DNA from: Hyphochytrium catenoides
Taxonomy: Eukaryota > Protista > Hyphochytriomycota
Assembly (NCBI GenBank): GCA_900088475.1
Contig: FLMG01000516.1
Coordinates: 1 to 64,000, forward strand
DNA length: 64,000 nt
Direction of reading: 5' to 3'
Numbering within the stretch: position 1 is the first letter of the stretch; each line of letters begins with the position of its first letter. The notes below the pieces were generated by a model. It saw only the letters and a list, made by a program, of their open reading frames with translations, was not told the DNA's origin and searched no databases. Position numbers and translations under genes: made by a program. Shown one piece after another: positions 1 through 64,000 of the stretch.

Positions 1-51
1 AGCTAAGATCGTTCGGGCGCTCCTGACCCAAGAAGAGGTCAACAATACTGT

Positions 52-1090
52 TAGACATAAACCCAACCCGCTGACATAAACCCAACGCGCTGCCTGCCAT
101 CGACCCAACGCGCTGCCATAAACCCAACCTGCTGCCATAAACCCAACCCGTTGCCCTAATCCTAACCCGCTGCCATAAACCCAACCCGCTGCCATAAAAA
201 ACCCCACTCGCTGCCATAAACCCAACCCGCTGCCATAAACCCAACCCGATGCCATAAACCCAACCCGCTACCTTAAACCCAACCCGATGCCATAACCCCT
301 ACCCGCTGTCGTAACCCCAACCCGCGATAACGCTAACCTGCTGCCATAACCCTAACCGTTGCCATTACCCCAACCCGCTGACATAAACCCAACCCGCTGA
401 CATAAACCCAACCCGCTGACATAAACCCAACGCGCTGCCATAAACCCAACGCGCTGCCATAAACCCAACCTGCTGCCATAAACCCAACCCGTTGTCATTA
501 TCCTAAGCGGCTGCCATAAAATTAACCTGTTGCCATAAAGCCAACCCGCTGCCATAACTCGCTCCCATAACCCCCTGCTATAACCCGCCGCCATAACCCC
601 AACCCGCTGCTGTAACGCGCTGCCATCACTCGGTTCCCCAACCCGCTGCCATAACCCCAACCCGCTGCCATAACCTGCTGCCATAACCCGCTGCTCTAAC
701 CGCTGCTCTAACCCGCTGCCATAAGCCGCTGCTCTAACTCGCTGCAGTAAACCGCTGCCATAACCCGCTGCTGTAACGCGCTGCCATAACTCGGTGCCAT
801 AAGCCGCTGCCATAACCTGCCGCCATAACCCGCTGCCATAGCCAGCTGCACTTACCCGTTGCCCTAGCCCGCTGCAGCAGCCCGTGCAGCAAACCGCTGG
901 ACTAAAGCGCTGCACTAAGCCGTTGCACTAACCCGCTGCACTATCCCGCTGACCTTACCCGCTGCCCTAACCATAACCCTCTGCGCTTACGATACCGTTG
1001 CCCTAATCATGGCCCATTGTGTTAACCATAATACACTGCCATAACCATAGCCCGCTGCCTTAACCGTAACCCGCTGCCCTAGTCATAGCC
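52..1090 (+). repeat. Subtelomere-like satellite, 19-bp unit (GCCATAAACCCAACCCGCT) grading into a 13-bp unit (GCCATAACCCGCT)
   Basis: Tandem degenerate units read directly. They contain CCCTAA/CCATAA/ACCCAA hexamers, with the C-rich strand on + at the window's left end. Confidence 0.9.
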
Positions 1091-1743
1091 TGTTGAGGGT
1101 CAAACTTTTCTCTCACGTTCTTTCATCTGACTCTTTGTGGTTGTTCTTTTAACTTTGGTCTTATGTAGGATTATAGGAGAGGTAGAGTTCTAGACTTAGA
1201 GGGAACAGTATTGAGCCCCCCTTTTAGAGAGTCAAAGCTTAGGCCCTTAGATTCGTAGCAAGAGTAAGACTAGTAGCATGTTTCGGTAGAAGTAGAAGTA
1301 GAGTAGGACCGGGCCAGAAGAAGTGTCACCAGGCACGCGCCTTTGACCTGGTCGTAAAGGGTAGCTTAGCTATAGTTTATCTTAGTAGTGAGAAGATTAG
1401 AGTCGTAACGTTACGACGCTGTAAGGTAGACTTTTGAGTAGAGGGTAGTATAGCTCATAGCTAAAGTTAGAGTAGAGCAGAAGAGCAATAGCATCTAGAG
1501 TTAAGATGAGCCGAGCTCTTTGCCGACTTGTCAGTAGTGAGTTCATTCTGCAATTTGTCAAGCACCAGAAAACTCAGCTAGCCAACCTGCTAAAGCGTCT
1601 TTAGCTGCACGGACCTTCATAACAGCTTTACCGCTGTATTAGCTCTTAGACCTGTCTGTGAGGTGATCGGCTTAACCGCTGTTCCTCGTAACTTCCTCTG
1701 TTAGCGCGCCGGTTGGTACGTCGTGACCGGACTGCTCTCAACA
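1091..1743. mobile_element. Solo LTR of an LTR retrotransposon (653 bp)
   Basis: Termini TGTTGAG...CTCAACA form a perfect 7-bp inverted repeat (TG..CA). The element is flanked by the 5-bp direct repeat TAGCC (1086-1090 and 1744-1748), and the satellite resumes on both sides. Confidence 0.85.
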
Positions 1744-1850
1744 TAGCCCGCTGCCCTAACCAGAACTCGTTGCCCTAACCATAGCCTGCTGCCCTAACCA
1801 TAAACATATATAACCCGCTGCCCTAAGGATAACCCTAAGCCGTAACAATA
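1744..1850 (+). repeat. Continuation of the telomere-like satellite (CCCTAA-containing units)
   Basis: gccctaaccataG/Accc-type units like those at 960-1090. Confidence 0.85.
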
Positions 1851-4079
1851 TCCTAGGGGGCGTTGTAACCCCTGCAGCTATCTGCTACTCTGTTCCGTTA
1901 ATACGTTATCCCAATTAGCGTATCACAAACGCATTGCTGGATCACCTGTTTCTGAACAGCTGCCTTACACCTAGCTTATATACAGCTATCTCTATGCACC
2001 CGCTAAACCCTTCCTAATCGTGATAATATAGTTATCAAGCCCCTCTTTAATCCCGACCAAATCTCTCTTCTTTCTTTGTCTTTGTCTGGCTCTCTGACTC
2101 AGTTTACTGACAACTTTATTTTGCGTACTGCGGTCCAGTGCCGGTGTCCATTCCTTTCTGTTCTGTTCTGTTGTGCTCCCTCTTCGTCTTCCATCTTCCG
2201 TTGTGTTAGTTCTTTTTATCTCACTTCCGCGCCCATTGGACTTTTATTCCGCCCTGTGCCATTCTCTGCCGTTCCGTGGCCTCTAACTATCTTGAGCTCT
2301 TACTCTCAAGACCACCTGTTCATCTTACCCGTTATTCACGCCCATCTGTTACTTGAAACTCTATGTCTTCCTTGCCTTGCGTTATTGTTTGATTCCTTCC
2401 GAATCTTCTCCCTGTTTTCCTTCCTAGGCCCCTCTTCTTTGTCGCGGATCTGTAACAAGCAGCGGGGCTGAAGCGGGTGCGAGACCTTATGAATCTTCTG
2501 GCTAGCCGATGTCCAATCAAGATGGAGAGATCTGGGATTCTCTCCGGCTAGTTGGAGATGGTTAGAGCTTCACAGTGCGTCATCGGAAGGGCAGAACAAG
2601 CCAGGAACGGGGAGCTCTTAGAAAGTAAGGAAGGAATAGGAGAGGTCAGCAAGGGAACCACGGAGCGATGGTCAGAGGAGAGCGATCTTCGGGTGTGAAG
2701 AAGAGCAGAGAGATAATGTGTATTAGGCAGTAGTAATGCACGTGAAGATGTACGGATGTAGGCAAGAGCAGCAAGAGACGAGGAGAAGAAGAGAGAATAT
2801 GAGAGAGAGAAGCTACAATAGATGGGTAGGAGCGGTAGAAAGTAGGAACTAACAAGCAGGCAGTGGAAGTCAGACAGGATTTGGCTATATCTTTGTAACG
2901 CGAACACGCCACTTCCTGCTAGAAGACCGCTGGGTTGACTAACTGCTTTGAAGCTGCAAGGAGGCTCTTCTGACTATTGGGCTGCCGGCTCAGATTAGTT
3001 CTCTTAGCAGGTTCATTATCGGTCGGCCGTTAGCTGGAGCTTACTGCGGCTTCATAAACCAGTCTGCAGACTCGATTTGTGGCACAGTCTCGGTTAATCC
3101 CGAGAGTGTCTCAGTATTCAATACTCATCTATATCTGTTCCTAACCTATATTGATCGCAGACTGCTGTCCCTCCAGACCTTCTATGTTCTCTACTTTCGG
3201 GTCGGGCTCAACACTAGAAAGCGACTTGTATAGAACGAGATCGCAGATTGGAATTGTGCTGAAATAGCGGGCCTTATGAGTCTGTAGGGACAGACACGAG
3301 GATGCCCTATAAGCTCTATAATAGGCTAGGTTGGTACCCTAAGGCAAGGATGAAGATGAGGGTTCAGAGATAGATATAGTCTTCATGTCTGCAATGACGC
3401 GAAGGAGGCTGCACAACTCCGTTACTGACAACGCTGGAGTAGTCCTTGCAGGATTGGCCTCCGTTTGTGAAATACACTCGACCAACGGTCCTTGTCGGAG
3501 CGAACCTCTTCTTCCACTTAGTAATAGATACATGTACTAGAAAGCTTGTCGTAAAAGCTCCCATTGCATTAATATACATATCATGTTCAAGCACAATTGT
3601 TGGTTATCATAGAGATCTTGTAGGCAATCTTAATATAATAGTTGCACCGCAGCGTCAAGAGACGTGCAACAGAACGTTCAACTGGGTAACAGTGAAGAAG
3701 TCCTCCCTTTGTTGCATTGCTGCGGCTCGCCTTGCTAGCGAAACTTTCCTGTCACCAAGCTCCGGTTCGTTCTTCTCCTTGTGTTTCTTCTTTCTTCTTC
3801 CTCCTCCTTTCCCTTTGACATGCCGAATAACTTTAATGATACTATGGCCGTTTGTTGTGATTAGACGCCTCCCCTGCGTCCACTGTGAGTGCCCGCACTT
3901 TCCTTATGGGAAGTCTTAGTAAAGGTATACCTGAACAGTCTTGTCCTCTCGACAACAACGCTTGAAATTCACCATTTCACAACCCGCAAAAGCGGCAGGA
4001 ACACTATTAGTCGTGGAGATGACCAGTGGCCACCGCCGTCATTCATCAATTCATTAGTGTTAACAAGCACCAAAAGAAG

Positions 4080-4950
4080 CAGACAGGAGAAGACAGACCG
4101 TAGCCGGAGCCAGGTGGAAGCAGGAGGTAGGAGGAGTAGGAGATAGAAAATGCAGGTGAAAGTCGGAAGCAGCAGTAGGAGGGGCGAGGCGGCAGGGCTG
4201 TAGAAGGCAAGAGGCAGGAGGTAATGAGGCATTAGTAATAAGGGTAGGAGGCGGTCGAAGGGGGCATGAAGTCCAAAGCAGGTGCAACAAGAGGCATTAC
4301 GAGAAGTAGAAAGTAGCAGCAGCAGGAGGGAGCAGAAGAATTGGGAGGTTTAGGGGTCAATAAGCAAGGCAGGCGGCAGCAGCACCGGGTACGAGGCGGA
4401 AAGCAGCAGCATCAGGCAGGAACCAAGCAGGAGTTAGGTAGGCAACAGCAGGAGACTGGACGCAACGGGCAGTAGCAAGAAGCAGCAACATTGAGTAACA
4501 GCAGACTAGAGGAGACAGCGGACCGTAGGAGACAGGAGGCAGCAGCAGGACTGTAGCCGGTTATTAATTAGCAGCAGAAGGAAGCATCATGGCGCAGCAG
4601 CAGGGAGAAAGGGGCATAGCGTCAGGGCAGTAGGAGACAGGGGGCAAGCCACAATACGAGACAGGGAGCACGAAGAAGGCTACACTAGGTGACTGCAAGG
4701 TTGTAGTAGTGGATATAATGAGGAGGAGCCCAACAACAGATTTTGTTATTAGGAGACAGCACCAGGACGCAAACACAGCAGGACAAGTAGGGGCAAGAGG
4801 CAGGACACCATATTGGAAGACAGGAGACTCCGGACAGAAGGCAGGGACACTGGGCAGCATCACGAGGCAAATGGCCTTGCCAGTGCAGCCAGCCATAAAG
4901 GCAGTACAGGCAGAGGCAGGAGACAGTACGCAAGAAGATAGGAGGCAGGA
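4080..4950. repeat. Degenerate purine-rich low-complexity repeat region (GCAGGAG / GGAGACAG-like motifs)
   Basis: Recurring gcaggag, agcagc and ggagacag motifs. The ORFs here are low-complexity Pro/Cys/Leu artefacts. Confidence 0.5.
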
Positions 4951-5399
4951 GGCACTCTCTAATTCCTCTCTTTGTCTCTTTGCAACTCTATTCGCCTCTC
5001 CATATGTCTCTTTTCTCTAAATGTTTCTCTATATGTTAGTCCGTCCTCGCAAGTCCATCTGACCCACCCTAACCCTAAGCCTCTCTGTCTCTGTGTCTCT
5101 CTGTCACTCTGTCACTCTCTCCATACACTCTTTTTGTTTTTTATACGTGTCATTGTCGCCTGATGGCTCTCTCTATCCTTCTATCCTTGCCTCCTCTCAC
5201 TCTCTAGGTCCCGTCCGTGCATCTTCAATTGTCTAGACCTTGAAAGTGGAGCCAATCAGAAAGATAATATTTTCCGGGAATATCAGCTGGTTGAGGACCG
5301 CACTAGGACGGCAGACAGCCCCTTGTTGGTAATACGAAAGCTACCGGTGTCGGCCCTTCATATCATAGACTTATAAGGACGCCGTAAGATTAAGAGCAG

Positions 5400-8300
5400 A
5401 CGACAGAAAAAACAGTTGTGAAGGACGATTTGGAAACGGCAAACGAAGAAGAGAAAGAATGGAACCAAAGGAACGTGTGACGGAGCGACGTTTATGCTGA
5501 GAGATTTAGCTGTAACGCGATCAAGTAAGACGAAGATAGACCTGAATAGAGACGACGGGTACCACCTACGAGTGTTGCTTACAGACATATAAAAACACCG
5601 TAAGGGACACAGAGAGGCGGTAGTAGACTGAATAATCCTTCAGTAGAGAGAGGAGGTTAGGGGATGGTATGAACTCCACTGAGCAAGAGATGAGGACACA
5701 ACGAGCCGGGAGGAGGTGTTGATGATTTCATAAAGCAGCAGAGAGAGAGAGGATGGAGGGAGAAAGTGTAGGAGATACCAGGAGGTGCTTACCTGCCAGA
5801 AAGGGTCGAGAATAGGTTGGGAGAAAGTGAGAGTGGTGGCAAAGAGAGGTCATCAGTGGAAGAACTAAGTAATGGGGGAGCGGGAGCATAGCTATTACCG
5901 AAGGAGGAGGGGCGAGCAGATACATCAGGGGCGGAAGTGCTAGTCAGAAAAAAGAAACGGAGGAGGAAAGGGGATATCTTAGCTTCCACTAATAAGGCTA
6001 ATAAAACAGAAGAGAAATATAAAAAAGAAGAGGATCGTTAAAGGAAGGGAAATGGGACGGCAGGGTCCAAATCGGGGAGAGCTAAGGAGCTCAGGTAAGG
6101 GAGAACAAGAAGGAGAGGGGAAGCGGAAAGAGCGATCCATTGAGAAGGAGAGGAAAAGATTAAGCGAAGTACAGAGATTGAGAAATGGAACAAATGCAAA
6201 ATGAGAGACCTCTATAGACTAGATTGGACCGCGAGAGGGAGGAACTAAGCGATGAAGGGCTTCCCATGAAAGGACAAAGCGGCCTAAGCGTCTAGCTCCT
6301 CGGAGAGCGTGTTAAATGTGCACTTCCTCAACTACTGACCAACCACCTGATCCGCTGGGTGAGGATCGGCCGGTGTATGGGATGCTGTCTCTCCTCTTTG
6401 AGGCTATTCTTAGGACGGGTTCCTGACTCGAAGAGTCAACGCACGGCTCTGACGACGGATGCTCTCTTTCTTTTCCCATTCTGCCCCTCTTCCTGTTGTT
6501 TGCATGTTTTTAGGATAGCCTGTTGATACAACCTCTCTTGGTTTCATGCTACTACTACTCTATCTTTGCATTCTGGGGTAGCCTGATGACTCTCTCGTGA
6601 GGGAGACTCTTTCTTCTCGCTCTGTATCGCAATTAATAAACTTCTTTCTGAAGTAGACGGCAATTTGTTAATTTCGCGTTTACCCGCGGAGTCTTCCTCT
6701 GCGTGGTGCTTGTCTGAACTGAGGCCTGGCCAGCCAAGGTGCAGACAGAGCACCTTCCCTCTCTCGATCCGCCTCAGTCTCTTATACTACAGATCAAGAG
6801 CGAGCAAGGGAGATGCTGTCCAGAAAGTGGCGCTAACTTTTGATGGCCAGGAGAGCAAGGTACATGATACACTTCAATGGGAGCGTGAGCGAAGAGGGGC
6901 GAATAACATGGGTGCGAGGGAGCACGGAAGAGGCCAGATTAAGACGAGAGATAATAGCAACGTCATAACATACATCAGTGCCCTAAGCTAAGACCGAGTA
7001 GATCGCACTACTACCGCTATCTGTACCATAATAACATGGACGATAGGAGACAGTGGAAAGCATGAAAGCATGGAAAAGAGGGGAATGCCCGAGCGACTGA
7101 ACATGGTTTAGAGGAGTGTGCATTAATAAGGCCGCCGGGACAGAGCAGAGAACCAATGCAAGGAAGCAAAATGAGAGAATACAATGACAATCAATGGAAG
7201 AAGGTGGAAGGAGGAGGGCGAAACAGCTGACAACCACCACTTAGGAAACCAGATAGATAGAGAAAAAGAACAGCAGTGGGCTGGACTGGGCGACAGAAAC
7301 CAAATCAGCTACAGAAAAAGGCATGAACGGAGAGGAGAAGGCATGGACTTAGAAGCGACGGCGAAAGGGACGCAGAGAGGTAAAGAGAAAAAGAGAGAGA
7401 ATCATAGCGGTAGGTGCATAAGTATGGAGAGAGATGGAGGGGAGAGAAAGAGAAAGAGAGGAGACGAAGGGGGAATGGCAAAAGGGGAGGGAGTGAGTGA
7501 GTGACGGTAGTAGTCGTTGGCATGATGACGATACTCCTGCAGGGGGAACCCCCTCCAGGCATGGCTAGGAGGCAATACCAAAGAGAGATGGCGAGCGGAG
7601 AAAACCCGGGCCACTTTTGTGGTAGAGTTAGCTTCACTCAAAATCGCGTCGGAGCAAGGGTAAACGAGAATAATAAGAGAACGAAGAGACGAAGGTGCTG
7701 TGCTAGAGATTAAAGAGCCAAGCCTAACCCTAATGAAAGAAGGAAGAGAGTGTGGACCCCTGAGAGCCAAGCATCAGAGAAGAGTGGCAGAAATAGATTA
7801 AGACGGGAACAATTTGGGAGGAAAGACGGAGGAGGAGAGTCGCTTTGCATGAGACCAGAAAGAGGAACAGTAAGTGTGAGCGAGGTACACAGAGGAAGAC
7901 TGGTAGAGATATCATGAGGCCAGAGATTGATATAGAAAGAAACGAAGAGAGTAGGTTCCACCTGACTGGATAAAGTGTTCAACTCTGCTAACCCTACTTA
8001 GCACAACAACTAGAATATCTAAGAGTTTCTGATTTCATGATCCTCATGTCCATCAATAAAACCAGCCTGCGCCACCCGGCGATTCCTAGGTCGGTGCGGG
8101 ATAAAGACTGTTTTAGCTGAGAGATATGGAAGACCAGATGCCGGTAAGAGTCGGACATGCGCCAGGTTCGTTCATCCGTGCCCAAAGGCATGCCAGCCAC
8201 CTTTTGGACAGCTACTGGCTGCTGTCATGAGCTAACTTACGATCCTAGCGAAGTTGTTACGCCTCCAGGTTGCTGCCAGGTGGCAGCCAGGGCCGGTCAA

Positions 8301-8570
8301 CAGCCATGAAGCAATAGCCAAGGAACTTGCGATGTAGCTGCTGGTATGCGGACCAGCCCGAAAGAAATAACCGGTTGAGGGAAGCCATCAGTGAAGGTCG
8401 ATCCCCTCGCGGGCTCTTCTGTTTCCAGAGGCGGAAGGGCCGTACTATGTAACACCCTGTCTTCGCCTGCAGCAGCCGAGAGAGGCAGGCGGCGGAAGTG
8501 CCTCTTGTACCTTCGACAACTTCTATCGTTGGCCCCACTGCTCCATACGCTTCCAGTGCCACTGGCCAAA
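5400..8570 (-). pseudogene. Probable decayed multi-exon gene remnant(s), family unidentified
   Basis: Exon-sized mixed-composition blocks (about 6270-6460, 6690-6860, 7530-7660, 8000-8570) alternate with blocks that are polypyrimidine-rich on the minus strand, like the introns of intact genes. Reading frames contain stops (e.g. LLALDL*YKRLRRIE). Confidence 0.35.
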
Positions 8571-8641
8571 TGCGTCTTTTTTCTCTTTCTTTTTCCTGTT
8601 CCTCACCACCATCAATCCCATACTTTCTTTCCCCAAACTCG

Positions 8642-8645
<4 letters not shown>

Positions 8646-8679
<34 letters not shown>
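8646..8679. repeat. (CT)n microsatellite
   Basis: Perfect dinucleotide run. Confidence 0.95.
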
Positions 8680-8683
<4 letters not shown>

Positions 8684-11362
8684 TCTCTCTGCTGTACTCT
8701 CTCTGGCTCTTCATTCTATTTCTTCTCTCTCTTTTTTCTCTCTCTCTTCTCAATGTTCTTTTCGCTCTCACTTTCCTCTCCTTCTCTCTTCGCTTCCCCT
8801 AAGTCCACACCTCTCTGTTCTCTTTCTCTTGATTCGTCTTTTTCCTGGTCCTCAAATACTTATTGGTATGCGAAAGCCCTCAAGGGTTTATCTTCTATAG
8901 GGCAGCTTCGCATAGAAATTTTTTAAGGATATTTCTGGCTTCTCCATTTTCCTGGCTACAGTCTCTCTCTCTCTCTTTTTATCTCTGGCTTTCCTCTTTT
9001 GCTGCTCCGCTGGAGAACACTTTCAGTCTCTAACGACTGTCTTTCTCTCTTTACTCCCTCTTCTCTTGAACACTCCCCACTTTCTTCTATTCTTCTTTTT
9101 ACCGTAAGATCCATTCCGCCGAGCCACCACTCATCTGTTCTGCTGGTGGGAAGTCTCTCTTTCTCTCTCATTATTTCCCACCATCCCCTGCAAGTGCTAT
9201 TGTTTGTCCCGTTGTCCTCCCGACCGCTTCCGGAAAAGAGGAACAAGAGCCTCAGATGGAGCTCTCTGCACCCTCCTCCCTTCGTCATCCCACCTTGTCT
9301 CTCTCCTCGGGTAATGACAGCAAAAGCACAGATCTTCCAATGCAATTCTGGGTCAAAAGACGGGAGAACCTGTCCCTCAAGGGCAGACGCGTCTTCTGTT
9401 CCTCTTCCTCTATTTTTTTTTCTCTTCTTAGTCCTTCCTTTCACGAATTCTTCTTCCTCCTGGTGATAGATTATATTATGGTCTTCTCGTTCTGGGCCCA
9501 TGGTCACTCCAGGAGATCCAGGGAAAGGTTAGGCCCAATTACCGATGAACGCTCACCTACCAAGTAAGGAAAGGGTTCTGAGAACGAGAGGAGTGAAGAA
9601 AGAGTTGATCAGTCATGTGCTGACTAGAGCTACTACCAGATAACCAAGTTCCTTACGTCTATAATCAGGGAACCGCCCACTCTCAGCACGAAACAGTGGT
9701 TGTACAACCAGCCTACAACAGATTTCGCTCCCTTCCTCAGCGGTAGTACAAGAAGGAACGTAATAATAGAGTCAAGGTTATTTGCCAGACTCAAGGTTGC
9801 CTTCTCAGACCTTTAACTTTAACATGGGAGACCTTCTTTTGGGGGAAGCTGCAACCCTGAAACTTACAAGGAGGGAGGCACGACATTGAAATTGGGCTCA
9901 GAGCGAGCGATTTATGCGGTAACGCGCTCATTGTTTACTTACCTGCCGTTCTTTACTCATACCAGCCATTTTTTATCGAATATTGATATCTGCGCCGGTC
10001 TGGTCTGTTGGTGGCTGTGTAGCACCAGGTGTCGGGTGCAAGTTTCTGGTGGTGGGTTCACTTATTAGGTGCGAGGTGCAACTGCCTTTCCCCACTCGTC
10101 TTCATGAGTGCTCCCCTCTTTTTTCTCTTTTGACTACTGATGATTGAGTGGTGATTGATTGGCCATTAATTCTCGCTCGTAGTAGTTGCCTCTTCTTCGT
10201 AGTCAATATCGGCTCGTGGTGGACTTTATTATCATTACCGGTAGTCGTACTACTGTTTATCCTCCTCATCAGTTATACTACCCTTGTTGATAATAGTAGT
10301 GTGGCGTGTCGTAGTGATAGTAGCGCAAGTACAATAATCCGGAAGGGCGACGGCGAAGAAGATCGAAAGAACTAACTGTTGTGCAGCAGCACGATACCGA
10401 TCAACCTTTGACGAACAACATTCTTTTCGATAAATCAACGGCGGCGGAGAACGTCCTTAGTTATTATCAGGTGGCATGATGATGGACCGGCGGTGGCGGA
10501 GTCAGCAACTATAGACGTTCTTTACATGCAGCTTCGGTTCACTACTCGTACTGCTCTACCACTACTGTAGCACAAACCCTACTATGGATGGGTATGGAAG
10601 AAGAAAGAGGAGGGAGGCATTTACTACTAGGAACCTTTACTTGTACTGTCCCCAGCGACGGTTTTGGAGGGCCCATTGTCCCTGAGGTGCGCTGTACGGG
10701 TTCGGAGCTTCTGATGGTACTGAGGGTGTGCTCCCAGCCGTTAGCGCCTAGGACCGCACGGATGTCACAAGCTGTTCTGTTCTTCACTTCACCTCTTCAC
10801 TCCCTGTCGTTGCCTTCACTCTTCCTTCCATGATGATGACAGCATGATATGATGATCATCGCCGCATCGCCGCTGGCGAACACCCTTTCACAGCTGTCCT
10901 GAAACACCGCCACCCTCCTCTGAGGATACAGACAGACATCTTTAAGCTGAAGATGAAGATACTCTAACTGCCTCAGCGCTTTAACTGCCTCAGCGCCCAC
11001 CTGAGAGAACATTTCGCGTTTAATTAGCACAAAATCAGCAGTGGCTGGTGGGCTAATCTGTTCTCAAGTGCTCCGTTCCGGAAGAGAAACAGGGGATCTT
11101 CACTCTAATATCTTTTAGCCTTTGATCTGGAGGTAGAGAGAATTGGATTTCATCAGGTGACACTAGTGCTACACGTCTCAGCAGTTGGCAAAGCCGACAA
11201 ATACCAAAATCGTTGCCCAGATTGGCTCCAGAACTCTTCACTGCATGCAAATAGAGAGCGCACGACAAGTGGGCCGTCGTTGGCAGTGTACCATACTACG
11301 CCAGGTCCATTCCTTAGAGGCTGGCCGTACCCACCGATTCCAAGGGCCAGCTCATTACAAAG

Positions 11363-12326
11363 ATGCCCGTTGGGGGGAAGCTGGTCTTGAAAGGCCAGTC
11401 CGTAGTGACCAAGAAGAAGTAAGTCAACATCAGTTCGTGTCTTTCTATCATCTCTGTAAGCCGGGAGCTAAATGGTATTCTTTTGCGAGTAGAAAGAAGA
11501 CGAAGAAGCGAGAAAGACCCCACGCAGGTGAAGGGGAAGGCCCGGATGGTACTGCCAATGAAGAGACGGAGCTTGTAAAGCAAAAGGGAACTGGAAGAAT
11601 CATCACGAGCGGTACTTCTGTCCATGGCCACGGGACGAAGTTTCTGCATGAACTGGACATTGGCGACGCTATAGTTATTGTCCATCCAACAACGTAAGCG
11701 TGGCAATGTGTTCCACCTGCGTCCTAGATTGTAACACCCCTCCACCAGGCTGACTGAAGAGACTCGCATAGTCCGAATGGTCCTCAGTGACATGTCAATA
11801 TCAATAAGGTATCACTGTTGCAACTGAAAGAGTGGACCGACCCAGACAGCGCTAATCTAATCTACCTCCTTTAAGTTCACCGTTTAGCAGCGATCTGATC
11901 AGTACTACGGCTTTCCACTACATCAAGGCCCCCAAGGATGAGTCGCAGGGCCAATCCCAGGAGGTAAGCACACGACGTCCCGCAGACAGGGTCATTATGA
12001 GTGTTCACCAACGCCGCGACTTACTCACCAGACACTTAAGAAGCAAAAGATGGAGGATGAATTGAAAAGCGCCTATGGAACGTATGCTGGTGGGACGTCG
12101 GCCGGGTCCACAATGACATATAGAGTTAAGAAGGGCGGTGGAGGGGGAGGAGGCGCCTACGGAGGCTACAGTTTGGTTCGGATGGTAAGCAATGTCCAAT
12201 CGCCCTAGATATCTGGCAAGAGCTAGCTAACTGTTGCCCGTGTGACCGAAGTCGGTGGACCAACCTATGTCAAGGGAGGCGCTTCTGGACATGAGATCTA
12301 AGAAGAAGTCCGACAGACTCTGCTAG
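11363..12326 (+). CDS. FRG1-like nuclear protein (~200 aa, 6 exons) with an atypical central domain
   Basis: Spliced reading: MPVGGKLVLKGQSVVTKKK|KKTKKRER...GTGRIITSGTSVHGHGTKFLHELDIGDAIVIVHPTT|LTEETRIVRMVLSD...|...SREALLDMRSKKKSDRLC*. Five GT-AG introns keep the frame. The termini resemble FRG1 (KLVLKG..KKKK; LLDRRAKLKADRYCK). Confidence 0.75.
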
Positions 12327-12532
12327 GGGCCTGCAGCGGCTAAGGGACCTTGACAGTAACTCTGGGTTAGCCTGGACTAATTGAAGGCTCTTTCTCCGGC
12401 TAGCAAGAGCAGTTTAGAGCTCAGGGAAGCCGGAAGGGCGTGGCTACCAATGTGCGCCCGACTTAGGTAGATGGACCATCAAAATGCGCTAGAACAGGAG
12501 TTATCTGACGGCGAAAAAGACTTTTTATGGCT

Positions 12533-13992
12533 TTAAACAGCTTCAACGGCATAAAGCTGCAGTATGCTATCCTCTCCTCCTGAGATCAACTTTCTGCCTG
12601 ACTGGTCAAAAGCAACGCTCCACACCTAGAGATGAATAAGAATGAGCATGAGGCCGAAGTCATACTCAGGCATTACGGTCGCACCTGTTCGTTGTGTATG
12701 TCAAACGTATGGAGACATTGCCTCGTGCCCAGATCCCAAAGCTTCACGCGTTTGTCACTTCCGCTGTAGATAATCGTTTAGGACGGGATAGTGAAAATAA
12801 GGATAAGGGTGGAAGAGACATGCGTTACCAGGAAGCTAGTGTGTTGCTGGCATCGTTGGTCGCAAGGCCTAGCACCCATGAAGTATGCCCAGATATAGAC
12901 GCAACTTGTTGGCCGTGAGAGCTGTCAAAGTCCAGACATACAGGGTTGGCGTCACCACTTCAGAGGGACAGATCACAAGGACTTACAGATCATGTAGGTT
13001 GATTTGCATGTCATCGGAGCCGCTAAGTAGCACACTATTATCTCTAGAGAAGGCCAAGGCTCTAACTGGTTTGGCGTGGGCTGAGTGACAGCCAGAGTCA
13101 GTTGATACATTATCAAGCAAGGCGTCAGGGAAGTTACGTACTTTCATAGGCATGCACGACTCTTTCTCCTTCAACGTCGAACACCGTCACTTTTCCGCTG
13201 CTGTCTCCACAGGCCACTAGCCTACTGTCAGAGCTCTATGTAACAATGTCAGCTGCGAACGCTGAGCTATGTGAATGACAGGGACCTACTTACAAACGCG
13301 ACGCTCATGGAAAACTTCGCTCGACTTTCCAGCTTCGACGTCAAATCCCTGGAGTCCAAGTTCCAGATGTTGATGCCCTTCGAAGACGCGCTGGCCACGA
13401 GAGGAGCAGTTCTGCTGCAAATAGACTTCCAAACCTGACCTTTGGAAGAGGGAAGTAAATGCCTTGTCAAGCCCTATGTTCTAGGACCAGATGGGCAAGA
13501 AGTTTCTCACCTGGTCCACCGTCAATCTCTCCAAGAAGTGCTGCCGACGAGAGGTCCCACAGCCGCACCTTGAAGTCCATGGCAGTGGTAACCAGTCCTG
13601 ATAAACGAGGAATGAGGTCACTACTGCTCGGCAAGTCGTGTGTGAGTAGTGAGATTGCTTACTTGAGCCCGTGTGATCGATACTGGCGGACAGAACTCCC
13701 AAATGGTGCTTCAAGATGTGTTGCTCCTCAAGCTTTTCATCCCTCACGTTCCTGGTGACGGACACATCAGCGTTGCGTGGAAGAACAGTTGCTTTTGACG
13801 CACCAGATTTTAGCGGTTTCATCCACAGACCCAGTCACAATGGTGTCTTCTCCCGCCCAGCAGACGTTCCAGATACTGCCATCGTGGGCTTTGTCGGCTC
13901 TGGTCAATGGCCGGTTCTGTCAACCCATGAGAACAAAGTCAGACCAAGAGACTGTGTGTCTAGTACATCGAGCCTGGCATCAGCCTTACCAT
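12533..13992 (-). CDS. WDR61: WD40-repeat protein WDR61/SKI8 (SKI and PAF1 complex subunit), multi-exon
   Basis: M|[38 protein letters not shown]; [11 protein letters not shown]; KFSMSVAF; [30 protein letters not shown]; GHTSWVLG; [31 protein letters not shown]. These match the SKI8/WDR61 repeat order. Confidence 0.9.
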
Positions 13993-14499
13993 CTCTCACA
14001 ATTATCGGCAGTGACTGTCTCCGGAGAGTGTGCGGTGTCTTGAAAGCACTGGTACTGCGTAGTATATCCCTCGCGATCCCCGTAGTCTGGTAGGAGGTGA
14101 CGCGGGAGCCCAGAGAAACTAGTCAGCTGCAGGTTCGAGCTTCACGAAAGGTTGGGCTGCCTTTAGAATTGCCAGTCCTATAGAGACGCTCTTCTGGAAA
14201 GATTCGCACTCTTCTGGATATGATAGAGCGACAGGGAACCCTTCACGGCTGTCGGTCTTGCTTGCAAAGCGCCTGGTGCTGGTATTGGGACAGCTATGGT
14301 ACCAGAGACTTGATCACCGCCGCCGTACACACTCTACTCTTTATCCTCCTCACTCCGCTCCTCCTCCTCCAAGCTGTAGAATAGGTAAGAGTACAAGCTT
14401 TACAGGATACTGCACTCAGATATCCCATCATCACCGGTCGTTAGCGGCATTTTAGAGTTGTTGATAGCTGGCGATCAGAGTGAAAGGGTACTGTACATC

Positions 14500-14974
14500 A
14501 ACCCTTGTTATTCTGACCTCCTGCGTCCTGCGTCACTGCAGGTCTGCAGGTTGACCAGGACACCAAGTGACCAGGACATTAGACGACCAGGACACCAAGG
14601 ACCTTCTTGAGGCTCTTCTGAACATAAGGATCTGTCAAAGCTCGAGCTGGCTAAGGTAACCAACATGAGGAGAGGAGAAAGAGAGATAAAGATAAGGCGG
14701 AAGTGTTGAAAGCTTTGTTCTGGACCCACTGTGCCGTCGTAAGGGGCACTCTTTGGCAAGAAGAGTAGATTACCCTGCCCGTCGGCTCCTATAGCTGCCA
14801 GTGGTCCTGCATGGCTGTAAGAGAGCTATGGGTACTCGTTGCGAGGGCAGCACTGCAGATCAAAGCGGAAGATATAAGGACATAGCTAAAAGGGGAGCTG
14901 AGGCTGAGCACGGAGGTGGCGCTGAGGCTTAGACCGCACAAGACAAGCAGAACTGATAACAAATGTATCCGCAT
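14500..14974 (-). pseudogene. Signal-peptide-bearing ORF/remnant of unknown family
   Basis: MRIHLLSVLLVLCGLSLSATSVLS is a plausible signal peptide. The frame is then interrupted by TAG, and no clean spliced model was found. Confidence 0.3.
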
Positions 14975-15437
14975 TCAAGAAGCGAAGACTGTCCTGCCTG
15001 AATGATAATTAGAGAGTTGTGAGTCCCTTGAAGTTATGAGTCTGGGTCCTGGATGAGAGCCGGGAGAAGGAACAGAGGCGACAAAAATCTCAGCGGATGC
15101 CCAAGAGCGCATATTGCTCCATGCGTGCCTAAACATCAAGCACGACTATATTAACATAGCTATGAGAGATGCCCTTCCTTAAAAGTCAGGGGTGACACAT
15201 CTTTTCGCCTCATGCAGCAGCAACATTTGCCGCGCCAGGATTCACTTTGCATCCCAACAATGAATAGCAATCATAAGCTAACTCCTGTGTACCCGCCCTA
15301 GCGCGGCGGCTAGGAATTGGCTATCGCTTAGGGGTTTCTTAACATATATTGTTCTTCAATAGATAGGCTCTCTAGATAATGCAACCCGAAGCTGCACAGT
15401 TCTACTGTGCGGTACTGAAAGTGATATGGTAGCAACT

Positions 15438-18400
15438 CTACAAAGCCCATTCGTCGGCTTCTTGCCTCTCCCTATCAGAGATGAACGGCTGAAAGACGGA
15501 GCGAATCATCATCTCTCCGCAGAAGAGGCACTCAGATGCAATGGTACTATCCAGTCGGGCTTGCAACGTCTGCTTGTCAACCTTCTCACCCTTATTTCCT
15601 CCTGAACGCCCCGGGACACTGCTATCTCTACCGGTGTACGCCAGCTTGTTCAGGATCTCCTTCGCAGCCTTCCGCTGGGTCGTGCTTAGGTTTGGAATCA
15701 CCTCGTCCATAAGACAGTTGGCATGGAATGTGTGGCCACAAGGAAAGCAATAGAAGGACCGCGCTAGAATGGGCTTTTCGCAAATGCCACAACGCCGGTT
15801 GCCNNNNNNNNNNNNNNNNGGCTCACCTTGAGATGCTCAATTTTGTCGTTGTATTCCTCTAATGACTGGCAGATCTCATTCTTAAAGTCGTCAATGATAA
15901 CAAAGTCGGGGAAGAATGACAGCAGGTCCTCAATCTTGACAAGCCCCGGAGGATTCACTTCATTGAGGATTTTGGTCGCCTCTCTTACGTTTCCGTCATT
16001 GTCAATCACCTGCTTGGCAATCAGAAGCCATAACTTTTTACGCAGTTGCTCATCTTCAGGTTGCGCTGCGACTTCTTTGGCCATTGCAATGTCACACTGC
16101 AAAGCTAGATCAACGGCCTCACCGTAAAGACCCATCGCAGCATAGATGTATATCATGGCCTTCTTCCTCTGAATCCTCATACAAATTCTCAGCGCGTACT
16201 TCAGATCAAAGAAGGCTTGGTTGGTCGACTTCTTGCGAATGAACCTAATTAACCGCCTCTCATCAGGGTACCGCGCAAGTATGGAGAGCAATAGATTGTG
16301 AACAGCAGGGTCCTTGTTACCCTTCTGGACCACCTGCTCCAGGTATTCGAGGGCCAGATCAGTCTCAGCCGTGCCTTTCCTGGCAACATGCTGATTCTGA
16401 TAGCGGACAATAGCTGGGATGAGCTTTGATGGTTGCAACCCACTAGCTGCATCCTCCCAAGCCTTAAACGTGTCCTTGGGTCTGAACTCTACAAGCGTAG
16501 GCGAGTACTTATAATAGAGCTGCTCTACCTGAGAAAGAGAGGGCACCGTTAAGTCTTTGCAGGTTGCCGTCTTGCTATGAACAGCATGCGATAGGCCCAT
16601 ACCTTTGAGATAGGAGCCTTAGAGAGGACTTCTAGAGCAAGCTTATAGTCTCTGCGCTGAATGTGGTAGGTGATGACCCGATCATAGTCCTCTATAAGCT
16701 GGGCGTAGAAGAGCATTTCATCCGTTCTTCCATGGCTAGACATCAAGTTGAAGGTGATAGCTGGGTCCAGCTTGTCCTTATTGTCGTGAATGAACTGTTT
16801 GAAGTCATACAACCATTGTGCCTGAAGCTCAATATCCTCACGCCGATCATGACCCTAGATAAGAGGAAGACACAGAACCGTTAACACTCTTGCGGCGCTC
16901 AGTAAAAAGGGGTAGCAACTTGCCTGCAAAGAGCTAAATCTTTCTAGGTAAATCTCCGCGAGCCAAGTACAAATCATTGTCTGCTGCGTCTTCGTGCTAG
17001 GAGGTAGCGATTTCAGCTTTTCCAGTAGGTAGGTCTTCAGAGCACCCCTCTCTTCAATGCCAACGAAGCGAAGAGCGACCTCTTCAAATGCCTGATTGGT
17101 CTTGGCATAAATAACAGCCGCTTCTTCATACTGCCCACGCTTTACGAAAAAGTCTGCTTGAGCATTGAGCACCGCCTGGCGCTGCGTCGAGTGTCGGCAG
17201 AAGGAAAGAGCTTTTTCGAAGAGCCTGTTATCGGAGTCCGCCTTGGCTTTTCTAAGGTAGAGCTGCCAGATATCCCTAAGCATGAATGCAGGATAGGAAG
17301 AGTGAGGGACAAGGAGATCTGTCTTCTACAGAGGCTTTGCTAGTCAAACGTTTACCTGTCTTCTTTGCTGATGACCAGCTGGAACACCTTGAATGATCCC
17401 TGCATCCAAAAGGTGTTCTTGGCCGTGTCTTTGGTAATGCTTCTCATGGCGTCATACTTCTGAAGAGGTATATCCATCAGAGCGCTCTGTGTGATCTTAC
17501 TGATGACCTTAACATAGAATCAGACGCAGTCAGTCTTAGCTGAGCGCAAGGAACAAGAGCTTGAGTCTGACCTCCAATCGCGATGGGTATAATACAAGAA
17601 AGTGAAATTCTGATAACAGAAGACCGATCGGGACTTCGCCCGAGCCACTTCCCCGCCGATTTGACGCGCCTAACCCAAGCTTGACGTTACGTTCGTTCAA
17701 AAGGAAAGTACCATCCCTACATAGCAGAAAAATCCAATCGTGAGCATCTCTTTCGGGTTAGCCTCTTGATTGCCGTACAGGATGGTACAACTCACCGCTT
17801 TGGATCACTATAAGTCATATCCAGTTGTAGCACAGAATCCGTAGTGAGGACGGCAAAGGTTTTGCCTTTCTCATGGCGATGGCGTGACCAAACTTGGAGG
17901 TAATTCTTGCCAAAAGGCAGCGAGTACTCGATAAAGCGGAGCTTTTCTGATGCTCCCACACTGAGAAAGAGTGCTTCAAAGGATGGACCTCCAGAGACTT
18001 GAAATAGACGTGCAGACTTCTTGCTGCAAACGTGGAGTTCATAGTGCAATGGCTTAGAATCATAGCGATCAGAACTACATAAAAACATTCCAAGCTACCT
18101 TGAAGTTCTGGCGCAGATTGCCACGAAGTGTCTGACATCACCGTTGGTACCAACGACGCTTTCAAAATGAACTCCGACGATTGCATGGCCGGAAACGTAA
18201 TATACTCGCTTGAAGAGCTTTTCCCTTCCATCAAGAATGACTTCGTATATGTCCCCTCTATCTGAGCCTACCAAGAAGGACTTTGTAGATACATCTGTTC
18301 CTTCTTCCCTATTCCATGCCACTGAGAGAATTCGGAACTGGGATCCTTGCTTAAGCCGCCGCGGCTTGTCTGAGTTCATGTAAAGATAATAGTTGCTGCC

Positions 18401-19113
18401 GTTTTCTAGGGTCACAATGCAGTGTGCTCCGTTCGGATCCAAGTATGCAGCATAGATACCCACATTGGGCTCAAAGCGCACCTCATCAAAGGCCTGGCAA
18501 ATTTAGACACCAAGGGACGGTGGACGGTGCTTAGCGACTGCAAAAGTGACATATTTATGGACATCTTTTACCTTGTCGTCACTGAGACTCCAGCGAAACA
18601 GGCGCTGGTCTGATGTGATGACTATGATTACGTTATTCTCCACAAGAGTCTGACGGATCTCCGCTCCCCCTCTACTGAAAGCTTGAGCTGCCGAGCCATA
18701 CCAGTCTAGCGCCCTGCAGGAAAGAGTAAGCTCATCAGAATGCTGCTCATCAGAATGCTGCTAAACCAAAGTGAGATCAGATAGCAAACAGCGTTTTAGG
18801 GTATGGGATGCTGGATATACCTTATACTTATTAGCTGTGATGTCGAGTCTGGCTCGCTTTGGCTGCTGGCTCGGGCGGCGTCACCTAGCCGATCAAATCT
18901 TAGACGGACTTACGTGGCAACAATGGAAAGATTTTGGAGACCGCCCTTACCTCCTCCATCCCGACTGCGATCATAACCTCCTGAAGACCTAGCATAGGCA
19001 AAGCTTTCATTGCCTGTCGAATAGCTACCGCCAAGCGCCGCCGATTGGCCAATAGAGCTAGGAGGTGTCCCTCCACTTCCGCTATATTGCCATTGTTCAA
19101 ACAGGTTCGACAT
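15438..19113 (-). CDS. VPS18: Vacuolar protein sorting 18 (PEP3/deep orange), HOPS/CORVET core, multi-exon
   Basis: N-terminal MSNLFEQWQ; beta-propeller YLDPNGAHCIV...ILSVAWN...FLVGSDRGDIYE; RDIWQLYL; FEEVALRF; WLAEIYL; clathrin-repeat FDLKYALRIC; KIEDLLSFFPDFVIIDDFKNEICQSLEEYN; RING CGICEKPILARSFYCFPCGHTFHANCL; IASECLFCGEMMIRSV. There is an assembly gap at 15804-15819. Confidence 0.95.
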
Positions 19114-20104
19114 GGCTCCACGCTGTTGCAATCAGTTTTCGAAGATAACTAGAATCGCATATCTTGCTGAGGATCGATGCGTCAGTGCACACTCGAGTAT
19201 CCCTGGGATTTGGCCAGCTAAACCTGATGCAGGGACTAGCTAATGACTCAGAAGAATATAACGTTAGGTTCCACTGTGCGCAGCGGCCCCAATGAGTCAC
19301 TGTGCCTTGGATTCTGAAGGTTCAATCAGAAGTCAGCGCCTCTCTTTCTGTTGGATCGGCGCCTCATCTTCCTCTGTCATGATGTCCCAAGCCTTACAGT
19401 GCCAGATTTCCTCCGTCATTCTTCATACAAAAGCGCAACTCTGTCTTGCCGAAAACCAACACGCTAGTTCCTACTGTGGAGTAAGAAATGATAGAGAAAA
19501 TTATCGAAAATAGGACCAATCTGAATGGGAAAGAAGCTCCATTTAAGAGTCATAATCCTGAATACAGCGATGTGCTCACAGCTTCTGAAGAATCAGAAGA
19601 CTGGGTGATTGTACGAATAATATAATATGACAGTACTTTGGCGCCCACACTTCCTCCTGGAGCCGGAAAGAGAAGGAGAAGGAAGCTTCAAACCTCATCT
19701 TTCGCCCATAGAAGCACTGTGTAGATCTAGCATGTCGTCATTCTGGAGCTTCTGCTGTCTGTCGCCTCGCCGCTCGCTCCTGAGCTTCTGAGGCACCTCG
19801 CCCGCCATCCAGACGCTTGTACCTCCTTCTTGTGCAGATAGTGGTTGTCCGACTCTTTATCCCTATCCTTACGTCTCAAATATCAACACTGTCCGCTTTT
19901 ATTGTCAACCTAGGAGTCACCAATTCTTCGAGAGCTATTCTTGCTAGCTCGAAGGGTCACGAGAGCTCTGAAGGTCAATCGGCTGTCGTCCGAACAATTC
20001 GTGGCCGAAGATATTTGTGCGAAGAGGGAACTATATTCTGTCACCTAGTCGTGAGCTTCACGCGGTCTATCAGTGTTGGGCGACTTCCTCCGTAAACGTA
20101 AACA

Positions 20105-21442
20105 ATGCCTCGTCGGCCTCCGAGAAAGAAGACCAATTCAGAGCGATTAACTTCAGAAAGGAAGAATTGCCGCATCGATGGCTGCGAAGGAGAAGTCTTC
20201 AAGAACAATCTATGCGAGACACATGACGACGGCGTGCAACGCTGCACTGTAAGTGGTTGCCTGAACTATAGTCGGCGCAAGGGTTTGTGCATTGCCCATG
20301 GTGCGGTCGTAAAGCGGAAGATTTGCTCGCATGAGGGCTGCAGTAAGTTTGTCCAGAAAGAAGGAAAATGCAATGCTCATGGACAGCTCAAGAAACGCTG
20401 CTTGGAAACAGACTGCAAGAACCAGGCAGTCAAGCATGGAGTTTGCATTAAACACGGAGCCTTGAAAAAGCGGTGCAGCATGCCAGAATGTGACAATCAG
20501 GTTGTCAAGCAAGGACTTTGCTGCAGGCATTTAACAACCGCCGGAAGTTGCAGCGTGTCAGACTGTACGTTTCCGTCGGTAACCGATGGTCTCTGTGTCA
20601 AGCACGGAGCTAAATGTTCTGCGGAAGGATGCGCTGAAAACGTCTTTCGAGAAGGTCACTGCTTCCGCCACTGTCCCGTTATCAAGAAGTGCAAGGTTGG
20701 GGACTGTCAAAATCGTGCCAGTAAGAACGGGGTCTGTATCGAGCACGGAGCGCAGGTTTACAAATGCGTATGGCCTTCATGCTCTAAAAGGGTGAAGAGT
20801 CCGGGCCTCTGTCCTATCCACACGCCAGTCAGTCTGCCAGCGATGTCTAGAATGCAGCAAGAAGGCTATCCAAATGAACAATTTTCTAAAGAAGGTGACC
20901 AGCCGCCAGTAGTCACTAGTTCAAGTGCCAGTCGATCAGAGAAAGAGTCAGCGTCCGAGAGTGCTGATAGATGTAGCATCGTGAGCTGTGAACGCTTGGT
21001 TGTCTCGAGAGGGATGTGCGCCCTTCATCGGAAGAGACCGCGACAGGCGGCTCTGGCTCGTGGCGAGGAGGGCAAGCTAGACGCCTCTAAAGAGCGAAAT
21101 TCTTCCTCTGTCGGGTTGCGAGGTCAACAGAGTGCCCCTGCAGGCAAGCATTCTTCCGAGGAAGTCAACGAGAACGAGAACTTAACAATTGTCGAGTCCG
21201 GCACGCCGCCCCTGCTACGACGTCAGTCCGGTTCAGATAAGAGGACGGGGGGCAAGAAGCATCAGACGACCAAGAAGGCTACAGACCTATCTCAAATTAC
21301 TGAGTCTGCTGACGATCCTCAGCATGGCCCACTTCCGTTGAATCCATTCTTGCCCGGCACAAAAACATCCGAGGCATCCACTGCACACGAGAGAGACCAA
21401 GGGATTTCCGAAGAGCCACCTCAAAAGCCAAAATCGCACTAA
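20105..21442 (+). CDS. WRKY19-like C-x4-C-x9-C-x2-H zinc-finger repeat protein (445 aa, single exon)
   Basis: Ten repeats, e.g. CTVSGCLNYSRRKGLCIAHG and CKVGDCQNRASKNGVCIEHG. Basic N-terminal NLS-like stretch and disordered C-terminus. Confidence 0.88.
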   Translation: MPRRPPRKKTNSERLTSERKNCRIDGCEGEVFKNNLCETHDDGVQRCTVSGCLNYSRRKGLCIAHGAVVKRKICSHEGCSKFVQKEGKCNAHGQLKKRCLETDCKNQAVKHGVCIKHGALKKRCSMPECDNQVVKQGLCCRHLTTAGSCSVSDCTFPSVTDGLCVKHGAKCSAEGCAENVFREGHCFRHCPVIKKCKVGDCQNRASKNGVCIEHGAQVYKCVWPSCSKRVKSPGLCPIHTPVSLPAMSRMQQEGYPNEQFSKEGDQPPVVTSSSASRSEKESASESADRCSIVSCERLVVSRGMCALHRKRPRQAALARGEEGKLDASKERNSSSVGLRGQQSAPAGKHSSEEVNENENLTIVESGTPPLLRRQSGSDKRTGGKKHQTTKKATDLSQITESADDPQHGPLPLNPFLPGTKTSEASTAHERDQGISEEPPQKPKSH

Positions 21443-24169
21443 TCCCTACTTTTTGGGATGTGTACTACTTCTGCTGCCTACGTTGGGTCTGTTACCCATC
21501 CGGCATGATTGTGGCTCAGCTCGACTCGTGCGCTCTGTGGAGTGAACACTTCGTTGTCTTACTGGATGCGGTCAGGTGAGAGTCCTGGCCGGCGTGACAG
21601 CTTATAGTGTGATGGAAAGGAAGAAGAAGAACAGTTTGCTCTGCTTCGTGGGCTTTGAAGATTTGCAGAACTTGACGACATGCCGTGTCCTGCTTCAAGG
21701 GCCTAGTGAAATATCGGCGCTGCATAGCAAGGCTTTTGGTTCACACTTTATTGATGACTTTGTTACCCAAGGTCTCTTTCTTATTGTCCAGCAGTCAAAG
21801 GATGCTGCTGTTCCTACCTCAAAGCTTTTGGTGAGAGAAGTGTCGTGCGCGTGCTGCCAACGAGCACCATGATGGTGGTGCTAGAACTTTCTTTTTGAAG
21901 GAGAGGACAGCCGGAGAAGGTTGTTGAGGACTGATTTGATACCGTTCACACTCTCCAAGTGTGACAGAAAAACATCATCAAGGCATCGGTCAGAAGAAGC
22001 CAAGTACTATCTCTCTACTGCGTCTGTGCACCCTCCGACGCTGTTGTCGGCCGCCACCTGCCTTCTAGTCAACGGTCGTCCTGATTGAGGTCGAAGAAGT
22101 GGTTCGGAGGAGTATTATCTCATAATTGAACTCCATCTATTTTGTTGCTTAGTCCTGGATAAGCGATATTTCTTGCTCACGAAGATTTCCCACATTGTAA
22201 CTCCTGCCAGCCACAGATTAGCTGTGCGGGGGCGGAAGTGACGCAACTGGCAAAGTCGACCACGGGAGATTGAAGAAAATACACTCCGGGAATTAATCAG
22301 CAGACAACAATGACCTAACCGCCGCGGCCTTCATTATTATTCCTGCTCTTTCCTCCTCCCTTGGTTGAGTCGCAATTGGCTGGGCCTGCCTTCATTGACT
22401 TCTTTTCTCTCACACATTCTCCTTCCTTATACGAGTATCTTCCATCACCTCTTTAATGCGCGGCGTCCTCTCTTCCATGCAACGATGCTTACGTTCTTAG
22501 CTTCAACAGAAAGTGTTAGAGTGAAGGGAAGAAACATGATGAAGATGAACATCATCCTGCCATGCCGGCGCCCGACTACTTTATGAGGCTGTCCTCAACC
22601 AGCGGGAGACCTAATTTGTTGCTAGTAGTGCAGGTGTTACAGCGACTTGTTGCAACTAAGGATCATCTCCTGCAGCCCTCAGGATGGTTTAGCGTTGAAT
22701 GACGAAAGGCCCTTTTTTGCTGTTCTTCATCATCTTCACTAAGTAGTCTATTTATTAGTGTGCGGAGTGATGATCCGTCACTGTTACGGCCGACTGCCGG
22801 CGGCTATCTTCTCCATCTGAACCATTACGGTCGTCGAAGGAGAGATGGGGCTCCTTCTTGTTATTTACAGAGCCGCGTGATGGTGCCGACATAGCGGGAC
22901 TTCTTCTCGACCCTATCCAGACTGTAGCATCAGATCATAATGGATTAGCATCAAGAAGAAGGCGACCGGCGAAATGACCTTGTTATGAGGCCCCTTACTT
23001 TTTTAGATAGAGGAATCCCATCCGAACTTACTTGTTCATTAGTTCCTATCAGGTCTCCACGCCTTGTAGCGACAGAAAGAAAGCCTTGTTTTTCCGCCTC
23101 GACAAAGCTTCTTTTCTTTGGTGAGGCCGCCGGTGATAAGCCGCCGATGATATAATGAACCGAGCGCTGCTGGTCTTTCTGAAGCTGGTGGGAGTAGTAC
23201 GAGGAGGCATCATTGTCCCATTTTCGTCCGTGGCGGGGTTGCGGATCGAAGGTTCTTCAAGAGAGACGTTTCCTCCCTCCTCGCCGCGCAGCGCACTAGT
23301 GAAACAACCCCTAGGAAGTAGTCTCTGACTACTATCTTCATGTTAGATGATGATGCCATTCCTACAAGGTGATAGTAAGAATAACCACACTCCACATCGT
23401 TGACAATAAGTATGTCCTGGTGGAGATGATGAACAGTGACGACGGACGCCAGGAGGCAGCATGGCAGCCGTAAGGCAAGGAGCTCTTCAGCATCAAACAA
23501 AGATCAATGTCCTCCTCTTCTGCCGTGGATTAATACGGCGCTTCAACTATTACGACGCTCGATAAACCAGCAGATACTCAAGAGGCGCTCTCTCCTCCTT
23601 TCTCCTCTAGCCAAGCCAACCAGAAGCATCATCAATAAAATGATCAGAAGGAGCTCTTATTTCTCCTGATTGAGCGCTACCGACAATGGGCCGACGACGA
23701 CAGCAGACTCGCTGCACTCCTCCAAGAAGACAGGGGCAAACTAACAGCAGCAGCAGGGAGAGATGCAGGCGAACGAGGAGGAGGAGGAGGAAGCAGCACC
23801 AGCGTCTGATGATGATGAAGAGACACCTTGTGGCATGTCATCATAATCTTAGCTACGTGCGTGGTTCTTCTCAGGACAGGAAAAGAAGAAGGGGCATCGC
23901 CGCCACCACCAACACGTCACTGCTGGCAATGTGGGCAGCAGGATGATGACTCCAGACGATTATTGTGGTGGTATTGCCAATGGAAAGAGCCCACTTCGCG
24001 CCTTCTCTATACAGCATTAGAACTATGGGCCAAAGAGACGAAAGGTCATTTTTGAAGTAATGGATTCTTGAAGAGGAAATGATGGCGGGGCCGGGCCACC
24101 ACTTGGGACACAGCTAACCCATAGATAACTTTCCGCCTTTACCTCTCCCCCCCCTACACACACACTGAC

Positions 24170-24380
24170 GACATCACCTCTCTCCTCTCTATCCCTCTTC
24201 TTCCTCTTTTTCCATCTCTCTCTCGCTCGCTCGCTCTCTCCCCCTTCTATCTCTCTCTCCGTCTTCCTCCTTTTCCATCTCTCTCTCTCTCTCTCTCGCT
24301 CAGCCTCTGTTCTCTCCTCTCTTCTTCTTCGTCGGATCTCTCTCTCACTCTTTTCTTTCTCTCTCTCTCTCTGTTCCTTG
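24170..24380. repeat. Imperfect (CT)n tract upstream of the bZIP-PAS gene
   Basis: Pyrimidine dinucleotide runs. Confidence 0.85.
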
Positions 24381-25399
24381 CCCCTCTTTCTTCTAGTAAG
24401 GTCGTATCCCTCTTCCTCTGGCCCTCTGTCTCTATAGTTCCGCTGGGTTCATAAAACGGGTTCTATGTTCTTGCTCATGGAAGGTTAACAGCAGGCAGTT
24501 GTCACTTTCTCAGCAGGAAGGAAGGACAGAATAAAGGCTGTTGAGTGCATGTTGTGCGGCCCGGAAGCCACTTGTCAAGAGGGAGAAGAGAGAAAGCAGA
24601 GACGACAAAGAGATCAAAGTGTCCTATTGCGCCGCTATCGCCTCCCACGAACAAACAGCATTAGTCGATAGGAAGAGGAAGTGATCGCGCAACAACGCCT
24701 CAGCTGCACCGCCTAGTCTTCTCCTACTCGCACCAGATCTTCTCTCTAGCAGCAGGCAACGACAGAGGTAAGTCTAAGCTGGTGAGCCTCCCTTGGTTTC
24801 CTCGACTACCGAACAGCTCTCATATATCCACTTGTTCCGACGCCACGCAAGTGCGCAGCGAACTGGCTCTTGACGAAGCGTTTTGGGACCCCGGCTTCTG
24901 TCTCGTCCTCTCCTCACTCCGTTCACTGTGAGGATTGTCTTGTTTACACCTTCACTGACACAATTCCAGGATAGCTGCTTAATCTATCTTCTTCTCCCTC
25001 TTCGTGTTAAATCCATCCCCTGACATTGCAGCTCTGAGACTAAAGCTGAGACGATCAAGAAGTACTCGTCTTAGCGCTTCCTGCTCATCGTTTTCCTAAG
25101 GCCGTGTCACAGAGGAGTGGTCGAGCAAGCTTGCTTAATACTCTACCTTCCTTCATGTGCATGTGAAGACGACATAGAAGCAGTGCCTCGGAATGGAGGA
25201 GTGATATCACTTAGATACCTTTGGAGGAAGTGTGCTAGTGTGGGTGACTTCTTATATCAATCTCCGACTGAGAATGGCACACCGCGCTGATCTGTGGCAA
25301 GTGGTGCTGGCATTTGACAGCAGGAGCTTGTTGGGATTGTAATCTCATTGCCGTCGATATTAAGGAAAGAGAGACTCTTTGCCGCAGCTCGTAGGAAGA

Positions 25400-26475
25400 A
25401 TGGAGAAAAGAAAGAAAAGTGGCGTGAACGGCCGAGAAACCGCCTACCTCAAAGTCTCTGTGGCTGGCAGCAGAGGAGGCTGGCATGGACGATATAGAGG
25501 TGACGGTCTGGAGGATGCTGACGATGATGATTCCTCTGTCACTAGCGAGACTACACCGATGTCAACCTGGTCATCGTCACAGTCTTCCTCTGGAGTGGCA
25601 CCTCATGAGCTGACGGATGGCGAAATGGAGATGAAGAAGAGCGCCGACGCACAACAAACCGACCTGTCCCAAGTTATGGCCGCTGCCTCCATCACGCCCT
25701 GGAGACAGACTTCTACCTCTCTTTCGCTCCACCGTCAGCCCTCCTACTACCCTGACTCTGAGGACACACCGCCAAATACCAGTACCAGGTCTCAAACCTC
25801 TGATCAAGCCACCAGTGTGACGCACTCCAGCGGACATCGGACAGCAAAGAAGAAGACCCTGAGGTACGTTGTTTTTGTACCTCAACTTCTACTCTTAAAA
25901 AAATGTCGCCAATCTGACGTCAAGCGCCCATTTGCAGCCTTCATCGCAAGGAAGTCAATCGGAGAAGCGCCAGAGCCTCACGGCTGAGGAAGAAGGACTA
26001 CCTTGACAAGCTAGAAGAAGCTGCACGTCAGAGCGCCATATATCGCCATATCGCGGAGAATGCCAGCGACATGCTTACCCTTCACAACCTCGATGCGGGG
26101 GCATCCTACGCCTATGTCTCGCCCAGCGTCACCAAGATGCTGGGCTTTGAAGCGCAAGAGATGATTGGAAAGCCTTGCTATGAATTCATCCATCCTGTAA
26201 GGCTTCTTTCTTTCCCCGACAATTGCTAATTATATATATATACTAGGCAAGTTAGAAGATGGACTCTCACTCGATCTTCTCTGCAGGATGACATTGGGCC
26301 TATAATTAGCGCTCATGAGAGCTGCATTGCGAAAGGAGAGATTCTCGTGGCGAAGTATAGACTTAGAAGGAAGGATGGCTCATACCTATGGGTGGAGACG
26401 TCGTCACGGACTACCTCAGGGGGTATCGTCTGTGTAACGCGGGATGTGTCACACATGCCAGTGCCAGACTTCTAG
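25400..26475 (+). CDS. bZIP-PAS transcription factor (3 coding exons: ~25400-25863, 25938-26196, 26287-26475)
   Basis: Basic region RKEVNRRSARASRLRKKDYLDKLEE (N-x7-R-x9-L), followed by a PAS_3-type domain YRHIAENASDMLTLH...YVSPSVTKMLGFEAQEMIGKPCYEFIHP|DD...YRLRRKDGSYLWVETSS...IVCVTRDVS. The start codon is uncertain. Confidence 0.88.
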
Positions 26476-26752
26476 ATTAACCCGACAGAAGCTTCGGTTC
26501 CGTCCACTCAAATCGAAAGGGAGCGACGGGAGTCCTGCTGCTCGTTTGGCACAGCGTGGCAAGTAAGGTGTATAGTTCCAATTATATAATAAACCATAAG
26601 GAAGTGTATAGTGCTGGTTGACGGTAATGCTAACAGCCACTTTTGAAAGACATTCTCCTAAGTTCTGACTCTCTTCTATTAGTCGGCTGGTGCTTTGCTG
26701 CCATGACGACCTCTCATCCTCGAAGAATACTGATCGCAGTTCTCCTTCAGAG

Positions 26753-27736
26753 CTAAAGGGAGGACTGCTGGATAGATGTGCCAGCTGTCGTTGGCACGCC
26801 GGCGATGCTGCTGTGCTGGTGCACCCAAGCTAGAAGGTCGTCAAAGGCGGTCTGTTGTCCCACTTCATTGAAACACTCATGAAAGAAGTCTGGATACGTC
26901 TTTAGAGACAAACTCTTAGCCTCAACATTCTTGCACCACTCCACCGTGTGCTTGGGATCGATGATCCCGTCTTGCATGGGCACCAGCACCTGCAGGTTGT
27001 AAGCTATTCTTGATTGAGCACTAGTTCCCGCCATTGCGTCCTCAAAGCCGAGAAAGAACTTCGCTGAGATGTTATTATGATTTAGAGGGTCCTTCATGTA
27101 GGTCTCCACTTCATCCTTGTCGTGAGTCATCAACTCAGGAGTAAGCTCCGACTTAAACTTTAAGGTAGGGGCCACGCGCACCAACAAGCGAACGACGCTC
27201 TTCAGCGTCTGGCTGACGGGCTTGAAAAGCTTCAGAGCGGGAGCTGCCACCGTGACAGACCGGATTGGGAGGTCAGGATATCGCATTAAAGTTCGGATAC
27301 ATAGAAGTCCACCCATGCTGTGTCCCACCATGTGGAGGTCAGAGACTCCTACAGCTGATAACATCAGGCTGTCCAATCTTTTGATGCAAAGCGCTAGATC
27401 CTCAACAAGAAGTTCAAAGTCCGGACTGTGGCCCCGCTGTCCTTTCCGCCTTCCATGCCCTCTCTGGTCCACGATGAAGACTCCGCCAATACTGCCCTGG
27501 ACATAATGTGGGAACTTATAGTACCGACCACCGTGCTCTCCAAAGCCATGGACGCAGAAGAGGACCGACTTATGCTTCCACTCCTTCTCACGATGGAAGA
27601 CAGCATATATCTCGTCGCCGTCGCTTGCGGGGATCGTCAGTACCTCGGACACCCAATGCGAAGGGAAAGGAGGTATGGTTTTGGGCTGGATGGGAACCTC
27701 ATAGGCATTGGAAGATTGACCCTCTGGAGCGATCAT
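26753..27736 (-). CDS. Monoglyceride lipase / lysophospholipase (alpha/beta hydrolase, Hydrolase_4), intronless
   Basis: HGFGEHGGRY, DQRGHG, nucleophile GHSMGG, catalytic Asp (QDGIID) and His (FFHECFNE). Confidence 0.92.
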   Translation of the reverse strand: MIAPEGQSSNAYEVPIQPKTIPPFPSHWVSEVLTIPASDGDEIYAVFHREKEWKHKSVLFCVHGFGEHGGRYYKFPHYVQGSIGGVFIVDQRGHGRRKGQRGHSPDFELLVEDLALCIKRLDSLMLSAVGVSDLHMVGHSMGGLLCIRTLMRYPDLPIRSVTVAAPALKLFKPVSQTLKSVVRLLVRVAPTLKFKSELTPELMTHDKDEVETYMKDPLNHNNISAKFFLGFEDAMAGTSAQSRIAYNLQVLVPMQDGIIDPKHTVEWCKNVEAKSLSLKTYPDFFHECFNEVGQQTAFDDLLAWVHQHSSIAGVPTTAGTSIQQSSL

Positions 27737-28334
27737 GGTTGCACCGCGCGCTGTCAGTCGGAGTGAAAGCACCGGAACTCGGAAAAGACTTATAAAGCTG
27801 CTTGCTCTTTATGAAGTTATAGAGCGACTCATGCGATGCTGAGGCTACCTATCTTCACGTCGGTCTAGAGGTCTGAGGAGATCTGTATAGTGAAGTCTTC
27901 TCTGTACAGGTACACATAGCAGCCACGCTTGTCTCCTCTCCGCCTCCTCTTCGTCCCTATGCGTTCTACTCTTTTTTATCTTCATCAATTCCTTCCATAA
28001 ACTAGGAAAAGCTCTCCTCAAGAACTACCAGGAGGGAGGAGGAGGCCCACGTCAAACGCAGCTGCTGAGTCAGATGAGAGCTTCGTTGTCCTTCCTTTTT
28101 CCTGAGAAGTAGAGGAGAGAGAGCAGCTCCTCCTCTCTCTCACAATGCAGTGAGAGGACCCATAGCCGCCATCGTAGAACAGTCCAGTGTTGAGGTAAAA
28201 GTGTGACAGTGTGCTCCACCCAGAGATTGAAGGACAAAGGAAGGGGAGGAGAGGAGGATGTACGTTCTGTATATTTCATTCAAGGGGAAAGAGCCAGATT
28301 GAGAGGTAGGACGGGGAGGATAATGCAGCCACAA

Positions 28335-28352
28335 AGAGAGAGACAGAGAGAG

Positions 28353-28389
<37 letters not shown>

Positions 28390-28440
28390 AGAGANNNNNN
28401 NNNNNNNNNNNNNNNGAGAGAATGTATGAGAGAGAGAGAG
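28335..28440. repeat. (GA)n microsatellite with assembly gap, between divergent lipase and LMW-PTP genes
   Basis: GA runs flanking Ns. Confidence 0.9.
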
Positions 28441-28795
28441 TGGAGGAGGAGGATGGGCGGAGGACAGAAGCCGACCGTTACTGGCCCACCCCCCTAAACC
28501 CTTAGCGCAGTCAGAGCTCCCCCAGGGTTAAAGACATAGATAAATTTCAGACCTACCCCAGCAGCAGCTGTGGATGATGATTGCTCAGCACTGCATCACC
28601 CACTCCGCTCCGCTCCTTGTGTCTTCTCGGTCAGACGCACTGACAAAATAACCTGCGGTGGCGGCACAGCATGGACACCTTGGACTCAATAACCTGCTGA
28701 GAGGATAACCAACATTATTAGCGCTGAGTAGTTAGTAGCCACGCATGCTGCTGCTTGCTGCTCTTCCACTACTAGAGATACTTTGAGGTACTATC

Positions 28796-29665
28796 ATGAG
28801 CAGCAACGAGTCCGCTGCAGGCAGTGCAACATCTGTCCTGTTTGTTTGCCTTGGTAACATATGTCGAAGTCCCGCCGCTGAGGGCGTGTTCAAGACCCTT
28901 TTGACACAGCGAGGTCTGGCGGAGAGAATCCACTGTGACTCTTGCGGTACAGGTACACACTTCTGCTGACAAGCCTTCCGTTGCTCTATGTGTCTTAGAC
29001 ATCTTAAAGTGATCTCACTTCGGTCCAAAATAGGTGGTGGCAGTGGTAACTGGTACAAGCCTGGAGGCTGGTCTTACCATGAGGGAGATCTCGTAAGTAC
29101 CTAACTGTTAAACGCTGCGTCTGCTCGGTAGCATACGTCCATCATCTCACTTGCTTGACGTTGTTGTCACAGCCTGACGGCAGGATGATGACGGCGGCCC
29201 AGAAGAGAGGTTTGATCTTTCTATGAGGGATCTGTTAGCAGAGACGAGGAGTAATAAGGGCCGGGCTCCGTTTACTGTTATGTTCTCCAGGCATTATTCT
29301 CACATCCAGGTCAAGACCGTTGGTGCGAGACGACCTACGGTCCTTTAACATAATTTGCGTCATGGATTCTAGCAACGCCAGCGAGGTAAGCGTTGGTTGA
29401 TTTGCAAGATGGCCGCAAAGAGTCGATCACTCATTTTTTTACTTAACCAATGGCGCCTGCCTGTTAGGTGATGAAAGCTGCCACGGCTTGGGGTCCTGAC
29501 TATCAAGCGCTAGCTAAGGAGAAGGTGCGGCTCATGACGTCCTATTGCAGGAGCCATACGGCAAACGAAGTCCCCGACCCCTATTATGGAGGAAAAGATG
29601 GCTTTGAACTGGTGTTGGACTTGCTGGACGACGCTTGCAAGGGCCTTCTAGACAGCCTTCTATAG
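28796..29665 (+). CDS. Low-molecular-weight protein tyrosine phosphatase (5 exons)
   Basis: P-loop VLFVCLGNICRSPAAE; DSCGT; SRSRPL; ICVMD; DPYYGG general-acid loop; DACKGLL*. Confidence 0.95.
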
Positions 29666-31453
29666 GCTTGGATGATGGTTGGTGAGGAGTTAACATGTGG
29701 AGCAGTCAGTACAGGCCTAGGATGTAGCTTCCATAGCTCCTTGGTCATCCCTCCAACAAGGTCAAGAGGAGAACTCTCAAAGTGTCCTTGACGGGTGTGG
29801 AGAGTGAGGAAATCCGACAGCTGAGGAAGAGCTACTCCTCTTGGCTAGAACTACGCGCCATTAGTTGCAGCGTTGTGTTTCTCTTACTTCGGTGTCAAGA
29901 ATGTGCAACGGCTTTGTAGCTCTTCCATTAGCTGCTGCCATGAGGGGCCCAAGGAACGCTGCCGCACTCCGGGGCGACAGTACGTGAGACATTTTAGATA
30001 CTGATCCGTAGACTAAGTATTAGCGGAGTAGTCACCTCCAACGAGCTCCTGTGACACTAAATTATTGGACTATTCGCTTCAACTAACTTAGGGAAGTCCA
30101 CACCCCACCCGAGAGCGATTACACCTACCCCTCTAAAGTGAGAAGAATACTTTTCCAAGGGGTCTACTCAATGTGTATAGCGCCTTCGCAAAATGAGGCT
30201 CACTCAACTTCCGGGAGAGGACACAGAGGATAAGCTCCTCGACAAGTAAGCGACTAATCTCCTCCCGCGTGGGTGTTCCTGGTGCAGGAAAGCCCCTCTT
30301 CCCAAGCTGCTATGACTTCGTTGTGGCTTGCGGCACGGCTCTGTAGGGATGCTTGGTGGGTGAAGATGCTGGAAGATGGCGCTTATTTATCACCTTATGC
30401 CACAATCAGCACTTCTGCTCTGTCGGATCTTAGTAGTTCCTAGGAATATAAGTGTTGATGTTTATCCTCCACGTTGATGCCGCTGCTTCATCGACACTGA
30501 ATAGTAACTAGAATTGATGCCTCTCTCGCTGGCAACAACCACGAGGCTTCTTACCTTCGTCACTATCGTCACAGCAGCTAAGTCACCGTTGTCAACTCTT
30601 ACTGAGTGAGGACAACAAATGGACGCTGAGTCACTCATTGCCTTCCTGCTGCCTCCACGGCAGTCATCAGGCAGCAGCAGCAACAGTACTTTGTAGCACC
30701 AAAGCGATCAAGAAAGAAGAGGCTAGGTGGGCTGAGGAAGAAGAGTTGCCAATAGCTCTCGTAGATGGCTTTTATGGATTGGTCTTATTTTATGGTGAGC
30801 CCTATTGCCCTTACTTCCTAGGACGGAGTATACAAACTCTTGCAACCCTATATTCGGGCCAAAGACCACAACCAACCGCTAACGACCAACGTACACCCTG
30901 CTTGCCTGAACTTCGTCCGCACATATACGAACCACAACCCCTGATGACGACTGCTCTCTCGGTCTGCTGTTACTCGAAGGAGCAACCAGGTAGATGTCAA
31001 GGCAGGGATCTCAACTTGGCGCCTGGAAGATCCAGCACTGTCCCCTCCTCACACCTCATAAGAATCTGGTCACGCGCTCTTCATTAGTTCCTTGGAGAAA
31101 TCCAGGCCATCATCCCACATCCTTTAGGTGTCCTCCCTCTCTTCGTTCTTCGAGACACCTCTGAGAAGCCTCTGCTATTATATCCTAAGCAAGACGAGCT
31201 GGTCAGAGTTTGAAGCGTCTGCATAACGACTCAGCTGCGACCAACCTGGCGCCTCAGGCAACGCCAGCCTAGCTCTGACGCCTTGTAAATCTGCACCCGG
31301 GTCTGTGAGAAAGGGAACCTGCCCTCTGATTAGCAAAAGCAGGATAGGTTAAGCGCCATCAAATATGTTAAGTCATCAGAAGCAGAAGCTCAGCAGGTAT
31401 ACATCTATATTATGGTTACAGTGGCAGCCGAGTTCAGCGGGCACTCTTGCGCC

Positions 31454-34339
31454 ATGTGCCTTAGGGAGCAGAAGAACGAGGAAGAGGAGAAGAGGTCCAG
31501 TGATGGGGCTTCTGACGATGAAGATGAAGACTCCTTGCTGCTTCTCGGGCAGATCCAGCGTGGTGAGTGGTGCGTCATGGAAGGATAGAAGTGAAACGAT
31601 ACTGATATGGGCAGTGGACTGCAGGAGAGACTGCCGCAGACTTTCGCGGAGCGCGATCGAAGCAGATGACGGAGCAAAACTCTTCGACAGCGGCTCTCAC
31701 AGCGGCTCACCGAAAGCACCAGAAACTTGTTGCCCAGGAGCGTGAACGGCAGGTGAGAAGCGATGAACTGACAGACATCTTCACCCGAAACTACTCTGGC
31801 TCTTCTCACTTCTAGCTTGTCTCTTTTTCCCCCCGCGTATGCACTCTCTTTTTGCGTTTTCCAACGTTGTCCCACGTCTATCCACCAGGAGCGGTTGCAG
31901 GTCTCGAAGGTTGCTCTTAGCGCTCTAGACAGCTCTTTGTCTCTTTCTCTTGGCGATGAGCCGTCTCCGCGCCTGCAGCCCGACGATAGTACAACTAAAC
32001 CCAAGAGTCCATTTGAGGAACGCATCCGAACGCTGATGGAGAAGCTTGAGACTCTCGGTCTAAGCACCGGAGGCACGGAAGGCGACGATTCAGCAGGACA
32101 CAAGAAGAAAGTTCTTCAGCCACTTCCAGCGCTTACAGCACTCTACAGTAAGGCACAAACTGCGCTGCGAGCAGGGAAGCTTGAGGAAGCCCGGAAGTTG
32201 CTTACCAGTGCCTCAGAAGCGGTAGACAAGATGAAGGCCAAGCTTCCAGCAAACGTGCTCATTCCCTGGGCAGGGAACATCTACGCAACTTCGGGCGTCT
32301 GTCTGCTTAAGGTCCCACTCTCAATGTGTTTCACACTCTGGAGGGCTCTTCTGACCTTGTCTGCCGCTCTTCCTCTTCGTCCTGTCTCTGTATGCAGCTG
32401 GGGGAGATCCAAAAGGCGCTGCAGGAGCTAAGCAAGGCGATCTTCACCACAGATGACTTTCTTTTGCCACCCGATTCGCCCGAATATCGGAAGGGCTTAG
32501 CATCGGCTGCCAGAGAGCTCCGGATCATGGCGCTGGGGAAGATGTCCGAGTGTTACTATGAGATTGGAGCTATGGACAAGGCGCTGGCTGTGACCAGAGA
32601 GGCACAGAATCTTCTTCAGGAGGTCGTGGGAAGCGAGGTAACCTGAAATTGGCATATCCACACACCGACCTCAGTAGTAAGTCTCCTGTGACACACGCCT
32701 TCGTCTGCTGCTATAGGAGAGAAAGACAGCTCCGACGACAGTGGAGGACCAGCAAGCGAAGACAGCAAGCTCACCTGTACAGTCCAAGCAACTGAAGACG
32801 GAGAGCCCTCCCGAACCTATGTCCCCACTATTCGCCGCCCTACTACAGGCCAAGGATGGCAATTTCGTTCCCCTTCGCAACCTTCTAGCTGTTGCCCTAG
32901 TTCCGGGGGCGGCTCTATCTCCCTCTGTGGCCCTGCAGGACATAAGCCAGTACCATGCACCCAGGCTGGGGGTAACCTTTTTGATGGTGGCTGCTGGGCA
33001 GGGACAAAAGGACATTGTGGAGCAGCTACTGTCCCTAAAGACGCCAGTGGACAAGTAAGAGGACCAGGCCCAGGTCTCACAGGGGTTTTGACTAATGAGG
33101 CCTGCTGCAGGACGGATCTCTTTGGACAGACAGCGCTAGGATGGGCAGCAAGATTCGGACAAACGCCGTACGTCCCCGTCCCCGTCTATCCTCTTTAGTT
33201 GCTGCTTCAAGCTATGTTTATACCTTTTCTTGATTGGGACGGCCACGTTATGCACGGATACGGGCGCTTCTGAGCTAACTTTCAAGTCTTTATTATGCAT
33301 ATGCAGTGTCAAATCTAAATGCTGTGAATGGCAGGTGCATGAGGATATTGCTGGATTATGGCGCCCAATTTTCGCGGTTAACCAGCGCAGATCTCGCGCA
33401 ATGGCCTAATGAGAGCCTTAACACTCTTAAAGCATGGATAGAGCATCAGAAGACGCTGCCTGAGGAAGAGCGTGTGCAACGGAAGCGGCAACCCGCCACC
33501 GTACTCCCAATAAGTAGCGCCAAAGAAGAGGCAGACTTTTCCGCGAGAGAGGTCAATGCTGCCGGACCTCCATCAGCATGGGCTAAGCCCCTAAAGATCA
33601 AAGCGACGGGCCCTGTAAAGCAGGCTGACGGACGAAGCTTCTCCCGTCCCTCCCCTCTCCCTAAGGGCTTCCACGCCGCACCATTGTCTGATGCAGCCAG
33701 AGCTGGAGAGCTAGTGGGTCGAGAGCTGCAGCCTTGGACTGCAGACGCTACCGCAGAGGAGGAATTAGAGGCAGGAGAAGGCGCTGAGCAAGGAGACGTT
33801 GCATGGGATCAGTTTGAAGCCAACAAAAAGTAAACACCCCTTAACATATAGCCGAGATCTTCTCTACCAGCTTGTCTCCTCGGACTAATGGTGTTTGTTT
33901 CTAGACTCTTTGGTGTCGAGGCTGAGTTTGCTGAGGAGCTCTACACCACCAACCTTAACAAGAAAAAGATTACTGCGGAGCAAGAGAGAGAGGCGGACAA
34001 GATAGCCAAGGAAATCCTCAGCCTTCGGTCTCAGAACCCTCACCTTGCAGAGGAGAGAGGACAGGTAGCTGAAGATACAAGGTTCTTGTGGATGCTTTCT
34101 TATAGAATCTTAGTAGCTCCCTTGCCCTGGCTCTCTTGGACGCATGCTTGCAGGTCCCCGAAGGAGAGGAGGATGAGGAGGCGAAGTATGGCGCCGTCAT
34201 TGGCTCAGGAGCTTATCGGACAGGCGGTCATGGGAACTCTACGACCGACAGACCCGTGCCAGGAGATACATTCACAGATGCCGAAGTCCTTGCAAAGAAG
34301 ACCAAGAAAAAGAAAAATAAGAAGACTTCCAATATCTAG
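31454..34339 (+). CDS. TPR-like + ankyrin-repeat + LsmAD (ataxin-2/Pbp1-associated domain) protein, multi-exon
   Basis: Helical repeats (ALYSKAQTALRAGKLEEARKLL; ALGKMSECYYEIGAMDKAL); ankyrin repeats (LGVTFLMVAAGQGQKDIVEQLLS; DLFGQTALGWAARFG; CMRILLDYGA); LsmAD (RELQPW...WDQFEANKK|LFGVEAEFAEELYTTNL...ADKIAKEI...HLAEERGQ|...DEEAKYGAV). The start is uncertain. Confidence 0.82.
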
Positions 34340-34529
34340 GGGTGCCTCGAATCGAGAGACAACGACTTTTGAGCTTCTCTGATTCTTCACGTCCGCCAAC
34401 AAGTCGAGGCGTCTGGATGCCCCTCATCTTTAGGTGCTTTTGCAATTGAAAGCTTGATGAAGAGGAACAGAAGGCAAAGTCAACAGGAAGAGGCCTTAGA
34501 GACCGATATGACAAAAAAATAGGATCTAT

Positions 34530-36032
34530 TTATTCAGCATTGCGGCTCAACCGCATTGGTAGCTTGCGCTCTGATTGTTTGGGTGCCACTATGGTAACAG
34601 TGCCCCAGTTGGCCGTTAACTTATTGATTTGTTCAAGGAAAATAAAGGTGAGGATGGTGTGCGGCGCCAAACGGAAGAAGAACGGAACAAAGCCTTTCCA
34701 CAGAGCCAATGGCCCTTCCGCACGTACGAGCTGCTTCGCGCAGTCCAGTGGACCAGCATACACTACGCTGCCTTTGCCACCGCTATTCTGGACCCGAGTC
34801 TTGATCGTATCCATAGGAAGAGAAGCTAGCGAAGCGGTAACGGGTCAGGTAAACGGAAGTAGAAAGTAGATCGCCAGAAGAAGATGGGAGCTCTTACCGC
34901 ATGTCGCTAAGAAGCCAGCGCAAAGGCTGGATGTGAAGTGAAGTGTGACACCTTCCTCGAACTTGCCAGTGTTGAGAAGGAGCTGCTTGGCCTGCGAGTA
35001 GCCCCCGAGCTGGTTGAAGCCAGAGTCAATGTATTAGAACGCTTGCTTGCGGAGAATGGCAGAGACGTGTTGAGCAGCCTACCTGGGCACCATTAACCAC
35101 AGCAGCTCTGGCTGCAGTTGCTGATGTTCCCTTCCAAAGGGCGGCGATTCCTTCCTCCTTGTACACTCTGAACAGCGCGTCAAACACGTGCTTGTATCCT
35201 TAAAGGAAGAGTGAGCGGGGCAAAATCACGGATGATTGGGCGCCGCACTGCTCGTACCTCTTTGAAGCTCCACCGGGCGGAATCCGTCAGCCGTCATCCG
35301 TACCAAAGCAACCTCAGCAGGATTGCCAATGACGGCGGCCACAGCTCCCGCTGTAGAGCCAAGAGCTGCCTTCATGAGGAAAGGTGTAGGCGGGCTGTTC
35401 TCCCCTCTTGCCTTCTCAACAGTGCGAGTTAAAACAGTGTAGAGCCCCAGCCGGGTCGTCGTGTACGTCGCCTGCACGCATGAAGATATTTATTTTTTGG
35501 ATAACAGACCCACTAGAGCACTGAGTAGAACGCGAGAGATAAGCGTGTCGGGCTTTCTAAAAAGTTCATCAGCGAGTGGCGTCATAAGAAGTGCGGAAAG
35601 TTGCTCCCTTCCGCCATAGCTGCAAGTGATCGTAATAGTGGGAAGGGCCCAGGAAGCAAACCAAAGTAAAAAGAAGAAGCAGCGGCGGCTCCCGTCACCT
35701 GTCTGAAGAGCCCAGCCGAGAGCCCGTTATAGAAGCCCAGAACGCCTTCCTGGTGCACAACATTTCGCACCACGTGTGAGACGCCAATCTTCTGGGCTGG
35801 CAGTGTCAACATAGGAAATGCAGGTCAGCATCGCCTACAAACGCAGTCCGATACATTACGTACCACTTCCTCCCTCACCAACCAGTTGCAGGCGAGTCTT
35901 CACCAGGTCAATAGGCTGCAGAACCATTTAGAGTTAAGGAACGATACTTCTGCCTCTAGGAAGAAGCTCCTGTACCTGGACGATGCAGGTGGCCATGAGC
36001 CCAGCAGCTCCTCCCTTCAGAAAGTCAGTCAT
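34530..36032 (-). CDS. SLC25A11: Mitochondrial 2-oxoglutarate/malate (dicarboxylate) carrier, multi-exon
   Basis: MTDFLKGGAAGLMATCIVQ|PIDLVKTRLQL; FYNGLSAGLFRQ|ATYTTTRLG; PAEVALVRMTADG; PMDTIKTRVQN; RLAPHTILTFIFLEQ. Three Px[DE]xx[KR] repeats with OGC-specific motifs. Confidence 0.92.
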
Positions 36033-36289
36033 CTTGTGTGTGTGATGTCTGCTGATTGAGAGTCTCCAATGCGTCTCTGGCTCAGGTGCTTGCCCTGACT
36101 TAATGTGCAGACGCTCTGGCGCTGGTTGTGATGCGACGCTGGGTGGTTGAAGCTCTGCAGTGGAGGTTTGCTTGTGTCTCCGTGAGAGGAGGCTGGATCG
36201 TGTTGATCAGTTTCCTCATCCTCTTGACCTTCATCAAAGCGAGATGAAGACAGAGACAGGTGGAGGAGAGGCTAAAGGGAAGACAACCC

Positions 36290-36530
36290 AGAAGTGTGTA
36301 GAGAGACAGAGAAGCAAAGAAGTAGAGAGAAGAGAGAGAGAGAGAGATTATAAAGGAGATAGTGCGAGAACGAGAGAGAGAGAGAAAAACAGAGAGAGAG
36401 TGAGACAGAGAGACAAATGAGACAGAATGTGAGTGAGTGTAAGAGAGAAGAGAGGGAGAGAGAGAGAGAGAGAGAGAGAAGAGAGAGTGAGAGAGAGAGA
36501 GTGAGAGGGAAAGAGAGAGAGAGAGAGAGA
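36290..36530. repeat. Imperfect (GA)n tract between divergent carrier and calmodulin-like genes
   Basis: GA runs. Confidence 0.9.
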
Positions 36531-37142
36531 AGTTCAAGCTTGAACATCATCAACTACCTTAGAAATGCGCCGACCAGCTGCCTAATCCCACACTCTTTGT
36601 GACTTCCTAACCCATAGAAACTCCGCACTTCAGGCTCCACCCTTGCCTCTGTCGTTTCTTGTCCTTTTTCTGAGAGTCGTTCCTACTGATATGATGTTGG
36701 ATGTTGGCAGGGTGTTATGACGGGCCTACTATTACACTCTTCAGCCCCGGAAAGCCTGAGTAGTAGCTTTTCTTACTCTCAATGCCCACATGTCACGACT
36801 GCCACCTACACCAACCTTGAAGACACATACCACGTGATAACGACTACTGCGATTACCACAATACCATTTGCAGGGTCGCTAACGGCTATCCTTTATTTCG
36901 AAGAGGAAGGTCTGTATTTAGAAGTCCCTTTCATATATTCGTGATCTGGTGGGGTACAAGAAGGATCAGGTTGGAAGCTTCATTAGCGTCAGAGCTCAGT
37001 ACATTTCCTAATCTGGGAGAGCTCTTCCAGCAGATTCACCTTCTTGCCAGTTCGTTTAGATCTTGACTTGGGGTTAGGGAGATAACGTTGATACAGTAGA
37101 AAGACTTAAAAAAACGCAGGTAGTAAGCCAGGTTAGGAAACC

Positions 37143-37695
37143 ATGGCTGTCAATCAAGAGATCTATCAGCAAGCATTTAGCTTCTTCGATCGTAATCATG
37201 ACGGCAAGATCACCTCTCAAGACCTCGCCCTCGTTCTGAAGAAACTTGGCCATACCCCTACTCAGCCTGAGGTAGAAACGCTATTGCAGGAGCTAAACTC
37301 AACTTCGGGCCTTACGTTCCAGGACTTTATGTCCATTGTCTCTCCGCTGGAAACGCAAGAAAACTCTATACGTCAGTCTTTTCAGGTCTTGGATCGCGAT
37401 AACAACGGGTTTATAACCGCCAGCGACCTTAAGTCTGCCCTCCGGCAACTCGACGAGGAACTGTCTCCAGAGGACATTGAGCACATGGTGAAGGAGGCGG
37501 ACTCAGATAAAGATGGCCAGGTACCCTGCTTCTCCTCCTTGTGACTTTTTTGCTCAGCTCTTTGTATTGACCGGGTCCTGTGTTCTGATGTCCCTCAATA
37601 TAATTTAGATTAGCTACGAAGACTTCAAAAGGATTATAACGGCCCCGATTCCGTCCGAGGGGCTTCTTGCAAAGAGCTCTTTCAGGGGTCTCTAG
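37143..37695 (+). CDS. Calmodulin-like EF-hand protein (2 exons)
   Basis: Loops DRNHDGKITSQD, DRDNNGFITASD and DSDKDGQ|ISYED; EF2 is degenerate. Intron GT at 37522, exon 2 ends ...SSFRGL*. Confidence 0.9.
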
Positions 37696-37933
37696 AGTAC
37701 ACTCAATCATATCCAATACCTCTCTGCGATGAAGCTCTGCGCACTCCCGTCCTACTCAGCTCCAGTGGCCACAGAACCCAGCTCGCCGTAGCAGGGATGG
37801 AGCCTCCCTCATATATCTATCGCATAGTAACCATACCAAACAACCCACAATCCCCACGGGTCGTCGGCAAGCAAGAATATGTATTGCTTAAAACACCAAA
37901 TGTTAGTGCAGAGGAGAGTTATCTAATACAGCT

Positions 37934-40512
37934 TCAGCCCCAAATTCGGAGTGACCGGTCCATAGATGTGGAAGCTAAGTAACTGGAGGCTTGTCCTCCG
38001 AACTTGACAGCTGTAACGGCACCCCTGTGGCCCTCTAATGACTTAAGCTCATCCCATTTCTTGGTCTCGAAAATCCTGCAGCCCAACATTGGGTTAGCGA
38101 CCTCTACATGCCTCTCTTAGTGAACGTCGTGCGACCTCACCTTATTACATTGCCAGCACCCAAGGCGAGGAATCCTCCGCTGTAGTCAAACGCTACGGCC
38201 TTACAGCTCTGCTCTGTTTCAATAGTGTGGAAGTTCTTGAGCTTGCGAAGATCCCAGAGCCTGACGCCGTCGGTAGCAGCCGATGCCATGTAGTACCTAA
38301 GGAATTGCCAAGGTCATGAGCTATATTACTGAGGCGGAACCTGTCGCCCTTGGACTTACCCATTTTCTGAGAATGAGAGGCTGTGCACTGCGCCTCTGTG
38401 TCCTTCAAAGGTTGCTACGTTCTGCTGTGTGGTGACATCCCAAATGCGCACCACGGAGTCCTCCGTTCCTGTACCCATGACCTGGCCATCAGGGTGGAAC
38501 TTGACGCACTCCAGACCTACAGATTGACAGGGAGTAATAGGTTAGACCTCTAGCTAACTGTTCTTCATCTTGGTGGAGTCGTCGGCAGAAGCTCCTCTTA
38601 CCCTTTCCTGACGCTTCTCTAACCACTGTGAGGCATTTCCCGCTGGGAATATCAAAGAACGCCCAGCTGCCATCTCTAGAAGAGGAAGCAACATACTCCG
38701 CTGTTGCATGGACGGCGATCCCAGTAACCTGGCAAGGCGGTCTTCAGTGATCTCTCCTAAGCCGACGAGTTGTACAGGTTATCATCCCCCTCTTACCTCT
38801 GCCGAGTGGTCATCAAAGGTGATGCCTGCGGAATAACCGTCGGACCCATTAGGGGTCCAGACCTTCACCGTCTTGTCCGAAGAAGCGGTGAACGCCATGT
38901 CCGCCGTAGGATGGAAAAGTGCCTCATTCACGCGCTTTGAATGGCCAGAGAGAGTGAACTCAACTTGCTGCTCTCCTTTGTTAAATATCTTGGCATCCTT
39001 GTCCACCCCGCCAGTCAGAACCTTCCGGATCAAGAGGAGTTGGTTAGTTTATACCGTTGCCAAGAGAAAGGATGCAAAGAATCAGCCCAAGAACGGTGGA
39101 CGGAGAGAGGGAGCCACAATAAGAGACAGTGTGGGATCTATATACAGAGAGAGAGAGAGGAAGCGGTAGACTTAGGGAGAGAGAGAGAGTGGAAAACGAT
39201 TGAGAGAGCAGACAGAGAGACAGAAAGCCACATAAAGAAAGTGTGTGGGATCTATATACAGAGAGAGAGGAAGAGGTAGACTTAGGGAGAGAGAGAGAGA
39301 GAATTTTTGTTTATGCGAGATAGATAGATATAGAAAAAAAGAGGAGCGGAGGTTGAGGTACAAAGGGACAGTGAGGTACAGAGGGAGAAAGGGAGTTAAG
39401 AAGTGAGGATGAGGGAAGGAGAGAAGTGAGGTAGAGAGAATGCTGGAGTCAGAGACGATCCGAGAGAGACTTGATGTTAATGGGAAGAGGTCGCAGTGGA
39501 GAGACGGCCATCCAAGAGAGAGAGAGAAGGCTACCTTATTATCATCCTTGGGATCAATATCCACTGATAAGATCCCTGGCTTATCAGACTTATGGATGGT
39601 GTGTGAGGACGTCTCCGCCCAACCGCGGATGTCATCTGCAGAGGAAAGGCCCGCAGGAAGGGTGCGGCGTTTTCGTCCAGACGAAAGTTGCTTATTCTTG
39701 GCTGTAATCTGCGATAGAGGTATGTGGCGAAGCAGGAAACGAGCTCAGCATCAGTTCCCTAAGAACTCCTCAACCCCGCGAGCTGTAGGATCAGCAACAG
39801 CACCTTCTGAATGACATCGGAAGTGATGCCAGGCCGGTCAGCTCCGGTGTCCATCGCCTCGCTGCCATTAGCAGCGGTGGCGCCTTTAGCCAAGTGTGAT
39901 TGTGCGGCCACCAGTTGCGAGCGAGCAGCATCTCTCTCCTAATAAGCCAGCAGTCGTGAGAAGCTAGATTGAAGAAGCAAAAGCATCTTCATCCCGAACC
40001 TTGATTAGCCGAGCAATGACACGGCAAGCAGCGTCATACTGGTAGAGTGCTTGGCTGAGCTCCTGTCTGGTGCTGTCTAAGTGCTGCTTCAGAGTATATG
40101 TTTCTAGCATCAAGTCGTCCCACTACGAACAAGGCAGAAGAGTTTGGGGCGGCCGCGGGTCACGTTGCGCCTTCCTGTGTAATATAGACCTGGCTTACCT
40201 CGTTTTGGAAGAGAGAGAGGAGACCTGGAATGCTAGTTGCCGAGACTGGCCGAGGTCTGATAGGTTTGTTTGCCTTCAGAGGGAGAAGGTCCTCTAACGT
40301 CATTGCTTCGCCAGTGATGGGATCTTTCCCTTCCATGTCGATGTACTTCTCAATCAGCCGCCTTTCATAGAGGTGGCCGGTCTTCTTAGAGACCACTGGG
40401 TCCTCCGGAACCTCGCCTGACACTAAGCAAAGAAACCCGACGTGAATGCCTTTAGACATCTATGCTCTGCGGTGCCACTTAATCTACGAGTGAACTTACA
40501 GCCGCAAAACAT
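37934..40512 (-). CDS. PRPF19: Pre-mRNA-processing factor 19 (U-box, coiled coil, WD40), multi-exon
   Basis: MFCG|[35 protein letters not shown]; [20 protein letters not shown]|WDDLMLE; [21 protein letters not shown]; WD40s ending [13 protein letters not shown]. Confidence 0.96.
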
Positions 40513-40699
40513 CCTCAGAGTATTGAAGTAGACGACTAAATTCAGCGATATTCACAGCAGATCGGGGGGAAGCGGCAAGTCCTCCTGAGACCGATTTCAT
40601 GTTAGTCACCCATTGTCTGGCAGGTCGTGTTGCATATTAAGTTTTCTTACCTTCAAGGACGAAGGACAACAGCCAGCTATGATGATTGGCCGTAGAGGA

Positions 40700-42610
40700 C
40701 TATGTATTTTCACTAGCAAGGGGGAAGAAGATCTCGAGACCTAAGGTCCACCGTAGCTGCGTCTTCAGGAGCACGACACTGAATCCTTGGAAAGTCATTA
40801 ACAGAGGCATTTGCAGATCTTTGTGAAGCTTTCAGATGAGCTTCAGAGCCGTCCACCTCCCGAAGTAGTAATAATCACTCTTAGCCCAACCTGAATACCT
40901 GAGGGGCTGTAGTAATAGTTTGCTCTGAAGGACCATCCATTCTACCTCAAAAAGCTTCAACCATCAAAGGCTGCTGCCATTCAAAAACCAGCACTTTCAT
41001 TGACTCGGAGAGCGGCGAGCTCAGCCGCAAGCACTGACAACTTTCTGCTGCTTGCTTGTCGTACAATGCACCTCTAGAATGGACGCTTGATCGTCCTTAT
41101 CCGCGCTGGGAAGAGGAACAGATAGTATTAGCATTATAGAGTGAGCAAGAGACAGCCTTCTTGAAGCATAACCTGTATAGATGGCAGGACACGATCAGTA
41201 TAGTTCCTTGATGCTCTTGGTGACAGGAGTAGATGATGTCCTGTGCCCGTGTCTCCCTCCTTTTGGCAATCTCTGTCCTTGTTCCACTTGTCTTGGTTCC
41301 TGCCCGGGTATCCTCTCTTAAGTTGAGCGGTTTAGTCCCCTCGGTGTTCTCTGCCCGGGCACCTTACGCCTAGCGTCGACTGATGTCCCTTTGAGTATAC
41401 TGGGTGCATCGCTGGAAGAGAGAAGAAGTAACACCTTGATATTGCCACTTTCGTGGTGCCCTAAGAGCTATAACAACACTTGCGTTTATGTTTACGTGAC
41501 GCTTCAGTCCCTTAGGTAGAGTATCATATATTTCATGATGATTATCCCGGCCTTACATCCACAACTGATGCCTAAAGAAGCCTTTCCAGGAGTTTGTTCA
41601 ATTGTCGCGCCTATAAACCCGCTTTTCTTCGGGCCCGTGACAGGCTCTCAGTGACAACCAAGTTTCTATGATATGATGGACAGCCTGCCTTGCATGATGT
41701 AATACGCACGAGAGGACGGTGGCGGGCGTCGTGATAATGTTTGAGAAGGGCAGAGAGGTTACGGGCGAAGCCATGGACTGAGGGTATCTTGAGTTGCGGC
41801 TTTAGAAGGACATTGGCAAAGTTCTAGGCTTTAGTCCATTGCATTAGCTACCTGGTGCTGCGGGCACCCTATACGCAATGCGAGCACTTTCACGTCTTTT
41901 GGGCAGCAACACAATCCAGTCTTGCGGCGGCTTGGGGTCTGGGTCTCACTTTACCGTCCATGCGCTTAGGGCACTCAATCTATTGTCTTACAGGAAAGTT
42001 ATGCTTGTACCTCTTGCTGCCTACAATGGGGGTTGAGATTGTCCCTGCTTCGTTTTGCCAGAGGAAGTAAAGGTAGGAGTGTACGCTTTGCAGGGCAACA
42101 GAGCTTTGATTAGATTATAGCGGATTCGCTTCTGAGATCCAAGAAGGACCTGACTGGTGTTGAAGGATGGTCGCTAACGGAACGTCAATTGGTACTTCGT
42201 AAAGATAGCAGAGGTTTCAGGAAAGCACCATTCTCGTTATAGCTTCGTGAAATCTTTTGTTGGCTCTACTGCTAAGTAAGGTCAGCGTCTCTTTGGAGCT
42301 TTGGCATGATATAGCGCTGACTGAATGGTGCAAATGAAGGCCTTACGTCACTATGAATATCACTTATATGGAAGATCACAGTTTTCTTTATGGCGATGGT
42401 CAATCCAGGGTACGCTTATCTCTCAAGGCTCTCATCGCGTCAATAGCCCTTCTTTCGCGATCTGCGGTACTAGGAGGGCCGCGGCACTGGAGAGGGCCAC
42501 GAATTCGTCTGGAAAAAGAGATCACAAGCACATTGGAAAGTGATATTCCGACAGCAACAAAACTTCGTGAGTCGTTTGAGTCGTCTCTTCTGGGTCTTCC
42601 CTTCTAGTGC
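40700..42610. pseudogene. Possible decayed coding remnants in the PRP19-PC spacer
   Basis: Protein-like frames broken by stops, e.g. + strand from about 41516: VEYHIFHDDYPGLTSTTDA*RSL...TTKFL*YDGQPALHDV. No family recognised. Confidence 0.25.
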
Positions 42611-43134
42611 TGATGATGATCATTGGGTGCCGGCACGTGCCTGAGGTCGTGTTGCTGAGCTTTTTGGACGAGCGTCCAAGGCAGACAGGTGCGATCGATT
42701 GAAAGAGTAGAAGGTCTCCTTCTTTGGGTCCCACTCATTCAGCTGTCTGAGGAGTGTCGTCTGAGTGAGAGTGAGGATGATGGTAGAACTAGTTCTATGG
42801 CTGATGATGAGGCGGCGGCTGTGCAGTTACTCGCACAGCTTCGTTAATCCGGTCCCGGAGGAGGTCTGAGATGGGCGGTCGAAGAAGAGTTGAAGCTGAT
42901 TTCAAGGTGGAAGGGGAGAGGGAGAGAAGGATCAGAACCGCTGTCCTCCCTCTGTCATAATCTTGCAAACCTTGAATCACTCATATCCTCAATCCAGGTT
43001 ATACCCCTACCAAATAGCGACAGGGACTTCGAGGAAAGCAGAACATAAGTTCCAAAGGATATTCCAAATATCCTTGGACTGTCCAAAAGGAAGGATCCTG
43101 TCTTCGTTTTGTGCCTTGATTTTGATGTATAGAT

Positions 43135-43217
43135 CAGAGACCAGACAGAGAGAGAGACAGAGAGACAGAGAGAGAGAGACAGAGAGAGAAGCAGCGTGTG
43201 AGAGAGAGAGAGAGAAA

Positions 43218-43261
<44 letters not shown>

Positions 43262-43320
43262 GAAGCAGCGTTTGAAAGAGAGAGAGAGGAAAAGGAGAGA
43301 GATCGAGAGAGAGAGAGAGC
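43135..43320. repeat. (GA)n tract upstream of pyruvate carboxylase
   Basis: GA runs. Confidence 0.9.
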
Positions 43321-43630
43321 GCTATCTGCTAAGGGAAACTACCAAGAGTGCAGTCATTAGCTTCCCACCTTCTTCCAAGAAAACGGAATCGTGTCTCCTC
43401 TTCTCTCCTTGTCAAGCGGAAGCAAGTCAAAGAGAAGCCTCGCTCACATTGTTGGCAAGGACGGGACGAAGATCTGACAGTGGATCACCGGAAGACAGCT
43501 CCAGTCCGTTAGCAAAGCTCTTCTAGAGCAGCAAGCAGCAGGGAGCTGGGCGCTCACGGTGCTATTCTCTACTCGGCGGCGCAAGTGAAGCTGATTGGCA
43601 AATCCGAGGTCTCTACCAAGAAAAGAAGAG

Positions 43631-46600
43631 ATGCAGCAGCTAAACCTTGCCCGGCGTCCGCAGCTACTGCGGAGCAGCCTGCTCCGCCCAGCTGTTAACA
43701 GCTTGGGCTTGGGTCCCGTGCGTCTCAAGAGCACTGCCAAATATCCCTTCACGAAGCTTTTGGCAGCCAACAGAGGTGAGATTGCGGTCAGAATCATGAG
43801 AGCGGCATCCGAACTAGGCATCCGTACTACAGGCATTTTCAGCTATGAGGATCGCTTCACACAGGTGAGCCACGCAGGAGTTGCTCGGTGTGGAGTTCGC
43901 TAGCGACAAGGTCTTAACCATCTCTCTCCCTCTCTTCTCATCCCTCCATCTCTTAACCACCTCCTTCTCTCTCTTCTCATTGGACTCCTCAATCTCATTC
44001 CTCTAGCATCGCTACAAGGCGGATGAGTCCTATCTAGTAGGCAAAGGGAAGACCCCCGTTGGCGCGTATCTAGACATCGAGGGAATCATAGACGTTGCCG
44101 TCAGGAATGGAGTACAAGCGATTCACCCCGGCTACGGATTTCTCTCTGAAAAGAGAGAGTTTGCCCAAGCTTGCGCAGATAATGGAATCACCTTTGTTGG
44201 ACCTACGCCTGAAAACTTGAAGACCTTCGGAGACAAGACAGAGGCGAGAGAGCTGGCTATTCAGCTGGGCGTACCAGTGGTCCCAGGCACGGATGGGCCT
44301 GTCAGCACGTGGCAGGAGGCGAAAGCTTTTATCGACTCGGGAGTAGGTTATCCAGTCATTTGTAAGGCGGCACATGGCGGAGGAGGGCGCGGTATGAGGG
44401 TTGTCATGTCGGCAGATGAGTTGGAAGAGAACTTTACAAGGGCCAGCTCAGAGGTAGGAGCTTGGAAGTGCAGGACTATGCTTCTTCGACCAACCGACTG
44501 CCTGTGGCTCCTCCGCCTCCATTCCTAGTCTAGCGGACGCCACTATCAGCTTCATCTGCAAAGCATCCTACTTCTAGTGAGCTATGTCTCGTGTATTAAT
44601 TCTGCTACTTATCGCATCTCCGTGGGCCTATGTCGACAGGCGTTGAAAGCATTCGGAGACGGAACAATGTTCATCGAGCGCTACGTCACGAACCCACGAC
44701 ACATTGAGGTCCAAATGCTGGGCGATGGACAAGGCAACGTGGTCCATTTGTATGACCGAGACTGCTCTGTGCAGCGCCGGCATCAAAAGGTAAACCCAGC
44801 TTTTTGGCCTCCCCACGGCTTCCTGCTCCTTTTCCCTTCCCCTTCTCTTCATAATCTCAATCTCCGTTTCCTCTCTACCTTCCGGTCCTCAAAGCAAACT
44901 TTCCGACTTCCCACACCAGAGCTCTTTAGGTCCAGGGGCCTAGCTCTGTGTCCTGTGTCTCTGCCATCCAGCATAATCTATATTATGTTTTCCTCATGTC
45001 ATCGTCTTTACCCTTCTCGTTGCGACAGGTGCTTGAGACTGCCCCAGCTACTGGCCTTCCTCCGACGACACGAGAGGCGATGTTCTCGGATGCGATCAAG
45101 CTGATGGCAGCGACGAACTATAAGAATGCAGGCACTGTGGAGTTCCTTGTAGACGAGCAGGGCCGTCACTATTTCATTGAAGTCAACCCCCGTATCCAGG
45201 TCTCAATACCGCGGCTACCTCTTCTCATGGATCCCACTCTCTGATCTCCTTAACCTCATATATGTTTTCTGTCATTCTGCTTCCAACATAGCGCTTGGTT
45301 AAGTTGAGGAGGTCGGGCCGTTCGAGGTCTTCACTGTGCTTTCGACGAATTCGCCAATTGTCAGCAGCTTCTAACGTGTAGACCGCTTTGTTGCTTCGTC
45401 ATCTTTCCTCATTTACGCCCACCTCTGTGTCTCTGCTTTTTTTGATAGGTGGAGCACACAGTGACGGAAGAGGTTACTGGCGTCGACCTAGTCCAAAGCC
45501 AGATCCGTATTGCCAGCGGCGAGTCGCTGCAGGATCTTGGGCTCCGACAGCCGAACATTTTCGTCCACGGCCACGCGATGCAATGCAGAGTCACCACGGA
45601 GAATCCGACTCTTGACTTCCAGCCAGATAACGGGGTCATTGAAGTCTTCAGAGCTCCAGGAGGTAAGTGAACTGGGTCCGCGGCTTAGTTGATCGGTCCT
45701 ACAATCAATATGTCCCATTGTACGATCCGGGAAGCTAGTGATTGGAGAGATATCGTCGCTCAGTACTCGTTGCTTTGGGTTGACATCTTTCTCACGTTGG
45801 CGCAGAATTAACTTATTTGTAGGATGCCTATAGCTAATATCCCTAAATTTTGTGCCTCTCTTGCCTCTCCTTTGTCTTTGCACTCAATCAGGCATGGGCA
45901 TCCGCCTCGACGACGGTCCTGGCTTCACTGGCGCCTACATTACTCCTCATTATGACTCTCTTTTGGTCAAGGTCACCGCCCGTGCCTTGGACAGGACGGA
46001 TTGCGCTAACAAGCTCGCCCGCGCCCTTGCCGAGTTCCGCGTGCGCGGAGTCAGCACCAACAAGTCCTTCTTGCTGAACGTGCTTCGCAACGAAGACTTC
46101 TTGGCTGGGAACATTAACACAGGCTTCATTGCTCAACACCCTGAGTTGCTGCAGCCCTCTAAGAGCACCAATAGAGGCACGAAGCTGGTACGCTATCTGG
46201 GCAATGTAATTGTCAACGGACCAGACCCTGCGCTGGGTGCCACAGGCTCAGCCTGCTCTAAGGTCGAGCCCATTATTCCAGACTTTGGAGATGCCGCGAT
46301 CAACAACCACAAACGCGGCCGATCACTTCGGCAAATCTACAAGGAAGATGGACCTCAGGTTGGAGAAGTGACAAGGATAACTCATCCTTTACTCCCTCCT
46401 ATTCCCTATATGTCCATAAGTCTGCTAAGCAGAAATCTCTCTCCTTACGCTGACTTTCTCGCTTTCTTATGTGTCTGGTTGTCACTAACTCATTCCCCTC
46501 ATGCATATAGGCCTTTGCTCAGGCTGTGCGTAGATCAGAGGAGCTGCTGCTGACTGACACGACTTGGAGAGACGCCCATCAGTCGCTGCTGGCGACGCGA

Positions 46601-49600
46601 ATGAGAACCTACGACCTCGCTCAGATTGCACAGGCTACCTCCGTGGCTCTGAAGGTCCTGGCTTCTTGATATAACTGCCTCTCTCTATCACCTATCTTCC
46701 TCTATCATCACCATTCGCTCCGTCTCCCACTCTTTGTTCCTCTCTTTCCATGCCGCTCTCTGTCTTCTCCTTCTGTCTCCCTCGGCTCATCTCTTGGGCA
46801 TAAAGTTCTTTATTGGATGGATCTTAAACTCTCATCCTCTCACTTCTTTGCTATTGTCCCATCAGGATGCTTACTCTTTGGAGATGTGGGGAGGCGCCAC
46901 CTTCGACGTTGCAATGCGCTTTTTACGCGAAGATCCTTGGGACAGGCTTGCCCGCCTACGTGAACTGGTCCCGGACATTCCCTTCCAGATGCTCCTCAGA
47001 GGCGCTAATGCCGTGGGCTACACTTCCTATCCTGACAATGTCGTCTACAAGTTCTGTGAGCTCGCCCAGAGAACAGGTATTGATGACGAAGAAGTGTAAT
47101 TGCCCTCATGAGAGGCTGCTGCGAGGGGACGGGAAAGCTTAATGCCATAGCCCCAAAAGTGACCAAATCCCCTGAGAAAAGAGTGCCAAAGAGAGAGTAT
47201 GGGAATTGAAAGCGGCATTATTTTTATACCTCTGTGTTCACTCTCGCTAGGAATGGATGTTTTCCGCGTGTTCGACTCTCTGAACTATCTGGACAACCTT
47301 CGGCTGGGCATCGACGCCGTGGGTCAGGCTGGAGGCATTATCGAGGCCGCTGTCTGTTACACCGGCGACGTCCTTCATCCAAGGAACGGAAAGTAAGTTG
47401 CGTCAGCTATAGTGCACGTTAGACTCACAGAGATTCGCCCTTCCATCGCTGTGGTCCTTCTCAATGTTCCTCATGATAGTTTCCTCTGACTCCCGATCCG
47501 TCTGCCCGCTCTCTCCTAACGTGCCTGCAGGTACGACCTTGAGTACTATCTGAACTTTGTGCGCCAGCTTGTTGACTGTGGCATCCATGTCCTAGCCATC
47601 AAGGTACGTTAGTTGCAGGCCCGCGCTCTACGCCGACTCCACTCCGTCCCCTTCTCTCCCCTCGCTCTCTTTCTTCCTTCCTCCCTAGTGATCCTCGCCA
47701 TCTTTGTACTCTGTTGTTTGTCTGACGCTGCTCCTTCTGCCATTCAACATTTAGGACATGGCTGGTCTTCTTCGCCCAGAATCGGCTCGGGTCCTCGTCT
47801 CTGCGATCCGCGCTGAGCATCCCGACCTCCCCATTCACGTCCACACGCACGACACTGCAGGCGTGGGAGTTAGCGCCATGCTCGCTGCAGCACAGGCAGG
47901 CGCAGATGTCGTGGACGTCGCGACTGATGCAATGGCAGGCACGACGTCTCAGCCTGCGCTTGGAGCAGTGGTGGCAAGTCTCCAGCATGATGCCAAGAGG
48001 GGCACAGGACTGGACATGGAGAAGGTGAACCAGGTCAACGAGTACTGGGAGATGGCCAGAGGACTGTACGCGCCTTTTGAGAGCGGTCAGAAGAGTGGAA
48101 GGTAAGGGAATCTCATTCCTCCTAACCTTTATTGGCTTACCCTTTGCCTTGAGGTCTCTCTTTGTGACAACTCATTTTCTTGTTCCTCTATACAGTGCTG
48201 ATGTGTACGAGCATGAGATGCCAGGCGGACAATATACGAACCTTCTCTTCCAATCGCAGCAGCTTGGGCTGGCAGACCGCTGGCCCGCTATTAAGAGAGC
48301 ATACGCAGCTGCAAACCGATTGCTGGGGGATATCATCAAGGTTCGTAGAGAAAGAAGTAGGGAAGAGAGAAAGAAGTAGGGAAGAGAGAAAAAAAAACGA
48401 AAGGAGCGACACCTAGTTCGATTGAGAGACTACTGATGCCTAATGCTTGGCTTGCTGCTGCAGGTGACACCTTCCTCGAAGGTGGTGGGCGACCTCGCTC
48501 AGTTTATGGTGCAGAACGACTTGACAGAGGAGCAGGTCATTGAACAGGCGGAGAACCTCTCTTTCCCTCAGTCCGTGGTAGAGTACTTCCAGGGATATCT
48601 TGGTGAGTATCTGCTTTGCCTCCCTTACCGCTCGCTCTCGCTCCTTCTCTCTTCTTCTTCCTCAGTGTTCTCACCCGCTTTGTACGCAGGCATCCCCCCA
48701 TATGGTTTCCCCGAACCTCTTCGCTCTAAGGTTCTAAAGCATCACACGCTGCCTAATGGCAAGAAAGCCTTCGAGGCCAGACCTGGTAAGTGGGCAAGAG
48801 CTCTATGTAGCTGTAAATTCATCACCAAAGAAGGAGAGGGCAGGAGAGCAGTCGTCTTAGGCGTATGGAAATATAGGAGACGGACGGGGTGATATGTGAC
48901 GGCCACAGGGGCTAGCTTGCTAAGTATCATGCTCTGTTAGGCGCTGAGATGGAGCCGTTCGACTTTGACCGCGCGAAGGTTGAGCTCGAGAAGAAGTTCG
49001 GTCCCCGATATAAGATTAGAGACGTCGATGTCATGAGCCACGTGATGTACCCGCGCGTCTTCGAGGAGGTCAGTGAACCCGCTTCTGCTCTTGTTCTTGC
49101 TCACCTCCCTCAGTATCATCAGAGTGGCAGAGCTTTTATCTTCTCAGACCGTCTCCTGCTCCAGTCCCTACATCTTTTGTCCTGTGCCATGTTTCGTTGC
49201 AGACCTCAATCAGATCAAAGGCCGTCTCTCTTTTAACCCTTATTCCCGCGCACTTTCTCTCGGTTACTTCCTTCAGTATATGAAGTTCAGAGAGAACTAT
49301 GGAAAGGTAGACTTCCTCCCTACTCGTGCTTTTGTTCAGGGTCTGGAGATTGGAGAGGAAATCCAGGTCAGTGCTGTCCACATCGTCCTTTTGAGAAACT
49401 ATTGGCTAAGATAGCCTCCCCTCTCTCGCAATTTTACCTTTTTCTCTCTCTCTCTCTTTTTCTGCCTCTCTCCCTCTCTTCCGCTCTTGTTTATCTCTCC
49501 CTCCGTACCTCTTTCCTCAATAGATTGATATTGAGCACGGCAAGTCAATCTTCTTGAAGCTGAACGCCATTGGAGAGGTCAGCAAGGATGACGCCACCAG

Positions 49601-50187
49601 GAACGTCATTTTTGAGCTCAATGGCAGACAGAGGTTCGTCACTCACTCTCTTGCGATAGAGCTTGTTCTGTTTTGCTCTGTTTGTTGCTTCGTCCACTTC
49701 CACATCCCTCTCTCAAACTCTGCACATCTCTCTCCCTTCTCATCCCCCCTTCAGAGTCGTCAAGATTAAGGACGCCAGCGTGTCGGGCGGAAAGGTGGAA
49801 CATCCACGTGCGGACCCGTCGGAAGTGGGCTCCGTAGGTGCCCCGATGCCTGGTGTAGTTCTGGAGCTGAGGGTCAAACCGGGCCAAGTCATAGAGCAGG
49901 GAGAGCCCCTCGTGGTCCTGTCTGCCATGAAGATGGAGACAGTGGTAGCAGCGCCAGTGGGAGGCAAGGTACGGGAAGACGAGAGCGGACGAGAGGAAGG
50001 AACAGAGGCCTATCCTTTATCCTCCTTCGACATGTACATCTGCAGCTGCCAAACTCCCCGTCTAAGCACTACTTTGCCCCCTCTTTTGTAGGTGCTGAAG
50101 GTGCATGCGGCTGTGGGTGATAACTATAAGGCGGGAGACTTGCTTGTGGAGATTGACCACACAGGCGCCAAGCATGAGGCAGCTTGA
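43631..50187 (+). CDS. PC: Pyruvate carboxylase with N-terminal mitochondrial presequence (19 exons, all GT-AG)
   Basis: [13 protein letters not shown]; [10 protein letters not shown]; [12 protein letters not shown]; [11 protein letters not shown]; [10 protein letters not shown]; [15 protein letters not shown]; [10 protein letters not shown]; HVHTHDTAG; [13 protein letters not shown]; biotinyl site SAMKME. The presequence [22 protein letters not shown]...RLKS is Arg/Leu/Ser-rich and free of acidic residues. Confidence 0.97.
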
Positions 50188-50735
50188 ACAGAGGGGGAAG
50201 AGAGCGCATAAAAGAGAAGAGAGAGACCCTAATCTTGCTTACATCAACCTTTGCTTCTTGGAAATAAACAGGCAGAAGCCCTAGGTCATCAGTGTCATGG
50301 ATTTTCTTTCGCTCTGCCATGGACCCTCATCCATCTCTCTCTCCATCGCGTCTTCTACCTCATGATAGACTCTCTCTTTCCTCGCATCTTCTACTTCAGG
50401 ATAGAGGTTTCTCTTTCCCCATTCTACTTTGTAATGGATAGAAAGTAGCTCAGTGTCCTGTCCTTCTAGTCAATAAGCCCGTTATAGTTAAAGCATAAAT
50501 AGTCAGGATCAGCGGTGTCTGCACGGAAGGAAAGAGCGACAGGAAAGAGATGTCGATTGTGCTTCCTTCCTTCCCCCGTCCTGCCCACCGCTTTTCCTTG
50601 GTCCTGTCTTTTCTAATAAAACACTGACAAAAATTCAAAATCCTTTGGTTCGACAAGGAGAGAAGCATCTATAAGCTCAAGCCCTTTTCTTTGTCTCTCT
50701 CTTTTCCTTTGCTTCTCTCATTCACACGTAGAGCC

Positions 50736-51644
50736 TTAGAGCCAAACGTTCTCTTTCTCTCCTCTAGGGGTAGACGTCTCCGACGTGGGAGGGGTCACGT
50801 CTGCCCGACTGAGCTTCAGTCTTGGATCATCAACACCAAAGGATGACGCGTAGGAAGAGAGATCCTGCGTATCTGTGGGGGAGGCAAGGGGAGAACGCAG
50901 CTTCTGGGAGTTGAGCTTGATAGAGAGCTGCTGCACTTGGTTGCTCATCTCAGCCATCTCCATCTTTTGAAGCGCAATAATGCGTTGATACTCGCTCCGC
51001 TCCTCTGTGGAGGAGACGATGCCTTGCATCAGCTCATCGTTTCGTCGCTCAAGGGCCCTGAACAGCGCAAGTAGCGGGAAGAGAGACCGCATTCAACATC
51101 TACAGCTGCCTGGTGATCACATTGAAGTAGTACTTACTTGATGCGCTCATCTCGCTCTACTAGCCTCTGCTCCAGCGACGAGGTAGCCTTCTGTCCCTCA
51201 GCTAAAGTGCTAAGGATATCGTCCATGCGCTTCTCCAGCAGTCTGAAGATGACGAGAAAGAAGGAGAGAAGAGAACAGATGGGGTGTCAGGATGATAAAG
51301 CGTCACCCGAGAGAAAAAGGTAGAGCCTCATCTGACCTAATTCTCTCGCTCTGCTCAGTGTTCACGGTCTCCAGCTGCTCTTTATCCCGCTGAAGAGAGT
51401 TCACCAGGCTCTGCAGCTCCGGTGCAGCAGACGTAGGAGCAGAAGAGAGCGGAGGGGTCCGAGGGGAGACATCCAAGCGCTCGATCTGTCTGTCAAGCTG
51501 TGCCTGTCGTAACGCAGAACGTTATAAAATAGGAAAGAAGGACATCAGGAAGGCAAGCAAGGGAAGATATTGGGCCAGGTAGCTCAGATAAACATAAACA
51601 GCTTGTGCCAGCAACAGGCAAAAGAAAACGGAGAGGAGCGGGGG

Positions 51645-51675
<31 letters not shown>

Positions 51676-54600
51676 NNNNNNNNNNNNNNNNNNNNNNNNN
51701 NNNNNNNNNNNNNNNNNNNNNNNNNNNNNNNNNNNNNNNNNNNNAGACAGAGACAGAGAGAGAGAGAGAGAGAGTGAGAGAGAGAGAAGCACCGGAAAGA
51801 CAGACAGAAGGAGAAAGCTAGTGCAGCAACTGACCTGAAACTTGCTGGTCTCGCTAAAGCCTTCCTCTACCTGCTCCTGAACTTGGTCTAACTTCTGAGC
51901 AGTCAACTCTTGCTCGCTCTGTACAGTGCCCAGAGTTCCATTCATGGCTCGCAGCTCCTGCCAGATCTTCACCAGATCAATCTGAAGAGCTCCATCCGGT
52001 GCTCTCTCTCCTTGGTTTCTCTCCCTGCTCTCAGCAACGAAAGACTGCGATGGCACCTCGCCTAAGTTCTCCGCTGTTTTCTTAGTGGCCGCACTGATTT
52101 CTAAAAGCTGCTTCTGTGCAGCAGCGAGCTTGCTGCGGAGAGCTTCAAGCTCAGACAAAGCAGCCCTGCACCAGGGTGACCACAGGAACGAGGAGACAAG
52201 GTTAGAGGAGTGATGAAGAGCGCGAGAGTGAAATAAGGATCAAAAAGAAGACAGAAGTAATAGACCAAGATCACAGAGTGGGAGATAAATGAAGGGGAAA
52301 GACCTTCTCCTTTGACGAATTGCTGACCTTTCTCTCTCCCTGAAAGCTTCCAGTTCTTGAGGCGCAACGAGCGCCTTGCCTTCTCTCTCCTTCAGCTCTT
52401 TCTTTGCTTCAGATAGCTCTCCTCCAGTCCTCTTCAGCTGCTCTAAGGTCCTGCCCAGATGACCGCGTAAGTCTTCCAACTCGTCATTCGCCATTCTCAA
52501 GCTTATCTCGGTGTGGCCCAGGGCGCTTGACACAGAACCCTGAACAATGTGTGAGAGAGAGAGGTGGAGAAAGATACAGAGGCAAACATGAGCAAGCCAA
52601 CAGGTGAAAGGAGGGATGCAAAAGGAAGCGAGAAAGAAAGGAAGAGAGAGAGAGAGTGACAGAAAGAGCGTAAAAGAGAAAGAGAGTGACGACAGCGGCA
52701 TAGTGGCGTCATCGCGGGGCGGGGAGGGGGGAATGTTGGGGAAGGCGGGACAGTAGCACCTACCTTCTCTTGGTGAAGCTGCTGCACTAGTCCTTTAAGC
52801 TCGTCTCTCTCTTCTGTCAGAATGCGGATCTGCTCCTCAAGTGATAGTTGAAGCTCCTTCAGCTGGTCCGCAGCCCTAGCCTTTGCCGCTATCTCAGCTT
52901 CTCGCTCCCTCCTCTCCATCTCCTCTTGAATTTGGCGCTGCTTCTCTTCTTCTATCCTCCGGAGCTGCGCCTGTCGTTCCTCTTCTTGTCTTTGAAGCTC
53001 CCTCTGTCTTTCCTCTTCTAGTCTCTGCCTCTCCTTTCTATCTTCCTCTCTTGCTTTGAGCTCAGTCAGCTGAGCCCCGGCTCTAAACCTCCTCCAAGCA
53101 CACTGGACGACTATAGAAGCTGCTCGCATCAACTGGAACTGTCTGTAGATCAGCGGATGAGAGAGAGATGGAGAGCGAGAGATGAGGGTCAAGGGTAGAA
53201 GACGAAAAAGAAAGATGACATAATACTTTCTATGCCTTCTCTGGATTCTCTATCTCTTTCGTTGGGTTTTTGCTAAACGTGGCTATCTCTCTTTTCGTCT
53301 ATCCACACTCCCCACTTTGCAGAAAACTCTCATCCTATCCTTCGCCGCTCGCCTGGTACCTGGAGGCAGCCTGGGCCCGGTACCAGCTCTGCACAGAGCG
53401 CGCGGCCCTACTCTGCGCCTGGAACTTCTGAGCCCCTACCGAACGTCGGTAGGCGCGTTGGATCGTTCCCGCAGCCCAGCGGATGAGCATAAAGCGGCGA
53501 CGAAGGTAGAACCCCCGATAGTGCTTCTGAAGCCTCACAGCTGCACGATTGCGTCTGTATGCCTTGCTGTGATAAGAAGAGCAAAACGAGCAACAGCATA
53601 CTGAAGTCAGTAGAGAGTCTAGGCCAAGGGAGTTCCAAGGTGGGGGTCTGGAACACTTCGATTATCTGGGAACAAAGAGCGCTGCGCGACACTACCAATA
53701 TGGGAGAGGTTTCCACAAAGGAGAGAGTGATTGGCAGTTCGCAAGAGAGAAAGAAAAAATAGTAGGAGGAAGAGTCACCTTCTGCCTCTTCCAATAAATC
53801 CTCTGAGAACTCTTTGTATTTGTCTCGCAGAAGGGTCCAACTTCTTCATCCACTCTCGAATTTTCCATCCCTTATAAGCTTTCTGGATTATGATAGCTGC
53901 ATAGTTGACGTATCTAGATAACAACAGAGTGAGAACGCGAGATAAAGAAGAGGACGAGGGCGCAGTAGAGACGAATGGCGCCAGCTGCAAGGGAAAAGCT
54001 AATCAAGCAAGGCTTGGAGACGTACTGTGCCCGTCTCTGCTCTAGAAGAGCAAAGGATCTCTTCCTCAGAAAAATCTTTGTCTTCCCAAGCTGGAAGCCA
54101 TAGAACTCCATTATAACGTCAAATGAAGCATCTTCTCGTTTCTTGAGACCCAAGTTCATCGAGCAGAGGCACAAAAGGCATTAGATCAGATAGTTGAGCA
54201 CACCTAGAAGTGTCATAATTAATTGGAGACTCGGCTTACATCGTGGCTGTGCGCCTCTGTTCGAATGGCTCTGCTCCACTCTCTTCTAAGAATGATCTCC
54301 AAGAGCTCCTTTGCCACCTTCTCCATATCCCGTCCCCGTGTTGGCACCTTGATTGCTTTCCCGTTGATTATCTACGAGCGTTCCGTGATACAGAGGAGCA
54401 AAATTAGTCAACGAAGGACCAGCCGTTAAGCATCAAGAGATTTGGAGTCTGTCAGCGAAAGAGACTCAATAAAAAGAGGACAGGAGAGACCCTGGAAGGG
54501 CGGATAGGAGAGCAAGAAGACGAAGCGGTACTACTGACCCTAACGCCCAGCATATAGTACTGGTCCACAAACTCTTCGTGAGCGTATCTCACAGGGTAAC

Positions 54601-57256
54601 CCGCCCGCGCCACTCTCACTGCCTCTAGCACTCCGCTGTACCGGAGTTGGCTTACGATGCGAGGGGCGTTGAACGTGTCTGGCAGAAGCGGTAGAGGAGG
54701 AAAGATCAAAAAATGAGTTCAAGAGGCCTGCCGAGGGGTAAAAAGCACAATCCCGATAGGATTTGCTCTAACCTGGTGCATTGAGGTCATTAGGCTTGAT
54801 ACACCGAACATAATGTGGTGCTGTAGACCTGAAGTAGTCCAGAGAATAGGGACGGCGAATGGTAAGTGGCAATGCCCACCGGAATGGCTAGAGAGGCCAA
54901 GGGTTACTGCCCAGAACAGCTCTCAGGAGAGCTCAGCCGTGAGAGTGCGAGATATCGGGCGACAAGAGCGGTGAAGTTTGGCGCTGACAAGCTTACCGGA
55001 TAGTCTTCACAAGTGCAGTTAGCTGGGTCTTGAACTGTGAGCCCAGGCTCATTGCATTAATGGAGCTGGACCGTCTCATCATCGTCATCGAACCAGGGGC
55101 AGCTGCTAGTGCTTCCTCTCCTCCAATAACAGAGGAGGAAGACGCCAGGGGACCAAAGAGATGTTGGAGAAGGATGTGCGTGGTCCTTGCCAGCACGGCC
55201 CTGCTATCTGAGTGGAGTAGGTCCTTGTTTTTATCTATGAAGCCTTGGGTGCTGTATAGCACAGAGCCAGCATAGTGCTTCACTACGAACATCTCCTTCA
55301 CTTTCTGGAAGTTGCTCACTTCAAACTTGGGATGCTTGCCAAGTCGACTAAAGAGAGAGAATGGTGAGAACTACTACGAAGGGAGTGAAAGCAGAATAAT
55401 GTACAGGCCAAAGCGCTTGTCTACCTATAAAGCTTCTGTGCAAAGGTAGAGTCTGATCCTTTCGGGAACAAGCACTCCTCGTCCAGCAACCGCAAGATGC
55501 CAGTACATCCCTGAATAAGCTCGACGCTTTGCTCATTATTTGGAAAATCTATGTAGGACCTATCGGAGGTTGATGACGGAACGAGAGGTGAGTGGCGCTG
55601 TAGCTCAGAGACCAGAAGTCACTGGGGAAGGTGGAATCTAGGGCTTGAGGCCCCATAGCTGAGGATAGATATATGCTTGATATCACAGAGCTCTTGTGCA
55701 GGTAAGATATTGTAGAAAAGGACGCCTGTAGAATGCCATGAAAGAGAAAAGACGACCCTTTCCTCTCCACTTCTTACCATCTTATACCCTCTGTTTCGTA
55801 CTCGCTCTGCTCAAGCTTGAAGATGTGCTCATTGAACTGATTTTGTAGGCACTCGTTCGCATAGTTGATGCAGAGTTGCTCGAAAGAGTTCACTTCAAAG
55901 ACTTCAAAGCCGAAGATATCCAAAAGCCCAACGAAAGCGAAGGTGTCTCCCTCGTGACTGATCCGTTGGTTGATGCGGCTGACAATGTAGGTAAAGAGAG
56001 TGCCATAGATTGCCTTCGCTAGCCCATCACGTGCTTCTGCTGCCTTTGATGGAGAAAGCTGTACAGTGAACTTTTCTCCTCGAGCAGCCACCGTCCTAGT
56101 AACCAGCACCTGCCGAGAGCAACAGAGAGAATAAGTGCAAGGGCTGTGACGGATGCTGCCTCGTCCTCCACCTCGGTCCACATAGATTTCCCCGCTATGT
56201 CTCCCTCCTTTTCCATACCTTCCCAACGGAGTCTGGATCTAAGCCGCACAGCGTGGCCATTTCCTGCAATGCTTCCAGAGCTGCTGGGTCAGAGATCTCG
56301 GAACTTTCATCATCGCCTGAGACGGTAGCTTGTTAGTGTAACAGCTTTAAGAGCAATATGGGTCAATGGAAGTGATGTAGGAGAACGGAAGTCTAGCTTG
56401 AAAGGACAGAGGCATACAGAAGAAAAGAAGGACAGATAGCATTGTAGCTTGAGAGGTTAGCGCAGTCTAGGAGAGTTTAGCTTGTTAGGAAGTCGAAAGA
56501 TGCCTTTACCTGCTTTGGCCTCCCGCGGTGTGAATGTGACATTGCCTAGGTATAGAAGGCCCACTAGCAGCGTGAAGATCTCCTCTTGCTCCTCTAGAGA
56601 GAAGTTCATAATCGCCATAGAGTTTCGCGTGATCTCAAACTGACGCGTGTCATCCACTCCATCCTGCCGCTTGTAGCAGCCGCTCTGAGAAAGATATCGG
56701 AAGTGCTCCATGGGGTGCGTCAGATGCCACCTTGCTTTCTCGCTCTGGTTTACAAATAGAAAGAAAAGTGTAGTGTAAGCCCAGATACTGGACGCAGCAA
56801 TAGAGGTCCAGTGGACGATCCCTCGCGCTTCCCTCATGTTAATATGAACCTTGCTGTCTGGGGTTCTTCTCGTCTCACCTGTGTCGCCCCACACATCAGC
56901 TCGTAGAAGATGTGGTAGTTCCTCTCGTTGAGCCCGGGGCTGACGACCCGAACCTTCTCCAATAAATATGTTTGAATCACTCCGCCAACTAACTTTCCCT
57001 GGAATGCAAGGAGTAGACGATTGTATATGAGGGCCCTCGACGGACAAAAAGAGAGGAAATAACTAAGAGGCACCCTATTTTATGGTGGGAAGGGGCGCGC
57101 CTAGCCACAGGAGCTGAGAGGGAGAGAGAGAGAGAGAAGAAGGAGAGAGAGAGGAGAGAGAGAGAGAGAGAGAGAAAGAAAGAGAGAGAGNNNNNNNNNN
57201 NNNNNNNNNNNNNNNNNNNNNNNNNNNNNNNNNNNNNNNNNNNNNNNNNNNNNNNN

Positions 57257-57290
<34 letters not shown>

Positions 57291-59021
57291 GACCGAGGAC
57301 CCAGGATAGAACAGCAGGCTGTGTACCTGTCTATCAAACTGAATTCGAATAAACTTGCCAAACCTACTGCTATTGTCGTTGCGTATGGTTCTGGAGTTCC
57401 CGAAGGCCTCAAGAATAGGGTTACTCTCTAAGACCTCTCTCTCTATGGAAATGACGGCATTCTCTGAAGTGACTGAGCTCCTTCGGGGCCCGGAGTCTGT
57501 CCGGTAAGCGGCTTCTATCGCCTCCTCAGCTCCGGAACCGCTAGCAACGATCGCGAGGTACCGCATGATGATCTTCGTAGTCTCCGTCTTACCTATGGGA
57601 GTTTTAGTGCTGACAAGTGAATAATAAGCCCCTGACGAAAGGGTTGCCAAGCTAGGCCAAGTACTGGGGGAAAGAAGCAAAAACATCACGGGAAGCTGTG
57701 AGGAAATTGTATGCCTATACCTGCTCCACTCTCTCCGCTGACGAGGATTGACTGATTTCTACGCAGATTAAGATGGGGATTTTTGATGGCCATCAACATG
57801 CTTCTAAAGGCACCGTCTGCCAGAGTGTAAACGTGCGGCTTTAAGGTGTTTGAGCTGTCCTGTTCCCAAGAATGCACTGCTTTCATCTGTGGCGGAGACT
57901 TTTGACTAAGAGAAGAAGAGCAAACTCTTGACTAAACAGCACCGCTCACCTTGTCTCTCTTGTGGAGTCCAGCTTGATAGTATGCTATTAGCGTTTCCTT
58001 ACTATACAGGTGCTCGATGTATTTGAAGGGATTCATTGCAAGCAATATAGGCCCTGTGTTGGTGTAGATGTTTCCTGTCTTGCTTCTCTCTATAAGTGAG
58101 TGTAGGATCGCCGGCTCGTTCAAGTGGACTAGCTTGATGAGGTCAGACACGACTGCGTCTCCGCCCTCCACTACGTTCCGAAGCTTTACTTCAGGAAACT
58201 GCGAAACGAGTAATAGGAAAGCTGAGTGGGAGAAGGGTACAGTCACCTCGCAAGGAAACCGTGACAGGGATAATAGAAGGAGAAAGTAAGAGGTGCAAAG
58301 CTCTCTCTCAAGAAGAGACGGCAGGTGCGAACGGAGCCCCTCAATCTAGGGGAAAACAAGGCGCAGATGCAGCCTTGCAGAAACCAATCTTGTCAGAGAG
58401 AAAAGCCAGCTTGGCCCGATAGGAAGGAGAGGAATGAGGTAGAAGCAGATACTGAAGGAGAGGAGACGCAGGCCCATAGTCCGAGAAGGTAAAGAGCAGA
58501 ATAGTCGCAAGCACATAAACCATAGAGCAGTGCCCGTACATCGTCAATGTCACCCTTGAGGATTCGCTCCTGGTAGCCGCGTATAACGACTCTCACGACC
58601 TCCTCCTTGGTGCTAACATCTGGCGGTTTATCTCTCCCTTGGTAGGGATCTTCTAAGTTTTCTAGCTCAACGTCGAGGATGAGATCGCCTGTATTATATC
58701 TGCAGCGGCATCTCTCATGAGGCCAGATTTTTATGTCATGACTTTTTTAGGTCGGTGCTCTCACCTTGTGATCAAACTGTCATGGTCCTGCAGTGTCTTG
58801 TTGATGATGGTTCCTAGAAGGAGCAAGTATCACTCAGCTCAGCCCCTCCACCTTACGCCACCGGCTTAGGACTTACCTGCCCGCCAGGCGCGCTCTGCAT
58901 CTGGCACCCAGACTGGCGTGTCTTGCTCCATCGTCACCCCAGTAATTGGTGTGATAGCAGCGTTGATCACATCATCCCGAAACATGGCATCTGCCAGATC
59001 TTCAGGAATGAGAGGCGGCAT
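50736..59021 (-). CDS. Myosin heavy chain (N-terminal SH3-like, motor, 6 IQ, ER/K helix, coiled-coil tail), multi-exon
   Basis: [10 protein letters not shown]; [14 protein letters not shown]; [15 protein letters not shown]; P-loop SGESGAG|KTETTK; [24 protein letters not shown]; YLLEKVRV; LLDIFGFE; [19 protein letters not shown]; GKTKIFLR; IQ motifs. Confidence 0.95.
51645..51788. repeat. Intronic (GA)n microsatellite with gap (myosin)
   Basis: GA runs flanking Ns. Confidence 0.9.
57115..57290. repeat. Intronic (GA)n microsatellite with gap (myosin)
   Basis: GA runs flanking Ns. Confidence 0.9.
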
Positions 59022-60970
59022 GGCTCGTGAAGTCTTAGGATTTTGACCCGGAAGCTCTGAGCGCCGTCGACCCTTGCAACTCCTTGCCGATCAATAGGAG
59101 AACAGTTTGCCCACCGCAGCTAAGCAGCGCTTGACCTTCAAACAGGCAGGGCTGGTCTATTTCACGTCTGCAGCAGTCATCGCGAGATGAGGCTTATAAT
59201 AAGAGGCATTTCAAACAATAAATAAGGGCCTGCGAGAAGAAAGTGCAGTGTGCTACGGCCTTTGCTTTAGAAAAAGTAGTGCGGGGCGGAGGAGAAGCTG
59301 CGTGATGATGGCTGGAAAAGGAGGGTTCTGGAGGCTGCAAGATGGTTGCTAGTGGTTTCTTGCTGCCCTCTTTCCTTTCTACTGAAAATCTTGGTCAATA
59401 ACATTCATTTCCCCGTTGCTGCTTGTACCCTAGATGCGACCAAGTCTCATGCACTCATACTCTCCTTCTCTTGCAGAGCTCATCTCCACACAGCGTGGCT
59501 CGTGTTCGCTCTACCTTCCTCCCTGTTGTACATGTCGCTGCCCTTGGTCATCTCAGTTCTATCCAACTACCTTGCTGCTCCTTGCTGGCTGCTACTGCTA
59601 CAAAGCTTGCTCTGCTCCTCACACCGCTGCCTGACGATGATGATGATGGTTCCAGCCTCAACCAGGATATAAGCAAGGCAAGTGCAGAGAGACACTCCTT
59701 CTGATGATGCTTGGCTGCTCTCTCCTGTCGATAAATGTACCAGCAAGTCCTCGAGAGAGAGGAAGAACTAAGGTGTCAGAGGCTGGAGGATGGGCATCAG
59801 GATAAGAAAGCAGGACATCGTCGCAGCCCATCCCGCGCACTAACCCACACAACTCGTATTTCAAACCCACTCCGTGACAATAAATTCCTATAGTTAACAG
59901 ACAATTAAGGTAAACACATGCCCTCTTAGGTCCTCACCCACACTCCTTATGGAGACCTCATTTTCCAACCCTCCTCTGCCCAGAGAGAGGGAGAGGAGAG
60001 GGAGGACGAAAGTGAGGCTGACCCGTGATGATGCCTATCCTCTATATCTAACACAGAGGTACATCTCACTCACTGTGGCTATTGACTATTATATTAAACA
60101 ACAAACGCAAGCTAATTGGAGAGACCCAGTCTCTTCAAAAGGTTATGTGTGAGTGTGAGAACAGCCAAAATTGTAATCTCCTGGCCCAAAAAACATCCAA
60201 ACTTCCGCGCCAAAGCTTCTTGAAGCTTACATTTATGCCAGTAAGCGTGGGAAACATTGAGCTGAAATCTTAGAGCTTGAAGTATTTGAAGTCTTCAGGT
60301 TGAGGTACGGTCCAGCACCAGAACTGAGACGGGCTTCAGTAACTGAAGATCTGATTCTGTAGGGCGATATAACGAACCGCCATCGCCGCCTTTTCACTGT
60401 AGAAGCTCTCACATTTTTATTGTATCTTTCTTCTTCTCTTCTCTCTTCTTTCCGCATTTTGGCCGTTTCTCTCTTTTGTCCCAGTCTGGTTCTTCTGGCC
60501 TTTGATTGGTGCACTACGCCGTGCAATGGCTGTGGACATATCTTGGACGACAGCAGAAGAAGAGCAGCAAAGATGGAAGCTTCCTGAGCCCTAAGTCCTG
60601 AGCCTCCTTCAGTAGATTATCGTCAGGAGATCCGGCCTCCTTTGCATTCCAGTCGTCATCTCCTCCGTCTACTTCTGCGGTTCTGCCTTTAGGATTATTG
60701 GGTTGGGGCAATTATCTCTTCCGCAGTTTATCATGCTTCTCTTGCTTCTTTAGCGGTAGGTAGACGACAGACTTTGTCATCTTCCATCATGTTATCATGT
60801 TGCTGGTGAACAGTCGCGTGTAGCGTCTGCTGCACAACATTGATGGGTGCCATCATGGCTGACGCCACTTAAAAAAGGAATGATCTTGATTTCTGGGGTC
60901 GATTCTGAAGCACGACCTTATTATGGAGACACTACGTAATAAGTCGGATGGTGACCATTCTTACGGGTCT

Positions 60971-61490
60971 TTATAACCAGGACCTGCAAGAACATTTGAG
61001 ATCAGGAAGCACAGCTGCTGGCAGCTTATCATCTCTTGTGCGTGATGGCCGAAGAAAGAGGCGCCTCATGTCCGAGTTAGAGTAGTTGAGCGAGTACATT
61101 AGTAGGCTGTTTGACTCTGGCCACCAGGCCAGAAGAAGATAACGAGCTTCTTCTGACACACTTAGTCATGCTAGAATAGCCCTTGTTTACTAAACTGCAG
61201 TTTGGCAGGCACATGGACCACCAGGCAATGATGAGCTGTCGCTAAGCCTCGGCTATAGCTGATTAGTGCACATTCACTTCGGCAATAGCAAAATCTGCAT
61301 GCAAGGCAGGATCGGAGTTGGGCTCCGCACTGGAAGCGCCGGGGAGCTGTCGTTGAAAAGGAGGAGCTTGGCGTACGAGAAGTGCCACTAATGATGGATA
61401 GCTACGAGCGTGTCAGGCGACAGCAGAAGCTCTAATCAGCAGTCTTTCCGTCAATGCCAGGGTGCTGGGCGGGTGTTCTCCATCAAAAGG
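60971..61490 (-). pseudogene. Possible decayed gene with an internally repeated EA(x)RxLxxAWW motif
   Basis: One frame reads ...AIAEVNVH*SAIAEA*RQLIIAWW and the adjacent ORF reads EEARYLLLAWW. Confidence 0.3.
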
Positions 61491-64000
61491 AATGTTTAAT
61501 GCAAATAAGCTCAGCAACAACGAGTCATGCCGTAGAACAACTGACTAATAAGAAACGCCATTACCATCTACAGTTCTGAGAGCGAAGACAGATGTTTCTC
61601 ATATAAGACTTGGTCGCTCATCATTAACAACTACTAACGAAGTTATAACAAGAAATAACATAAATTGTTATCACCGATTTCTCCACCTTCGAACGAAGCT
61701 AGGGCGCCCATTTGTCCTACAGTGAGGAACAACGAAGCGGCAACCGCCCGGCGTTTGATACTTGCCTGTCGGTCGCCAAAAAAAAATGCCGTGGTGGTGC
61801 TGTTTCCACGAATCACCACCGGCCTCCACTTCTACTAAGGTGATCGGCCACTAGAACCACGGCGGATGATGATGGTATGTCGTCACTGCCATGATTCAGC
61901 CCAACCACCACCCCCGCGGCGAAAGTCATCCTAATCACTGCTGAAGACACTCTCGTCTTTTTTACTCAGTTTCAGTGAAGGCCAACAATCTCCTCAAGGA
62001 GTAATACCTTCTTACTCTGCGGAGGTAGGCTTCTTCTAAACAGAGCATACGTTGCGATAATAGCAATATTGAGACCTATATGTGAGTTGGGAGTAAGGAG
62101 GAGTGAGAGAGGACTAATCCTCCTAGAGGCAAGGCTACTGGTTATCTTCTTTCTGCTGACCAGCACGTGATAAGCGGCAGGCCGAAGCTTTTATAATAAA
62201 TATGATGCTTCCTCTTCCTCTTGGCTGGTCCCTCCTGTTGATTCATGTCGCTGTTGCCGGCGTGGTGGAAGTGGAAGCCAATGGATGAACCGCCCTTCTT
62301 CCTAATACTATACTTGCAGCACCAACGAAGAATGAGCTCACTTCTTCCCGTCGCCGCCATTCAAGCTAGAAGCAGGAAGACGGTTGGGTGTGTCGTCTCT
62401 TCGAAGACTAGTCGGGCACGTTTTCCCTGTATTATGATGATGATCGGCGAATGAAGGAAGAAGAACTGAAGAGGTAGTAGTAGCAGCACCTAATAAACAA
62501 GTTGATAGTAAGACGGCACATTTCCCCATCACGTCCTCTTCTTGGATGATCAACAGCCAACATAAGGCATTATCGTCCTCCGCCGGTCTCTGCCGCCTCC
62601 TGCTGCCTGTATTGTTCATAGAAGAACCAAAGAAGATGAAGAAGAAGAATTTCCTTCTGCTCACCAGGATGAGCGTGAGAGAGCATGCAGATGAATAATG
62701 GTAAGCCTCTGGCTGGGGGAATCAAACTGGCGCTTGACATTACTAACCTGGGAGCTCTCCTTGCCGCCTAGCTGGGTCAAGCGGAAGGAGGCTCTTCTTG
62801 GCCCGTTAGTAATCGCCGACGTGTTGTCCTAACTCTACGACTAACTCACAAGGACTAAGCTAACTAACAAGAACTGAGTACTCCTTATTACCGCCACGAC
62901 TACCAATTAACTACGTACTCTCTCTTCTAACGTACGTGGGGCGCAGCGAAGAAAGGGCGGGCGGGCAGTTGACTGTTCCTGCTGCTGCGCCGAATAGGTG
63001 CAGTCAGTTGTGCCTCCTCTCTCCGTTGCCGCTGTGTCTAAGTCTGGGCAGGCGGCAGAGGCTGAGGCTGACCACCGGGCAAATCTGATACTGAGGCCCG
63101 AGGTCAGCCCCATCCTCTAACCGCGCCAGGAAAACCTAATATCTCCCCCGGATATTCAACCGAGCAGCAGCAGTAGGAAAGAAAGCTCTTAGGCTGTGTA
63201 AGAAGAAGGAGTTGGCCGGCTATGAAGGCCACCGGCCGACGTCTCTTCTAGCATATAGGGAGAAGAGCCTTCATAAAAAATCATCATCTAGCTCACACAG
63301 CCGCCACCTATTCCTTCATGAAAAGGGAAAGGAGCTGAAAAAGCAGGTGCACACAGGTATAATCCTCGATAAAGGCTTGCTTCCAAGTGGCGGCACCATC
63401 ATCACATCATCATTAACCTTCCCTGATACATATATTAATTATTGCCATGACAACATGCCAATGCGGCTGCCCTTCTTTGAGACGGCACTCCTCCGTGGCG
63501 GCGTTGGAGCCGAATTAGAAGACGGAGATATCAAACGCGTCCCCTCCTTGTTCCGAGCCCTAACAAGACAGATAATAGAGGAGAGGCTGCGGTCATCAGG
63601 AGCAGCAGGCAGGGATTAAAAGTCTGGAAAGACCCAAAACCTGAGCCAATAGTAGTAGGAGGAGGAGGACAAGCAGGACGAGGACGAGCAGCAGTTGGTC
63701 ACGTCACCTGGAGTTTCAAAAAGTGTCCTTGCCGCTGGCCCGCTCCCTTGCGACAATGGGTTCATCAGAAGGCGTCCGTCCACACGAACGAGTATCCGCA
63801 CCAGGTCTTGTTGCTTACAAGTACGACAAAGGTAAATATGCTGCCTCTCTTCCTTCCCTCTTCCTCTTCTAATTTTGGGCTGCGTTCCTGCTATGTCCAA
63901 CCACACTCCCTCTTACTCTTTGCTGTTCTCCTTAGGTTTTCGTCCTATTGACTTTACATTATTCTTCTTGGGTCTGGTGTGGATTGGTCCTACTGCTCTT

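Follow-up and report, generated by a model that had tools for sequence, protein, structure and literature searches.

A predicted bZIP–PAS factor of Hyphochytrium catenoides whose vestigial zipper coincides with the PAS N-terminal linker helix

bZIP–PAS factors have been described in oomycetes (PMC7273347, PMC4046829) and in diatoms, where bZIP5/6/7-PAS of P. tricornutum and their homologues are diel/circadian regulated candidates. PsBZPc32 is the sole bZIP with an extra domain among 71 in P. sojae (PMC4046829). Its counterpart in Peronophythora litchii, PlBZP32, is a 392-aa protein in which the PAS "immediately follows" the bZIP, and its silencing alters oxidative-stress tolerance, sporangia, cyst germination and virulence (PMC7273347). 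Aureochromes also place a bZIP first and a PAS-superfamily sensor second, the former with a complete zipper of several heptads and the latter a LOV domain that binds flavin and has the motif GxNCRFLQ. A linker lies between their zipper and LOV. For aureochrome 1a, LOV dimerisation is reported to raise DNA affinity (PMC4721966). In the metazoan bHLH-PAS factors (HIF-alpha, ARNT, BMAL1, CLOCK and AHR), a PAS directly downstream of the basic DNA-binding helix contributes to dimerisation and partner choice. Here we describe a bZIP–PAS locus in positions 1–64,000 of contig FLMG01000516.1 of Hyphochytrium catenoides, a 64,000-nucleotide stretch referred to as the window.

The gene lies on the plus strand and comprises three exons, whose translation gives a predicted product of 303 aa (Table 1). 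The span singled out earlier, 25938–26475, corresponds to exons 2 and 3. Exon 2 reads ...HRKEVNRRSARASRLRKKDYLDKLEEAARQSAIYRHIAENASDMLTLHN... in translation, and exon 3 closes with a PAC-type end, ...YRLRRKDGSYLWVE...VTRDVS. Both introns have GT..AG borders and all three exons are open. The Pfam PAS_3 profile matches exon 2 at positions 2–32 (22.4 bits), up to the last exon-2 residue, and exon 3 at positions 33–84 (E = 1.1e-8; 35.7 bits against a cut-off of 25.6), from the first exon-3 residue, such that the PAS family match extends over both exons. Because the profile is contiguous (32|33) across intron 2, the exon 2|3 splice junction and the PAS domain are real, which at the level of sequence establishes the predicted model of exons 2–3. 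An in-frame TGA at 25915–25917 lies upstream of exon 2 and the first in-frame ATG of exon 2 is M200, so the basic region needs an upstream exon. Only the acceptor 25937|25938 keeps the frame, since the frame opened by the nearby AG at 25923–25924 ends in a stop. We infer exon 1 and its start codon from frame logic alone; the ATG at 25400 is in good context, and the final residues of the exon, RTAKKKTL, form the beginning of the basic region. Exon 1 matched no Pfam family, and a word-indexed protein search with the exon-1 ORF returned no relatives.

Table 1 Features of the bZIP–PAS gene in the window
Feature	Position	Strand	Details
Exon 1	25400–25863	+	ATG at 25400; 154 codons + 2 nt by translation
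Exon 1 content			Ser/Thr/Asp-rich N-terminal region; S 18%, T 12%, D 8%
Intron 1	25864–25937	+	74 nt; GTACGT...TTGCAG
Exon 2	25938–26196	+	bZIP basic region, vestigial zipper, PAS N-terminal half
bZIP basic region, S155–K174	25938–25995	+	N162 (25957–25959), R170; signature NRRSARASR
Vestigial zipper = PAS N-terminal linker/N-cap helix, D175–D199	25996–26070	+	First Leu L180 (26011–26013)
PAS core N-terminal half, M200–P241	26071–26196	+	PAS, PAS_3 and PAS_9 matches; Cys235 at 26176–26178
Intron 2	26197–26286	+	90 nt; GTAAGG...CTGCAG; in-frame TAA inside
Exon 3	26287–26475	+	PAS C-terminal half D242–S296; 7-residue tail; TAG 26473–26475

The surrounding sequence holds several other open reading frames. 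A single-exon 339-aa ORF on the minus strand (26753–27772), Hydrolase_4 or monoacylglycerol-lipase-like, is convergent with the bZIP–PAS gene and ends about 280 bp from its stop. Its nearest Atlas clusters are all bacterial (Bdellovibrionota, Melainabacteria and others), which raises the possibility of a bacterial-type gene within a eukaryotic genome. On the plus strand, a 445-aa ORF (20105–21442) has two Zf_WRKY19 zinc-finger matches (E = 4e-25) and a weak match to CxC6, a KDZ-transposase-associated domain, and may be related to a mobile element. A 278-aa ORF on the minus strand (15764–16600), with Clathrin/VPS and Vps41 TPR-like matches and a 16-base N run at 15804–15819, is probably one exon of a Vps41/Vps39-type gene. 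The further N runs (assembly gaps) are at 28395–28415, 51676–51744 and 57191–57256; the one near 28.4 kb lies in a purine-rich simple repeat with the translation ERERER.

The translated exon 2 has the canonical spacing of a bZIP basic region, N162-x7-R170-x9-L180, with the first Leu nine residues beyond. Pfam bZIP_1 (PF00170; E = 4.1e-5) covers only positions 9–34 of its 64, at exon-2 residues 3–28, which correspond to the basic region and the first Leu, and its score for exon 2 alone is 24.0 bits, below the cut-off of 27.6. In the bZIP register, the d positions of the heptad table are L180, S187, A194 and L201, and the a positions are L177, A184, R191 and S198. Neither this table nor the bZIP_1 match, which ends at profile position 34, reveals the multi-heptad leucine zipper of the bZIP family. 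The zipper is vestigial, cut down to about one hydrophobic heptad (L177/L180). Without any spacer, the chain then passes into the PAS N-cap, YRHIAENASD; the Pfam PAS models begin at exon-2 residue 34/35 (Y190). These results agree with the earlier note on the canonical basic region, on Ser and Ala as the next d residues and on a direct run into the PAS N-terminal helix; the zipper it described as missing persists as a vestige of about one heptad. The note had held that an extra exon with a full zipper would overturn its reading, and this is excluded because the basic region and the PAS N-cap share one exon.

What stands in place of the zipper is recognizable from bacterial proteins. An exhaustive representative search with exon 2 gave 17,656 matches, and the best 150 were taken for PAS column statistics; all of these 150 were bacterial multi-PAS kinases, and no bZIP–PAS relative was among them. 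Local alignment of the spliced PAS against the 150 proteins yielded 941 related PAS units, which align end to end with the PAS of the window. A metagenome scan found one locus, a bacterial PAS kinase, and Atlas feature searches returned mostly bacterial PAS fragments together with one diatom PAS cluster. The word-indexed protein search with exon 2 gave no match, full-length relatives falling outside the length window of the 86-aa query.

Just before the core, the consensus of the 941 units reads KAEEALRESE(E)RYRLLAENASD, the inter-PAS linker of bacterial S-box proteins. The zipper segment of the window protein, K179-L-E-E-A-A-R-Q-S-A-I-Y-R-H-I-A-E-N-A-S-D199, matches it residue by residue, and the linker KLEEAARQSAIYRHIAENASD mirrors KAEEALRESEERYRLLAENASD of the bacterial tandem S-box PAS kinases. 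From this match it follows that the "first zipper heptads" double as the S-box linker/N-cap helix. Together with this linker, the PAS of the window protein is 38–45% identical to the bacterial units. The bacterial kinases are prokaryotic, multi-PAS and devoid of a DNA-binding domain, whereas the window gene has spliceosomal introns. A further difference from the bacterial arrays lies upstream, where the bZIP basic region takes the position of their preceding PAS: R172 of RLRKK is paired with the Arg of bacterial RDIT, and the basic region finishes at the point at which that PAS would finish. In the same alignment, which covers 25939–26196, bacterial RDITERKxAEEALRESEERYRLLAENASD lines up with SRLRKKDYLDKLEEAARQS-AIYRHIAENASD, a correspondence that hints at how the bZIP–PAS fusion arose. 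For exon 2 alone as a single sequence, AF2 predicted one helix over residues 2–45, with pLDDT of ~90 over the first 30; given the bacterial alignment, it predicted a helix at 19–41 and then confident PAS strands and helices. The alignment-based model also places beta strands at residues 2–13, which were rejected as an artefact of the preceding PAS in the bacterial rows. In the modelled structure, a continuous helix joins the basic region to the PAS N-cap.

The closest described proteins are the oomycete BZP32 factors, which we aligned by hand, with no E-value attached, using the P. sojae, P. litchii and Saprolegnia sequences of Tables S1 and S2 of PMC7273347. Read from the invariant Asn, Phytophthora BZP32 (NRDHSRKSRLRKKEFVESLKHEVGQLQVYQQICEQCMDCIALV...YTRVLGY) and the window protein (NRRSARASRLRKKDYLDKLEEAARQSAIYRHIAENASDMLTL...VTKMLGF) align without a gap as far as LG(Y/F), and are identical at 22 of 64 positions by our own count. 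Counted from this Asn, the first Leu is residue 19, the N-cap Tyr residue 29 and the Gly of LG(Y/F) residue 63 in both proteins; first Leu and N-cap Tyr are 10 residues apart and Asn and Gly 62, in the window and BZP32 alike. Saprolegnia BZP32 has identical junction spacing, and that of Pythium is two residues shorter, within the PAS hairpin. The ungapped, equally spaced junction indicates that the direct bZIP–PAS fusion is common to the window protein and the oomycete BZP32 family. The two also have the same layout: a long low-complexity N terminus leads into a bZIP basic region, and a lone PAS closes the protein. The basic region matches NRDHSRKSRLRKK of oomycete BZP32, and the motifs SRLRKK, N-cap Tyr, LG(Y/F), HPD and G(I/V)VC(V/S)TR are common to both, C290 of IVCVTR corresponding to the Cys of oomycete VVCSTR.

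Several differences set the window protein apart. Its d positions are L, S, A and L, whereas those of BZP32 are L, L, C (V in Saprolegnia) and I. The oomycete N-cap is Cys-rich (CEQCMDC), with a CxxCxxC cluster at whose positions the window protein has A194, A197 and M200. The basic region (NRDHSRKSR) and PAS of BZP32 are divergent, whereas the window basic region is a canonical NxxSAxxSR and both window domains are nearer the general consensus than the oomycete ones. The window protein is also shorter (303 versus ~390 aa). The P. litchii model of Table S2 ends in ...DMVHPVR, and read-through of window intron 2 (IHP|VR...) gives the same ending, which hints that P. litchii BZP32 has an intron at the same position. 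Diatom bZIP–PAS proteins have the same domain pair and belong to the same lineage group, the junction likeness itself being drawn from oomycetes only; an Atlas cluster of ~238-aa diatom PAS proteins is the nearest eukaryotic look-alike and serves only as a lead. On these grounds, the gene very probably belongs to the stramenopile bZIP–PAS family of the BZP32 kind. An independent fusion is possible, because the PAS is closer to bacterial S-box units (38–45% identity) than to oomycete BZP32 (~31%). As a separate observation on the same tables, many P. litchii bZIPs in Table S1 of PMC7273347 carry a conserved C-terminal ...EYFRxF... domain. These look like a bZIP + NTF2/SnoaL-like family, which may already be listed, under no name of its own, in catalogues of oomycete bZIPs.

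Among solved structures, both PAS halves match metazoan bHLH-PAS chains first. The PDB sequence search returned HIF-1alpha, HIF-3alpha, EPAS1, ARNT, ARNT2, BMAL1, Spineless/AHR and PER, with best E-values of 1.5e-6 and 1.4e-5 for the half-domains. The exon-2 half matches PAS-B of HIF, ARNT and BMAL1, and the exon-3 half matches Spineless/AHR and PAS-B of HIF. In a profile search of the PDB, the bHLH-PAS matches are accompanied by FixL and further PAS chains from bacteria. The metazoan factors carry a bHLH in place of the bZIP basic region and a pair of PAS domains; Pfam found no HLH domain and only one PAS here. The likeness is confined to the PAS, at the level of the PAS_3 family, and does not amount to orthology.

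How such a protein might bind DNA can be proposed from these features. DNA binding by a bZIP basic region requires a dimer, whose halves are joined immediately C-terminal to that region. In bacterial sensors and bHLH-PAS factors, PAS domains of this sort associate in parallel, with the N-cap and beta-sheet as dimer contacts, and the nearest solved structures, from HIF, ARNT, BMAL1 and PER, are dimerising PAS domains. A single hydrophobic heptad, with S187, R191 and A194 after it, would be too weak a zipper, so a PAS dimer probably holds the basic regions. The predicted factor would consist of a S/T-rich N terminus, a canonical basic region, a former zipper of about three helical turns, which would serve at the same time as the A'alpha/N-cap linker helix, and the C-terminal PAS. 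A PAS dimer in parallel arrangement, with its paired N-cap helices, would probably keep the two basic regions at the DNA fork, and changes in PAS–PAS association (partner choice, ligand, possibly redox) would then set binding to ACGT-core sites. Taken as a whole, this account of a BZP32-kind factor, with a combined zipper and N-cap linker helix and basic regions held by a PAS dimer, is the one we favour and consider rather probable. PAS-assisted dimerisation is plausible, and through it the choice of PAS partner or a bound signal could control DNA binding. Dimerisation that depends on the PAS, as the earlier note had proposed, is reasonable in view of the unbroken AF2 helix from the basic region into the N-cap, and we regard it as an evenly balanced proposition. 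The BZP32 relatives keep two Leu (d1 and d2), with Cys/Val at d3 and Ile at d4, and may therefore still use a short zipper; S187 and A194 may simply weaken the zipper here. It is a more speculative step, which we hold to be possible yet doubtful, that the bZIP of this lineage no longer has any autonomous zipper and binds DNA only in dependence on PAS–PAS association through the N-cap helix. If true, the protein would be a minimal eukaryotic one-component factor with a dimer switched by the ligand, redox or partner state of its PAS, and would stand as a naturally occurring, light-independent equivalent of the aureochromes.

The resemblance to aureochromes has a limit in the sensor domain. In both, the bZIP precedes a PAS-superfamily sensor, and the dimerisation of the aureochrome sensor, which raises DNA affinity, follows the same logic as proposed here. 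This order, together with the G-x-x-C spacing in MIGKPCYEFIHP, which includes Cys235 in exon 2, is all that would speak for a LOV-type blue-light receptor related to aureochromes. Aligned with GxNCRFLQ, the window sequence GKPCYEFIH retains the Cys, and N, R and Q are replaced by P, Y and I. No LOV chains are present among the 56 and 42 PDB matches of the two PAS halves at E <= 10. A few "sensory box" chains in the profile search, which we take to be bacterial short-LOV proteins, rank below bHLH-PAS, FixL and other PAS (E of 1e-5 to 1e-4) and are aligned only as far as profile position 77, short of the Cys motif. The Cys235 column is variable in related PAS units, where F, A, L, P, I, V and S occur, and it holds Cys in 11 of 925 related non-LOV bacterial units; the motif NCRFL is absent from all 150 closest proteins. 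In the PDB match to BMAL1 PAS-B, GTSCYEYFH aligns to GKPCYEFIH with Cys on Cys, and BMAL1 PAS-B is not known to bind flavin. At the counterpart of Cys235, oomycete BZP32 has Ser or Phe, according to where a one-residue indel is placed. We judge Cys235 to be a coincidence at a variable position with no special role; the LOV reading is rejected on this ground, and we consider it improbable in the extreme. The predicted domain proves to be a generic single C-terminal S-box/PAS_3 domain of non-LOV type, and with the vestigial zipper and missing linker the protein departs from aureochromes at each of these points. The earlier note had already recognized G-x-x-C in company with missing flavin-binding N/R/Q residues and had kept the protein apart from aureochromes, as found here. 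The signal it saw in a Cys at the LOV photoadduct position falls away, given a residue that is not conserved in BZP32, is found in few bacterial units and recurs in BMAL1. Nor is this the distinct new type of factor that the note proposed, the published oomycete BZP32 bZIP–PAS proteins having the same ungapped junction; it appears to be a zipper-reduced member of a known bZIP–PAS family and not a new class.

Other explanations concern the partner, the signal and the gene itself. The protein could be the subunit of an obligate heterodimer, partner-selecting or inhibitory, that pairs with a stramenopile bHLH-PAS, another bZIP–PAS or a bZIP. Its best solved matches are the heterodimerising PAS-B domains of HIF-alpha, ARNT and BMAL1, and the bZIP–PAS and bHLH-PAS genes of diatoms are co-regulated in diel/circadian networks. 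However, tblastn found no second PAS or bZIP gene within the 64-kb window, and no geometry of DNA binding is known for a bZIP half-site protein joined to a bHLH partner, which leaves such a subunit rather unlikely. A one-component factor gated by redox or a small ligand, the reading of the earlier note with light sensing set aside, in which C235, C254, C290 or a cofactor in the PAS pocket switches dimerisation, would accord with the altered oxidative-stress tolerance after PlBZP32 silencing (PMC7273347) and with the Cys of IVCVTR (C290) that is common to oomycete VVCSTR. The sequence argues against such gating at three places: the oomycete relatives have Ser or Phe in place of C235, the CxxCxxC cluster of their N-cap is missing here, and no cofactor-binding signature (FMN, haem His or FAD) was recognised. 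PAS domains often bind ligands, yet the PAS-B domains nearest to this one among solved structures serve mainly in protein interaction, and we think this gating unlikely. The placing of exon 1 and its start codon, the empty word-indexed search and a genome that is apparently unannotated leave room for a mis-modelled or non-functional gene, with another true transcript or as a decaying copy. Against this stand the three open exons, the consensus GT..AG at both introns, the Pfam profile continuing over intron 2 and the intact conserved PAS and bZIP positions, which make it very unlikely.

The locus by itself is an ordinary member of its family, and the bZIP–PAS proteins are candidate clock/stress regulators in diatoms and oomycetes. 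The bZIP–PAS literature that we found remarks neither on the overlap of the zipper segment with the PAS N-terminal linker helix nor on a copy that keeps only one zipper heptad, as that of the window does; the overlap and the one-heptad zipper are modestly new. The window copy combines the most canonical basic region and PAS with the least zipper-like connector, and together with the BZP32 junction it raises the question of whether the PAS N-cap helix acts instead of the zipper as the dimerisation element. If the N-cap helix does replace the zipper, the regulation of the family would be accounted for, and protein engineers would gain a compact scaffold from nature on which to build DNA binders under sensor control.
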